Shown in pieces: positions 1 to 64,000 of a stretch of DNA of 64,000 nucleotides. The DNA comes from Cyanobacteriota bacterium (GTDB lineage Bacteria > Cyanobacteriota > Cyanobacteriia > PCC-6307 > Cyanobiaceae), in NCBI GenBank assembly GCA_046052125.1, contig JBJOMY010000002.1:64001-128000 (forward strand), given 5' to 3'. The notes under the pieces are model-generated. The model was not told where the DNA came from. It ran no database searches and saw only the letters and a program-made list of their open reading frames with translations. Every line of letters starts with the position of its first letter. Position 1 is the first letter of the stretch. A program made the position numbers and the translations under genes.

Positions 1-1236
1 GCGCTCCTTCAGGCCCCGCAGGATCAGGGTGCTCTCCTCCAGGCCCGGCTCCTTGATCAACACCTGCTGGAAGCGGCGGTTGAGCGCCGGATCCTTTTCC
101 ACCGTGCGGCTGAACTCCTCGGGGGTGGTGGCACCGATGCAGCGCAGATCCCCCCGGGCCAGGGCCGGCTTGAGGATGCTGCCCGCATCGCTGCTGGAGC
201 GCTCCGGCCCCACCACCATGTGCAGCTCATCGATGAACAGGATCACGCCGGCCCCTTCGCCTTCGGCCTCGCGCACCTCCTTGAGCACGCTGCGCAGGCG
301 CTCCTCGAACTGCCCGCGGAACTTGGCACCGGCGATCAGGGCACCGAGATCCAGGCTGATCAGCCGCTGCCCCTTGAGCGCATCGGGCACCTCACCGGCC
401 ACGATCCGCTGGGCCAACAGCTCAGCGATCGCTGTTTTGCCCACGCCGGGTTCGCCGATCAGCACCGGATTGTTCTTGCCCCGGCGCGAGAGCACCTGCA
501 TCAAGCGACGGATCTCGGTGTCGCGGCCGATCACCGGATCCAGTTCGCCGGCGCGGGCGGCGGCGGTGAGATCGCGGCCGAACTGATCGAGGGCGCTGGG
601 TTCCTGCTCGAGCTTCAGCTCAGGAGGCGCAGGAGCGGGCGCCGGCTCCGGGGCGGGGCTGCGATCGATCCAGCTGTCGGCAGGTGGCGTGGGCCTGGGC
701 GCCGCAGGAGCAACCGGTGACACAGAAGGAACGGATGGCGCTGGGGCAGCGGCGGGCTGCTGCACAGCGCGCGGCTCCACACGCTGTTGGCGCAGCAGAA
801 GGTCTTCGCTCAGGCCCTGCTGTGCCAGCAAGGCACCACCCAGACGGGGTTCATCAAGCAGCGCCAGGAGCAGCTGGGGGAGATCGATCAGCCGCGCACC
901 AGCCGCCGCCCGGCGGCGCTCCGCCGCATCGAGAAGCTCCTCGAGCGCTTCACCCACGTAGAGCTCACGCCCCGAGCTGGTGGGCTGATCGGCGCAGAAA
1001 TCATCGAGCTGATCGAGCAGGCGATCGGGATCGATCGGCAGGGGATCGATCCAGCTGCCGTAGCGCGGATCGCTGAACAGCACCTGCAACAGATGCTCCA
1101 CGTCCATCTCCCCGTGGCGCCAGCGACGCGCCTGCTCCTGGGTGGAGAGCAGCAGATCCCAGGCTGCATCGCTGAAGCGATCCGGCTCGGCGGTGAGGCT
1201 GCCGCGGCTGGCGGACGACGGTGATTCAGGCCGCAT
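1..1236 (-). CDS. clpB: ClpB-family AAA+ chaperone, N-terminal part (runs off the window start)
   Basis: Manual minus-strand translation from ATG at 1236 (overlaps the gloA stop): [28 protein letters not shown]...[15 protein letters not shown] (Walker A)...ILFIDELH (Walker B)...[17 protein letters not shown]. Absent from the ORF track because no stop lies in the window. Confidence 0.92.
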
Positions 1237-1627
1237 GGGCGCGGGAGCTCAGCTCGATCAGTTCCACCTTGTAGCCATCGGGATCTTCCACAAAGGCGAT
1301 CACGGTGCTGCCGTTCTTCATCGGGCCCGGCTCACGCACCACCCGGCCACCCTTGGCGCGGATCTGATCGCACACGCCCACGATGTCGTCCACGCCGATG
1401 GCGATGTGCCCGTAGCCGCTGCCGATCTCGTAATCAGAGGTGTCCCAGTTGTGGGTGAGTTCGAGCACGGTGGTGTCGCTCTCCTCGCCATACCCCACAA
1501 ACGCGAGGGTGAAACGGCCGCCGGGGTAATCCTTACGGCGCAGCAGGCGCATCCCGAGCACCTCTGTATAGAAGGTGATCGATCGCTCCAGGTCGCCGAC
1601 CCGCAGCATCGTGTGGAGCAAGCGCAT
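1226..1627 (-). CDS. gloA: Lactoylglutathione lyase (glyoxalase I)
   Basis: [17 protein letters not shown]...LELTHNW...[11 protein letters not shown]...[11 protein letters not shown]. Confidence 0.96.
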
Positions 1628-1736
1628 GGCAGCAGCATCAGCCAGGCGCATTCTGGCGAGTGGTGCCAACGGTCACACAAGAGCAGACCAGGGCGACCCA
1701 TAGGATCGCCGTCAAGGACCACCGAGACACACCTAG

Positions 1737-3035
<1,299 letters not shown>

Positions 3036-3059
3036 TCACGGCGAGGCGGCTGAGCCGCC

Positions 3060-4727
3060 TCAGGATTGACCCAACTTGTCGATCCGGCCATCGCGGCGCA
3101 GCCGGGCCTGCAGCTTCAACCAGCTCAGGCTCACAGGCGCTGACAGCACAATTGGCACGGCCGTGAGCGCGGGCCGGGCGCTGGCGGCCAACAGCGCCGC
3201 CGACACCAACAACGCCGCCAGCAACATCGACTGACCCACGCTCTGCTGGCTCAGGGCAACGCGCCGCAGGAGGCGGTCGGTTTCGCCGGCGCGGATCTGC
3301 ACCTGCAGATCGCCCTGCTCAATGCGCGAGAGGCTTTCCTCCAAACGCTGCGGCAGGCCGAGGGCACGGCTGCCCACCTCCACGGCCTGGCGTCCCAGCT
3401 GATTGAACAGGTCGTTGGGGCCGTTGCCGGAAGCGCTCATCAGGGGCAGGAGATAGGGGCGGGCGATGGCCACGAGGCTAAAGCTGGGATCGAGGCTGCG
3501 GCCCACACCCTCGAAGGTGGAGAGGGCCCGCATCACGAAGATCAGCTCGGGTGGCAGGCGGAACGGCTGGCCATAGACCAGCTCATAGAGATCACCCGAA
3601 AGCTTCTCGAGCACGTTGGCGGAGAAGGGTGGCGTGAGCGCTTCGGTGAGCATCACTCGCACGAGCCGGCGCACAGGACCAGGGTCGATGTCGGCAGCGA
3701 TCACCCCGGCAGCCTGAAGCTCGTTCACCAGGCCCGCTGCATCCCTTGCCGCGGCCGAGGTCACCATCCGTCCCAGACGGCTGCGCAGGCGCTGCGACAG
3801 GCTGCCCACCATGCCGAAGTCGTAGTAGATCAGCGCCCCATCGCGGGCCACGGCCAGGTTGCCGGGGTGGGGATCAGCGTGGAAAAAGCCAAAGCGCACC
3901 AGCTGCTGGAGGTAGCTGGCGGCTCCTTTCTCGGCCACCGCGGCCGGGTCGATGCCGGCCTCGATCAGGGCCTCGCGGTCGTTGATCTTGATGCCCGGCA
4001 CGTAATCGAGGCAGAGCACGCGGCGGGTGGTGAGCTCCCACACCACCGCCGGAATGCGGATCCCGGGATCGTCGAGAAACTGCTGGCGGAAGCGGGCGGC
4101 GTGTTCGGCCTCCAAACGGAAATCGAGCTCCCGCAGCAACACGCGCCGGCATTCCTGGGCGATCGACACCCAATCGCGCCCCACGCCCCAGCTGGGGTGG
4201 CGCTGCAGCAGCGCCGCCACCTGCTGCATCACCTCGAGATCGAGGCGGAACAGTCGCTCCAGGCCGGGGCGCTGGATCTTGAACACCACCTGCCGGCCGC
4301 TGCGCAGGCTGGCGCGATGCACCTGAGCCAGGCTGGCGGCCCCGAGGGGTTCGGGATCGATGTCAATGATTTCGGCGCAGCGCTCCCCGAGCTCCTGCTC
4401 CAACAACGCCTGAGCCGTTTCAAAGGAGAAGGCGGGAACGCTGTCCTGCAGGCGGGCGAGCTCCTCCACCCAGCTAGCCGGCAACACATCCGGCCGAGCC
4501 GACAACAGCTGACCAAGCTTGATGAACGCCGATCCGAGCTCCAGCAGTTCAGCGGTGAGCCAACGGGCACGGCGCCGCTGGCGAGCAGCCCGCCGCTCAG
4601 CCGTGGCACCGCCGGGATAGCTCCAGCCTTTGCCGTCGAGCCAAAGCCACAGCAAAAGCTGCAGCACCGCACTCCAGATGCGAAGCACCCGGCCGGCGCT
4701 GCGCAAGCCCTGCACAACAGGGGGCAT
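3060..4727 (-). CDS. ABC1/UbiB (AarF) family atypical kinase
   Basis: FIKLGQLLSARPD, AASLAQVH, VFKIQRPG, FFHADPHPGN, YYDFGM. Confidence 0.93.
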   Translation of the reverse strand: MPPVVQGLRSAGRVLRIWSAVLQLLLWLWLDGKGWSYPGGATAERRAARQRRRARWLTAELLELGSAFIKLGQLLSARPDVLPASWVEELARLQDSVPAFSFETAQALLEQELGERCAEIIDIDPEPLGAASLAQVHRASLRSGRQVVFKIQRPGLERLFRLDLEVMQQVAALLQRHPSWGVGRDWVSIAQECRRVLLRELDFRLEAEHAARFRQQFLDDPGIRIPAVVWELTTRRVLCLDYVPGIKINDREALIEAGIDPAAVAEKGAASYLQQLVRFGFFHADPHPGNLAVARDGALIYYDFGMVGSLSQRLRSRLGRMVTSAAARDAAGLVNELQAAGVIAADIDPGPVRRLVRVMLTEALTPPFSANVLEKLSGDLYELVYGQPFRLPPELIFVMRALSTFEGVGRSLDPSFSLVAIARPYLLPLMSASGNGPNDLFNQLGRQAVEVGSRALGLPQRLEESLSRIEQGDLQVQIRAGETDRLLRRVALSQQSVGQSMLLAALLVSAALLAASARPALTAVPIVLSAPVSLSWLKLQARLRRDGRIDKLGQS

Positions 4728-5050
4728 CAGGCCTGATCCTCAAGACGGCGCGCCAGGCGTGCCACCTGGGCCCGCAACTGGTCGATCTGCTCCTGGGGAT
4801 CCGAGGGAGTTGGGGACTCAGCCCCAGGGCTCGAGTGGGCAGCGCTGGTTGGGCCCGCAGCCTCGCCGTGTTCAAGCCGCTGGGCCTCCAGTTCCACCTC
4901 CTCGCGGAAGAGGTCCCACTCCTGGCGAAGCCGCTCCGGTGCGTCCTGTGCGAGCACGGCGAAGCCGGCCGCTGCATCGGCCAGGCCGCTGCCCAAGCGC
5001 GCCGTCAGCCGGTTGAGTGCTGCCTGCACCAGGGTCTGGGGTGTGCTCAT
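4727..5050 (-). CDS. Conserved cyanobacterial hypothetical protein (coiled-coil)
   Basis: 107-aa ORF abutting the ABC1 gene; C-terminal QEQIDQLRAQVARL coiled coil. Confidence 0.75.
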   Translation of the reverse strand: MSTPQTLVQAALNRLTARLGSGLADAAAGFAVLAQDAPERLRQEWDLFREEVELEAQRLEHGEAAGPTSAAHSSPGAESPTPSDPQEQIDQLRAQVARLARRLEDQA

Positions 5051-5100
5051 GGCGGCCGACCGGGCCGAGGCCAGGCTTGATCTGCTGAAACTGTGGCAGA

Positions 5101-5535
5101 TCAGAGCGGAGGAGCGGGAGCGCTGGGCGGTGGGGCCACCGGCGGCAGCGGTGCAGGGTCGCTTGCGGCGGGCAACTGCGGCTTAGCCGGCGGATCGAGC
5201 TGGGGATCGATCGCATCCGAGCGATTGAGGGCGGCCTCTGCTTGCTTGGCCGCCTCGGCCCGCTGTTTGGCTTCCTGCTGCTGTTGGCGCTCGAGTTCCT
5301 GCAGCTCCAGATCACCGCGGATTTCCGCTTCGGCATCGCCAAAGCGCAGCCGCAAGCTCTCCAGGCTTGTGCCAGGGAACACCTGCACGTCAAACCCCGG
5401 ACCGAACCGGATCAGCTCGGTGACGTTGAGGCTGAGCAGGCGCTGGGTGACGCCGTAAGCCACCCCAAAACAGAGGCCCGCCACCAGGGGACCCTTCCAG
5501 ATCTCGCGCAGAGCCGGTTGCGACACCCGTGCCAT
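5101..5535 (-). CDS. Hypothetical membrane-anchored protein with Pro-rich tail
   Basis: ATG at 5535 (MARVSQP...), hydrophobic GPLVAGLCFGVAYGVTQRLL, then FPGTSLESLR and a Pro-rich C-terminus. Confidence 0.7.
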   Translation of the reverse strand: MARVSQPALREIWKGPLVAGLCFGVAYGVTQRLLSLNVTELIRFGPGFDVQVFPGTSLESLRLRFGDAEAEIRGDLELQELERQQQQEAKQRAEAAKQAEAALNRSDAIDPQLDPPAKPQLPAASDPAPLPPVAPPPSAPAPPL

Positions 5536-5704
5536 CCAGCGCCTACCAGGGAATCGAACTCTAAGCAGGGCGAACACAGCGCCCAGCAACCGGCAAACCA
5601 TGCAGCTTCTGCATAAACGCGCAGATCCCTTGACCTAACCGTGAACAACACAGACCACAGCCAACCGGAGCACCTACGGTCCAAGGGAGCTGCCGGAGCG
5701 GGTT

Positions 5705-6598
5705 GTGATCTCGGTGGATGGCCTGGCCGCCCTCGATCACCTCATCTGGTTGCGCACCGGTCAGCGCGCGGCAGAGGCGCTCGCTTGCACGCAGCCCACC
5801 GTGAGCCGCAACAGCCGCAAGTGCCTGGATGTGTTCGAACTGGAGCTGGAACGCAGCCGCGGCGAATGGCGACTTCTGGGTGACACCCAGCTGATCAAGC
5901 TTGAGCGCCTTGTGCATCAAAAGCAGCGCTGGGCCCGCAATCTCACACTGCGGCTTGAAGCGCAGCACTGGTCGGCGCCTGGGCTGGATGGACTTGAGCT
6001 GGCGAACTGGCAGCGCGGCAACTTCAACCAACTCGAGTACGAACAGCCGCTCGCGTTGCTCGAAGACGGAGTGATCGATGCCTGGATCTGCTCCGCTCCC
6101 GATGCTCCAGTGCGGCCAGGCCTCACGGGCCTACGCCTCACCACCATGCCGATGCACCTGATGGTGCCCCGCGGCCATCCCCTGGCCGAACGACGCAGCC
6201 CCATCGCCTGGGAGGAGTTGCTGCCTTATCCGGTGCTACCGCTGCCAAGCGGCAGCTTCCCGATCTTTGAAGCGGTGCTGCAGCGCTGCAGCTTGCTGCC
6301 GTGCCCTGAGCGCACTCAAGCCATCAAGGCCTCCGGCTGGTACGGGCAGAGACCCACCGAAGCGATGCTGATCGCCTACTCCTCACCGCTCACGCTGCAG
6401 CTCTATGGCGACGCCTGGGTGCGACTGCCCCAGAAGCTGCCGGTGGAGGTGGGCGATGTGTTGATGGTGCGCGAGGAGTTCAGCGATCACCCACGCACGC
6501 AACAACTGCTGCGCAAGCTTCTCGATCATCTGGCCGAGCTGGCTGCGCCCCACAGCGATGTGATGGTGCATCATGCACCGGCGGCTTACGTCGTGTAA
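5705..6598 (+). CDS. LysR-family transcriptional regulator
   Basis: N-terminal HTH RAAEALACTQPTVSR; substrate-binding-like LLEDGVIDAWI and LMVPRGHPLA; 297 aa. Confidence 0.85.
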   Translation: MISVDGLAALDHLIWLRTGQRAAEALACTQPTVSRNSRKCLDVFELELERSRGEWRLLGDTQLIKLERLVHQKQRWARNLTLRLEAQHWSAPGLDGLELANWQRGNFNQLEYEQPLALLEDGVIDAWICSAPDAPVRPGLTGLRLTTMPMHLMVPRGHPLAERRSPIAWEELLPYPVLPLPSGSFPIFEAVLQRCSLLPCPERTQAIKASGWYGQRPTEAMLIAYSSPLTLQLYGDAWVRLPQKLPVEVGDVLMVREEFSDHPRTQQLLRKLLDHLAELAAPHSDVMVHHAPAAYVV

Positions 6599-6605
6599 TC
6601 GGCGT
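6585..6605. repeat. Left copy of 21-bp direct repeat CTTACGTCGTGTAATCGGCGT (putative att core)
   Basis: Identical to 18076-18096. Confidence 0.93.
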
Positions 6606-6754
6606 CTTGCTCGCCCATCCCTCTGCGCCTGCCGCTGCAGAGCTTTGATGGCTTTACGGATCTCAGCGGCATAGTACCAACCGCTTCTGGACCACTGCTT
6701 GAGGATCCACCCACCTCACTGGAGGCAATTGGTCCTCTGATGTCAGGTCAGTGC

Positions 6755-7054
6755 TCAGTAGTTGTCCCCGTACTTGAGTCCAGAGGCGGCATCCATCAGT
6801 TCCACCGTGGTCTGATGCCCCTGCGCCACAGTCACCTCGTGCTGGATGCCGATGTCCCGCAGTGCCTTGATGTCGAACTCAGGCGCGGTGATCCAACTGA
6901 AACCCTTACCAAAGGTGTTGTCGGGATTCACCACATACCAATGGCAGGCAGTGTCGGGGACGGCGACAGAGCATTTGGTCCAGTCGTTATCCCACTGAGG
7001 CACCTGAACGAAGGAGAGGGCGGCGAATAGGAAACCAAACAGACTGGAGAACAT
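6755..7054 (-). CDS. Small exported hypothetical protein with a Cys pair
   Basis: Hydrophobic N-terminus MFSSLFGFLFAALSFVQVPQW; C-x8-C-HWY motif; 99 aa. Confidence 0.75.
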   Translation of the reverse strand: MFSSLFGFLFAALSFVQVPQWDNDWTKCSVAVPDTACHWYVVNPDNTFGKGFSWITAPEFDIKALRDIGIQHEVTVAQGHQTTVELMDAASGLKYGDNY

Positions 7055-7255
7055 GCCGCTTTTACATTTCTCAATATCCTAGGCGGTATCTGGGTTTTCC
7101 TTCGCCAATGGGTTGAACGGGCGTGTATCGGGCATCCCGATTTGCTTCCTCAGGATGGTTCTTTTGAGGGCGTCCCTGGAAGCATTGCCTGAGCGGTAAC
7201 TGCAGTGTCTGGCACTGGATTCTGGCTTGAGGACACTCGATGTACTGTGCGCTTG

Positions 7256-7497
7256 ATGGCAAAGCAAGTCCGTCTGACCCTCGCCAAGGCAAATCTGCGC
7301 CGTGCTGAGGCAGGGGAGAAATCCATCACCATGAACTCGTTGGCGACTCAGGCAGGGGTGGCGGCAACAACCATCACTCGCTTGGCAAGAACCGACGACA
7401 AGGCGGCATCAGCACTGTCACTAGACCTGGCATCCAAGATTGGACGGTGCTGGATTGTGAGATTGAAGATCTTCTGGAAGTAGTGGTAGCGGATTAG
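7256..7497 (+). pseudogene. Cro/C1 (Xre, HTH_26-like) regulator with an apparent 1-bp frameshift near 7441
   Basis: MAKQVRLTL...SITMNSLATQAGVAATTITRLAR HTH. The family-typical tail TVLDCEIEDLLEVVVAD* lies in another frame and ends at TAG 7495-7497. Confidence 0.75.
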
Positions 7498-8414
7498 TTC
7501 TCCAACTCCAGGAAGAAATCCTCATCCATTCTCCGGATCACGAATGTCTGCTTTGTTGAAACGCCGATGCCGTGTTTGAGCATCAGTTCAGACATTCTCT
7601 TACCATCAACAAGAATGATTCTGCGGTCAGTCAGTGTCTTGACGTATTCCTGGGCGGGTTGAGCAAATGTCGAGGTGGTCATAATCACACCTTTGGAAGC
7701 ACCAACCCCTGCAAGCGCACCCACAAAACCTTGAATAACGGGTCTCCCAACTGACCCCTCCCATCGCTTTGCCTGGATATAAATGCGATCAAGACCAAGG
7801 TGATCTTGGTTTACGACGCCATCGACGCCACCATCTGCACCACGGGCAACGCCTTGAACGTCTTCCATTGACCCGCCATATCCCATACCAACAAGCAGGC
7901 GCAACACCAACTGCTCAAATCCCTCAGGGGGCAACTGCTTGACTCGATCCAAGACCTCATCTTGAAGTTCACGTTGGATTCGCCTCACGCCCTTCTCAAT
8001 CTGTTCTTCTGGTGTCAGATCATCATCAATATCGCCTGATTCAATCAGATCTTGCTTGCCATTTCTGGTAGTCGAGATGAAGTCATTGAACTGCTCGTAA
8101 GACCGAAGGAACTCAGCGTCGATTGCGGCAGGCGGATTTGAGAGTAGATCTTTGCCGCTTTGACTGATGACATAAGTTGCTCGACGTGGGCGTTCGATCA
8201 ATCCTGCCTTAAACAGATAGGTTCGTGCCCACCCCATTCGATTATCAAAGGCAGTTTGTGTTCCACTGGGCAGGCGTTGACTCAACGCTTCAGCGCTCAG
8301 ACCAAGGTGATCTGCGACGGCATCCCGCATCTGATTGGTTGTGAGTTCGCTGCCACCACCCATCACCTTGAGGAGAGGAAGCATCAGAGTGTGATATTGA
8401 GGAATGCTGTTCAT
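7494..8414 (-). CDS. mrr: Mrr-family (type IV) restriction endonuclease
   Basis: Mrr_N (IPQYHTLMLPLL...FDNRMGWARTYLFKAGLIE) plus catalytic FEQLVLRLL..MGY, DGGVDG, IYIQAKRW; ATGA overlap with hsdR. Confidence 0.93.
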   Translation of the reverse strand: MNSIPQYHTLMLPLLKVMGGGSELTTNQMRDAVADHLGLSAEALSQRLPSGTQTAFDNRMGWARTYLFKAGLIERPRRATYVISQSGKDLLSNPPAAIDAEFLRSYEQFNDFISTTRNGKQDLIESGDIDDDLTPEEQIEKGVRRIQRELQDEVLDRVKQLPPEGFEQLVLRLLVGMGYGGSMEDVQGVARGADGGVDGVVNQDHLGLDRIYIQAKRWEGSVGRPVIQGFVGALAGVGASKGVIMTTSTFAQPAQEYVKTLTDRRIILVDGKRMSELMLKHGIGVSTKQTFVIRRMDEDFFLELEN

Positions 8415-11400
8415 TCGCCGACGCCTCCCAACTGACCGCCCATATTGCTTGTAAGTGCATGAGCGACAACCGCCTGAATCTTCTTGCCAAGATCCTCTCT
8501 CGACCACTCCTCAGAAATCATCTCGGTCTGCTGGAGCACCAACTCAATCGCTGCTGCTTCCTGATCAGGCGGATACTTGTAGCGTTTGAGCAGTGCCTTG
8601 ATCATCGTTCGCAGTCGTGCCCGAACGTTTTCCTTGTATTGCCAGTCGATGCTGAGGTTGCCTCTGAGTTTTTCTGCCAGTTCCCTTGCCATCTTCATCA
8701 GCACCTCATCACCCATCAGATCGTGTGCTGACTGGTTGTTCGCCAGGGCGTCGTAGAAGGCGACTTCGGCAACCGACAATCCCATTGCTTCGACTTTCTC
8801 CGCCTCATCACGGAACTGCTTTGCCATGGCAATCAGTTCCTCGATCACTTGTGCCGCCTCGATGGAGCGGTTGGCGTATTTGTTGAGAGACGCCTGGAGC
8901 AGTTCGCTGAACCGCTTCTGCTTGACCACGTTGGTCTTGAAGCGTGTCTGAACTTCCTCTGCCAGCAACCTCTGGAGCAGTTCAACCGCCAAGTTCTTCT
9001 GAGGGATCTTGCTGACTTCTGCCAGGAACTGATCCGACAGGATGCTGATGTCTGGTTTTTCAAGACCTGCCACCTTGAAGACATCAGTGATTCCATCTGC
9101 CACCAATGACTCAGAGAGCAGTTGGCGCAACTGAAAATCAACATTTTTAGGAGCAGATCCGTCGCCCCCTGCGTCATCGCCTTTGACTAGTGGTGCTCGG
9201 ATCGCCTGAAGGAAGGTCACCTCATCATTCAGTGCCATCGCTTCATCAGTCGTGCCGCACAAAGCAAATGCCTTAGTCATCGCCAGCACGGTGTCGCAAT
9301 ATCGCTTCTTCCCATCGGGCATCGCCAGGATGTGATCCAGGCAGTTGGGCAGCAGTGCCATTGCTGTCTTGGGATCCCTGAATCCACTCCAGTCGATGGG
9401 ATGCAGGAGGTCATGGGCAACCCGGAGTTTCTCCTTGAGGATCCTCAGCGCCTCACTGTTATCGATGGTGGGAGCACCCTTGCCCTTGGCAGCAGTGTAG
9501 GTCGCCAGTGCTTCTTTGAGTTGGGGGGCGATGCCGATGTAATCGACCACCAGACCGCCTGGTTTGTCTTTGAACACCCTGTTCACTCGGGCAATCGCCT
9601 GCGCCAGGTTTGCCCCCTTCATCGGTTTATCCACATACATCGTCGCCATACAGGGAGCGTCAAACCCCGTCAACCACATATCCCGCACCAGCACGATCTT
9701 GAGAGGATCAGCGGGATCCTTGAACCGTTTCTCCAGATCCTTCTTCTGCTGCTTGCTGGTGTGGTGAGGTTGGAGGTGGGATTCGTCTGATGCCGATGCC
9801 GTCATCACCACCTTGATGGCACCCTTCAAATGGTCGTCGTCGTGCCAGTTAGGGCGTAGGGCAACGATGGCGTCATAGAGGCGAGCACAGATATCCCTGC
9901 TCATCGCCACCACCATCGCTTTGCCTGGTTGGGTGCGTGAGCGTTGCTCGTAATGGGCAACCAGATCCGCTGCCACTTGCTTCAGGCGTGGTTCAGCACC
10001 CACGAGTGCTTCCAGTGCTGCCCACCTGCTCTTTGCCCGCTCAGCAGCAGGGATGTCGTCTTCATCAGCGAACAGGTCATCGACCTGTTCATCCACCTGC
10101 GGCAGCAGCGGTTCTTTGAGCGCCAGTTTTGCCAGGCGTGACTCGTAGTAGATCGGCACCGTGGCACCGTCTTCCACTGCCTGCTGGATGTCGTAGACGG
10201 AGACGTAGTGCCCGAAGACCGCCTGGGTGTCACGGTCGTCTTGGGAGATGGGCGTTCCCGTGAAGGCAAGGAAGGTCGCCTGGGGTAGAGCATCCCGCAA
10301 CGCCTTTGCTAACCCGTATTTGATCTCCCCTGTCTTGGTGTCGAAGCGACCCTTGAACCCGTATTGGGTGCGGTGTGCCTCGTCGCAGATCACCACGATG
10401 TTGTGGCGTTCGGTCAGGGCAGGGAACTTGTCTTCATCAGGTTCGGTAGCGAACTTCTGAATGGTGGTGAAGATGATGCCGCCACTGGGTCGGTTGGCGA
10501 GCAGATCCCTGAGTTCCTGGCGACTCTCTGCCTGCTTGGGGGATTCGCCCAGCAGGTCACCCGCCCCAGCAAAGACCCCGAACAGTTGCCCATCCAGGTC
10601 TTGACGGTCGGTGACCATCACCAGGGTGGGGTTCTCCAGGCGTGGATCGGTAAGCAACTTGCCCGCCAGACACGCCATCTCGATGCTCTTGCCAGCGCCC
10701 TGGGTGTGCCAGACCACCCCACCCTTCTTGTCACCATCAGGTCTGCTTGCTTCCACCACCCGCTCCACTGCTGCCCTGACGGCGTGGAACTGGTGGTAAG
10801 CAGCGATCTTCTTGATGATCTGCCCGTCTTCCTCAAACAGGCAGAAGGAGCGCACGAACTCCAGCAGTCGCCCCTGATCGAAGATGCCCCGCACCAGGGT
10901 CTCCAGATCACGGTGAGCACCCAGCGGATCGAGGTGGTTCTCGCCGTCGATGGTGCGCCAACGTTGGAACCGCTCCCGATCAGCACTCAGCGACCCCAAC
11001 CGTGCCTGGATACCATCGCTGATCACCAGCAGCACATTGGGCGTGAACAGGTCGGGGATGTCTTGCTTATAGGTCTGGAGTTGGTTGAACGCTGCCCAGA
11101 TGTCTGCCTTCTCATCGGCAGGGTTCTTCAGTTCGATCACCGCCAGCGGCAGACCGTTCACGTAGATCACGACATCAGGGCGGCGGTTGTGTTTGGTGCC
11201 CTGGATCGCCAACTGGTTCACCACCAACCAATCGTTGGAAGCAGGGTCATCGAATCCGATCACCTTGAGACGGATGCCCACCTGCTGGTTCCCATCCATA
11301 TAGGTGATGGGTAAACCCTGGGTCATCCAACGGTGGAAGTTGCGGTTGGATGCCAGCAGACCAGGCACGTTGGGGTTCGCCAGTTGGAGCACCGCTGATT

Positions 11401-11602
11401 CGATGGTGCTTGCTGGAACTTCAGGGTTGAGGCGTTGGAGTGCTGAGCGCAGACGCCCCGTGAGGATGACTTGCCTGAAGTCAGTGCGTTCTGGTGAGGC
11501 GCCGTCGCTGTCGAGTTGGGGCGCGAAGACGTGGGTGTATCCCAGTTCCTGGAACCACTCAAGGCACTGCTGCTCCAGATGGTCTTCTGTGATCAAGGCC
11601 AT
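8411..11602 (-). CDS. hsdR: Type I restriction enzyme R subunit
   Basis: PD-(D/E)xK motif RRPDVVIYVNGLPLAVIELKN; WHTQGAGKS; DEAHR; FTGTP; MWLTGFDAP; QAIARVNR. Confidence 0.97.
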   Translation of the reverse strand: MALITEDHLEQQCLEWFQELGYTHVFAPQLDSDGASPERTDFRQVILTGRLRSALQRLNPEVPASTIESAVLQLANPNVPGLLASNRNFHRWMTQGLPITYMDGNQQVGIRLKVIGFDDPASNDWLVVNQLAIQGTKHNRRPDVVIYVNGLPLAVIELKNPADEKADIWAAFNQLQTYKQDIPDLFTPNVLLVISDGIQARLGSLSADRERFQRWRTIDGENHLDPLGAHRDLETLVRGIFDQGRLLEFVRSFCLFEEDGQIIKKIAAYHQFHAVRAAVERVVEASRPDGDKKGGVVWHTQGAGKSIEMACLAGKLLTDPRLENPTLVMVTDRQDLDGQLFGVFAGAGDLLGESPKQAESRQELRDLLANRPSGGIIFTTIQKFATEPDEDKFPALTERHNIVVICDEAHRTQYGFKGRFDTKTGEIKYGLAKALRDALPQATFLAFTGTPISQDDRDTQAVFGHYVSVYDIQQAVEDGATVPIYYESRLAKLALKEPLLPQVDEQVDDLFADEDDIPAAERAKSRWAALEALVGAEPRLKQVAADLVAHYEQRSRTQPGKAMVVAMSRDICARLYDAIVALRPNWHDDDHLKGAIKVVMTASASDESHLQPHHTSKQQKKDLEKRFKDPADPLKIVLVRDMWLTGFDAPCMATMYVDKPMKGANLAQAIARVNRVFKDKPGGLVVDYIGIAPQLKEALATYTAAKGKGAPTIDNSEALRILKEKLRVAHDLLHPIDWSGFRDPKTAMALLPNCLDHILAMPDGKKRYCDTVLAMTKAFALCGTTDEAMALNDEVTFLQAIRAPLVKGDDAGGDGSAPKNVDFQLRQLLSESLVADGITDVFKVAGLEKPDISILSDQFLAEVSKIPQKNLAVELLQRLLAEEVQTRFKTNVVKQKRFSELLQASLNKYANRSIEAAQVIEELIAMAKQFRDEAEKVEAMGLSVAEVAFYDALANNQSAHDLMGDEVLMKMARELAEKLRGNLSIDWQYKENVRARLRTMIKALLKRYKYPPDQEAAAIELVLQQTEMISEEWSREDLGKKIQAVVAHALTSNMGGQLGGVGE

Positions 11603-11788
11603 GGGGTGAAGCCAGAGATTTTGCCAGTGGTCGATGGCTTGGCCCTGCCTCTTGCCACCTGCCACGCGGAGAGGCCAGACGAGCCTGGGATGCCTGGCTC
11701 AGGGAAAGCCTTAAATACGAGACCGACTGGGGCCCAGGCGGTTTGGGGGATTGGGCGGCGGCGGCGGTGGGTTGCCATTAAAAAGGCC

Positions 11789-13198
11789 TCATGCCCAGAA
11801 AGGGAGGTAGCGGGCGAACTTCCGTGAGGCGCCGACGCTGCCGTCCGGCTTGATCAGATTGGCCTCAATGGTGGCTGAAATGACCTGGGACGTCACGGCG
11901 GCCTTCTCCTCTCCAAGCCGAAATCGCTCTCTAAGCGTCTGATTAGACATCCGCTCGCCCATCACCCACCGGAGAGCGCAGTGTTGATAACAGGCTCGAA
12001 CCCGGTTGTTCCGGTCCATTTGGTCAAATGGAAGGGGGCCGAAGATCGTGACAATCGTGCGGCGGAAACCTGCGTGAAAATCTGGAGCAGGGAGTTGATA
12101 CACCTCAGCGGCATCAACCACCCGATCAATACCGCTGCTCTTCTCCTCGCAGATGCCGAAGCGACGCATCAGATCAGCAAGATGTTCATTGCGAGATTGA
12201 TAGCCATCGATGAAGCGCTCTACAGGCACAAGGGGTTCGCCCGGATTGGAGATCTCAACGCGATTGGCGAAGATGTCGATCATGACAGAAGCCCCAGCGA
12301 CAACGAAGTCCTGATGAATTAGGGCATTGGCCAAAAGCTCACGAATCACAACATCTGGAACGAGCTTAACCTCTTTGCGCAAGGCGCGCTCAATGATTTC
12401 ATTCTGCGGCAGTTGTGCATAGATGTAGTTCACAAATTCCTGAAAGCCAACGGCGTAACCGCGATCAAAAACGTGATCCAGCTTTGTTTGCAACTTGGAT
12501 GGCCCTGAGTAGACGACAACGCGCGCAGCTTTACGTGATAGATCAGGGAAATCACTCAGTCGGCGAGCCAGTAAAAGCGCACCAAGACGTCGAATGGTGT
12601 AGCTGCTGCCTTCATAATCGACAAGCTTTTCTGCCGTGAGCCTGTCAAGAACGCCTACGCGATCTGTGGGATAGGGCAACCGCAGAAGCTCAAAAAAGGT
12701 TTGTGTATCGAGCAGCTCTACAACCTCCTGAGCATCCAGACCTCGTCGGGAAGGCTCTTCGAGCCAATCAGGTTGACCTTCAGAAAAAATGCGCCTCAGC
12801 TGGTCTTCGCTCATCGGCACCAACGCTTCGCCTGCGCGCATCAAATATTTGCCTTCCAGGTTGTAAGCCGTTCCGCGGGGACGTGATGGAATGTGAAAAA
12901 CAAGAACACGTCCATCTGGATGAACAACGGCCTCGATATCGACTCTGAATCCAACGGCCTTGAACAGTTTTTCTGCTGCTGCAACCGTGTCTGGGAAGGC
13001 TTGAGTGCTGACAACCTGGCGTGGAGGTTCATCTGCGATTCCAAGAAGAAGCACACCGCCACCCTCATTGGCCAGGGCCACGCAGTATTCATTCAGTTTG
13101 CGCGTGTCAAACTGATGCTTCGCTTCCTTGAATTCCAACCGTTGGTGCTCAGAGGCCGCTTGCCGCCAGAGATCAATCTGCTGTGGGGTCGTGCTCAT
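11789..13198 (-). CDS. Schlafen/AlbA_2-domain protein with HATPase_c_4 (RecG-C-like) region and C-terminal HTH
   Basis: N-terminal EHQRLEFKE...ALANEGGGVLLLGIAD; central RELLANALIHQDF...VEISNPG...SRNEHLADLMRRFGICEEKSSGI; C-terminal MSNQTLRERF. Confidence 0.85.
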   Translation of the reverse strand: MSTTPQQIDLWRQAASEHQRLEFKEAKHQFDTRKLNEYCVALANEGGGVLLLGIADEPPRQVVSTQAFPDTVAAAEKLFKAVGFRVDIEAVVHPDGRVLVFHIPSRPRGTAYNLEGKYLMRAGEALVPMSEDQLRRIFSEGQPDWLEEPSRRGLDAQEVVELLDTQTFFELLRLPYPTDRVGVLDRLTAEKLVDYEGSSYTIRRLGALLLARRLSDFPDLSRKAARVVVYSGPSKLQTKLDHVFDRGYAVGFQEFVNYIYAQLPQNEIIERALRKEVKLVPDVVIRELLANALIHQDFVVAGASVMIDIFANRVEISNPGEPLVPVERFIDGYQSRNEHLADLMRRFGICEEKSSGIDRVVDAAEVYQLPAPDFHAGFRRTIVTIFGPLPFDQMDRNNRVRACYQHCALRWVMGERMSNQTLRERFRLGEEKAAVTSQVISATIEANLIKPDGSVGASRKFARYLPFWA

Positions 13199-14499
13199 GA
13201 CAGCATCCCCTCAAGCATCTTCTCGGCATCAGGGATTCGGATTTGACCTGAGATGAGTTTGGAAAGGAGGGTATCCCTGGTTGTTGCGAGATCTTTGGAT
13301 TGCTTCCGTAAACCAAAGACTCGATCCAGAAGAGGGGCAAATGCTGAATCCATCGCAGCAAGAAGAGATGGTGTGGGGATCAGCGCCTTAGCCTCACTTA
13401 GATGATGCCTTTGGATGTGCCCCATCGTTGTCGCTTTCCCCTGGGCGATTTCCTGAAACTCAGGCAGATGGTGCTTGACCCACTGAAGGAAGAACCACTT
13501 GTCGTAGGTCTTGGATGTGACCTTGAAGAGGTGCTGGTTCAGAGCACCATCACCTCCACACCACATATCAACAGCAAGAGAACCAGACCAGGAGAACAAC
13601 ACATCACCATCCCTAACTACATAGTCGGATGGAACTGCTGTCGAGCACCTGTCTGCCCCAATGGAATCGCCCTTCTTTAGTTGAGCGATCTTGATCACTG
13701 GAAGCGTTGGGTTGCCGTCTTCAGGCGGGAACTTCTGTAGGGCAAGACCATTGAGGAAATGAGCGACCTCATCCAATGACTTCACTTTCCACCCACTAGG
13801 AATCTCGCCGTGTTCCGAATCCTCAAATGAATCTTGGAACAGGTCGCTGATTTCTGCTGGCAATCCAGTAGGGCGACCTTCTGCCTTCGCTCTGACTGGA
13901 TCGAAATCCACAAACCACGACTTGAAGAGCGCCTTTGCCATCGCCTCCAAGGTTTCGTTGGTCTTGCGGTTCAGTTCGATCTTGTCATCAAGGGTGCCGA
14001 GGATATGAGCGATTGCTTTCTGTTCATTGAAGGGTGGCAAGTCAATCTCAACCTGCTTCAGTTCCCTGACTGAAAGGTTGCCCTGAACGGAACCATTATC
14101 CAGTTCTCTGGCAATGGTCTTCCCAGTTGATCCGCTCAGGATGTAATAAAGAAAATCACGGGATACGTTTTGCTTTGGTCGAATGATGACAAGAGACGAT
14201 GCTATCGCCCCTTTCTGAATGCCCTTCGCAAGACCGATCTTTCCAAGAGATCCACGAAGGCAAAACAAGATATCGCCCTTCTCAATCTTTCCATTACCAA
14301 GCCGATCGTATGCCCCTTGCGAAATAAAGGTTGCCCCCGACAGGTCTATGCGCCTACCGTCAAGGTCAGAGGCGCTGACAAACGGTATTCCGCTGGCGAC
14401 ATAATCAGAAGAGGATGGGTAGTTCTTCCCCCTGTCGCCATTGATGAAATCAGCAGCGTTGTCGAGAGTAGAAGTCGACCAACTAAAATCAGAACTCAT
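13195..14499 (-). CDS. hsdS: Type I restriction-modification specificity subunit
   Basis: Two TRDs separated by conserved [43 protein letters not shown] and IPSGW; C-terminal [11 protein letters not shown]. Confidence 0.96.
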
Positions 14500-16375
14500 A
14501 TCCCAACCTCCTCAGATTCTCGGCAATCTGCTGATCCAACTTCGCCCCCTCTTCCTGCTGCTGCTTGAGCAGAGCAGTGAGGCGCTTCATCTTCTGATCA
14601 AAGGGTTCGTCGTCGTCATCCTGATCTGCCGCTCCCACATAGCGACCAGGTGTGAGCACAAAACCATTCTTCTCAATCTCATCTAACTTGGCGCTGTAGC
14701 AGAATCCAGCAACATCCTCATAGACATCAGATACCTCGCCATCACCACGCCAGGCGTGAACAGCACCAGCAATCTTCTCAATATCCTCATCCGTTAGCAC
14801 CCGTTCAACCCTGGTCTTCATCGTGCCCATCTGACGGGCATCAATAAAAAGCGTCTCTCCACGACGATCACGACCACGCAGGGTCTTGTCATTCGTCAAG
14901 AACCACAAGCAAACAGGAATCTGAGTGTTGAGGAACAGTTGACCAGGCAGTGCCACCATCACCTCAACCACATCACCACGCACCATCGCTTCACGGATCT
15001 GCCCCTCACCGCTCTGGTTGGAACTCATCGATCCATTTGCCAGCACTACACCTGCTTCACCACCAGGGCGTAGTTTCCAGAGCATATGTTGCAACCACGC
15101 ATAGTTCGCATTGCCTACAGGTGGTCGCCCGTAGACCCAGCGTGGATCACTTTCGTATTTCTCCCCGCCCCAATCCGAAATGTTGAACGGTGGATTAGCA
15201 AGGATGTAGTCGAACTTCTGATCAGGGAACTGATCTCTGGCAAAGGTGTCAGCAGGTTCCTGACCCAGATCCGCAGCAAACCCACGGATCGCCAGGTTCA
15301 TCGCTGCCAACCTCCAGGTGGTTGGGTTGCTCTCCTGCCCATAGATCGAAGCGTCATCACGCTTGCCCCCGTGCGCCTGGATGAACTTTTCGCTTTGAAC
15401 GAACATTCCACCTGAACCGCAGCAGGGGTCATAGATCCGACCCTTGTGCGGTGCCAGCACAGCAACCAGCGTTTTGACGACGTGAGCAGGCGTATAGAAC
15501 TGACCTCCCTTCTTGCCTTCTGCGCTGGCGAACTGACCGAGGAAATATTCGTAGACCTCCCCCAGCACATCACCCGAACGCTGGTCGTCAGCAAATCCAA
15601 TGGTGGAAATCAGATCTACCAGTTCACCCAGACGCCCTGGTTCCAGTTGAGCGGCACCAAACCGCTTATCCAACTTGCCCCGCAGGGTCGGGTTCTCGTT
15701 CTCGATGGCGACCAGTGCCCGATCAATCAGTTGACCGATATCAGGTTGCTTTGCCCGTGCCCGTAGCGACTCCCAGCGAGCATCAGCAGGCACCCAAAAC
15801 ACGTTCTCTTGGGTGTAGTAGTCACGATCCTCCAGTGCTGCTTCGTGATCGGCAGGGTCATCACCGATGTAGAAGTCAGAGTCAGGCGAACTGACCATTG
15901 CCAGCACCTTCGCCCGATGCTCGGCAAACGTGTCTGAGATGTATTTCAGGAAGATCAGACCCAGAACCAGATGCTTGTATTCCGCCGCATCCATCTGGGC
16001 ACGGAGTTTGTCGGCGCTCGCCCAGAGAACTGCCTTGAAATCCTTGGCGGGTGCTTCCTTCTTCGCTCGACCTCGACCGTTACCTGCTGCTGGTGCTGAG
16101 GGTGCCTCGTAGCGACTGCCGCCAGGGATCCCATCTGCCAACCCAATGGCACCCCCACGCCCCCGACCCTTGCGGATTATTCCCAGGGCAAGCGCCTTTT
16201 CCTTGACTGCCTCGTACTCCTCTTCGCTGATCTGGCGCTCTGCTGCTCGACTCAGCGCCTCCCGTGCCGACTGGTTCCCGATGGTGCTGCCATCAGGGGG
16301 GAGCACCTCCAGGAGCAGGTCACTCAGTTCTGCTTCCCCTGCGTCGGGTGTGGTGAAAGTCGCTGAGTCGGTCAC
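14489..16375 (-). CDS. hsdM: Type I R-M N6-adenine methyltransferase with an ~110-aa N-terminal extension
   Basis: [26 protein letters not shown] (motif I), ANPPF (motif IV); GTG start, exact start uncertain. Confidence 0.96.
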
Positions 16376-16493
16376 TGGGACTGGATGCTTCCGCCCATTT
16401 TCGCCGCTGCGCCTTGGTTTTGCCCGTTATGCGCTATTCGCATAGACCAACGGCGCCTGTGGTGGGAACTCTGAGAGCAGTCGCACTGATCCG

Positions 16494-16712
16494 ATGACCA
16501 CACTCACCACTGGTGCCCTGGCAACCGAGACCCTGATCGCCTCGCTCCTTGCCCTGGAAGACCTGACCAACCGCCTGACGGTGCTAACCCTCAATGCCTC
16601 TGGATGCCCTGAGCAATCCCCCAGGGTGCGGGCGCTGCTGGCAGACCTGGCGGATGCCCTGAAGCGATGTGAGGAGGATCTGGGGACCTATGCCGCAGCA
16701 AACGACACCTGA
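16494..16712 (+). CDS. Small helical hypothetical protein
   Basis: 72-aa ATG ORF, Leu-rich amphipathic, divergent from hsdM. Confidence 0.5.
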   Translation: MTTLTTGALATETLIASLLALEDLTNRLTVLTLNASGCPEQSPRVRALLADLADALKRCEEDLGTYAAANDT

Positions 16713-16716
16713 CGGT

Positions 16717-16971
16717 TCAACGCCTCTCGGTGATGGGTTCCCATTCCGCCTTAATCCCGATGTCGGGTGCTCCTGACTCTTTGTTGGTCTTCTCCATCCA
16801 CTGTGACCTCACGATCCTGTGCCCCTTAAGCACCTGCCGCATTCCTGCTGGTGCTTTGGCGGCGGCGCAGGAGGTGCCACCGTCCCTACAGGCGCTGGAT
16901 GCTGAGCGGTCCCTCTTGCTCCCACACCCCGCCAGCAGCAGCACCCCAAGGAACAGGGCAACCCGCTTCAT
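16717..16971 (-). CDS. Small putative lipoprotein
   Basis: MKRVALFLGVLLLAGC signal peptide with LAGC lipobox; ATGA overlap with the upstream gene. Confidence 0.7.
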   Translation of the reverse strand: MKRVALFLGVLLLAGCGSKRDRSASSACRDGGTSCAAAKAPAGMRQVLKGHRIVRSQWMEKTNKESGAPDIGIKAEWEPITERR

Positions 16972-17150
16972 CGCTTGTGAGCAGTCTTTGCCCAGATCCG
17001 CTCCAGGGTCTTGCGGAACTCGCCCTCGCTCAAGGGTCGTGCCAGATCTCGCTTCCTGACGGTGCTCCAGATCCACCAGACCTGAAGACCGCCAAAGGCA
17101 AGGGCGAACAGACCCAGTTGGAGGTACCCAGAGTTCAGATGCTCCATCAC
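16968..17150 (-). CDS. Single-TM micro-protein (LERIWAK motif)
   Basis: LQLGLFALAFGGLQVWWIW TM segment, then FRKTLERIWAK; coupled to both neighbours. Confidence 0.7.
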   Translation of the reverse strand: MMEHLNSGYLQLGLFALAFGGLQVWWIWSTVRKRDLARPLSEGEFRKTLERIWAKTAHKR

Positions 17151-17323
17151 GCCGTCTGCTGGTCCTTTGCCCAGATCCGTTCCAAGGACTGCCTGACCTG
17201 ATCGGTTCTGGAGGTAGCGCCCAGCACTCGCTTGCGGAACAGGGTGGTCAGGCGCCAGAACTTGACTCCAGCAGCAAGGGCAAAGACCGCCCAGGGCACC
17301 AGCATCCAGAGCGGGTTGCTCAT
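17147..17323 (-). CDS. Single-TM micro-protein (LERIWAK motif)
   Basis: MSNPLWMLVPWAVFALAAGVKFW TM segment, then VRQSLERIWAK; ATGA overlap upstream. Confidence 0.7.
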   Translation of the reverse strand: MSNPLWMLVPWAVFALAAGVKFWRLTTLFRKRVLGATSRTDQVRQSLERIWAKDQQTA

Positions 17324-17535
17324 CCCCTGTTCAACGCCCACCGCAGTGCCCCCAGACCGATCGAGAGTCCCACCATCGTGTTCCAGGCGATTGCCCTGCG
17401 GGTGCTGAGGCGCAGCAGGAAGGGCGGCAGGGTCTGATGGCGACTCAGCAGCAGGGCGGTGCTGATCAGGAGGTAGGCAGCGGGGATGCCCAGTGCCAGC
17501 AACAACTCAGTCGTCACAGCGGGGTCTGCTGCCAC
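17320..17535 (-). CDS. Two-TM micro-protein
   Basis: LLLALGIPAAYLLISTALLL and IAWNTMVGLSIGLGAL hydrophobic segments; start uncertain. Confidence 0.6.
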   Translation of the reverse strand: MAADPAVTTELLLALGIPAAYLLISTALLLSRHQTLPPFLLRLSTRRAIAWNTMVGLSIGLGALRWALNRG

Positions 17536-17605
17536 TGGTGAAACGGTAGTGACGCTCCAGGGAGGCGCCCGATCGGAACCCTTGACCCCACCACCGCACC
17601 ACAGG

Positions 17606-17620
17606 TAGTACAGGTGTACC
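17606..17620. promoter_or_regulatory. Cyanobacterial LexA (SOS) box overlapping a putative -10; TTGACC -35 at 17582-17587
   Basis: TAGTACAGGTGTACC matches RGTAC-N3-DGTWCB and AGTACA-N2-TGTAC; 12 bp upstream of ATG 17633. Confidence 0.75.
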
Positions 17621-17632
17621 CGCCCGCCTCAG

Positions 17633-17899
17633 ATGCCTGCTGCTCGTCCCGTCGCCTCTGGCGCCCCTGCTGAAGAGTGGGACTACCTGGATGTGGATGT
17701 CCTTCGCCCTGCCCGTTCAGGTGCCGTCTGTATCACCTGCCAGCACTTCCGTTACGAGGTCGGCAGGCACTGCGTCACGGTGCTGACCTGCCCGATCCAT
17801 CAGGGTCTTATCCCCCAGGGTGAGCACCTGACTAAGCGGTGCGCTCAGTGGGTTGCTCGGCGGGAGGTGGCGGTTGGGTGGCGCCCTGAGACGGGGTGA
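17633..17899 (+). CDS. Small Cys/His-rich putative metal-binding protein
   Basis: CITCQHF...HC...TCPIHQGLIPQGEHLTKRC; 88 aa. Confidence 0.75.
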   Translation: MPAARPVASGAPAEEWDYLDVDVLRPARSGAVCITCQHFRYEVGRHCVTVLTCPIHQGLIPQGEHLTKRCAQWVARREVAVGWRPETG

Positions 17900-17908
17900 A
17901 ACCGCTTT

Positions 17909-18031
17909 GCTTACGGAGAAATCATTTGCCCCGCAATGGGTTTGCGGGAATGACCTCGACCTGAACGTAAGCACTACCCTGATCGACACTGGGTTTTACG
18001 TCTGTCTTCTCCGTAAGCGTTGCGTAAGCGT
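17909..18031. repeat. CGTAAG(C) motif array with 12-bp inverted repeat (putative recombinase arm-type sites)
   Basis: GCTTACGGAGAA (17909-17920) and TTCTCCGTAAGC (18007-18018) are exact inverted copies; CGTAAGC at 17966; tandem CGTAAGCGT at 18012 and 18023. Confidence 0.7.
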
Positions 18032-18075
18032 CGATCTAAGGTCCCCCAGATCCCTTGCGGCAGAACGGGTTTGCC

Positions 18076-18096
18076 CTTACGTCGTGTAATCGGCGT
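18076..18096. repeat. Right copy of 21-bp direct repeat (last codons and stop of argJ)
   Basis: Identical to 6585-6605. Confidence 0.93.
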
Positions 18097-19306
18097 TGAT
18101 GCGCACGTATTGATCCGACAGGTCACATCCCCAGGCGCGACCCTGCCCTGAGCCTTCACCCACCTGCAGGCGGATCACCACGGTGTCGTCACGGAGGTAG
18201 GCGCCGGCAGCGCGATCGCGCATGTAGGCAGAGGCGGCAGAGCGATCAAAGGCCAGCGGCTGACCGGCTGCCATCAGCTGGTGATCGCCGAGCCACAGGG
18301 CCACGGCGTCGGGATCGAAGGGCACACCGGCCCGGCCGGCAGCCGCCACGATGCGCCCCCAGTTGGGATCGCGGCCGTGCACGGCACATTTCACCAGCGA
18401 CGAACCGCAGATGGTGCGGGCGATGGCGCGGGCACCGGCATCGTCGGCTGCCCCCTCCACCAGCACCTCGATCAAGCAGGTGGCACCTTCGCCGTCGCGG
18501 GCGATCGCCTTGGCCAGATGTTGCGACACCGCCGTCAGGCCAACCTCCAACGCATCGAAGTGCTCGGGGCTCAGGGGCTCACCGGCTGCAAACGCCAGGT
18601 ACGTGTCGTTGGTGCTGGTGTCGCCGTCCACCGTGATCGCATTGAAGGAGCGATCCACCGCCCGCTTCACCATCGCCTGCCACGCATCCGCCGGCACGCC
18701 GGCATCGCAGCTGAGGTAGCCGAGCATCGTGGCCATGTTGGGGTGAATCATTCCCGACCCCTTGGCCATCCCGCCGATGCGCACGCGGCGGCCGCCCAGC
18801 TCCGCCTCCAGGGCGATCTGTTTGTCGATCAGATCGGTGGTGAGGATCGCGGTAGCCGCTGCCGCACCGCCCTCGGGGCTGAGGGCCTCGGCCAGTGGGT
18901 CGAGCCCCGCAAGGAGGGTGTCCATGGGGATCGGCACGCCGATCACGCCGGTGGAGCAAATCAACACTTCATCCGGGGCCAAACCCAGGTGATCCGCCAT
19001 GGCCTGGGTGGCGCGCAGGCTGTCGATCAGGCCGCGATCACCCGTGCAGGCATTGGCCTGCCCTGAGTTGCTCAGCACCGCACGGGCGCGGCCGCCGCTG
19101 GCCTGCAGGCGCTCAGCACAGAGGTCGACGCATGCGGCCCGCACCAGTGAGGTGGTGAAGGTGCCAGCGCAGACAGAACCTTCCGGGGCCAACAGCAGTG
19201 AAAGATCAGGCTTGCCGGAGGCCTTGAGGCCAGCGGTGATGCCAGCCGCCAGGAAGCCTTCAGGAGCCGTGACGCCTCCGGGAATCGACTGCCAAGAGTG
19301 GGGCAC
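18077..19306 (-). CDS. argJ: Bifunctional ornithine acetyltransferase/N-acetylglutamate synthase
   Basis: NSGQANACTG, STGVIG, AKGSGMIHPNMATML, DGDTSTND, DGEGAT, YVRINADYTT. Confidence 0.98.
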   Translation of the reverse strand: MPHSWQSIPGGVTAPEGFLAAGITAGLKASGKPDLSLLLAPEGSVCAGTFTTSLVRAACVDLCAERLQASGGRARAVLSNSGQANACTGDRGLIDSLRATQAMADHLGLAPDEVLICSTGVIGVPIPMDTLLAGLDPLAEALSPEGGAAAATAILTTDLIDKQIALEAELGGRRVRIGGMAKGSGMIHPNMATMLGYLSCDAGVPADAWQAMVKRAVDRSFNAITVDGDTSTNDTYLAFAAGEPLSPEHFDALEVGLTAVSQHLAKAIARDGEGATCLIEVLVEGAADDAGARAIARTICGSSLVKCAVHGRDPNWGRIVAAAGRAGVPFDPDAVALWLGDHQLMAAGQPLAFDRSAASAYMRDRAAGAYLRDDTVVIRLQVGEGSGQGRAWGCDLSDQYVRINADYTT

Positions 19307-19352
19307 AGACGAGGTTGTTGCTGCACCAATCCTCCTCCCGAACTGGGCCCGC

Positions 19353-19595
19353 TCAGCTTTTGCGCCAACGGATAAACATGGGGATCAGCACCAGGCCCAC
19401 CAGGAGACCCACGGGGTTCTGAAGCACCACCCAGCCGCAGACTCCCACGGAGAACATCAAGATCACGCGAGCCATCACTCGCCCGGATCGACTTCGGTAG
19501 AAACCGCGGCTATAGACAGGGTCGTAGAGGGCCACGCAGCCTCCCTGCAAAACCAGATGACTCACCCATCTTGGAAACGCTGGCAGGGATCGCAA
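19353..19595 (-). CDS. Possible small membrane protein
   Basis: Two hydrophobic stretches ending in RWRKS; true start uncertain and probably downstream of 19595. Confidence 0.35.
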   Translation of the reverse strand: MRSLPAFPRWVSHLVLQGGCVALYDPVYSRGFYRSRSGRVMARVILMFSVGVCGWVVLQNPVGLLVGLVLIPMFIRWRKS

Positions 19596-20258
19596 CGGCG
19601 CATTGGCCTCACCGGCGGCATTGCCACCGGGAAGAGCACCGTGGGGCGCTGGCTGGAGCAGCAGGGCCTGCCGGTGTTGGATGCGGATGTCTACGCCCGT
19701 GAAGCGCTCAGGCCAGGAACCGCTGCCACCAAAGCCGTTCTGGAGCGTTACGGAGAACGCGTTGAGTCAACGAGCGGCGAAGGACAGAGCGCTGTGATTG
19801 ATCGAGGGGCTCTTGGAGCAATCGTGTTTCATGACCCCGCCGAAAAGGCTTGGCTCGAAGCCCTGATCCACCCTCTGGTGCGCGCACGCTTTGAGCAAGA
19901 ACTCACCGGCTTGAGCCACGAGACCACGGTGGTGTTGATAATCCCCCTGCTGTTTGAAGCGGGCCTGGAGGAGCTGTGCAGCGAGATCTGGCTGGTGGAT
20001 TGCACAGAGAACCAGCAACTGGAGCGACTGATGCAGCGGGATGGACTGAGTGAGGCGGGGGCCCAGGCACGGATCAACGCGCAGTGGCCAATGGAGCAGA
20101 AACGTCGACTGTCGGACCACCTGATCGCGAACCAGGGAGATCCAGAAGCTCTGGTGCGAGAGCTTCGCGATCAGCTCGGCTTAGGCGGCTCAGGGGTATT
20201 CCTGGATTCCACCAGCTCAGTACGGGGCAATGGATCCTGCTGGCGATCGGCCACATAG
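19557..20258 (+). CDS. coaE: Dephospho-CoA kinase
   Basis: RIGLTGGIATGKSTV, LDADVYAR, LIHPLV, IPLLFE, RLMQRDGL. Confidence 0.95.
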   Translation: MTHPSWKRWQGSQRRIGLTGGIATGKSTVGRWLEQQGLPVLDADVYAREALRPGTAATKAVLERYGERVESTSGEGQSAVIDRGALGAIVFHDPAEKAWLEALIHPLVRARFEQELTGLSHETTVVLIIPLLFEAGLEELCSEIWLVDCTENQQLERLMQRDGLSEAGAQARINAQWPMEQKRRLSDHLIANQGDPEALVRELRDQLGLGGSGVFLDSTSSVRGNGSCWRSAT

Positions 20259-20440
20259 GTTTTGCACAACCGAGCCCCGATGTGGTTATCGGTCCTGGAA
20301 ACGTAGTCACTCTCCCGGCCCAGGTTGCCGAGATGCCTGCGCCTATACATCCGGCAGTTGATCTCAACCAGCAGGAAGAAGATCGATACGAAAGAAAGAC
20401 AAAAAGCCAGAACGACATCGGAGCGTCCTAAGCCTGAGCT

Positions 20441-21913
20441 TTAGCCCTTGAGTTTCTGAGTGAGGATCTGGTTCGCGAGCTTTGGATCTGCCTTGCCGCC
20501 GGTTTTCTTCATCAGCTGACCGACAAAGAAGCCCTGCAGCTTGGTCTTGCCGCCGCGGAAGGCTTCCACCTGTTCTGGGTGCGCCGCCAGCAATTCCTCA
20601 ACGATCGCTGTGATCGCCGCCGGGTCACTGATCATTCCCAGACCGCGCTCTTCGACGATCGCCGCCGGTGAGCCCCCCTTCTCCAGAAGCTCGGGCAGGA
20701 TCTCCTTGGCGATCTTGCCGCTGATCGTGCCGCCGTCGATCAGCGTGACCATCTCCGCCAGCTGCTCCGGGCGGAAGGCGAGCTCGGAGTAGCTGAGGCG
20801 ATTGGCATTCACATAGGCGGCGATATCGCCGGCGATCCAGTTGGCCACACCCTTGGCGTCTGCCCCGGCCGCCACAGCAGCTTCAAAGAACTCCGCCATC
20901 GGCCGCTCATCGGTGAGCACACGGGCGTCGTATTGCGAGAGTCCGAATTCCTCGGCGTAGCGGTGACGCTTGGCCGCCGGCAGCTCCGGCAGCTCAGCGC
21001 GCCAACCCTCGCGCAGATCGGCACCCACCTCAATCGGGCCAAGATCCGGATCGGGGAAATAGCGATAGTCGCTGGCGCCTTCCTTACCGCGCATGCTCTT
21101 GGTGAGCTGTTTGCCCTCATCCCAGAGGCGGGTTTCCTGCACCACCGGCTCTCCGGTTTCGTAGGCCTTGATCTGGCGCTGAATCTCGTATTCACAGGCC
21201 CGTTGGATGGCAGAGAAGGAGTTCATGTTCTTGATCTCCACCTTCGTGCCGAAGGGCGCATCAGGCCCGCGGCGCACGGAGATGTTCACATCGCAGCGCA
21301 GGGAGCCCTCCTGCATATTTCCGTCGCTGACCCCCAGGTACCGCATGATCCGGCGGATCTCGGAGGCGTATTCCGCCGCCTCACGGCCCGTGCGGAGATC
21401 GGGCTTACTGACGATTTCAGCGAGGGCCACACCGGCGCGGTTGTAATCCACCAGTGAATGGGTCGAGCCCGCCAGGCGGTCACTGCCGGCATGCACCAAC
21501 TTGCCGGCGTCTTCCTCCATGTGCAGGCGCTCAATGCCGATGCGCTTGAGGTAGCTGTCTTTGCCTTTTTCAGCCACCTCGACTTCGATCCAGCCGTCTT
21601 CAGCGATCGGCTCATCGTATTGGGAGATCTGGTAGTTCTTCGGCAGATCGGGATAGAAATATTGCTTACGATCGAACTTGCTGTGCTCAGCGATGTTGAG
21701 ATTGAGGGCCATGGCCGCCTTCACCGCATACTCGAGCACCTTCTGATTGAGCACTGGCAGGGTGCCGGGCAGCCCGCACACCACAGGATCAATGTGGGTG
21801 TTGGGGTCATCACCGAAGGCAGTCGAGGCGCTGGTGAAGATCTTGCTGTTGGTCCCCAACTGCACGTGGGTCTCCAGGCCGATCACTGCTTCCCAGGCCG
21901 CCTCAGCTGCCAT
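20441..21913 (-). CDS. gatB: Asp/Glu-tRNA amidotransferase subunit B
   Basis: VIGLETHVQL, YFYPDLPKNYQISQ, HMEEDAGK, YRYFPDPDL. Confidence 0.99.
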   Translation of the reverse strand: MAAEAAWEAVIGLETHVQLGTNSKIFTSASTAFGDDPNTHIDPVVCGLPGTLPVLNQKVLEYAVKAAMALNLNIAEHSKFDRKQYFYPDLPKNYQISQYDEPIAEDGWIEVEVAEKGKDSYLKRIGIERLHMEEDAGKLVHAGSDRLAGSTHSLVDYNRAGVALAEIVSKPDLRTGREAAEYASEIRRIMRYLGVSDGNMQEGSLRCDVNISVRRGPDAPFGTKVEIKNMNSFSAIQRACEYEIQRQIKAYETGEPVVQETRLWDEGKQLTKSMRGKEGASDYRYFPDPDLGPIEVGADLREGWRAELPELPAAKRHRYAEEFGLSQYDARVLTDERPMAEFFEAAVAAGADAKGVANWIAGDIAAYVNANRLSYSELAFRPEQLAEMVTLIDGGTISGKIAKEILPELLEKGGSPAAIVEERGLGMISDPAAITAIVEELLAAHPEQVEAFRGGKTKLQGFFVGQLMKKTGGKADPKLANQILTQKLKG

Positions 21914-22006
21914 GTCCCGTCTCCAAGCGTGCCTCGATCCTATGGAAGAGGCCCTGGGGCCAGGGGTCCGTCAAGCTGAAACACTTAACCCTGCTCCCAA
22001 CGCTGC

Positions 22007-23116
22007 GTGATGGCGGTGCTGATCCTGGGTGGCGGCCTGATGGGTCTGGCCCTCGCCCACCAATTGGCGCGCAACGGTCAACGGGTGGAAGTGTTGAGCC
22101 GGCGCCGCAGCGAAGCCGCGGGCTTTGTGGCCGCGGGGATGCTGGCTCCCCATGCCGAGGGGCTGAGCGGCGATCTGCTGCGCCTGGGCCAAATCAGCCT
22201 CGAGCGGATTCCCGACTGGGTCAAGCAGATCGAAGCAGACAGCGGGGTGAACTGCGGCCTACGCCCCTGCGGGATCGTGGTGCCCTTTGCTTCAGAGGCA
22301 GAGCGGGATGTGTATCCCACCGCCCGCTGGGGCACGGCGCTGAACCGCCAGCAATTGGAAGAGGAGGTTCCTGGCATCGGGCCTGGCTGGCAAGCCGGAT
22401 TGCTGTTCTCCCAGGACGGGCAGATCGACAACCGCCGCCAGCTGATGCGCGCCCTCGAGCGCTCCTGCGTCGATCTGGGGGTGCGCTTCCAAGAGGGCCT
22501 TGAGGTGCTCGAGGTCCTCCAGAGCCAGCAACAACTCCAGGGGGTGCGGGTCCGCAATGCAGAAGGCGACCTCGAAACCCTGAGGGCTGATCAGGCGGTG
22601 CTGTGTTGTGGGGCCTGGAGCGGACAACTGCTGCCCGATCTGCCGATCCACCCGGTGAAGGGACAGATGCTCTCGTTGCAGGGGCCAAGAGACGCCTTGC
22701 AGCGGGTGATTTTTGGACCTGGCACCTATTTGGTGCCCAGGGAGGACGGCCTGCTGGTGGTGGGCGCCACCAGCGAACGCGAGGCGGGGTTCACCGGCGG
22801 TCTGACCCCCTTCGGGCAGCGACAACTCCAGGCGGGGATCGCGGCCCTGCTGCCGGAAGCCGAACACTGGCCACCGATGGAGCGCTGGTGGGGCTTCCGT
22901 CCCTGCACCCCCGATGAAGGTCCTCTGCTGGGAGCCAGCAGGATCAAAGGTCTATGGCTGGCAGCAGGGCATCACCGCAATGGGGTTCTGCTGGCGGCGA
23001 TCACCGCCGAGCTGCTGCGCGGATGCCTGCTCGAGGAGGAGCTCTCCCTGGAGCACCAGCAGCTGCTCGAAGCCTTCAGCTACCGGCGCTTCGAGCGGGA
23101 CAAACGCTTCGACTGA
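22007..23116 (+). CDS. thiO: Glycine oxidase ThiO
   Basis: ILGGGLMG FAD motif, AAGMLAP, PVKGQM, GFRPCTPD, GHHRNGVLLA. Confidence 0.92.
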   Translation: MMAVLILGGGLMGLALAHQLARNGQRVEVLSRRRSEAAGFVAAGMLAPHAEGLSGDLLRLGQISLERIPDWVKQIEADSGVNCGLRPCGIVVPFASEAERDVYPTARWGTALNRQQLEEEVPGIGPGWQAGLLFSQDGQIDNRRQLMRALERSCVDLGVRFQEGLEVLEVLQSQQQLQGVRVRNAEGDLETLRADQAVLCCGAWSGQLLPDLPIHPVKGQMLSLQGPRDALQRVIFGPGTYLVPREDGLLVVGATSEREAGFTGGLTPFGQRQLQAGIAALLPEAEHWPPMERWWGFRPCTPDEGPLLGASRIKGLWLAAGHHRNGVLLAAITAELLRGCLLEEELSLEHQQLLEAFSYRRFERDKRFD

Positions 23117-23173
23117 AGCCATTCCACAAAACTTTCCGACAGATCGCCCTGATGCCCCAGGCTTTTGCGACAT

Positions 23174-23204
23174 AAAAAAGCCGGGGTGCTCTCGCAACCC
23201 CGGC
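23174..23204 (-). terminator. Intrinsic terminator of ndk
   Basis: GCCGGGGT-loop-ACCCCGGC stem followed by T6 on the minus strand. Confidence 0.85.
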
Positions 23205-23230
23205 CGGGACCGTGCTCTGAAAGGGCTTGA

Positions 23231-23689
23231 TCAGCCTTCGACGCGCCAGGTCTGATCAGAAGGGGTCCAGTCGCTGAGCTCAGAGGCCTGGAACCAGAGA
23301 CCGATCTCGAACTGGGCGGTTTCCGGGGCGTCGGAACCGTGGATCACGTTGCGGCCGATGTTCACGGCCAGGTCACCACGGATGGTGCCGGGCTCGGCCT
23401 CGAGGGGCTTGGTGGCACCGATCAGCTTGCGGGCGCTGGCGATCACGCCGTCGCCTTCCCACACCATCGCCACCACGGGGCCGGAGGTGATGAAGTCAAC
23501 GAGGCCAGCGAAGAAGGGACGCTCACGGTGCACGCCGTAGTGGCTCTCGGCCAGCTCACGGCTGGGGGTGAGCTGTTTGAGGCCCACCAGCTTGAAGCCC
23601 TTGCGCTCGAAGCGGCCGAGGATCTCGCCCACCAGCCCGCGCTGAACACCATCGGGCTTGATGGCAACAAAGGTGCGCTCGGCAGCCAT
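23231..23689 (-). CDS. ndk: Nucleoside-diphosphate kinase
   Basis: [30 protein letters not shown]. Confidence 0.99.
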
Positions 23690-23803
23690 AACTCAAAACG
23701 TTGTATCCGGCCCATCGTCCGTGGCCGCCCTGCCGCTTGGCAAGCAGACCTGGCACAGCGGGCGTCAGTCCTTAGATTTCCGCCATTGCCCTGCTCCCGG
23801 TTG

Positions 23804-25738
23804 ATGGTCGCCGCTGAACACACCGGCTGGAGCGTGAATGACAGTGCAGCCCTCTACGGCCTTGATCGCTGGGGGGATCCCTATTTCTCGGTGAATGGGC
23901 GCGGGCACATCAGTGTTCAACCCAAAGGTGAGCGGGGCGGAAGCCTCGATCTGCTGGATCTGGTCCAGGGTCTTGAGGGGCGCAATCACACCCTCCCCCT
24001 ACTGATCCGCTTCGACGACATCCTCGAAGATCGCCTCGAACGCCTACACGCCGCCTTCGAGCGCGCGATCGCTCAATACGGATACAACGGTCGCTACCAG
24101 GGTGTGTTCCCTGTGAAGTGCAACCAGCAGCGCCACGTGGTCGAAGAACTGGTGGCCTGCGGCAAACGCTGGCACTTCGGGCTGGAGGCCGGCAGCAAGG
24201 CGGAATTGCTGATCGCCCTCTCGCTGATCGATGACCAGGAAGCGCTGCTGATCTGCAACGGATACAAGGATCAGCGCTACATCGAGACCGCCATCCTCGC
24301 CAGGCGCCTCGGCCGGCAACCGGTGGTGGTGATTGAGCAGGCCGATGAGGTCGAACGCATCATCCAAGCCAGCAAAGGGCTGGGCGCCGCCCCCTTCATC
24401 GGCATCCGCGCCAAGCTTTCGAGTCGCAGCACCGGGCGCTGGGGCAGCTCCGTGGGGGCCAAGGCCAAATTCGGCCTCTCCATTCCCGACCTGCTGGCCA
24501 CGGTTGAGGCCCTGCGGCAAGCCGATCTGCTGAACGATCTGAAGTTGCTGCACTTCCACGTCGGCAGCCAGATCAATGACATCGCCGTTCTCAAGGACGC
24601 CCTCCAGGAAGCGGGGCAGATCTATGTCGAACTGACCAAGCTCGGGGCCCCCATGGGGTTCCTCGATGTGGGCGGAGGCCTGGGGGTGGATTACGACGGG
24701 AGCCGCACCGCCACGGCTGCCTCCACCAACTACTCCCTGCAGAACTACGCCAACGATGTGGTCGCCACTGTGCGCGAGTGCTGCGAACCCCATGGCGTCC
24801 CGGTGCCCACCCTGGTCAGTGAAAGCGGACGGGCGATCGCCAGTCACTTCTCGGTGTTGGTGTTCAACGTGCTGGGGCAAAGCGCTGTGCCGAGCGGTTG
24901 CCCCGCCGCCAGCGACAACGAAGCCCTGACAGTCCGCAACCTGCGGCAAACCCTGGCGGAGATCGCCGCAGTGGAGGGGGGGCAGACCAGCGACACCTCC
25001 AAATTGCAGGAGGCCTGGAACGACGCCCTCAAGTTCAAAGATGACGCCCTGAACGCGTTCCGCCTGGGCTATCTGGGCCTGACCGAACGATCCGTGGCGG
25101 AGCAGCTCACCTGGGCCTGCGCCCAGACCATCGCCTCGAAACTTCCCAACAGCGACACCATCCCCGAGGAGCTCAAGAACCTCAAAGCGGAACTGGCCTC
25201 CACCTTCTACGCCAACCTCTCGGTGTTCCGGTCCGCCCCCGACAGCTGGGCAATTGAGCAGCTGTTTCCCCTGCTGCCCATCCATCGGCTCAACGAGAAG
25301 CCCCAGGAACTCGGGCACTTCGCCGATCTCACCTGTGACTCCGATGGCAAGTTGGCGCGCTTCATCGCCCAGGGCCAGAGCAAGCCGCTCCTGGAGCTGC
25401 ATCACCACAATCCCGATGAGCCCTATCTGATCGGACTGTTCCTGGGCGGGGCCTATCAGGAGGTGATGGGTAACCTGCACAACCTGTTCGGCAGCACCAA
25501 TGCGGTGCACATCCGCTTGTCACCAGGAGGGGGCTACCAGGTGGATCACGTGGTGCGCGGAAACACCAACGCCGAGGTGCTGGAGGCGATGGAGCACAGC
25601 CCTGAACTGCTGCTGGAACGCCTGCGAGTCGCCAGTGAAACCGCGATCCAACGGGGCGACCTCAAAATCCAGGAGGCCCGTCGCCTGATGGATCATCTGG
25701 AAACCAGCCTGCGGCAAACCACCTACCTGCAGAACTAG
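23804..25738 (+). CDS. speA: Biosynthetic arginine decarboxylase
   Basis: FPVKCNQ, GLEAGSKAEL, LHFHVGSQI, DVGGGLGVDYDG, TCDSDG, GAYQEVMG. Confidence 0.97.
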   Translation: MVAAEHTGWSVNDSAALYGLDRWGDPYFSVNGRGHISVQPKGERGGSLDLLDLVQGLEGRNHTLPLLIRFDDILEDRLERLHAAFERAIAQYGYNGRYQGVFPVKCNQQRHVVEELVACGKRWHFGLEAGSKAELLIALSLIDDQEALLICNGYKDQRYIETAILARRLGRQPVVVIEQADEVERIIQASKGLGAAPFIGIRAKLSSRSTGRWGSSVGAKAKFGLSIPDLLATVEALRQADLLNDLKLLHFHVGSQINDIAVLKDALQEAGQIYVELTKLGAPMGFLDVGGGLGVDYDGSRTATAASTNYSLQNYANDVVATVRECCEPHGVPVPTLVSESGRAIASHFSVLVFNVLGQSAVPSGCPAASDNEALTVRNLRQTLAEIAAVEGGQTSDTSKLQEAWNDALKFKDDALNAFRLGYLGLTERSVAEQLTWACAQTIASKLPNSDTIPEELKNLKAELASTFYANLSVFRSAPDSWAIEQLFPLLPIHRLNEKPQELGHFADLTCDSDGKLARFIAQGQSKPLLELHHHNPDEPYLIGLFLGGAYQEVMGNLHNLFGSTNAVHIRLSPGGGYQVDHVVRGNTNAEVLEAMEHSPELLLERLRVASETAIQRGDLKIQEARRLMDHLETSLRQTTYLQN

Positions 25739-26015
25739 ATCAACGACCGGCAGGCCCAGAGATATCTCGAAGCCATTAAAAGACCCACCCAATAAGCAAA
25801 GTCACCCATATATTTGACAAGAAAAAGCAAGATAAAAAAGTACTTTTTCGAGCATGACTTCACCAGTCTTACCGGCACAAAGGGTGGGCCCCCGCCAGGC
25901 GCAAGTCGCTGGCGGAGGATAAATAGGCTGGCATGGGACTCAGGCTACAGAATTACCCTTGCCTCGACCAGAGCATGCCCACCCCAAAATCAGCCGCTAT
26001 TGCGACTAGAAGCCA

Positions 26016-26945
26016 CTAAATTGCCGGCAGACCGAGAGCTCTGGCACAGCTAGAGTTTCGATTATCAACCGGGATCGAGATCCGAAGGTTGTCATTTAAA
26101 TATTCAAGCCTGATGCAATTCTCAGGCATCCGCGCATACTTTGCAATCACAGAAGCCTTTGCGAATTTTGCAATGTAGGTATTTGCAGTTGGAGTAATCG
26201 TCCGCAGTGCATTTGTCGCAGCAGTGCTGGCGATTTTGCGCATCGTGCGATCCGGGAGCAGAGAATCAATACCACCAAGATCAAACGACCCCGAAACACC
26301 CACACTTGACTGAGGCTTAAGAGTCAGATTATTATTAAAGAGTAGGTTGATTTGTATCGCTGGGCTGTTCCAGTTCACGTCCGGGCATGCATTATCTATC
26401 CAACCGCCTGGTCCAGCGGGATCGCCATGGCAGAGCAACTTTGCTCGCGAGAAAGGAATAGTAAAACGCAAGCCTCCTGGAATGGGGGCAACGCTTTCAA
26501 CACCACTGGAAATCGGATCCCCTACGCGGACCTTAATATCAAGTGGACTGACGTTACTCGTGTACTTGAACAGTGTGCCGTCAGCTATGACTGCTGTCGA
26601 ATGCGGATTCTGCCTAAAATTGATCGAGGGAATCTCCTGAGGTCCCAAACGCCAATCTAGCTTGGTCTGGCCACCCCAGCCGGTGGAATAAATTTTGAAG
26701 CCAGATTGAGAAAAGTAGGGATTCAACAGCGCTGCAAGCGCTGTGTTGTTGCACGAGACGCCAACCTGCGGTGATGCTTGGGTCGGAAATGCCGCCACAA
26801 CGCATCCTTCGCGCATTAGGGCAGCTGCCGCCTGACTAACAGCCTGCTGCGAGGGGACAGCTGCCGATACAGGAGTGCTAGCAGTTGCGAAGACAGAGAA
26901 TCCTGCTAGCAATACTGCTGTTTTACGATGGCCAGATGAAATCAT
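26016..26945 (-). CDS. Unrecognised secreted protein (beta-rich, 5 Cys or more)
   Basis: Signal-like MISSGHRKTAVLLAGFSVFATASTPVSA; low-GC codon usage; start chosen at ATG 26945. Confidence 0.7.
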   Translation of the reverse strand: MISSGHRKTAVLLAGFSVFATASTPVSAAVPSQQAVSQAAAALMREGCVVAAFPTQASPQVGVSCNNTALAALLNPYFSQSGFKIYSTGWGGQTKLDWRLGPQEIPSINFRQNPHSTAVIADGTLFKYTSNVSPLDIKVRVGDPISSGVESVAPIPGGLRFTIPFSRAKLLCHGDPAGPGGWIDNACPDVNWNSPAIQINLLFNNNLTLKPQSSVGVSGSFDLGGIDSLLPDRTMRKIASTAATNALRTITPTANTYIAKFAKASVIAKYARMPENCIRLEYLNDNLRISIPVDNRNSSCARALGLPAI

Positions 26946-27357
26946 CAGAAAGCCTGAAGAAGCACATCCGAACAGTAGCCAGACTGCAGACAAACGGCTG
27001 AGGCCTTATTTTTTTTCAATATTCAAACAACAGAAGGCTCAGGCTTTTGAGGCGATCAAACGATTGAACAGCGAGAATTCACACGCTGCACCTTGACCAT
27101 CCGCCTGGTAGATGCGCGGCTGCCATAGGAGTGGAAGCTTAATGGTCGCCGCAACTTATCCGAGCTCTCGAAAGCAAAGCAACAATAGCGGCGCTGAGTA
27201 TTAAGATCAAAGAACAAATGCCCTTTACGACATTGACTGATCACAGATCTGGCTTAGACGAAAAGCCACGCCCCCTATACAGAAGGGCATTAAAACACGT
27301 AGAGAACTCAGAGCCTCCTCTATTTGTAGCCTACTAAGCTATATTGCAGAGAATATC

Positions 27358-29034
27358 TCACTTTGAAAACGCTTGCTGAAGCAGTCCAGACAAGGCCGAA
27401 AGCAACGCACAAGCTAGTTGCTCGCTAAACGTCTGGCCCGTACATGCAGCGGCAGTGGGAGCTCCCATGCCAGGGGGAATCATCTCTTCTGTGGTATCGA
27501 ATTCGCCCTGATCATCGCCACCCGTCAAAGCTGGGTCGCCTCCCTGATCTCCAAGATCTGAACTTGGATCTCCAACACTTGGGTCACCATCGACAACAGC
27601 ATCGCCTCCCGCCATTTCATCTGACAAGCAGGACTGAGAATCAGGATCCAAGTAACTACCAGACGGACAATCTCCCTGACCACCCGAAGGGGAGCCTGAC
27701 GCACCGCCTAAATCCGAGGGTGGCTGAGCTTCTGAGTCTTGACCAGGAAATGGCGTCGACGGCTTTCCTTGCATTGTCTCAACGCACCCAGAAAAGTCCT
27801 GAGCCTTTAAACAGTACTCGGCAATTTGTGGGTCAACCTGGGAAACTAGATTTGAGTGATCAAGCGATCGAGCGCCATGAAGCGCATCAACCAACGCCGT
27901 GAGAGCAACACCGACGTGGGGGGAGCTGTCAGAAGTGAACAAGCCAAAAGATCCTAGACTTGCCACTAGAGCTCGGGACGAATCAAAAGTCATACCGCCC
28001 CCTGAGTCTCCTGGCATCAAATAAGACTGACTTGAATTAGGCTTCACAATTTTCTTAAGATCAATTATTCGCCGCAAAGAAGACTTTGCGCTATCCGAAA
28101 GCACCTGAGCTACGTCCTGCGATAAACCGATCAAACGCAGTGGCATAGCAACTTCAGCAACCTTAAAGCTTGACTGGTTACGTCCGTCAACAAATAACAC
28201 CAAGGCATTGTTAACAGTCAGAACAAGCATTGGGCGACTCTCGCCCGACAACGACCTCCAGACAGCCTCCCTGGCGATAATGCCAAACCTGGAAGCCTTA
28301 CCATTGTTGGCCTTCAGGAAATCAGCATAACTTCCATACAAAGGAAATGCATAGCCATCGGAAGAACGAACGAGGGAAGAAGGCTTTTTGGCGCCAAGGT
28401 ATTTCCCAAATTCGGCAGGACTGATTACCCCTGTATACAAGCAGCGAGAAAGATTTCCACCAAAGCCCTGATAAGTAGAAAGCGAGTTCTTTAGGCTGGA
28501 AGCGATAGCAGCCGCCTTGGCTCCATAAAGCCTGGATCGGAAACCTTTAACGATCTGACCGTCTCGACGAAAAGAACGGCAAACGAGAACAGGCTTTCTC
28601 AGAGGAACAAAACGTGACTTTTGGGTTTTAGGCAGTGGCCTTGAATCACCCAGAGGGCTAGGTAATGGAGCCGAGGGATCAAGTGGGCTAGTGGAAAGCT
28701 CTTTAGAAGGCGGCGTTGCATTCGGACCGGGCACCAGAGGGAAACGCGTTACCGGCGGCTTGACCGGCTTGGGCGAAGTCAGCGATGGCGTAGCACTTGG
28801 ACCAGGCACCACAGGGAAACGGGTAACTGGTGGTTTGAGTTGGTAATTCAGGCCGCCAGCAGAGGGCTTAAGGGGCGTTAGGCCGGTCTTAGGCACACCT
28901 GAGGGCGGCGAAGTCTTGTAGAGCGTTGAAGAGGATGGAGTTTGTTGGGCCAGCAAGGGGTAAGCACCTGCTCCCCAGGCAGACATTGCTCCTAATCCAG
29001 TGATGAAGCAGGCAAGCTTTCGTTTGACCTGCAT
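27358..29034 (-). CDS. Unrecognised secreted modular protein (Pro-rich repeats, basic core, acidic Gly/Asp tail)
   Basis: 558-aa ORF in a low-GC region; signal-like N-terminus; duplicated KPPVTRFPxVPGPxATP. Confidence 0.8.
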   Translation of the reverse strand: MQVKRKLACFITGLGAMSAWGAGAYPLLAQQTPSSSTLYKTSPPSGVPKTGLTPLKPSAGGLNYQLKPPVTRFPVVPGPSATPSLTSPKPVKPPVTRFPLVPGPNATPPSKELSTSPLDPSAPLPSPLGDSRPLPKTQKSRFVPLRKPVLVCRSFRRDGQIVKGFRSRLYGAKAAAIASSLKNSLSTYQGFGGNLSRCLYTGVISPAEFGKYLGAKKPSSLVRSSDGYAFPLYGSYADFLKANNGKASRFGIIAREAVWRSLSGESRPMLVLTVNNALVLFVDGRNQSSFKVAEVAMPLRLIGLSQDVAQVLSDSAKSSLRRIIDLKKIVKPNSSQSYLMPGDSGGGMTFDSSRALVASLGSFGLFTSDSSPHVGVALTALVDALHGARSLDHSNLVSQVDPQIAEYCLKAQDFSGCVETMQGKPSTPFPGQDSEAQPPSDLGGASGSPSGGQGDCPSGSYLDPDSQSCLSDEMAGGDAVVDGDPSVGDPSSDLGDQGGDPALTGGDDQGEFDTTEEMIPPGMGAPTAAACTGQTFSEQLACALLSALSGLLQQAFSK

Positions 29035-29154
29035 CGGGGCGGTCCCAGAGAGATGTCCTTCAGATAGCAGCTCTGCTCAGAGAACGACAACGCTTAGACG
29101 CCATTGTTCATTTACTCGAATCGTCTAAACACTCTTGGGGATCCGGAAGATGCC

Positions 29155-29358
29155 TCAGAGCGCGCAGCTGGGGTGGGCCATCAAGTCGTGGGCCACGTCA
29201 TACGGGGTGTCCTGGGGCTGCAGCCAGGTGGAGCAGTGAAGGGGCTCATCCCCTGGTCGCTCCGCATCGCGGCAGCCTTCCAGGCGAAGACGGCTCCCCA
29301 ACAGCACCAGCTGGAAGCTCCAGTGCTGGCGGGCTTGGATTTCAAAGCTGCTGGCCAT
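29155..29358 (-). CDS. Small hypothetical protein
   Basis: 67-aa ATG ORF preceded by GAGGAG. Confidence 0.5.
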   Translation of the reverse strand: MASSFEIQARQHWSFQLVLLGSRLRLEGCRDAERPGDEPLHCSTWLQPQDTPYDVAHDLMAHPSCAL

Positions 29359-29462
29359 GGCGTGCAGCTCCTCGGCGTTTGATACCAGAAGGATTCCCCC
29401 GCTGTTTCAGGGCGCCAGCCAGCAGGAACGGTTCCTGATCCGGCTGGCCCTGACGCAGGGCC

Positions 29463-32102
29463 TCAGCCCAATGCCGACGCGAGGTCCGTGCGGGCCTGCT
29501 CCAGCGCCCCATCGAGTGCGGCCCCATCGCGGCCACCAGCCTGAGCCAGGTTGGGCCGGCCGCCGCCGCCGCCGCCGCAGGCCTTAGCGATGCCACCGAT
29601 GAACTTGCCAGCCTGCAGCCCCTTGGCGATCACGCCCTTCCCAAAGGCCGCCACCAGAATCACCTTGCCCAGATCAGCAGAATCGGGCAGGCCGCCGAGC
29701 ACCACGGCCGCGCCATCACCCAGCTGATCCGCCAAGCCTTGAGCGGCACTCTGCAGACCGCCGCCTTCCACGCCATCGAGGCGGGCCACCAGCAGCTGGT
29801 GCTCGCCAACGGCCACCGCTTGAGCCACCAACGCCGCTGATTTCGCCAGGGCCAGCTCCTCGCGCGCCGCGGCCAGAGCCTTCTGGCTGGCCTTGAGCTC
29901 ATCTGACAGCTGCCCCACCCGCTCAACGATCTCGGCGGGCTGGGCCTTGAAGCGCTCGCCCAGTTGCTTCACCACCGCATCGCGCTCGTTGAGATACGCC
30001 AGCACCGCCGGGCCGGCCACCGCTTCGATGCGGCGGATGCCGGCGGCCACGCCGCTCTCGCTCACGATCTTGAACAGTCCGATCTCAGCTGTGTTGGCCA
30101 CGTGGGTGCCGCCGCAGAGCTCCATCGACACGCCGGGTACATCCACCACCCGCACCACATCGGCGTACTTCTCGCCGAACATCGCCACGGCGCCAGCAGC
30201 CTTGGCCTTCTCGATCGCCATCTCCTGCACCTCGAGGCGGTGGGCCTCGCTGATCCAGCCGTTGATCAGGCTCTCGATCTGCTCGAGCTCAGCGGCGGAC
30301 ACAGCGCGGGGGCAGTGGAAGTCGAAACGCAAGCGATCGAAATCCACCAGCGAGCCGGCCTGGCCGATGCCTGGATCCACCACCTGCTTGAGGGCCGCCT
30401 GCAGCAGGTGCGTGGCGGTGTGGTTCGCCTGGGCGCGGCGACGGCAGGCGCGATCCACCTGGGCATTGAGCAGATCACCCACCGCCAGGCTGCCCCGCTC
30501 CATCCGACCGCTGTGCACGAACACGCTGCGGTTGCGGCTGACGCCCTCGATCGCCACGATCACACCATCACCGCTCAGCACGCCGCGGTCGCCGATCTGG
30601 CCGCCGCCCTCGCCGTAGAAGGGGGTCACATCGAGCACGAGCTGCACGCTGTCACCAGCCGTGGCACGCTCCGCTGGCTCACCGTTCACCACCAGGGCCA
30701 GCACGCAGCTGGGGTGTTCCAGGGCCTCGTAGCCCTTGAAGGCGGTGGCCTCGAGATCTGCCGCCATCTGCTCGATCGCGCCCTGCAGGGTGAGATCGAT
30801 GCTCACCGCCGCCGCCTTGGCACGCTGGCGCTGGGCCTCCATCGCCGCTTCGAAGCCTTCGAGGTCCACCGTGAGGCCGTGCTCCTCGGCGATCTCCTCG
30901 GTGAGCTCCAGCGGGAAGCCGTAGGTGTCGTAGAGCTCAAAGGCCTGCTCACCGGAGATTTGCTTCGGCTTGGCCGCCAGCACATCCGCCAACAACTTCT
31001 CGCCCCGCTCCAGGGTTTCCAGGAAGCGGGCCTCCTCGCGGGCCAGCTCCGCCAGGATCACCTCACGGCGCTCCAGCAGCTGCGGGTAGGCGGCCTGCAT
31101 CAGCGTGATCGACGCCTCTCCCATCGCCGTCAGGAACGGCTTGTCGATACCGAGGAGCCGTCCGTGGCGCACCACGCGGCGCAGCAAGCGGCGCAGGATA
31201 TAGCCGCGGCCAAGGTTGCTGGCGGTGACGCCATCGCAAATCAGCTGGGTGATGGCGCGGGAGTGATCGCCGATCACCTTGAGGCTGGTTTTGCCCTTCT
31301 CATCGAGGGCGCGGTAGTCCACGCCAGCCAGACCCGCCGCCGTTTCAATCAGCGGATAGATCAGGTCGGTTTCGTAGTTATTGGGCACCGCCTGCAGGAT
31401 CTGCGCCATGCGCTCAAGACCCATGCCGGTGTCGATGTTGCGGTTGGCCAGCGGCGTGAGGGTGCCCTCCGCGTCGCGGTTGTACTGCATGAACACCAAG
31501 TTGTAGAACTCGATGAAGCGCGAGTCGTCTTCAAGATCGATGCCGTCGTCGCCGAGTTCGGGCTTGAAGTCGTAATAGATCTCCGAGCAGGGGCCGCAAG
31601 GACCGGTAGGGCCGGACGCCCAGAAGTTGTCGGCCTCATCCATGCGGATGATCCGCTTGGGGTTCACCCCCACCACATCGCGCCAGATCGCCTCGGCTTC
31701 GCCGTCCTCGCGGAACACGCTCACCACGAGGTTCTTCGGGCTGAGGCCGAACACGCCGGTGCTCAACTCCCAGGCCCACTGAATCGCCTGCTCCTTGAAG
31801 TAGTCGCCGAAGGAGAAGTTGCCGAGCATCTCGAAGAACGTGTGATGCCGTGCCGTGCGGCCCACGTTTTCGATGTCGTTGGTGCGGATGCACTTCTGGG
31901 AGCTGGTGGCCCGGGGAGCCGGCCGCTGCTGCTGCCCCAGAAACACCGGCTTAAAGGGGAGCATGCCCGCGATGGTGAGCAGCACCGTGGGGTCTTCCGG
32001 CACCAGCGAGGCACTGGCCATCGGCTTGTGGCCGCGCTGCTCGTAGAAATCGAGGAAGGCTGCGCGGATCTCAGCACCAGTGCGATGAGTGGCGGCAGCC
32101 AT
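29463..32102 (-). CDS. alaS: Alanine--tRNA ligase
   Basis: [60 protein letters not shown]. Confidence 0.99.
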
Positions 32103-32143
32103 GGCGAAGCAAGAAAAGCCTGAACCGGGCATGATCGCGCAGC

Positions 32144-32611
32144 ATGAGCGCCCCTTCCGCCTCCACCAGCAGCCGCGACGCCACCGCAACGGCGAGCCCA
32201 TCGCGGGCCCAGCTGCGGTTGCAGTCGATCGCCTGGGCGCTGGGGGCGGGGCTGAGCGCACTGCTGCTGGGGCTGCCCTTTGGTGTGGAAGCGGCGCTGC
32301 GGGCGGGGGGCTGCGGCTTCTTCTATGGCCTGCTCGCCTTTCACCTGCAGCGGGTCGACCCCGACGACAGCCACCTACAGGCGGGCTTGGTGGGGGCTGT
32401 GTGCGGCATTCACAGCCTGGCGTTACCGCCCCTCAGCCCCTGGCCGCTGCCCCAACCCTGGCTGCCGGCCTTGGCGCAGGTCGCGCCAACTGTGATGATG
32501 GAGCTCGTTCGTGCCTGGCTGCCGCTGATCGGCGCCGCACTGGTGCTGCACGGATCGCAGGTTCTGCCACGAGTTCTCGCGGCAGGGCATACCGCGATCC
32601 GGCGCTCCTGA
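32144..32611 (+). CDS. Hypothetical membrane protein
   Basis: Several hydrophobic segments; lies directly upstream of the SNF2 gene. Confidence 0.6.
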
Positions 32612-32630
32612 GTCCTCAGGCCCCGCCTTC

Positions 32631-35600
32631 ATGAGCCTGCTGCATGCCACCTGGCTGCCCGTCGTTCCGCGGGGCAGCTTCGCCAAGGGCAAGGCCCCGA
32701 GTGCGGGCCTGTTCATCTGGGCGGATACCTGGCGTGTGGCCGATCCGGTGGTGCCCGAAGCCGAAGCACCCTTCCACCCCCTCAGCCTCAACCTCGACGA
32801 TCTGGCCACCTGGCTGGATGAGAACAACTTCTGGTCGGAAGACCTGCGCCAGGCCAGCGTCACCCTCACCCTGCCCAGCCGTCAGCAGCTGAGCCGCGGC
32901 CAGAAAAGCAGTGCCGGCGATGCCTGGAGCGGGCTGCCCCTGCAGGCCGGCGAACCCCTCCCCAAAGACCTCACCTGGTGGCCCTGGCAGCTGGAGGGCT
33001 GGTTCCTCAAACCCGGCCCCGCCGCCGAGTGGCTCAACCAGCTGCCCCTCTCCGGCACCGCCGCCGCGGGCCTGGGGGATGACCTGCTCTGGTGGTGCCA
33101 CCTGCAGCGCTGGTGCCTGAGCCTGATCGCCCGCGGCCGCTGGCTCCCCGATGCCGCTGAGGGCAAGGCCAGCTGGCTGCCGCTGCTCAACCGCGAAGAC
33201 GACCGCCGCCGCCTGGAAGACCTAGCCACCCGCATGCCCCAGGTGGTGGCGGCCTCCAGCGCCGACACCCATCTCGCCTGCGGCCGGCCCCGCTCCAACC
33301 GCCTGCTGGTGGCGAGCATCGTGGAAAAGCTGGTGGACGGCCAGCTGCGCGCCGCCTTCGCCCCCGGCGGCCCTGGGCTCGATCCGCTGCTGGCGGCCTG
33401 GCAGGAGGGGCTCGCCAGCCACGACGGCAAGCTCCAACTCGACGAGGAAGACCAGGAACGTCTGGCGATCGCCAGCCACCACTGGCGCGAAACCGTGGCC
33501 GGCAAGGTGGCGCCAGCGCGGGCCTGCCTGGAGCTATTCACTCCGCCGGAAGGCGAAGAGCTGTGGGAGCTGCGCTTCGGCCTGCAGGCCGAGGCCGACC
33601 CCAGCCTGCGAGTGCCGGCCGGAATCGTGTGGGGCGCCGGCGACGGCAACCTGGCCCTGGGCGAGATCCAGCTGGAGCAGCCCGGAGCGCTACTGCTGGA
33701 AGGCCTGGGCCGAGCCCTGTTGGCGTTTGAGCCGATCGAACGGGGCCTCGATGCCGCCACCCCGGAAGCCATGCAGCTCACGCCGGCGGAGGCGTTCGTG
33801 CTGGTGCGCACCGCCGCCAGCCGCCTGCGGGATGTGGGCGTGGGCGTGGTGCTGCCCGCCAGCCTCTCGGGCGGCCTGGCCTCGCGCCTGGGCCTGGCGA
33901 TCACCGCCGAGCTACCCGAAAAGTCGCGCGGCTTCACCCTCGGCGAAACGCTCGAGTGGCGCTGGGACTTCATGATCGGCGGCGTCACCCTCAACCTCAA
34001 GGATCTCGAGAAGCTGGCGGCCAAGCGCAGCCCGCTGGTGCAACACAAGGGGGCCTGGATCGAGCTGCGGCCCCTCGATCTCAAGAATGCCGAGAAGTTC
34101 TGCGCCGCCGAGCCACCCTTCAGCCTCGACGACGCCCTGCGCATCACCGGCAACGAAGGCGAAACCCTGCAACGCCTACCGGTCCATGCCTTCACCGCCG
34201 GCCCCCGCCTGCAGGCAGTGCTCGAGCAGTACCACCAGCAGAAAGCCCCCGATCCGCTGCCGGCGCCCCCCGGCTTCGCCGGCCAGCTGCGGCCCTATCA
34301 GGAGCGCGGCCTGGGCTGGCTGGCCTTCCTGCACCGTTTTGATCAGGGTGCCTGCCTGGCCGACGACATGGGCCTGGGCAAAACGATTCAGCTGCTCGCC
34401 TTCCTGCAGCACCTCAAGGCCGAGGAAGAGCTGAAGCGGCCGGTGCTGCTGGTGGCGCCCACCTCGGTGCTCACCAACTGGAAGCGCGAGGCAGCGGCCT
34501 TTACACCGGAGCTGGTGGTGAACGAGCACTACGGCCCGCGCCGCCCCAACAGCCCCGAAGCGATCAAGAAGGCGCTCAAAGGCGTGGACCTGGTGCTCAC
34601 CACCTATGGCCTGCTGCAGCGCGACAGCGAACTGCTGGAGGCGATCGACTGGCAGGGCGTGGTGATTGACGAGGCCCAGGCGATCAAGAACCACAACGCC
34701 AAGCAATCGATGGCGGCGCGGGATCTGGGCCGGCCCGGCCGGGGCAGCAAGAGCGGCCCCCGCTTCCGCATCGCCCTCACCGGCACACCGGTGGAAAACC
34801 GCGTCAGCGAGCTGTGGGCGCTGATGGATTTCCTCAACCCCAAGGTGCTCGGCGATGAGCCGTTCTTCCGTCAGCGCTATCGCCTACCGATCGAGCGCTA
34901 TGGCGACATGTCGTCGCTGCGGGATCTCAAGGGCCGCGTTAGCCCCTTCATCCTGCGCCGCCTCAAAACCGACAAATCGATCATTTCCGATCTGCCGGAG
35001 AAGGTGGAGCTGAGCGAGTGGGTGGGCCTCGCCCCCGAGCAGAAGAAGCTCTACAACAAAACCGTGGAGGAGAGCCTCGATGCGATCGCCCGGGCGCCGC
35101 TGGGGCAGAAGCACGGCCAGGTTCTGGCGCTGCTCACCCGCCTCAAGCAGATCTGCAATCACCCGGCCCTTGCGCTCAAGCAGGATCCCGACCCCAGCGA
35201 TGCCGGCTTCTTCAAGGAGTTCGCCGCCCGCAGCGCCAAGGTGCAGCGGCTCGAAGAAATCCTCGAAGAGGTGATCGAAGCGGGCGATCGGGCGCTGCTG
35301 TTCACCCAGTTCGCCGAATGGGGCCACCTGCTCAAGGCGCATCTGGAGCAGAAGTGGCGCCAGGAGGTGCCGTTCCTGTACGGCAACACCAGCAAGACCG
35401 AACGCCAGGCGATGGTGGATCGCTTCCAGGACGACCCCCGCGGACCGCAGCTGTTCCTGCTTTCCCTCAAAGCTGGCGGTGTTGGCCTCAACCTCACCCG
35501 TGCCAGCCACGTGTTCCATATCGATCGCTGGTGGAACCCCGCCGTGGAAAACCAAGCCACCGACCGCGCCTACCGGATCGGTCAGCAGAACCGGGTGATG

Positions 35601-35762
35601 GTGCACAAGTTCATCACCAGCGGCTCGGTGGAGGAGCGCATCGACCGGATGATCAAGGAGAAGTCGAAACTCGCCGAAGACATCGTGGGCTCCGGCGAAG
35701 ACTGGCTCGGCGGCATGGACGTGAGCCAGCTCAAGGACCTGGTGACCCTCAGCGAGGACTGA
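32631..35762 (+). CDS. SNF2-family helicase/ATPase
   Basis: LADDMGLGKT, DEAQ, ALTGTPVEN, SLKAGGVGLNL, QATDRAYRIGQ. Confidence 0.96.
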   Translation: MSLLHATWLPVVPRGSFAKGKAPSAGLFIWADTWRVADPVVPEAEAPFHPLSLNLDDLATWLDENNFWSEDLRQASVTLTLPSRQQLSRGQKSSAGDAWSGLPLQAGEPLPKDLTWWPWQLEGWFLKPGPAAEWLNQLPLSGTAAAGLGDDLLWWCHLQRWCLSLIARGRWLPDAAEGKASWLPLLNREDDRRRLEDLATRMPQVVAASSADTHLACGRPRSNRLLVASIVEKLVDGQLRAAFAPGGPGLDPLLAAWQEGLASHDGKLQLDEEDQERLAIASHHWRETVAGKVAPARACLELFTPPEGEELWELRFGLQAEADPSLRVPAGIVWGAGDGNLALGEIQLEQPGALLLEGLGRALLAFEPIERGLDAATPEAMQLTPAEAFVLVRTAASRLRDVGVGVVLPASLSGGLASRLGLAITAELPEKSRGFTLGETLEWRWDFMIGGVTLNLKDLEKLAAKRSPLVQHKGAWIELRPLDLKNAEKFCAAEPPFSLDDALRITGNEGETLQRLPVHAFTAGPRLQAVLEQYHQQKAPDPLPAPPGFAGQLRPYQERGLGWLAFLHRFDQGACLADDMGLGKTIQLLAFLQHLKAEEELKRPVLLVAPTSVLTNWKREAAAFTPELVVNEHYGPRRPNSPEAIKKALKGVDLVLTTYGLLQRDSELLEAIDWQGVVIDEAQAIKNHNAKQSMAARDLGRPGRGSKSGPRFRIALTGTPVENRVSELWALMDFLNPKVLGDEPFFRQRYRLPIERYGDMSSLRDLKGRVSPFILRRLKTDKSIISDLPEKVELSEWVGLAPEQKKLYNKTVEESLDAIARAPLGQKHGQVLALLTRLKQICNHPALALKQDPDPSDAGFFKEFAARSAKVQRLEEILEEVIEAGDRALLFTQFAEWGHLLKAHLEQKWRQEVPFLYGNTSKTERQAMVDRFQDDPRGPQLFLLSLKAGGVGLNLTRASHVFHIDRWWNPAVENQATDRAYRIGQQNRVMVHKFITSGSVEERIDRMIKEKSKLAEDIVGSGEDWLGGMDVSQLKDLVTLSED

Positions 35763-35766
35763 AGCC

Positions 35767-36705
35767 ATGACCATCACCCCCGGAAACGCCAACGGCATCA
35801 CCACCCAACTGGGCGATCAGGGCCTGGGCCAGCAGCCCTGGTGGGTGGAGCAGTGGATGGAGCTGATCAACGGCTACCGCTTCAAGAAACGGCTCGAGCG
35901 CGCCTGGGAGTACGCCCGCAGCGGCAACGTGCTCTCGATCCGCTTCGAGGGGCGCCGCGTGCACGCCCGCGTGCAGGGCAGCGGCGAAGACCCCTACAAG
36001 GTGAAGCTCTGGCTCGATGTGCTCAGCGACGACGACTGGGGCTACGTGCTCGAGGCCCTCGGCCAGAAGGCCCGTTGGTCGGCCCAGCTGCTGGCGGGGG
36101 TGATGCCGCAGGACATCGAACGCGCCTTCGCCGCCAGCGGCCGGCGCCTGTTCCCGTTCAAGTTGCAGGAGGTGCGCAGCGAATGCACCTGCCCCGACAA
36201 GATCAACCCCTGCAAACACGTGAGCGCCGTCTACTACCTGATGGGCGAGCGCTTCAGCGAAGACCCCTTCGTGCTCTTCCAGCTGCGCGGCCGCACCCGC
36301 GCTCAGCTGCTCAGCGATCTGGCCGTGAAGCGGCGGGCGCTGCTGGCGAAGAAAGCCAAAGAAGCGAAAGAGGCGGCTCCAGCCGATGCCCTCCCGCAGC
36401 CAGCCGCCGAAGGCTCCCTCAATCCCGCCCCCGCAGCCATCCGCGATCCCAACCGCTGGTGGAACTACGGCGCCGCCCTCGATCCGGGGCTCGTGGTGAT
36501 CACCCCCGCGATGGAGGGCGACACCGGCCTCGATGAAGCCGGCCCCCTGCCGTTGGCCGAAGACGGCCGCTTCCCGGAAGCCGGCAAGCTGTTTGTGGAG
36601 CAGCTCAAGGCCCATGGGGCCGCCTGCGGCACCCAGGCGATGGCCACCGCGATGGCCGCCGGCAGCAACAACGGCGAAGCGGAAACATCCCAGGCCTCCA
36701 ACTAA
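35767..36705 (+). CDS. SWIM zinc-finger protein
   Basis: CTCPD-x4-CKH motif; DPFVLFQLRG; adjacent to SNF2. Confidence 0.92.
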   Translation: MTITPGNANGITTQLGDQGLGQQPWWVEQWMELINGYRFKKRLERAWEYARSGNVLSIRFEGRRVHARVQGSGEDPYKVKLWLDVLSDDDWGYVLEALGQKARWSAQLLAGVMPQDIERAFAASGRRLFPFKLQEVRSECTCPDKINPCKHVSAVYYLMGERFSEDPFVLFQLRGRTRAQLLSDLAVKRRALLAKKAKEAKEAAPADALPQPAAEGSLNPAPAAIRDPNRWWNYGAALDPGLVVITPAMEGDTGLDEAGPLPLAEDGRFPEAGKLFVEQLKAHGAACGTQAMATAMAAGSNNGEAETSQASN

Positions 36706-36709
36706 CGCG

Positions 36710-37267
36710 ATGGGCGCCTTGATCGCCGGTTCACGCCGCAGACGGCTGCGGCGCCTCGCCGTTCAACAGGCACCCGCTGTTTGGCTCACCCCGGCCAAGC
36801 ACCATCTAGCTGCATGCATCGTGCGCTCCTTCGAGCAGGCCTTCGGGCGCCCGCTGCTGCCGCGGGGCAACGCTGAGCACCTGGCCCAGGAACTGTTCGC
36901 AAGCGACACCGTTGTGCTCGCCCACGACGGCAGCGCCGACCCGTGCTTGATCTACGCCAATGCCGCCGCGCTTCAGCTCTGGGAGCGCCCCTGGGCCGAC
37001 ATGATCGGCATGCCTTCGCGGCTCACGGCCGAACCACAGGAACGCGAAGGGCGTGCCCGGATGCTCGCCACTGCGCTGCAACAACACGCCAGCGAGGGCT
37101 ACAGCGGCGTGCGCATCAGCAAGAGCGGTCGCCGCTTCCAGATCCACAACGCCCGCCTCTGGACCCTCTGGGGGCCGGGCGATCAACCCTGCGGCCAGGC
37201 AGCAGCCTTCAGCAGCTGGTGGTGGCTCCAAAGCCCCCATTCGGCTCTTACGAAAACCCTGGTGTAG
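36710..37267 (+). CDS. Stand-alone MEKHLA (PAS-like) domain protein
   Basis: VVLAHDGSADPCLIYANAAALQLWE...GMPSRLTAE...YSGVRISKSGRRFQI...GQAAAF; start uncertain. Confidence 0.85.
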   Translation: MGALIAGSRRRRLRRLAVQQAPAVWLTPAKHHLAACIVRSFEQAFGRPLLPRGNAEHLAQELFASDTVVLAHDGSADPCLIYANAAALQLWERPWADMIGMPSRLTAEPQEREGRARMLATALQQHASEGYSGVRISKSGRRFQIHNARLWTLWGPGDQPCGQAAAFSSWWWLQSPHSALTKTLV

Positions 37268-37394
37268 CAACCGAACTGGAGGCGTGACGACCGTACGGAG
37301 CGGATCGGTTCTCACCCTTCTGGTGATCAAGCAAGCGGAGCACATTGGCGTTGCGGGTGATCACCCCGCACCCGCACATTCAGGAGCTATCGCC

Positions 37395-37847
37395 ATGCTC
37401 ACCCTTCGTCAATCTGCCTTTGATCGCGCCGGTTTTGATCGCATTGAATCCGATCTGTTCAAGCGCCTCGAGCAGCAACTCCACAGCGCCGAGCGAGTTC
37501 CGGCTGCAGAAGTTCGTGAAACCGAAACCGGTTACAGCATCAGCCTGGAGCTCCCCGGCGTCGCCCGCGACTCCATCGATGTGAAAGCCACGGATCGCAA
37601 CCTGGTGATCAGCGCCGAGCGCCGGGCTCCGCAACCCAGCGAAGCTGCATCGGCCACCGAATCCGAACAACCGCAGGCCGCCCCGCTGCTGAGCGAATTC
37701 CGCTACGGCACCTGGAGCCGCAGCTTCCGCTTCCCTGGCGGCATCGACCGTGAGGCCGTGCAGGCCGTCTATCGCGATGGTCTGCTCACGGTGAGCGTGC
37801 CCAAGGCCCAGACGCTCACCAGCGTGAGCGTGAAGGTGGAGGGCTGA
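37395..37847 (+). CDS. Hsp20/alpha-crystallin small heat-shock protein
   Basis: LELPGV, FRYGTWSRSF, AVYRDGLLTVSVPK; AGGAG RBS. Confidence 0.93.
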   Translation: MLTLRQSAFDRAGFDRIESDLFKRLEQQLHSAERVPAAEVRETETGYSISLELPGVARDSIDVKATDRNLVISAERRAPQPSEAASATESEQPQAAPLLSEFRYGTWSRSFRFPGGIDREAVQAVYRDGLLTVSVPKAQTLTSVSVKVEG

Positions 37848-37899
37848 AGCCAGCGGCTCGACGCCGCCCACCACGACCACACCAACGAGACGGGATCGA

Positions 37900-37927
37900 G
37901 CCCTGGCCTCACCGCCGGGGCTTTTTT
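37900..37927 (+). terminator. Intrinsic terminator after hsp20
   Basis: GCCCTGGC-ctcacc-GCCGGGGC-TTTTTT. Confidence 0.85.
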
Positions 37928-37985
37928 GTGAACCCCTGGCCCCAGCTGGCTTACCTACAGTTGCTCCCAATCGCGAGCGGATCCC

Positions 37986-39728
37986 ATGGCTGAGACAGCC
38001 GTTGCCAGCACACCGCGCCTGAGCCTGCAGTGCGAGGCAATAGCTGCCGACACCACCACGATCCGCTCGCTCGACTGGGACCGCAGCCGCTTCGACATTG
38101 AGTTCGGCCTGCGCAACGGCACCACCTACAACAGCTTTCTGGTGCGGGGTGAGCGCACCGCCCTGATCGACACCAGCCACCTCAAGTTCGAGAGCACCTG
38201 GCTGCCGCTGCTGCAGGAGCAGATCGATCCGAAGGCCATCGATCACCTGATCGTGAGCCACACCGAACCCGATCACTCCGGCCTGATCGGCCACCTGATC
38301 GATCTCAACCCCGAGATCGAGATCGTGGGCTCCAAAGTGGCGATCCAGTTTCTGGAAAACCAGGTGCACCGCCCCTTCAAGAGTCGGGCGGTGAAGAGCG
38401 GCGATGAGCTGGATCTGGGCACCAACCCTGAGAGCGGGGTGCAACACCGCTTCGAATTCCTCAGCGCTCCCAACCTGCACTGGCCCGACACAATCTTCTC
38501 GTTCGACCACGGCACCGGCATCCTCTACACCTGCGACGCCTTCGGCCTGCACTACTGCTCCGATGACGTGTTCGATGTGGATCCCGGCGCCATCGCTCCA
38601 GACTTCCGCTTCTATTACGACTGCCTGATGGGGCCCAACGCCCGCAGCGTGCTGCAGGCGATGAAGCGCATGGACGCGCTGCCGGCGATCAACACCGTGG
38701 CAGTGGGCCATGGGCCGCTGCTGCGCGAACACCTCAGCCTCTGGCTCTCCGACTACCGCGAGTGGAGTGAAGGCCGCAGCAAGGGCGAGGCCTACGCCGC
38801 CGTTTGCTACGTGAGCCAATACGGCTTCTGCGATCGCCTCAGCCAGGCGATCGCCCGCGGCATCGGCAAGGCGGAAGCCCAGGTGCAGCTGGTGGACCTG
38901 CGCGCCACCGATCCTCAGGAACTCAGCGCCCTGATCGGAGAAGCCAGCGCCGTGGTGGTGCCCACCTGGCCCGCCAACCCCGATGCCGACCTTCAGGCCT
39001 CAATCGGCACGCTGCTGGCAGCGTTGCAACCCAAGCAGTGGGTGGCCACCTACGACGCCTATGGCGGCAACGACGAACCGATCGACACCGTGGCCTCCCA
39101 GCTGCGGGGCCTGGGCCAGAAGGAAGCCTTCGAGCCACTGCGCATCCGCCAAGTGCCCGACGGCAACGACTACCAGCGCTGCGAAGAAGCCGGCACCGAC
39201 CTGGGCCAACTGCTCACCCGCGCCAAGACGATCGCGGCGATGAAGTCGCTTGATGGCGACCTCGACAAAGCCCTTGGCCGTCTCTCCGGCGGCCTCTATG
39301 TGGTGACCGCCCGGCAGGAGGAGCGAGCCTCGGCCATGGTGGCCAGCTGGGTGAGCCAGGCCAGCTTCGAACCGCCCGGCCTCACGGTGGCGGTGGCGAA
39401 AGACCGCGCCATCGAAGCGCTGATGCAGGTGGGTGATCGCTTTGTGCTCAACGTCCTGCGGGAAGACAACCACCAGGGCCTGCTGCGCCATTTCCTCAAG
39501 CGATTCCCGCCCGGTGCCGATCGCTTCGCCGGTGTGGCCACCCTCGAGGGCGTGGCAGCCGGCGGGCCAGTGCTGGGCGATGCCCTCGCCTACCTCGGCT
39601 GCCGGGTGCTGCAGCGCATGGAAGGGCCCGATCACTGGATCATCTACGCCGAAGTGGAGCAGGGCAACGTGGCCGACACCCAAGCCAGCACTGCAGTGCA
39701 TCACCGCAAAGTGGGGAACCACTACTGA
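37986..39728 (+). CDS. flv3: Flavodiiron protein (Flv3-type, canonical di-iron ligands)
   Basis: GTTYNSFL, SHTEPDHSG, LHWPDT, CDAFG; flavodoxin and flavin-reductase domains. Confidence 0.88.
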   Translation: MAETAVASTPRLSLQCEAIAADTTTIRSLDWDRSRFDIEFGLRNGTTYNSFLVRGERTALIDTSHLKFESTWLPLLQEQIDPKAIDHLIVSHTEPDHSGLIGHLIDLNPEIEIVGSKVAIQFLENQVHRPFKSRAVKSGDELDLGTNPESGVQHRFEFLSAPNLHWPDTIFSFDHGTGILYTCDAFGLHYCSDDVFDVDPGAIAPDFRFYYDCLMGPNARSVLQAMKRMDALPAINTVAVGHGPLLREHLSLWLSDYREWSEGRSKGEAYAAVCYVSQYGFCDRLSQAIARGIGKAEAQVQLVDLRATDPQELSALIGEASAVVVPTWPANPDADLQASIGTLLAALQPKQWVATYDAYGGNDEPIDTVASQLRGLGQKEAFEPLRIRQVPDGNDYQRCEEAGTDLGQLLTRAKTIAAMKSLDGDLDKALGRLSGGLYVVTARQEERASAMVASWVSQASFEPPGLTVAVAKDRAIEALMQVGDRFVLNVLREDNHQGLLRHFLKRFPPGADRFAGVATLEGVAAGGPVLGDALAYLGCRVLQRMEGPDHWIIYAEVEQGNVADTQASTAVHHRKVGNHY

Positions 39729-41545
39729 TGGGCACCCCTGCCAATGACCGCCGGGTGATTCAGATCCCGGTGGAGCCAGGCCTGGTGTGCCTGCGAGGGC
39801 TGAGTCCCAAGCGGCTGCGCTTCGAGGTGGAATACGGCCTGGAGCGGGGCACCACGGCCAACAGCTTCCTGTTCCTTGCCGCTGGCGAAGATCCAGCCCT
39901 ACTGGTGCACCCACCCGGGAACACCTTTGCCGAGCCCTACCTGGAGGCGTTGGCTGAGCTGGTCCCATCCAGCAGCAGGCTGCAGGTGGTGGTGGGCCAC
40001 ACCAACCCCAACCGAGTCCAATTGCTGCGGCAGCTGGCCCAGCGCTGGCCTGAGCTGGAACTGATCAGCTCCAACCCCGGCGCTCAGCTGCTGCGGGAAC
40101 TCTGGGATCAGCGCAAGCCCACGCCCCCAGGCGCAGACACCACCAGCAAACCAGAAGCCCTTCCGCCGCTACCGCCGCTGCAAGTGGTGCGCGGGGAACT
40201 CCTACTGGAGCGCGCCGATGGCCACAGCCTGCAGTTGCTCTCCACCCCCACGCCGCGCTGGCCGGGTGGATTGATGGCCTTCGAGGAGAGCAGCGGCCTG
40301 TTGATGAGCGGCAAGTTCTTCGCGGCCCACCTCTGCATCGAGGACTGGGCGGAGAGCAACCGCAGCAGCACCGAGGAAGACCGCCGCTACTTCTATGACT
40401 GCCTGATGGCTCCGATGGTGCGCCAGGTGGAGGCGGTGCTCGATCGCATCGATGAGTTGGCGATCCGCACCATCGCCCCCGGCCACGGCCCGGCCATCGC
40501 GGAAAGCTGGCGCAGCCTCCTGGTGGACTACCGTCGTTGGGGAGCCACCCAGGAGCGCGCCAAGCTCTCAGTGGCGCTGCTCTACGCCAGTGCCTACGGC
40601 AACACTGCGGCCATCGCCGACGGGCTCGCCCAGGGGGTGGCGCGCACGGGCGTGCGGGTGGAAAGCATCAACTGCGAATTCACTCCCCCGGACAAATTGC
40701 TGGAGTCGATCCGCAGCTGCGACGCGGTGCTGATCGGTTCGCCCACCCTCGGCGGCCACGCCCCCACGCCGATCGTGTCAGCCCTGGGCACGTTGCTGGC
40801 CGAAGGCGACCGCGCCAAACCAGTGGGGGTGTTCGGCAGCTTTGGCTGGAGCGGCGAAGCGCTCGATCTGCTCGAGAGCAAATTGCGCGATGGCGGCTTC
40901 CGCTTCGCTTTCGAGCCGATCAAGGTGAAGTTCAGCCCGGATGCCGCCACCCTCAAGACAATCGAGGAAACGGGTACAGCCCTCGGCCGCAAACTGCTGA
41001 GCGAGCAGCGCAAAGAACAGCGCCGCAGCGGCGGAGGCGGTGGCCTGAGCGAAAGCCGCAGCAATCCCGCCGTGCTGGCCCTGGGCCGGGTGGTGGGCTC
41101 CCTGTGCGTGCTCACCACGGTGAAGGGGAGCGGCGACACGCCACTGAGCGGGGCGATGGTGGCCAGCTGGGTGAGCCAGGCCAGCTTCTCGCCACCCGGG
41201 CTCACGGTGGCCGTGGCCAAAGACCGGGCCGTCGAAGCCCTGCTGCATGTGGGCGACTGCTTTGCACTCAATGTGCTGGCGGCGGGCCGGGAAAGTGGAC
41301 CGATGAAGCAGTTCCTGCAGCCCTTTGCACCGGGTGCCGATCGCTTCGCGGGGCTGGAGCTGGAGAACAGCCCCTCGGGCCAGCCCGTGCTGCCGGAAGC
41401 CCTGGCCTGGCTGGAGTGCAGCGTGAAACAACGGATGGAATGCGGCGACCACTGGCTGCTCTATGCCCAGGTGCAAACCGGCGCCGTGCTCGATGCGGCT
41501 GCCACCACCGCCGTTCATCAACGCCGTAGCGGCGCGAATTACTGA
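39728..41545 (+). CDS. flv1: Flavodiiron protein (Flv1-type, non-canonical ligands)
   Basis: HTNPNR and PRWP replace the ligands; YASAYGNT flavodoxin; flavin-reductase C-terminus. Confidence 0.88.
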   Translation: MGTPANDRRVIQIPVEPGLVCLRGLSPKRLRFEVEYGLERGTTANSFLFLAAGEDPALLVHPPGNTFAEPYLEALAELVPSSSRLQVVVGHTNPNRVQLLRQLAQRWPELELISSNPGAQLLRELWDQRKPTPPGADTTSKPEALPPLPPLQVVRGELLLERADGHSLQLLSTPTPRWPGGLMAFEESSGLLMSGKFFAAHLCIEDWAESNRSSTEEDRRYFYDCLMAPMVRQVEAVLDRIDELAIRTIAPGHGPAIAESWRSLLVDYRRWGATQERAKLSVALLYASAYGNTAAIADGLAQGVARTGVRVESINCEFTPPDKLLESIRSCDAVLIGSPTLGGHAPTPIVSALGTLLAEGDRAKPVGVFGSFGWSGEALDLLESKLRDGGFRFAFEPIKVKFSPDAATLKTIEETGTALGRKLLSEQRKEQRRSGGGGGLSESRSNPAVLALGRVVGSLCVLTTVKGSGDTPLSGAMVASWVSQASFSPPGLTVAVAKDRAVEALLHVGDCFALNVLAAGRESGPMKQFLQPFAPGADRFAGLELENSPSGQPVLPEALAWLECSVKQRMECGDHWLLYAQVQTGAVLDAAATTAVHQRRSGANY

Positions 41546-41777
41546 TCGAACAGCTGAACCAAAGAACACAGTTGCAGCCCCTGATCTGTAGCTCAGCGCA
41601 CAGCGAACCAATTGTTCACGATGGCCGCAAAATCGGCAAAACCCAGGCTGGCACAGCGGTTTGAGCCAGCCCAATCATGTCTCTGTCAGGAGACTTGATC
41701 TCCTGAGGAAGAAAAGCTGAAGTCTGCCTGGATCGGCCTGATCACCGCTCAAATGGGAGCAGCCGATTGCCAGCACA

Positions 41778-41981
41778 ATGTCGATGGCCGTGAGTCCCAA
41801 CCCACTGCATCAACGCTGGGTTGTGCGCTACCGCGGCTTTGTGCTGATTCCGCAGAACGACCTCAGCTGGCTGGTGCGTCCTGAGCGCAGCCCGATGACG
41901 CTGCTTCCCTTCCGCACACCGGCCAGCTCGGTCGACGATGTGAAGGCCCTGATCGACTGGCGCCTGAATCAGGCGGCCTGA
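41778..41981 (+). CDS. Small conserved hypothetical protein
   Basis: 67 aa, YRGFVLIPQ...WLVRPERSP...VKALIDWRL. Confidence 0.7.
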   Translation: MSMAVSPNPLHQRWVVRYRGFVLIPQNDLSWLVRPERSPMTLLPFRTPASSVDDVKALIDWRLNQAA

Positions 41982-42223
41982 GGCGGCGGGGGGGTCGAGC
42001 CACCAGCCACAAACGGCAGCACCACCGTGGCCCAGCGCTCCGGACGGGCGGGACGCTCACGGCGCGGGCGTCGCACGCCGAAGGGCACGCGAACGACGTT
42101 GGTGCCCTCAACCCGCAGCGTTTGATCGTTGCTCAGTACCGGCGTGGAGACATCGCTGAGCGACGGCAACGACACATCGGCGAGGAGCTTGATCGAATTG
42201 GTTCCCTGGTCGTCAGCGCTCAT
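41969..42223 (-). CDS. Small hypothetical protein
   Basis: 84-aa ATG ORF, VEGTNVVRVPFG...WATVVLPF. Confidence 0.6.
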   Translation of the reverse strand: MSADDQGTNSIKLLADVSLPSLSDVSTPVLSNDQTLRVEGTNVVRVPFGVRRPRRERPARPERWATVVLPFVAGGSTPPPPQAA

Positions 42224-42368
42224 GGTGTTGTTCCAGTACCGGTTTCACCGATGCCCAGTGATGCTTGCAGTTGCAGCAGATCCTGCTTGGAAAGCAAGGG
42301 TGAATGCGGGAAGAAATTCCGCACTTTTCATCCGGCGAAATCTAAACGCAACCCGGCGGGAATCAAGT

Positions 42369-45338
42369 TCAGCTGAGGGTGGTGCTCGCCAGTTCCTCCA
42401 CCGACGGGCAGGTGCAGACCAAATTGCGATCGCCGTAGGCGTTATCAATCCGGGCCACAGCTGGCCACAGCTTGTCCACCAGCTGCTGTTCACCCAGGGG
42501 ATAACCCCCGCGCTGACGGCTGTAGGAACGCTCCCACTGATCGGCCGTGATGGCCGCCAGGGTGTGGGGCGCCTGCTTCAGCGGGTTATCGAGAGGATCA
42601 CTGGTACCGCTCTCAATCGCCGCGGCCTCCATGCGGATGGCGGCCATGGCATCCACGAAGCGCTGCAGTTCCGCCAGGCCCTCGCTCTCGGTGGGCTCCA
42701 CCATCACCGTTCCGGCCACGGGCCAGCTCACGGTGGGGGCATGGAAGCCGTAATCCATCAACCGCTTGGCCAGATCATCCACCTCAAGCCCGGCGCTGCG
42801 CTTGAGCGGACGCAGATCGAGGATGCATTCATGGGCCACCCGACCGCCGGCGCCGCGATACAGCACCGGGAAGTGAGAATCCAACTGCTCCGCCAACCAG
42901 TTGGCCGCGAGCAGGGCCACCGCTGAAGCCTGGCGCAGGCCGGCACCACCCATCATCCGGATGTACATCCAGCTGATCGGCAGGATGCTGGCGCTACCCC
43001 AGGGGGCAGCGCTCACCGGCCCGATCGCCTGCTCACCGCCGCAGCGCTGCGCCAGGGGATGCCCTGGCAGAAAGGGCAGCAGGTGCTCGGCCACCGCAAT
43101 CGGACCAACTCCGGGCCCACCACCGCCGTGGGGGATGCAGAAGGTCTTGTGGAGGTTGAGATGGCACACATCGGCGCCGTAGAACCCCGGCTTGGCCAAG
43201 CCCACCTGGGCGTTGAGGTTGGCGCCATCGAGATACACCTGACCGCCGTGCTGATGCACCAGGGCACAGATCTCCTGAATGCCCTGCTCGAACACCCCGT
43301 GGGTGGAGGGGTAGGTGACCATCAACGCCGCCAGTTCGGCGCTGTGGGCCTCCATCTTGGCCTGGAGATCGGTGCGGTCGATGTTGCCCTGCTCGTCGCA
43401 GGCCACGGGCACCACCTGCAGGCCCGCCATCACGGCGCTGGCCGGATTGGTGCCATGGGCACTGGCGGGGATCAAACAGATGCGGCGCTGCTGCTGGCCG
43501 CGGCTTCGATGCCAGGCCCGAATCACCAGCAACCCGGCGTATTCGCCCTGGGAGCCGGCGTTGGGCTGGAGTGACACCCCGGCAAAGCCGGTGATCGCCG
43601 CCAGCCACTGCTCCAGGTCCGTCACGAGGCGCCGGTAACCGGCACTCTGCGCCGCCGGTGCAAAGGGGTGCAGGGCTGAAAAGCCCGGCCAGCTCACCGG
43701 CTGCAGCTCGGCGGCCGCATTCAGCTTCATGGTGCAGCTGCCCAGCGGGATCATCCCGTGCACCAGGGAGAAGTCGCGGGCAGCCAACCGCTGGATGTAG
43801 CGGAGCAGCTCGGTTTCACTGCGGTAGCGGCGGAACACCTCCTGCTGCAGCCAGGGCCGCTGGCGCCGGGGCACCGCATCAGCCCAGAGGAGCTGCTCGG
43901 GCACATCGCCGGCCGCAGAGGCGGCGAGCTCCTGCTCAAGCCGTGCCGCCAGGTCCCCTGCCTGGGGCACCGAGGCGGATCCAGCCACAGGTGCCAGAGC
44001 CTCCAGTAACTGCTGGAGCTCGCCCAGATCGCTGCGCTCATCGAGGCTGATGGCCAGGCCATCGGGCTCAGGCCGCAGGTTGAAACCGGCTGCCTCTGCC
44101 GCGGCCAGCAGCTCAGCGGCTGCGGGGGTGCGGAGTCGCAGGGTGTCGAACCCGGGGGTGGGCTCCACGGGCAGCCCCAGCTGCTCCAGCCCACGCCGGA
44201 GCACCTCCCGCAGCCGCAACACCCGCCGCGCTATCTCAGCCAGACCGTCTGGGCCGTGATGCACGGCGTAGAAGCCGGCCATGACAGCCAGCAGCACCTG
44301 AGCAGTGCAGATGTTGCTGGTGGCCTTGTCGCGGCGGATGTGCTGCTCCCGGGTCTGCAGGGCCAGGCGCAGAGCCGCCCGCCCTTCCGCATCCAGCGAT
44401 TGCCCCACCAAGCGGCCTGGGATCCGGCGTTGATGCGCGGTAGTGGTGGCAAAGAAGGCGGCATGGGGACCGCCGAAACCGAGTGGGATCCCAAATCGCT
44501 GACTGCTGCCGATGGCGATCTCAGCCCCCAGCTCGCCCACCGGCGCCATCAGAACCTGGGCGAGGGGGTCGACAGCGGCCGTCACCATCACGCCCGAGGC
44601 ACGGGCAGCAGCGATCAGCTCGGCTGGATCCCAGAGGCCGCCGCTGGCACCAGGCAGCTGCAACAGCAAGCCAAAGGCTCCAGCGAAGGGTGCATCGCCG
44701 CTCGCCTCCGCTGCCTGCAGGGCCGCCGGCTCCACGCGAACCAACTCAATCCCCAAGGGTTCAGCGCGGGTCTGCAGCACCGCCCAGGTTTGGGGCAACA
44801 CATCCGCATCCACCAGGAAGCGCTGAGCGCTGCTGTCGCGGCAGACGCCGTAGCTCAGGCTCATCGCCTCCGCCGCTGCGGTGGCCTCATCCAACAGCGA
44901 GGCGTTGGCAATCGGCAGTCCGGTGAGCTCGCTGATCAGCGTCTGGAAATTGAGCAGCGCCTCCAGGCGCCCCTGGCTGATTTCGGCTTGGTAAGGCGTG
45001 TAGGCCGTGTACCAGGCCGGGTTTTCAAACACGTGGCGCTGCAACAGCGCCGGCGTGATGCAGTCGTAGTAGCCGAGGCCGATCAGGCTGCGGCGCACCT
45101 GGTTGGCAGCGGCGATGCCTGTGAGTTCTGCCAGGGCTTCAGCCTCGCTGCAGCCAGCTGGGAGTCCCTGAGCGGCGCCAGCGGCATCCAGGCGGATGGC
45201 TTCAGGCACCACCGCCGCGATCAACTCGTCGAGAGAGCCGAGCCCCAAATCCGCGAGCATCGAGGCCTGCTCGCCGGCCGTGGGGCCGATGTGGCGAGCG
45301 ACAAAGGGGCTGAGGGCCGTGCGCTGATCAGTGGCCAT
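42369..45338 (-). CDS. gcvP: Glycine dehydrogenase (glycine cleavage P protein)
   Basis: [42 protein letters not shown]. Confidence 0.98.
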
Positions 45339-45717
45339 CCACCTTGGCGCTGTAGGTGGTTGCATCCATCAGCCCCTGCAGCTGAGCGGGGTCGCTGGGG
45401 CGCACCAGCAGCAGCCAGCCCTCCCCGTAGGGATCGTTCTGCAACTCCTCTGGGCTGGCGAGCACGGCTTCATTACGGGCCTCGATCGTGCCGCTGATCG
45501 GTGCGATCACCTCCTCGACGGCCTTCACCGATTCCACGGAGCCGAAGCTGCTGCCTTGGTTGATGGCCGCTCCCACCTCAGGCAGCTCCACAAACACAAT
45601 GTCGCCCAGCTGATCCACGGCGAAGGCACTGATGCCAACCCGCACCAGCTCTCCCTCCGCCCTGGCGTATTCGTGGCTGTCGGCGTAACGGCAGTCGTCG
45701 GGGTAGCTGAGAGCCAT
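45328..45717 (-). CDS. gcvH: Glycine cleavage H protein
   Basis: [16 protein letters not shown] lipoyl-Lys, NDPYGEGW. Confidence 0.98.
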
Positions 45718-45837
45718 GGGGCCGCCTGGGCGGGTCGCTGGGGAGCAGTTTGTCGGAAATCGGCGAAGGCGGGTTGAGAAGCGGCCTGGCTTGCAGCTCC
45801 CGCAACACTGTCCTCAGTTCTGTACAGACCTAAGGAA

Positions 45838-47109
45838 TCAGCCAGCGACTGGCCCGCACCACCCCCCATCCGCCAGCGCCAGCAGCGCCCGCTCCAAGGC
45901 GAGCTCTGCGTGGGCCTGGGTGGTGCCGCCCTGGGCATAGAGCACGTAGGGCTCCCGCAGCGGACCATCGGCCGAGAACTCACTGGTGCTGCCATCGATG
46001 AAGGTGCCGCCAGCCATCACCAGCTCGCTTGCGTAGCCGGGCATCGGCGCCGGCACCGGATCGAGATAGCTGCCCACAGGCGAGCAGGCCTGGAAAGCAC
46101 GGCACACCGCCTCGAGCGGCTCGGGCGAGCCGAAGCGCACCGCCTGGATCACATCGCTGCGAATGCCCCCCACCAGGGGCTTCACCGCGTAGCCCAGCTG
46201 CTCGAACACCGCCGCTGTCAGTTCGGCGCAGAGCAAGGCCTCACTCACCATCTGCGGCGCCAGAAACAAGCCCTGGAACAGCAAACGGTGCAAATCGAAG
46301 CCCGTGCCCCCCTCGCTACCGATCCCCGGGGCGGTGAGCCTGCAGCAGGCCTGCTCCACCAGCTCGGCCCGGCCCGCCACATAGCCGCCGGTGGGGGCGA
46401 TGGTGCCGCCGAGGTTCTTGATCAGGGAGCCCGCCATCAGATCGGCCCCCACAGCGGTGGGCTCCTGCAGCTCCACCAACTCGCCGTAGCAGTTGTCCAC
46501 GAACACCAGGCAACCGGGTTGGATCGCCTTCACCCGCTCCACCAGCCGGCCGATCTGCTCCACTGTGAGCGAAGGGCGCCAGCTGTAGCCGCAGCTGCGC
46601 TGGATCAGCACCATGCGCGTGGGCAGCGCCAGAGCGTCGGCAATGCCCGCCTCGTTCACCGTGCCATCCGGCAGCAGATCGAGCTCGTCGTAGGCGATGC
46701 CGAACTCCGCCAGCGAGCCCTGGCCGCTGCCGCGGATGCCGATCACCTCCTCGAGGGTGTCGTAGGGGCGGCCGCTGAGCGCCAGCAAGCGATCGCCAGG
46801 GCGCAGCACGCCATAGAGCGCCGCGGCGATGGCGTGGGTGCCGCTCACAAACTGCAGGCGCACGGCGGCCGCTTCGGCCTGGAGCACCTGAGCGAACACC
46901 CGATCGAGGACCTCACGGCCCAGATCACCGTGGCCGTACCCACTCACCGAAGCGAAGTGATGCACCCCCAGCCGCTCGGCCGCAAACGCCGACAGCACCC
47001 GCTCCAGCCGCGGCTTAATGCCGGAACGGCGCTCGCGGGCTAGAGGGGCGGTGCGTTCCAGGGCAGCAGCCAGCTGATCGGCCGCCCAGGCCTGATGGGA
47101 GGCGGTCAT
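45838..47109 (-). CDS. Methionine gamma-lyase / aluminium-resistance family PLP enzyme
   Basis: FVSGTHAI, FVDNCYGE, AGSLIKNLGG, MAGGTFIDGSTSE. Confidence 0.9.
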   Translation of the reverse strand: MTASHQAWAADQLAAALERTAPLARERRSGIKPRLERVLSAFAAERLGVHHFASVSGYGHGDLGREVLDRVFAQVLQAEAAAVRLQFVSGTHAIAAALYGVLRPGDRLLALSGRPYDTLEEVIGIRGSGQGSLAEFGIAYDELDLLPDGTVNEAGIADALALPTRMVLIQRSCGYSWRPSLTVEQIGRLVERVKAIQPGCLVFVDNCYGELVELQEPTAVGADLMAGSLIKNLGGTIAPTGGYVAGRAELVEQACCRLTAPGIGSEGGTGFDLHRLLFQGLFLAPQMVSEALLCAELTAAVFEQLGYAVKPLVGGIRSDVIQAVRFGSPEPLEAVCRAFQACSPVGSYLDPVPAPMPGYASELVMAGGTFIDGSTSEFSADGPLREPYVLYAQGGTTQAHAELALERALLALADGGWCGPVAG

Positions 47110-47290
47110 GGCAAGTCGCGGGGATTCACCATGCTGCCGGCCGCGTGCCGCTCGCCCATCCGTCTAGATTTTTTTGGATTGGTGTCTTGGCTACAGCTCA
47201 AAACTGTTGCCAGCGCCCCAGGCCAGTGGTGCGTAGGTCCCCAGGGACCCTCGAGCGAACCGGAGCCTGCGCACCCTCTAGGAGTTCACT

Positions 47291-48243
<953 letters not shown>

Positions 48244-48256
<13 letters not shown>

Positions 48257-49026
48257 AGCTGCCGGCGGATCGCCTCCGCCAGATCAAGTTCCCCGTCCCC
48301 TGAGCCCGGTTGCTCCTGCAGCCGGGCTTTTTGGCGCAGCAACTCCAGAAACTGATCGGCACTGAGCTCTTCCTCCTGGGTTGCCCCCAACGCCGCCAGG
48401 GTGCGGCGGAGGTCGTTGAGCTCCGCGTCCAGCTCCTCCGCGCTGAAATCGCGCTGACCTGCCATCACCTCCGCAAAGCGCTCCCGCCGCTGACGCTTCT
48501 CCGCCGGGTAGGCCGCCAAGACCTGCTCCCGGCAAAGTCGCCAGGGCCTTCCGGCGGTGAACAACTCCGCGAGGGCCGCGCTCAAGCCGGCCGCCTCCGC
48601 AGCCTGAATACGCAAATCAAAGCCCGGCGGCAACGGCCTTAGACCCACAAAGATCTCGAACAACTGGGCCGGCCCCAGGGCCGCGCCGTTATCCGCCAGC
48701 AGGGGCAACGCCGAGGCCTGCAAGGCCGCGAGCAACTCCGGCTGATCGACAAGCTGCTCCTCCAACGACGCTGACAACCCTCCAGCTCCCGCGTCTTGAG
48801 CGAGCAGCTGGTTAATCCGCCCCAGCGCCACAAACAGCTCGGGCCCCGGGGAGGCGAGCTTGCGGTTACGCAGGTTGGAGAGCTGCGAGTTGTGAACGCG
48901 GCCCAGATCGAGCCGCTCCGCCAGCGCCGGCAACACCCGCTGGCTCCAGCCATTGCGCTCATGCCAGACCCTGATCAGATGCCCGAACGCGTCGCGGCCC
49001 GCTTCGAGTTCGCTCCGATAATCCAC
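48244..49026 (-). CDS. Hypothetical protein with N-terminal Xre-like HTH
   Basis: FGHLIRVWHERNGWSQRVL...VHNSQLSNLRNRKL; GTG start. Confidence 0.7.
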
Positions 49027-49077
49027 CTGATACGGATCCGTACTGCTACCATTTTATCGGAAACAAACGGAGGGCCC

Positions 49078-50007
49078 ATGACGGCCACCATCACCAGCCC
49101 CGGCAGCGTGCAACACCTGCACCGGCCGCGCGGCGCGCACCACGCCACAACCCCAGTTGCCACTCAGCCGCAGAACCGCGACTGGGTCGTCATCTTGTTT
49201 ATGGGCGCCCTCCACGTACTCGCCCTGGTGGCATTGCTGCCCCAGTTCTGGAGCCTCACCGCCATCGGCACCCTGGCGGTTCTTTATTGGGTGACGGCGT
49301 GCCTGGGCGTCACCATCGGCTACCACCGCCTCCTGAGCCACCGCGCTTTCCGGGTGCCCCGCTGGCTGGAGCGCTTCTTTGCCACCTGCGGCGCCCTCAG
49401 CTGCCAGCACGGCCCGATCGACTGGGTGGGCCTGCACCGCCATCACCACAAATTTTCTGATACGGAACCAGATCACCACAACAGTCACCGCGGCTTCTGG
49501 TGGAGCCACATGGGCTGGATGTTCCGTCCCATCCCTGCCAAAGGAGCAATCCCACGCCTCACCGGCGATCTGGCTTCCGACCCCTATTACCGCTGGTTGA
49601 ACACCAATTTCCTGCTGCTGCAGCTGCCCCTGGCCGGCCTGCTCTTCTGGCTTGGCACCATCACCGGCGCCGGCGGCTGGGCCCTGGTGCTCTGGGGCAT
49701 CCCGCTACGCCTGGTGCTCGTGTATCACGCCACCTGGCTGGTGAACTCCGCGACCCACCGCTGGGGCTACGTGCTCCACGACAGCGGTGACGGGTCCCGC
49801 AACAACCCCTGGGTAGCGGCGCTCACCTTCGGTGAGGGCTGGCACAACACCCATCACGCCTATCCCCATTCGGCGCGCCACGGCTGGGGCCGCCGCGAAC
49901 CCGACCTCACCTGGCTGCACATCCGCCTGATGCAACGCCTGGGGTTGGCGACCCAGGTGCGGCTGCCGGCAGCGCTGACGAACCGTGCTCAAGCACCCGT
50001 GGCGTAG
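49078..50007 (+). CDS. desC: Acyl-lipid delta-9 desaturase (second paralogue)
   Basis: His boxes HRLLSH, HRHHH, HNTHH; GGAGG RBS before ATG 49078. Confidence 0.9.
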   Translation: MTATITSPGSVQHLHRPRGAHHATTPVATQPQNRDWVVILFMGALHVLALVALLPQFWSLTAIGTLAVLYWVTACLGVTIGYHRLLSHRAFRVPRWLERFFATCGALSCQHGPIDWVGLHRHHHKFSDTEPDHHNSHRGFWWSHMGWMFRPIPAKGAIPRLTGDLASDPYYRWLNTNFLLLQLPLAGLLFWLGTITGAGGWALVLWGIPLRLVLVYHATWLVNSATHRWGYVLHDSGDGSRNNPWVAALTFGEGWHNTHHAYPHSARHGWGRREPDLTWLHIRLMQRLGLATQVRLPAALTNRAQAPVA

Positions 50008-50050
50008 GCTGACCCACTGCCCAAATGTCGATCGTTAGTTCGTAGATCCC

Positions 50051-50509
50051 ATGGCCAAGCGCGTTTCCGTGGTCCTCAGCGAGGACGTCCTCAGCCTGGG
50101 TAAGGACGGCGATCTGGTGGAAGTGGCTCCTGGCTACGCCCGCAACTTCCTGCTGCCCCAAGGCAAGGCTGTGCCCCTCACCCCTGCCGTGATGCGTCAG
50201 GTGGAGCACCGCCGCGCCAAGGAGGCCGAGCGCCAGGCCGCCCTCAAGGCTGAGGCCGTGGCCTTCCGCACCGCCCTCGACACCATCGGCCGCTTCACCG
50301 TGAAGAAGCAAACCGGTGGTGACGACGTGCTGTTCGGCACCGTGACCAACGGCGACGTGGCTGAAGCCATCGAAGCCGCCACCAAGAAGGAAGTGGATCG
50401 CCGCGACATCATTGTTCCTGAAATCCACCGCACCGGCAGCTACAAGGTGCAGGTGAAGCTGCACAGCGAAGTGACCGCTGAGATCAACCTGGAAGTGGTC
50501 AGCCACTGA
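50051..50509 (+). CDS. rplI: 50S ribosomal protein L9
   Basis: [31 protein letters not shown]. Confidence 0.99.
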
Positions 50510-50581
50510 TTCACCCTCACCAGATCGCTCATTCGTCCACTTGCCGCCTGCGGGCAGCGCGAGAGAATGGTGATTCCCTTT

Positions 50582-50614
50582 GCCGTCAGGCCCCCCGGGG
50601 TCTGGCGGCTTTTT
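50582..50614 (+). terminator. Intrinsic terminator between rplI and dnaB
   Basis: GCCGTCAGGCC...GGTCTGGCGGC-TTTTT. Confidence 0.75.
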
Positions 50615-50637
50615 GATTCCGTAGGCAGCAATCGGCC

Positions 50638-52053
50638 ATGGTGAGCGTTCCCCTCAGCAACCTCGATCCCGAGGAGGGTCAAGGTCGCCGAGCGGGCTCC
50701 CGCGGCCGGCCCCGCGATGAGGCCAGCTTCGAGGCGATGCCCGATGGCGTGCCGCCGCAGAACCTCGAGGCCGAAGAAGCGGTGCTCGGCGGGATCCTGC
50801 TCGACCCCGATGCCATCGGGCGCGTCGCCGATGTGCTCCAGCCCGAGGCCTTCTATCTCACCGCCCACCGGGAGATCTATCGCACGGCCCTGATGCTGCA
50901 TGGCCAGGGCAAACCCACCGACCTCACGGCGATGACCGCCTGGCTGGCGGACACCGGCGCCCTCGAGAAAGTGGGCGGCAGCGGCCGGCTGGTGGAGCTG
51001 GTGGAGCGCACCCTCTCCACCGCCTCAATCGACCAGGTGGCGCGGCTGGTGATGGACAAGTTCCTGCGCCGCCAGCTGATCCGCTCCGGCAACGAGGTGA
51101 TCCAGCTCGGTTTCGATCAGAGCAAGCCGATGGAGCAGGTGCTCGATGAGGCCGAGCAGAAGATCTTCGCCATCAGCCAGGAGAAGCCGAGCATCGGCCT
51201 CACCCCCACGGCCGAGATCCTCACCGCCACCTTCAACGAGATCGAGAGTCGCTCACTGGGCACAGCGGTGGCCGGGATCCCGGTGAACTTCTACGACCTG
51301 GACGCGATGACCCAGGGGCTGCAACGCAGCGATCTGATCATCATTGCCGGCCGCCCCGCCATGGGCAAAACAGCGATCACGCTCAACCTGGCCAAGAACG
51401 TGGCCCAGCTCCACCAGCTGCCGGTGTGCGTGTTCTCCCTGGAGATGAGCAAGGAGCAGCTCACCTACCGCCTGCTGGCCATGGAGGTGGGCATTGAAAG
51501 CGGTCGCCTGCGCACCGGCCGGCTGCAGCCGGAGGAATGGCCTCTGCTCGGCCAGGGCATCAGCACCCTCGGCCAGATGCCGATCTACATCGACGACAAA
51601 CCCAATGCGGGCGTGCTGGAGATGCGCTCGCTCTGCCGGCGGCTGATGGCCGAATCGGGCAAGGAGCTGGGGCTAGTGGTGATCGACTACCTGCAGCTGA
51701 TGGAAGGTGGCGGCTCCGACAACCGTGTGCAGGAGCTCTCCCGCATCACCCGCGGCCTCAAGCAGATGGCCCGCGAACTCAACGTTCCCGTGATCGCCCT
51801 CTCCCAGCTCAGCCGGGGCGTGGAGGCCCGCACCAACAAGCGGCCAATGCTCTCCGACCTGCGGGAATCGGGCTCGATCGAGCAGGACGCCGATCTGGTG
51901 CTGATGATCTACCGCGACGAGTACTACAACCCCGACACGCCCGATCGCGGCATCACCGAAATCATCGTGACCAAGCACCGCAACGGCCCGGTGGGCACGG
52001 TGAAGCTGCTGTTCGAGCCGCAGTTCACCCGCTTCCGCAATCTGGCGGCCTGA
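50638..52053 (+). CDS. dnaB: Replicative DNA helicase (no intein)
   Basis: PPQNLEAEEAVLG, GRPAMGKT, IDYLQL, SDLRESGSIEQDAD, KHRNGP. Confidence 0.99.
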   Translation: MVSVPLSNLDPEEGQGRRAGSRGRPRDEASFEAMPDGVPPQNLEAEEAVLGGILLDPDAIGRVADVLQPEAFYLTAHREIYRTALMLHGQGKPTDLTAMTAWLADTGALEKVGGSGRLVELVERTLSTASIDQVARLVMDKFLRRQLIRSGNEVIQLGFDQSKPMEQVLDEAEQKIFAISQEKPSIGLTPTAEILTATFNEIESRSLGTAVAGIPVNFYDLDAMTQGLQRSDLIIIAGRPAMGKTAITLNLAKNVAQLHQLPVCVFSLEMSKEQLTYRLLAMEVGIESGRLRTGRLQPEEWPLLGQGISTLGQMPIYIDDKPNAGVLEMRSLCRRLMAESGKELGLVVIDYLQLMEGGGSDNRVQELSRITRGLKQMARELNVPVIALSQLSRGVEARTNKRPMLSDLRESGSIEQDADLVLMIYRDEYYNPDTPDRGITEIIVTKHRNGPVGTVKLLFEPQFTRFRNLAA

Positions 52054-52095
52054 GCGAAGCGCTGCCTAGATTGAAGTCAATCACCGGAGGCTGCC

Positions 52096-53787
52096 ATGGA
52101 GCCGCTCTCCCCATCCTCCGCCTCACCGATCGGGGCGATCCTCAGCAGCGTCAGCGAGGGGCGCGACGATTTCTCCGCCTCGGCGGCCAGCCTGGGGCAG
52201 GTGGCGATCGATTCCGCCGCCACAGGCCGCTGGAAGAAGGGTGACCGCGACTGGTTTGCCGTCTCCCTCGACGCAGACCGGAGCTATCAGTTCCAGCTGA
52301 GCAGCAGCGGCAAACGCCTCACGCCCCAGCTGCTCCTGCGCAACGCAGCGGGCGATGTGGTGGCCCGCAGCCTGGACAGTGCCGGCAGCAGCTGCGCTCT
52401 CTCCTTTGAAAGCACCAGCAGCGGCCTCTTCTATCTCGATGCCGGCAGCAGCGGCCGGGGCAAGGGCAGCTACCAGCTGAGTGCCGCCGTTGCCGATCGG
52501 ATCAACCCACCGCCGCCGGCTCCCGTGAGCCCGGCTCCAACGCCGCAGGATCCGATCACCGCTGCCAACCCAGCACCGCCGGCGCTCACCATCGCGCCGG
52601 CCCCCGAGCGCACCGATGGGATCACCGGTCTGCTCGACGAAACCATCCAGCAGTGGGTGCACACCAGCCTCAGCGACAGCTTGCTCAGCAAAGCGGAACT
52701 GCGCCAGATCCTGGCCTGTGCCGGTGATGGAGGGGTCGTGGATGCCAACGAACTCACCGATCTACGCCGCATTGGCGCCGTGCTGAGCACCTACCTCGAT
52801 CCCAGTCAATCGGCCTATCTCAGCGACATCTATTCCAATGTGGCCGAGAGCAATCCCGCCAACGCCTGGTGGAGCGGGGGCGGCGGACGCACGGCCCTCG
52901 GCAATCTGCAGGCCGGCTCCAGCAGCCTCACCCTGGAGCGGCTACTGGGCAAATGGTTTGACGGGACCGACCTGCCCGTTAATGAGATCGGGGGCGACAG
53001 CGCCGCCGGCATCAGCGGCAGCCGCTTCAGCTACGGCACCACCACCGGCTCCTTGTTGGTGGACGATGTGAACCTGGACGATGTGAGCCAGGGTGCAGCG
53101 GGCACCTGCTACTTGCTGGCCGCCGCTCAAGTGGCGGCTGACAGCATGCCCGCGCTGATCCATGAGCTGTTCTGCGACAACGGCGACGGCACCTACGGGG
53201 TTCGCTTCTACGGCAACGATCGCAGCAGCTTCTGGGTCACCGTGAATAGCAGCCTGCCGCTGAACGGGCAGGGGCAGTTGCTGCTGGCCGGCAACGCCAG
53301 CAAAAGCCGCTCCGGCGAGCTCTGGGTGAGCCTGCTGGAGAAGGCCTATGCCCAGGCCAATGAAACCGGCTGGCTCGGCCGCGATCTCGCCATCAACAGC
53401 TACCAGGAGGTGGAAGGTGGCCTGTTTGAAGCGCTGAGCCACCTCAGCGGCAGCGCCGTCACCGCCTATTCCGCCTACTACGCCGTGGCCGGCAGCACCT
53501 GGGCGGGCCGAACACGAAGCTGGCAGCTGGCGGAAGCCGCAGCCCAGGCAGCTCTGAGCAGCGGCAAGAGCCTCTGGCTGGGCAGCTTCGGCTCCAGCAA
53601 CGGCAGCAACGGCAAAACCAACCTGGTGGCCGGCCATGCCTTTGCCATCTCCAGCTACAACAGCAGCACCGGCACCTATCGGGTGCACAACCCCTGGGGC
53701 GCCAGCGGCGGTGCCAACTGGAACGGCAGTTTCGAGGTGAGCTGGAGGGAGCTTTACAGCGCCCGGGGCATCGTGGCCTGGGTGTGA
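52096..53787 (+). CDS. Calpain-like (peptidase C2) cysteine protease with N-terminal PPC-like domain
   Basis: Catalytic QGAAGTCYLLA, LLEKAYA, GHAFAI, VHNPWG; N-terminal GDRDWFAVSL. Confidence 0.85.
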   Translation: MEPLSPSSASPIGAILSSVSEGRDDFSASAASLGQVAIDSAATGRWKKGDRDWFAVSLDADRSYQFQLSSSGKRLTPQLLLRNAAGDVVARSLDSAGSSCALSFESTSSGLFYLDAGSSGRGKGSYQLSAAVADRINPPPPAPVSPAPTPQDPITAANPAPPALTIAPAPERTDGITGLLDETIQQWVHTSLSDSLLSKAELRQILACAGDGGVVDANELTDLRRIGAVLSTYLDPSQSAYLSDIYSNVAESNPANAWWSGGGGRTALGNLQAGSSSLTLERLLGKWFDGTDLPVNEIGGDSAAGISGSRFSYGTTTGSLLVDDVNLDDVSQGAAGTCYLLAAAQVAADSMPALIHELFCDNGDGTYGVRFYGNDRSSFWVTVNSSLPLNGQGQLLLAGNASKSRSGELWVSLLEKAYAQANETGWLGRDLAINSYQEVEGGLFEALSHLSGSAVTAYSAYYAVAGSTWAGRTRSWQLAEAAAQAALSSGKSLWLGSFGSSNGSNGKTNLVAGHAFAISSYNSSTGTYRVHNPWGASGGANWNGSFEVSWRELYSARGIVAWV

Positions 53788-53806
53788 GCAGCCGTAGCGT
53801 GGCGGG

Positions 53807-55720
53807 ATGAGCGCCTCCTCCGCAACCGAACACTTCGACGTGATCGTGGTGGGTGGTGGCCATGCGGGCTGTGAAGCCGCGATCACGGCGGCCCGGCTCG
53901 GCTGCTCCACCGCGCTCTTTTCACTCAACCTCGATCGCATCGCCTGGCAGCCCTGCAACCCCGCCGTGGGCGGGCCCGCCAAGAGCCAGCTGGTGCACGA
54001 AGTTGACGCCCTCGGGGGCGTGATCGGTCGGCTGGCCGACGCCACAGCCCTGCAAAAACGCATCCTCAATGCCAGCCGCGGTCCGGCCGTCTGGGCGCTG
54101 CGGGCCCAGACGGACAAGCGTCAATACGCCCGCCAGATGCTGCAACTGCTGCAGCACACCCCCAACCTCGCCCTGCGCGAAGCGATGGTGACCGGCCTCC
54201 TGGTGGAGGGCGAGCGCGTGCGCGGCGTGCGCACCTACTTCGGCAGCAGCTATGGCGCTGGCGCCGTGATCCTCACCGCCGGCACCTTCCTGGGCGGCCA
54301 GATCTGGGTGGGCAACCAATCGATGAGCGCCGGACGGGCCGGCGAGCAGGCCGCCGAAGGGCTCACCGAAGTGCTGGAGACGCTCGGTTTCCAGATGGGT
54401 CGCCTCAAAACCGGCACCCCGGCCCGGGTGGACCGGCGCAGCATCGCCCTCGATCAGCTGGAGGAGCAGCCCAGCGACGCCCACGGGCGCTACTTCTCCT
54501 TTGACCCGGCCAGCTGGGTGAGCGGCGAGCCGATGAGCTGCCACATCACCCGCACCACCGCGGCCACCCACCAACTGATCCGCGACAACCTGCACCTCAC
54601 GCCGATCTACGGCGGCTTCATCGACAGCAAGGGCCCGCGCTACTGCCCCTCGATCGAAGACAAGATCGTGCGCTTCGCCGACAAAGACAGCCACCAGATC
54701 TTCCTGGAACCGGAAGGGCGCGACACGCCGGAGATCTATGTGCAAGGCTTCTCCACCGGCCTGCCGGAGCGGCTGCAACTGGAGCTGCTGCGCACCCTGC
54801 CCGGCCTGGAGCAGTGCGTGATGCTGCGGCCCGCCTACGCCGTGGACTACGACTACCTGCCCGCCACCCAGCTCAAACCGTCCCTGGAAACCAAGCGGGT
54901 GCAGGGGCTCTATTCAGCCGGCCAGCTCAACGGCACCACCGGCTATGAGGAGGCAGCAGCCCAGGGCCTGGTGGCCGGCCTCAACGCCGTGCGCCAGCTG
55001 CGCAACCAGCCGCCGGTGCACTTCCCACGGGAGGGCAGCTACATCGGCACGATGATCGACGACCTAATCACCAAGGATCTGCGCGAGCCCTACCGGGTGC
55101 TCACCAGCCGCAGCGAATACCGGCTCGTGCTGCGGGGCGACAACGCCGACCGGCGCCTCACACCCCTGGGCCGCGAGCTCGGCCTGATCGACGATCGCCG
55201 CTGGGAGATCTACACCCGCAAACAGGAGGCGATTGCAGCCGAGAAGCAGCGACTCGAAACGGTGCGCCTCAAGGTGAGTGATCCAGCCGCCGATGCCGTG
55301 GCCACCGAAACCGGCGCCGCGATCAAGGGCTCGATCACCCTGGCGGATCTGCTGCGCCGCCCCGGTTTCCACAGCGCCGATCTGGTGCGCCATGGCCTGG
55401 CCGACGCCAACCTGCCGCTCGAAGTGCGCGAGGGCGCCGAGATCGACATCAAATACAGCGGTTACCTGGCCCGCCAGCAGCAGCAGATCGATCAGGTGAA
55501 AAAGCAGGAGCACAAGGCGATTCCCAGCGGGATCGACTACGCCGCCATCGGCACCCTCTCGCGCGAAGCCCGCGAAAAGCTGGCGGCGGTGCAACCGATC
55601 AACCTGGGGCAGGCCTCACGGGTGCCGGGGGTGAGCCCCGCCGATGTCACCGCCTTGATGCTGTGGCTGGAGCTGGAGCAACGGCGTGAACGCCTCGTCA
55701 AAGCCAGTCAGGGCCGATAA
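53807..55720 (+). CDS. mnmG: tRNA uridine-5-carboxymethylaminomethyl synthesis enzyme MnmG (GidA)
   Basis: [49 protein letters not shown]. Confidence 0.99.
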
Positions 55721-55772
55721 GGTGCGGCCACTTGCTGCAACGGTGCTGATCCACTGATCGCACCGGATTCCT

Positions 55773-56549
55773 TTGAGCGCTTCTCGCCCCACCAACACCT
55801 CGCGGGCCTACTGGGAGCTCAAGGCTGAGCAGGTGATGGATCGGGTGTTTGCAAACGCCGGCCGAAGCGAACCCGCAACCCTGCACGCACCGCCAACGCC
55901 ACCACCGGCCGCGAGCGAGGAGCCGATCGATGTGGAGGTGCGCGACACCAGCCGGCATTGGCCCGGGAGCTGGCGCCAGACCTGGCTCCGCCCTTGGCAG
56001 GTCGCCGCGGGCTCTGTGGCCTGCCTCGCCCTGATCGGCGGCTTCAGCCTGTGGCGCGGTTGGAGCGAAGCCCGCAACGACCTGCGCCAGGAGCGCAACC
56101 TGCGGCTGCTGGAAGGGATCCGCAGCCTCGGCACCACGCCAGACGCCAGCGGAACCAACCCCGCTCCCGCGGCGACGGGCAGCGACAGCCTGCCGCCACC
56201 GCCCCCCAGCGAGCCCTGGATCGAGGAACTCGGCCAGCTGGAAGCCCGCTCCCCTGGCGGCGTTGCACCCCTGCAGGTGCCCCTCAACGGCACTCTGCAG
56301 GCGCCGGCTCCCGCTGCCACCCTGCCCGTGGCACCAGCCGCAGGTGCCACGCCGGAACTGCTCGGTGTGGTGCAGATCCCGGGCAAGCCCGGCTCAGCGA
56401 TCTTCCAGGTGGGCGGCAGCTCCACCAACGCTCTGGTGGGCGAAAGCATCGGCGGCAGCGGCTGGCGATTGGTGTCCACCAGCGGCGACAGTGCCGTGAT
56501 CGAACGCGGTGGCACGAGCCGGCGCGTCAGCATCAGCAGTGGTTTCTAG
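55773..56549 (+). CDS. Single-TM hypothetical protein with a PilP/GspC-like C-terminal beta domain (tentative)
   Basis: TM segment VAAGSVACLALIGGFSLW, Pro-rich linker, ELLGVV...SAIF...VGESIGGSGWRL. Confidence 0.65.
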   Translation: MSASRPTNTSRAYWELKAEQVMDRVFANAGRSEPATLHAPPTPPPAASEEPIDVEVRDTSRHWPGSWRQTWLRPWQVAAGSVACLALIGGFSLWRGWSEARNDLRQERNLRLLEGIRSLGTTPDASGTNPAPAATGSDSLPPPPPSEPWIEELGQLEARSPGGVAPLQVPLNGTLQAPAPAATLPVAPAAGATPELLGVVQIPGKPGSAIFQVGGSSTNALVGESIGGSGWRLVSTSGDSAVIERGGTSRRVSISSGF

Positions 56550-56578
56550 GGGGCCGGCGGGTCCTCAACCCTGCGCCG

Positions 56579-57181
56579 ATGCCCCCTTCTGAGCTCTGGC
56601 CCTCCCCTCGGCCCATCTGGCAAGCGGCGCCAGAAGCGGTGGCGGCAGGGCTATCGGGCCAGCCCGATGCTGATAGCGGCTCCTTGAGTGGCCCCTGGCG
56701 CCTGCTGTTGCTGGGCGATGGCAGCCCCACTCGCCACCTGCAATCGCTCACCGGCCTGGAGGTGGAGGTGGAGGTGATCGCGATGGAAGCGGATGCCGAC
56801 CGATGCCATGAAGCGCCGGCGGAGGTGGCGGAACTCGATCAGCCGTTACTGCGCCGCCAGGTGTGGCTGCGCTGCGGCTGCCAGACCCTGGCCTGGGCGG
56901 AGAGCTGGTGGAATCAGCTGGAAGCTGAGCGACACCTGCAGCAGCGCAACCAGCCGATCTGGCGCAGCCTCACCGCGAAGCGCGCCGAGCTCTACCGGGA
57001 AGTGGATGGGCTGGCCCTGGTGGAGGCCCCCGCTCTGGAGGAGGGCTTCGGCAGGCCCGGCCCCTACTGGAGCCGCCACTACCGGTTTTTTCGCGGCGGC
57101 AAGGAACTCACCGTGATCCGCGAAGTGTTCTCACCGGCCGTGGAGCAGTGGCTGGGCCCAGCCCAACACACAGCTTCATAA
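56579..57181 (+). CDS. Chorismate pyruvate-lyase (UbiC/Ycf21 family)
   Basis: LLLGDGSPTRHL, LRRQVWL, AESWW, LTVIREVFSP. Confidence 0.85.
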   Translation: MPPSELWPSPRPIWQAAPEAVAAGLSGQPDADSGSLSGPWRLLLLGDGSPTRHLQSLTGLEVEVEVIAMEADADRCHEAPAEVAELDQPLLRRQVWLRCGCQTLAWAESWWNQLEAERHLQQRNQPIWRSLTAKRAELYREVDGLALVEAPALEEGFGRPGPYWSRHYRFFRGGKELTVIREVFSPAVEQWLGPAQHTAS

Positions 57182-57277
57182 CGATTTCCAACAAAGAATA
57201 CGAGTGGCTACAAAGGGAACTTGACAGGTTGCACAGGGATGTGCTGTGACCAGCATGAAGTCACTCGCAGCAGGACC

Positions 57278-57805
57278 ATGCATCAACCAATCCGCAGCAG
57301 CCAGGGGCCGCCTGCCCCGGCGAGCAGCGAACCCCAGTGGCTCTCACTCACCGATTTAGGCCGCGTTTATGGCATCTCCGCCGTGCATTGCGGACGCCTG
57401 CTTAGCGATGCGGGCCTGCGCGACAGCAGCGGACAACCCACACGCCATGCCCTGCGCAGCGGTTGCGCGATCCGCGGCCACCAGCCCCAATCCCATGGCC
57501 CCACCCAGTGGCACCGCAGCCACTGCAAGGCGGTGTTCCAGCGCGCGGGCCTGGAACCGATCCAGCGCACCACCCTGGTGCAGCAATGGGCCCAGCTGCT
57601 CAGCGCCCTCACCGATGGCTCACCCTCGATCAGCACCAGTGCGGATCAGATGGCCGAAGAGATGCCGGGCGAACTGGTGGACTCGGTGAACGCTGAGCTG
57701 CGCGAGATCGGCTGCAGCTTCCAGGTGGCCGCAGCCGGCCGCGCCCGCCACAACGCTCAGGCCGGTCGGCGCCGCGAAGAGCGAGGCAGTGCACGGCCGC
57801 TCTGA
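57278..57805 (+). CDS. Conserved hypothetical protein (HTH-like N-terminus)
   Basis: WLSLTDLGRVYGISAVHCGRLL; AGGA RBS before ATG 57278. Confidence 0.65.
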   Translation: MHQPIRSSQGPPAPASSEPQWLSLTDLGRVYGISAVHCGRLLSDAGLRDSSGQPTRHALRSGCAIRGHQPQSHGPTQWHRSHCKAVFQRAGLEPIQRTTLVQQWAQLLSALTDGSPSISTSADQMAEEMPGELVDSVNAELREIGCSFQVAAAGRARHNAQAGRRREERGSARPL

Positions 57806-58341
57806 GCAGGCGGTTCGCCCCGGAGCTCCCTGGCAGGGGGTTCTGAAGCTGGCGCAGCGCTGGAGTTGCGCTGCCAGCGGCTCACACTGAAGCTCTCATC
57901 GTCAGGCCAGGGCTCCGCAGCGCCCGCTGCATCGGTGGGCCTGGCAACCGGCGCTTCAGCGGGCACCCGACCAGGCGCAGACGAGGCGGCTCGGCGACGC
58001 GACAGGGCCTCCAAAGGCTGACGCTGGCTCCGCCGCTGCGGAGCGGATGCGGGCGGCTGCTCCCAGGATTCGCGCCAACCCTCGTCGTCTTCCAGCAACC
58101 AATCGAGCTTGTCTTCCACCCAGCGGCCCAGGTGATCGAGCCGCAGGCCGGGGCGGGCTCCACCACGGGATCCCGGGCGCGCTCCCGACACACCATCCAC
58201 CAATTGGCGGCCCGCCGACACCCACTGATCCAGGCGCTGCTCCAAGCGGGGCTCCTGTCTGAAGTCGGAGCGGCGGGGTCCGCGGCGCTCTGGCCGCTCG
58301 TCGGAGCGCTCCTCCCGCCAGTTGTCGTAAGCGTCCACCAT
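57757..58341 (-). CDS. Conserved low-complexity hypothetical protein
   Basis: LDQWVSAGRQLVDGVSGARPG...GRWVEDKLDWLLE...LPRSSRRR. Confidence 0.7.
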   Translation of the reverse strand: MVDAYDNWREERSDERPERRGPRRSDFRQEPRLEQRLDQWVSAGRQLVDGVSGARPGSRGGARPGLRLDHLGRWVEDKLDWLLEDDEGWRESWEQPPASAPQRRSQRQPLEALSRRRAASSAPGRVPAEAPVARPTDAAGAAEPWPDDESFSVSRWQRNSSAAPASEPPARELRGEPPAQSGRALPRSSRRRPA

Positions 58342-58472
58342 CAGCGCAGGCTAGGGAGAGTCAGCGCCCGAGGCGCCGGGCCCGCAACCAGCGTTCGCGG
58401 CCCAGCCCCAACAGGGCGATCGCCACCCCGCTCCACTCCAGTGTCCACAAGGCCGTGCCCATGGCCGGCAAC

Positions 58473-59063
58473 CTAGGCGGCCGCGGGCTTGAACACCAGC
58501 TGGCAGCTGGCGTGCCACAGGCCGCCATGGTGCCGCTCACAGCAGAGGCGACAGGCCACCCCGGGCCGGCGACGCCGATAGGGCGACTCAAGCCCGCAAC
58601 ACGGACAACTGGCGATCCAGCGGGCCGGTTCGCTGGGAACGGGGAAGCGATGGCGAACGCTCACCTCAAACTCCTGCTGCGCCGCATTGATGGCGGCCAT
58701 GCGAGAGCGGAAGTGGGGCCCGTGCACCTCGTCGGCATGCACCACCCGATGCACCCAGGCGTGGATCATCTCGTGGCAGAGCGTGCTCGCCGTGGCCTGC
58801 TGAGGCAGGGCTTCCAACAACGGCCTTGAGAGCACGATCTCGCTGATCGCACGCCCCTGGCGGTCGCGCCCGTAACGATATAGCCCCGCGCTGCGGCGCA
58901 TGCGGCCATCGCTCCAGCGCACCGCCACCAGGGCGGAACCATCGCCATCCGCCAGGGATCCCTCGAAGTGCTCCCGGTTCAAGCGATGAAACAGCGGCAG
59001 CAGCGGAACGAGGGGCACGCTGGCGCTAGAGCGCTGGGCGCCGGCAGTCTGACGGACACCCAC
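58473..59063 (-). CDS. SprT-like zinc metalloprotease
   Basis: VRWSDGRM, LCHEMIHAW (HExxH), HGPHF, C-terminal CxxC pairs; start uncertain. Confidence 0.88.
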   Translation of the reverse strand: MGVRQTAGAQRSSASVPLVPLLPLFHRLNREHFEGSLADGDGSALVAVRWSDGRMRRSAGLYRYGRDRQGRAISEIVLSRPLLEALPQQATASTLCHEMIHAWVHRVVHADEVHGPHFRSRMAAINAAQQEFEVSVRHRFPVPSEPARWIASCPCCGLESPYRRRRPGVACRLCCERHHGGLWHASCQLVFKPAAA

Positions 59064-59140
59064 GGTGTGGTGGAGGGAACCGCACTGCAGGAGAAGGGGG
59101 TTAGTCCTGCAGAATCAGCCGCACTCCTCCCCGCGCGCCC

Positions 59141-59560
59141 ATGGACGGACAACTGGTGCAGACGATCGGCACCAAGGCCCTACTGGCCGGCGCCGGCACG
59201 CTCCTCCTCTACTGGACGATCAACGCCGTGAAGCTGGTGTTGAACGCGCGCGGGATCAATCCGGTGATCAAGCAGTTCTTCACCCAGGTGGCCTCCGGGC
59301 GCGTGGATGCCGCCTACCTGCTCACCACCAAGAACTACCGTTCCCACGTGAACCGGCAGCAGTTCATCCGCTTCCTGGCGGGGCTGCAACTGAACAAGTA
59401 CCGCAACCTCAAGTCGGGCCGGCCGCGCATTCAGGAAGACCAGATCACCCTCACGGTGAAGCTCAAAGCAGAGAACAACGACGAGCTGCCCCTCGATTTC
59501 ACCTTCGTGAAGGTGGAGGACGACTGGAAGGTGGACCGCATCCAGCAGGCCGCCGCCTGA
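59141..59560 (+). CDS. Conserved hypothetical protein (NTF2-like C-terminal domain, tentative)
   Basis: 139 aa, N-terminal TM segment, VDAAYLLTT, WKVDRI. Confidence 0.75.
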   Translation: MDGQLVQTIGTKALLAGAGTLLLYWTINAVKLVLNARGINPVIKQFFTQVASGRVDAAYLLTTKNYRSHVNRQQFIRFLAGLQLNKYRNLKSGRPRIQEDQITLTVKLKAENNDELPLDFTFVKVEDDWKVDRIQQAAA

Positions 59561-61651
<2,091 letters not shown>

Positions 61652-61671
61652 GTCAGCCCCACTCACACCCT

Positions 61672-61962
61672 TCAGCGGAAGCCCGCCCGGTTCACCGATC
61701 CACCGGCATTCGGACCCACGCCAGGGCCAGCTGCGGGACGCACACCCACGCCAGGAGCGCCGTAGCCCACACCCGGCGTTGGATTCACCACCGGGCCGCC
61801 AGGAGCCGCAACCGGCCGGCCATAGACCCGAACCGGCGCTGCCTCCACTTCCACACAGCCGACGGGGTAGCCGGGAGTGGTGCAGACCACAGCCGCCTGC
61901 ATAGGGCCGGCGGCGAGCAGGCCCAAACCCGCCAGACCTTGCAGCAACCAACGCCTGTTCAT
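61672..61962 (-). CDS. Small exported Gly/Pro/Val-rich protein
   Basis: MNRRWLLQGLAGLGLLAAGPMQA signal-like; Cys pair; three PGVG units. Confidence 0.6.
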   Translation of the reverse strand: MNRRWLLQGLAGLGLLAAGPMQAAVVCTTPGYPVGCVEVEAAPVRVYGRPVAAPGGPVVNPTPGVGYGAPGVGVRPAAGPGVGPNAGGSVNRAGFR

Positions 61963-61998
61963 GGTGGCTCGTGCCCAGAGATCCTTACCCTGGCACGT

Positions 61999-62172
61999 AT
62001 GCAGCAAAGCGCCATCCACCGCTGGATCAAAACCGAGTGCGGGCGGGCGAAATACGCCGAGCTGGCCGCTCGCCCGGGGGTGCTGGCACGGCTGCGCCTG
62101 GCTTGGTTCGTGCTGATCGCCGCGATCCGCGATTGGCGATTGCCGGATCATCCCGGCGGCTCTGACGCCTGA
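61999..62172 (+). CDS. Small conserved hypothetical protein
   Basis: MQQSAIHRWIKTECGRAKY...LAWFVLIAAIRDW. Confidence 0.6.
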   Translation: MQQSAIHRWIKTECGRAKYAELAARPGVLARLRLAWFVLIAAIRDWRLPDHPGGSDA

Positions 62173-62765
62173 AGCGCCTGCCTGGCAGCCCGGCTCACCA
62201 GCCACACCACCCCCACCGTGGCCACGATGCCGGCGATGCGCAAAGCCCAGGTTGGGGCGTCGGCTTCGCCGCTGAGCACCTCGCCGAAGCGCGCCACATC
62301 ACCGGCTAGGGCCCCCAGGCCACAAAAGAGGATCGTGCCTGGCAGGATTCCGATCAAGCCCAGGCTGTAATCGCGCAGGCTCACCTCGCTGAGGCCATAA
62401 GCCAGGTTGAGCAAGGAGAAGGGGAAGGCCGGCGACAGGCGCGTGAGTAGCACCAGCTTCAAGCCCTCGCGGCTCACCGCCTGCTCCACGGCCTGCAGTT
62501 TCGGCAGGGCGGCCAACCGGCGCTGCGCCCAGCCGCGCAGCCAGTGGCGACCCAGCAGAAACGCCGCCTCAGCCCCGAGGCAGGCACCCACAAACACGAT
62601 CAAGCTGCCCCACCAGGTGCCGTAGAGGGCACCGGCGAGCATCGAAGCCCACACCCCCGGCAACAGCAAGGTGACCCAAAGGGCATACAGGGGCACGAAG
62701 GCCACGGCCCCAGCCGGTGATTGCAGCGCAGGCCAGAGCGCCTGCAGGGTGGAGAGATCAGCCAT
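62148..62765 (-). CDS. TVP38/TMEM64 (DedA/SNARE-associated) membrane protein
   Basis: AGALYG...AFLLGR...LTRLSPAFPFSLLNLAYGL. Confidence 0.92.
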   Translation of the reverse strand: MADLSTLQALWPALQSPAGAVAFVPLYALWVTLLLPGVWASMLAGALYGTWWGSLIVFVGACLGAEAAFLLGRHWLRGWAQRRLAALPKLQAVEQAVSREGLKLVLLTRLSPAFPFSLLNLAYGLSEVSLRDYSLGLIGILPGTILFCGLGALAGDVARFGEVLSGEADAPTWALRIAGIVATVGVVWLVSRAARQALQASEPPG

Positions 62766-62800
62766 GGCATGGATCCTGATCGCTCAGACCTCTCAACCGC

Positions 62801-63553
62801 TCACACCTCTGATGAATAACCACCATCCACGGGGATGGCCGCGCCGGTAATGAAGTTCGAGGCCTCGCTGGCCAGAAACACCGCGATGCCCTCGAAATCA
62901 GCAGGCACACCCCAGCGGCCCGAAGGAGAGCGGGCCAGCACCCGCTCGTTCAAACCCGGCAGCTGCTCGCGGGCGGTGCGCGTGAGGGCCGTATCAATCC
63001 AGCCCGGGAGAATCGCATTCACCTGAATGCCATCGGCCGCCCAGCCCACCGCCAGCGACTTGGTGAGCTGCACCACGCCACCCTTGCTGGCTCCGTAGGC
63101 GGCCGCCACGGCGGAGCCGAACAACGACAACATCGAGCCCACATTGATCACCTTGCCTCCGCCCATCAAATGCGGGTAGGCCGCCTTGGCGCACAGAAAG
63201 GCTCCCGTGAGGTTGGTGTCGAGCACCTGATGCCACTGCTCCAGCGTCAACTCCTGAGCGGGCAGCCGCACATTCGTGCCGGCGTTGTTCACGAGCACAT
63301 CCAAACGGCCGAAATGGGCCACGGCCTGCTCCATCAAGGCTGTGATCGAGCCTTCGCTGGAGACATCCGTTTCGATCGCGATCGCCTGAACGCCCAGCGC
63401 CTGAAGCTCAGAAACGGCCAGGGCCGATTTCTCGGGGTTGCGGGCCGCCACCACGAGCGAAGCCCCAGCCCGTGCCAACCCACGCGCCATCCCCAGGCCA
63501 ATCCCTCCATCACCGCCGGTGACGATCGCCACCTTGCCGCTGAGATCAAACAC
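62801..63553 (-). CDS. SDR-family oxidoreductase (KduD/gluconate dehydrogenase-like)
   Basis: TGGDGGIG, NNAG, YGASK, IPVDGG. Confidence 0.92.
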   Translation of the reverse strand: MFDLSGKVAIVTGGDGGIGLGMARGLARAGASLVVAARNPEKSALAVSELQALGVQAIAIETDVSSEGSITALMEQAVAHFGRLDVLVNNAGTNVRLPAQELTLEQWHQVLDTNLTGAFLCAKAAYPHLMGGGKVINVGSMLSLFGSAVAAAYGASKGGVVQLTKSLAVGWAADGIQVNAILPGWIDTALTRTAREQLPGLNERVLARSPSGRWGVPADFEGIAVFLASEASNFITGAAIPVDGGYSSEV

Positions 63554-63860
63554 GCGACGGTGGCTGGCACTGCATCACCACGCCCTTGGCGCGGCTCCAG
63601 CGGGCCCGATCACCCTTGATCCAGAACTCCTGATCAGCGGCGCCATAACGACCTCCATCCCCGGAGGGCAGGCGTGGCAGGCGTGTCGCGCTCTGGCCCT
63701 CCAGCAGCACCACCTCGGAGGGGTCCTGGTTGAAGAAGAAGGCGGTGACATCCACCGCGTCAAAGCGACCAAGGCAGCGGTACTCCGCCCGGATGCCCGG
63801 TTCAGCCTGAACGGCGACGGGCAGAACAGCCAGCAGAGAAAGACAGCTCAACCAGCGCAT
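63546..63860 (-). CDS. MliC/PliC-like lysozyme-inhibitor domain protein
   Basis: Signal peptide, YRC, SGDGGRY (cf. SxSGxRY), FWIKGDRA, terminal Cys. Confidence 0.75.
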   Translation of the reverse strand: MRWLSCLSLLAVLPVAVQAEPGIRAEYRCLGRFDAVDVTAFFFNQDPSEVVLLEGQSATRLPRLPSGDGGRYGAADQEFWIKGDRARWSRAKGVVMQCQPPSRV

Positions 63861-63889
63861 CGGAATCAACTCCAGGCCTCACGCCATCA

Positions 63890-64000
63890 TCAGCCCAGAT
63901 CCGCCAAACGCCTGCGGGCCAACTCAGCCTGAGCCTCGGCTTCGGCCAGGTTGGCCTTGCATTCGGCCACCACCTCCGGCGGTGCTTTGTCCGCGAAGTT
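63890..64000 (-). CDS. valS: Valine--tRNA ligase C-terminus (partial)
   Basis: Manual translation NFADKAPPEVVAECKANLAEAEAQAELARRRLADLG*, typical of the ValRS coiled-coil arm. Confidence 0.88.
   Translation of the reverse strand, partial: NFADKAPPEVVAECKANLAEAEAQAELARRRLADLG

Follow-up and report, generated by a model that had tools for sequence, protein, structure and literature searches.

The locus described here raises the question of what a Schlafen-type gene is doing between the specificity and restriction genes of a type I restriction-modification (R-M) operon. The operon lies on the minus strand of a 64,000-nucleotide stretch of DNA (the window) and has the order hsdM, hsdS, X, hsdR and mrr, where X is the gene in question. 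This order had been proposed in a first-pass annotation made from the sequence alone, and it was recovered with matching coordinates for all five ORFs (Table 1). The reading that we favour, with a probability of roughly 0.55, is that X is an accessory defence cassette, self-contained and horizontally mobile, in which a Schlafen RNase is joined to a GHKL ATPase and a winged helix. In this strain X would be translated in step with hsdS from its place between hsdS and hsdR, and its Schlafen nuclease would cleave tRNA, halting translation in infected cells once restriction fails.

Table 1. Features of the X-bearing island, in window coordinates
Feature	Position	Strand	Evidence or remark
Strain-specific island	7487..17160	.	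Variable hotspot flanked by a LysR-type gene region and argJ
mrr, type IV methyl-directed endonuclease	7494..8414 (long ORF 7494-8507)	-	Mrr_N, Mrr_cat; PADLOC mREase_IV E 2e-78
hsdR, restriction/translocase subunit	8411..11665	-	Pfam HSDR_N, SWI2_SNF2, T1R_D3-like, T1RH-like_C
Repeat copy 2 (CGTATTTAAGGCTTTCCC)	11702..11719	-	67 nt after copy 1, 36 nt ahead of hsdR start
Repeat copy 1 (CCTTTTTAATGGCAACCC)	11769..11786	-	2 nt past X stop codon
X, 469 aa: Schlafen/AlbA_2 nuclease, linker domain, GHKL ATPase, C-terminal winged-helix-like domain (predicted)	11789..13198	-	Pfam, model, Foldseek
hsdS-X stop/start overlap, ATGA	13195..13198	-	GCTGTCATGAGCACG in sequence
hsdS, specificity subunit	13195..14499	-	Pfam Methylase_S, two stretches; PADLOC Specificity_I E 2e-113
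hsdM, type I methyltransferase	14489..16375	-	Pfam N6_Mtase E 3e-104 and HsdM_N; PADLOC MTase_I E 2e-189

The operon is carried on an island of about 9.7 kb that is low in GC and missing from close relatives. GC content is 0.50-0.56 across most of the island and 0.59-0.61 at 10-12 kb; in the flanks it is 0.62-0.70. Genome G436 has an empty site, with the sequence up to window position 6605 joined directly to that from 18076 onward, the alignment to genome G008 skips from 7486 to 17982, and genome G007 retains the sequence up to 7484, then has 2.4 kb of other DNA and picks up again at 17164. A search for X in 24 genomes of the same genus came back empty for 23 and gave a match at 26% identity in the other. 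A scar search for direct and inverted repeats between positions 7000 and 17500 found no hsdR or hsdS stub, and the repeat families it returned were all short and looked like chance; when the operon was scanned for promoters and terminators, it had fewer sites than shuffled sequences. The host, a freshwater picocyanobacterium, has recently gained a compact island of three layers (type I restriction, type IV restriction by Mrr, and a Schlafen effector), which probably function independently of one another.

The type I R-M set is full, comprising HsdM, an HsdS with two target-recognition domains, and an HsdR with nuclease, motor and C-terminal domains; HsdR is also matched by PADLOC REase_I (1156 bits) and TIGR00348 (E 2e-180). 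PADLOC recognized four restriction genes in the locus, as MTase_I, Specificity_I, REase_I and mREase_IV. The HsdM translation contains the NPPF motif; no domain matches the 110 residues by which its N-terminus is extended, and this makes the hsdM start codon uncertain. The hsdS gene shares 11 nt with hsdM and 4 nt with X, the latter being the ATGA overlap of hsdS stop and X start that had been reported earlier and that can be read directly from the sequence. Mrr_N covers residues 38-123 of the long mrr ORF, and Mrr_cat is full length (positions 2-115 of 115, E 2e-33, Pfam). The true mrr start is probably the ATG at 8414-8412 (M32 of the long ORF), which would form a second ATGA overlap, here with the hsdR stop. 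Mrr had been put forward as a layer of the same system; among the other loci of the neighbour survey described below, no window-like mrr adjoins hsdR, and it is instead peculiar to this island.

The first-pass domain reading of X, including its intact acidic residues, agrees with the Pfam results, and the peptides EHQRLEFKE, ALANEGGG and GIAD are present. SLFN_AlbA_2 (PF04326) matches residues 17-129 (E 1.3e-11, 45.5 bits against a cut-off of 25.3) and is followed in the same chain by HATPase_c_4 (PF13749) at residues 302-384 (E 8.6e-20). The E-x4-E-x-K motif is intact (E17-HQRL-E22-F-K24) and conforms to the E-x4-(E/D)-x-K definition given in PMC13056530. Across 42 orthologues E17, E22, K24, N44-G48, E287 and N291 are invariant and D56 is nearly so, and in sequence alignment E17/E22/K24 and D56 fall on the E-x4-E-x-K and Asp of rat SLFN13 and SLFN11. 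The predicted model of X (pLDDT 84) matches the N-domains of SLFN11, 13, 14 and 5 in Foldseek (E 1e-4 to 1e-2), with mammalian Schlafen nuclease lobes at 1.5e-4 (7fex), 6e-4 (5yd0) and 9e-4 (7zel); histidine-kinase CA domains are also among the fold matches. The best whole-chain fold match is DIP2311 of Corynebacterium diphtheriae (PDB 3lmm, a structural-genomics entry; Foldseek E 3e-21), which has the same domain order (sequence E 5e-7, identity 14-17%). PADLOC gave only a weak Argonaute-associated match to X, and NCBIfam holds no model for it. The helix-turn-helix also claimed for X found no Pfam counterpart, neither the C-terminal 83 residues nor the middle domain giving a match even at E 5, but the C-terminal model does take a winged-helix shape, with three helices and a two-strand wing. 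Fold matches to this tail are weak (best E 0.13, model pLDDT 71.6), and the top-ranked of them are sequence-specific DNA-binding winged helices, including the BREX regulator BrxR; from the model and these matches we infer a winged-helix-like domain.

X is a new member of a class already described in 2025-2026, the pSlfn "HisKinase-HTH" class of Perez Taboada et al. (Nat Microbiol 2026, PMC13056530), alias the "Schlatpase" supradomain plus HTH of Kuzmenko et al. (10.64898/2026.05.29.728809). That class has the same AlbA_2 domain, PF13749 GHKL domain and C-terminal helix-turn-helix as X. ATPase-plus-DNA-binding Schlafens have been linked to R-M, BREX and type I CRISPR (PMC13462974, PMC12839542), and X shares their association with defence islands and R-M (PMC13462974, cluster 7) and with BREX (PMC12839542). 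A role as a tRNase or abortive-infection effector, suggested in the first-pass annotation, remains our best guess for X by homology; the accompanying statement that such a function was untested is outdated, since prokaryotic Schlafens have been shown to be anti-phage tRNases (PMC13056530; bioRxiv 10.64898/2026.05.29.728809; PMC13462974). RorSlfn5 acts in abortive infection as a tRNase (PMC13056530), and RzAgo, a SLFN-GHKL protein (SLFN-pAgo) of Runella zeae, undergoes ATP-driven tetramerisation and cleaves tRNA (10.64898/2026.05.29.728809). The Schlafen plus GHKL ATPase module is common to RzAgo and X, and the invariant E287/N291 of X may correspond, by their spacing, to the N-box Mg-ATP ligands E314/N318 given for RzAgo in that preprint, in each case a glutamate and an asparagine set four residues apart. 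The two differ in their sensor, which in RzAgo is an Argonaute core with guide RNA; X has a winged helix of about 75 residues instead. When seven pSlfn genes of four architectures, including HisKinase, were tested alone, only DUF262 and Ig-like defended, and a construct failed synthesis (PMC13056530). A partner or missing trigger for the HisKinase class is therefore conceivable, which counts against the self-contained reading.

To place X in a wider context, we kept 80 orthologues from 270 relatives (62-98% identity, more than 12 phyla) and surveyed the neighbours at 76 of the 80 fetched loci, excluding L035, L071, L074 and L075 as short (1.9-3.3 kb) and leaving L003 and L054 unclassified. Type I operons make up 36 of the 76 loci, so that the enrichment of homologues in hsd operons, which the first-pass annotation had named as a check on its proposal, is real; 29 of these loci have window-like hsd genes and 7 belong to other type I families with X elsewhere in the operon. 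The position of X between hsdS and hsdR in the window is as first annotated, and at 23 loci X has hsdS upstream and hsdR downstream. An ATGA-type overlap with a long upstream ORF (at least 300 codons) occurs at 16 of the 76 loci with a readable start, and the gene so coupled differs by locus, being HsdS, HsdM, SIR2_2 or an SNF2/PLD helicase. At least 14 orthologues have only housekeeping-type annotated neighbours; they are 66-80% identical with invariant catalytic residues, and no R-M genes lie within the 5-7 kb seen on each side. The same operon slots elsewhere carry other cargo, including RhuM/Fic, MNT, AAA_21, YhcG, SIR2_2, Abi_C, DUF6119 and DUF4143 ATPases. Because of these lone orthologues, the varying upstream partner and the many other cargos of the slot, X looks self-contained and appears to ride in the operon. 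The steadiness with which X immediately precedes hsdR, in about 22 of the 29 window-like operons, suggests more than chance placement and counts against a view of X as pure cargo.

The pairing of X with R-M is already in print; what is new here is a conserved repeat pair that follows X. This bipartite direct repeat (consensus TTATTTAAG, copies 66-68 nt apart) trails X in nearly every context, and no bipartite repeat is mentioned in the available portions of the papers on the HisKinase-HTH class. Of the 80 loci, 64 have a strict 7-mer at the offset of copy 2 and 46 have both copies; the strict motif does not recur elsewhere within the orthologue loci. In a blind pattern scan of metagenomes, 37 of 81 matches fell 5-9 nt past the C-terminus of X and about 12 others behind a decayed X 3' end. 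The two copies co-vary (10.97 of 19 identical versus 8.48 +/- 0.28 when shuffled, a value reached in 0 of 2000 shuffles), and repeat distance follows the distance between X C-terminal domains (r 0.64, partial Mantel 0.51, 0/2000). The Mantel signal grows toward the repeats, from 0.30 for the SLFN domain through 0.37 (middle) and 0.42 (GHKL) to 0.64 for the HTH, a gradient that block-wise recombination could produce without binding. Judging by this co-variation, the repeat pair may be the cognate site of the X C-terminal domain: the winged helix would bind the two repeats beside its own gene, and binding would set the expression of X itself or of hsdR, or else keep the protein latent. The activation mechanism of R-M-linked ATPase-plus-DNA-binding Schlafens is stated as unknown in the published work, and the repeat pair, as a candidate DNA ligand of the HTH that is defined at base level and comes in natural specificity variants, opens this question to direct tests.

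Against the cassette reading must be weighed the idea, raised in the first-pass annotation, that X is a guard comparable to PrrC, held latent by contact with HsdS, HsdM or HsdR until a phage anti-restriction protein (Ocr, ArdA or a Stp-like peptide, for instance) puts the type I enzyme out of action, whereupon X would be free to cleave tRNA. We consider this unlikely. X does share the prrC slot of EcoprrI and the translational coupling to hsdS, so that in both cases an accessory RNase gene is embedded in a type I operon and, by analogy, tRNA cleavage backing up restriction would be the expected outcome. The presence of X in type I operons of several families is also in favour of a guard, as are the failure of the HisKinase-class pSlfn to appear among the two defenders when tested alone (PMC13056530) and the fusion of a Schlatpase to a type I S subunit (10.64898/2026.05.29.728809), which points to the two being physically coupled in some lineages. 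The two proteins are unrelated, however: PrrC is an ABC-type NTPase with a C-terminal HEPN anticodon nuclease (see PMC3710099), whereas X, whose Pfam matches are to SLFN_AlbA_2 and HATPase_c_4 only, is without similarity to the ATPase or HEPN domains of PrrC. X orthologues also occur outside R-M operons, and latency dependent on HsdMSR is impossible for the standalone ones, which are catalytically intact and show no R-M genes over the 5-7 kb seen on each side. The differing coupled genes and the unrelated cargos of the slot likewise speak against a dedicated guard.

The repeats invite other readings of X. It could be mainly a DNA-binding regulator, its winged helix acting on the repeats to set hsdR transcription or translation and so delay or limit restriction; the Schlafen and ATPase parts would then be there for sensing or oligomerisation and not for toxicity. 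The placement of copy 2 ahead of hsdR, and in many loci 7-12 nt ahead of the next start codon, would suit such a role, as would the adjacency of X to hsdR, the co-variation that tracks the C-terminal domain, and the weak resemblance to BrxR and other sequence-specific DNA binders. Standalone loci, however, retain the element even though the gene that follows is an unrelated one or runs on the opposite strand, so that hsdR cannot be the general target; no promoter-like site was found in the X-hsdR spacer, and the conservation of E17/E22/K24, E287/N291 and D56 would be unneeded in a pure regulator, which leaves this reading quite improbable. Less credible still is that no protein binds the repeats, and that they serve either as a recombination or insertion site by which the X cassette moves or at the RNA level, for example as a processing signal or in the manner of an antitoxin. 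Movement would fit the exact stop/start junctions of X and its spread through more than 12 phyla at 62-98% identity, the persistence of solo elements and of those behind decayed X genes, the two tandem elements of L032, and the element of L133, which follows an AAA_16 ATPase gene with a spacer resembling that of L047. Yet no recombinase is a constant neighbour and no copy stands upstream of X in the loci examined, and the RNA readings fail for want of any conserved structure or known family in the 3' element (0 pairs in RNAalifold, mean z-score -0.12 over 63 spacers, no Rfam match). A more speculative extension, to which we give as little credence as to the regulator, holds that X lies latent on its own repeat pair through the winged helix, and that DNA-mimic anti-restriction proteins or host-DNA damage would release it for ATP-driven assembly and tRNA cleavage. 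If DNA occupancy were the switch in this manner, X would be an anti-anti-restriction sentinel that requires no contact with HsdMSR. Since the relevant DNA-mimic proteins also disable type I R-M and BREX, such latency would account both for the enrichment in R-M and BREX operons and for the standalone life of X; this novel reading frames the HisKinase-HTH type as the commonest bacterial Schlafen class.

Two further explanations of the spacer were set aside. The repeat is not a native hsdR leader, as 29 hsdR genes of the same phylum that have no X lack the motif in front of them, and the conserved block was not taken for a sigma-70 promoter, its hexamers being wrongly spaced. A block that is missing from the cyanobacterial copies, ATCAAnnnnTTG, lies ahead of copy 2; it was spotted by eye and may be IHF-like.

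The locus consists of five minus-strand ORFs in tandem, hsdM, hsdS, X, hsdR and mrr, X being the 469-residue Schlafen-family ORF studied here; Pfam, PADLOC and NCBIfam agree that hsdM, hsdS, hsdR and mrr are all complete. Both this gene order and the coupling of X to hsdS, proposed in the first-pass annotation, were confirmed from the ORFs and the sequence. hsdM and hsdS overlap by 11 nt, the hsdS stop and X start overlap in an ATGA, and 123 non-coding bases separate X from hsdR. The listed start of mrr is a GTG at 8507, 97 nt inside hsdR. In this long ORF Mrr_N begins only at residue 38, and Met32 is an ATG (8414-8412) that overlaps the hsdR stop (8413-8411), so a second ATGA most likely couples the translation of mrr to that of hsdR. 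The true start codon of hsdM is uncertain. HsdM residues 1-110 (16046-16375) form an N-terminal extension without a domain match, a helical part followed by a Gly/Arg/Ala-rich linker; HsdM proteins of 777-797 aa are encoded in two related loci (L050 and L056).

Genes of the operon and copies of the repeat element 3' of X, in window coordinates.
Feature	Coordinates	Strand	Domains (Pfam) or sequence
hsdM	14489-16375	-	N6_Mtase (E 3e-104), HsdM_N
hsdS	13195-14499	-	Methylase_S, two stretches
X	11789-13198	-	SLFN_AlbA_2, HATPase_c_4
hsdR	8411-11665	-	HSDR_N, SWI2_SNF2, T1R_D3-like, T1RH-like_C
mrr	7494-8507 (as listed ORF)	-	Mrr_N, full Mrr_cat
Element copy 1	11786-11769	-	CCTTTTTAATGGCAACCC
Element copy 2	11719-11702	-	CGTATTTAAGGCTTTCCC; 67 nt beyond copy 1, 36 nt ahead of hsdR start

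The Schlafen/AlbA_2 N-terminus with intact acidic residues and the HATPase_c_4-like region described earlier for X were both recovered by Pfam (SLFN_AlbA_2, residues 17-129, E 1.3e-11; HATPase_c_4, residues 302-384, E 8.6e-20). No NCBIfam model matched X, and PADLOC gave a weak Argonaute-associated match and nothing else. The motif E17-x4-E22-x-K24 fits the catalytic E-x4-(E/D)-x-K of prokaryotic and human Schlafens as defined in PMC13056530, and phmmer aligns it, together with D56, with the same positions in SLFN13 and SLFN11 chains. Across 42 orthologs (mean column identity 81%), E17, E22, K24, N44-E45-G46-G47-G48, E287, N291 and G320 are invariant and D56 is nearly so. The AlphaFold model (pLDDT 84) matches the uncharacterized protein DIP2311 (3lmm) over the whole chain (E 3e-21) and also resembles the N-domains of SLFN11/13/14/5 (E 1e-4 to 1e-2), the SAMD9 tRNase domain (E 0.015) and histidine-kinase CA domains. 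The HTH reported at first pass is consistent with the model, in which the last roughly 75 residues form three helices and a two-strand wing. Modeled alone (pLDDT 71.6), this tail had no significant match in the PDB (best E 0.13); the top ranks, none significant, were FtsK gamma, BrxR, IscR, TrpR and MarR, all sequence-specific DNA-binding winged helices.

Proteins of this architecture have been described. Perez Taboada et al. (bioRxiv 2025; Nat Microbiol 2026, PMC13056530) classified 5,930 pSlfn proteins, among which HisKinase fusions account for 34.0% and HisKinase-HTH for 19.2%, with a defense gene within 10 kb for 69.6%. Seven genes of four architectures, including HisKinase, were tested alone in that study, and two of the seven, DUF262 and Ig-like, defended. 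Kuzmenko et al. (10.64898/2026.05.29.728809) define a "Schlatpase" supradomain (SLFN plus PF13749), present in 60,692 of 103,533 SLFN proteins, with HTH making up more than 90% of the C-terminal tails; a full-text literature search returned the term from this preprint only. In the RzAgo system of the same preprint, ATP binding leads to tetramerization, which rebuilds the Schlafen nuclease and results in tRNA cleavage, and in Poribacteria operons a Schlatpase is reported both as a fusion to a type I S subunit and as a separately encoded protein. The Cash paper (PMC13462974) describes a tight link between BREX, R-M and type I CRISPR systems and those Schlafens that have ATPase and DNA-binding domains, and states that R-M or other nucleases accompany more than half of the defense-linked homologs, and that the activation mechanism of these proteins is undefined. 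In a BREX survey (PMC12839542), at least 1017 taxa had Schlafen-histidine-kinase-wHTH genes adjoining their BREX loci, and these were termed back-up suicidal effectors. Given these published classes and their association with R-M and BREX, the kind of system is already known and the X locus is a new example of it.

A search for relatives, with one genome per species, returned 270, of which the best 80 (62-98% identity) were kept; these 80 span more than 12 phyla, plus one archaeal MAG. The five window proteins served as tblastn queries against these loci, and for the 45 loci without clear matches Pfam was run on up to two ORFs each side of X (156 ORFs). Contexts were counted for 76 loci, four short loci being left out and two (L003, L054) being ambiguous. 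X homologs are enriched in hsd operons: 36 of the 76 loci lie in type I operons, and in 23 of these 36 hsdS lies upstream and hsdR downstream of X. Window-like hsd genes stand beside X on the same strand in 29 loci, where hsdS is the gene immediately before X in about 10 and hsdR the gene immediately after it in about 22; in 7 loci (L044, L049, L050, L056, L062, L067, L080) X sits elsewhere in operons of other type I families. A window-like mrr after hsdR was found by tblastn in none of the 80 loci, L056 alone giving a 28% match. Elsewhere X adjoins SNF2/PLD helicases and Eco57I-type methylases (L013, L014, L061), a divergent HsdM-Mrr pair (L023), a DUF4011 helicase-nuclease (L022), Fic and a large methylase (L007), HEPN/MNT (L045) or a TOTE primase (L046). 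Housekeeping-type genes are the only annotated neighbors in at least 14 loci (among them L005, L016, L024-L026, L028, L037, L051, L053, L058, L066, L069 and L073), and four predicted viral or proviral IMG/VR contigs (L246-L249) carry X orthologs (70-75% identity) without hsd genes.

Where the X start was readable, it overlapped the stop of an upstream ORF of at least 300 codons (ATGA or TGATG) in 16 of 76 loci, and the upstream gene differs by locus (HsdS, HsdM, SIR2_2 or an SNF2 helicase). Many other genes are inserted among hsdM, hsdS and hsdR in the type I operons, including RhuM/Fic, MNT nucleotidyltransferases, AAA_21 ATPases, ORF6N, DUF6119, YhcG nucleases, SIR2_2, Abi_C, AAA_14-DUF4143 and DUF3644, which argues that the slot is a general cargo site and X one interchangeable passenger. 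At L041 (6046-8706) an intact X is surrounded by short fragments of hsdM, hsdS and hsdR, a decayed R-M operon keeping its Schlafen passenger. A single operon at L080 (5484-11557) encodes HsdM, X, a second HsdM and a second, more distant Schlafen-GHKL protein with a Pfam Fic-like_C match in its tail, a duplicated methylase-Schlafen module.

The single new, testable lead at this locus is a pair of repeats linked to X. Alignment of the X-hsdR spacers revealed a motif in two copies, with consensus cTTATTTAAGcG...CC (also written TTATTTAAGcG), arranged as direct repeats 66-68 nt apart. Regardless of context, 64 of 80 loci have a strict 7-mer of the motif at the copy-2 offset, 46 of them at the copy-1 offset as well, and most loci lacking it have variant repeats. 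The element follows X whether the locus is standalone or embedded in an R-M operon, and a 55%-identical cyanobacterial homolog has the identical layout with a variant motif. The motif was not found elsewhere within the loci, nor upstream of any of 29 hsdR genes from the same phylum that lack X. This X-linked distribution, with the absence before X-less hsdR genes, indicates that the element belongs to X. The spacer between the repeats is 59-61 nt in most of 63 measured loci; its sequence is not conserved, RNA folding gave neither a consensus structure nor excess stability (mean z -0.12, n=63), and Rfam had no match. The accessible portions of the Schlafen/Schlatpase literature contain no mention of a repeat element 3' of such genes.

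A metagenome scan for the repeat pair, blind to X, gave at least 119 stretches, and 80 loci with 81 matches were examined. Among the matches listed, an X C-terminus ends 5-9 nt ahead of 37 of 81, a decayed X 3' end precedes about 12, and tandem repeats, a CRISPR-like array or chance matches in coding sequence account for about 10. In one metagenome locus, L133, the element (1652-1728) follows an AAA_16 ATPase gene (458-1636) instead of X, and it seems that the element was kept while the gene ahead of it was exchanged. The L133 spacer closely resembles that of L047. In two further metagenome loci (L111, L153) a short stub resembling an hsdR start (MTLIHESDIEE...) ends directly at copy 1. The four IMG/VR contigs retain copy 2 and have a degenerate copy 1. 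An Acinetobacter locus (L032, 8407-8650) has four repeats at +9, +74, +165 and +231 after X, amounting to two tandem elements, with YqaJ and a recombination directionality factor-like gene as neighbors.

Two copies from one locus resemble each other more than copies from different loci do (10.97 of 19 positions identical, against 8.48 +/- 0.28 after shuffling; 0 of 2000 shuffles reach it), and variants common to both include TTTCATCGC, ACTTAAA and TTTAGAYGC. Of the parts of X, the C-terminal domain gives the strongest correlation with repeat distance (r 0.64), compared with 0.30 for SLFN, 0.37 for the middle region and 0.42 for GHKL. The partial Mantel r for repeat against C-terminal domain is 0.51 (0/2000), and the reverse 0.13 (189/2000). 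Our reading is that the element is the predicted cognate site pair of the X winged helix. Block-wise recombination could mimic such co-evolution, and the gradient of the Mantel correlations does run with physical proximity to the repeats.

If the element is indeed the site pair of X, the winged helix would bind the repeats beside its own gene, for regulation or latency. X would be made together with HsdS, from the hsdMS transcript, and its Schlafen nuclease site may cut tRNA, aborting infections that get past restriction. The first-pass annotation had cast X as a tRNase in the prrC slot that guards the R-M enzyme, with Mrr directed against modified phage DNA; its observations hold, and its interpretation is supported in part only. 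A PrrC-like dependence of X on HsdMSR is possible, and X does lie between hsdS and hsdR here, but we do not favor it because standalone orthologs, autonomous of the hsd genes, exist.

GC content is 0.50-0.56 across most of 7-16 kb (0.59-0.61 at 10-12 kb), compared with 0.62-0.70 outside, and the genes to either side are housekeeping ones (enolase, ABC1 kinase, a LysR-type gene, argJ, coaE, gatB). The source genome (2.64 Mb, 10 contigs, 99.96% complete) has one AlbA_2 gene, and X was not found in 23 of 24 same-genus genomes searched, the remaining one giving a 26%-identity match. Among the related genomes compared at this site, G436 has an empty site (window 6605 adjoins 18076), homology in G008 skips from 7486 to 17982, and in G007 it ends at 7484 and, after 2.4 kb of different DNA, picks up again at 17164. 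The GC drop, the absence in relatives and these junctions indicate an insert of roughly 9.7 kb, specific to this strain, that carries the operon and occupies a variable hotspot between argJ and the LysR-type gene. No tRNA gene was found anywhere in the 64-kb window, and no Pfam domain in the ORFs bordering the island. Two adjacent paralogous small ORFs (60 and 64 aa; 16968-17341, minus strand), each with a hydrophobic stretch and a common "...LERIWAK" tail, yield a 35-nt direct repeat, D3 (16986-17020 and 17165-17199); one of the two is partly conserved in G007.
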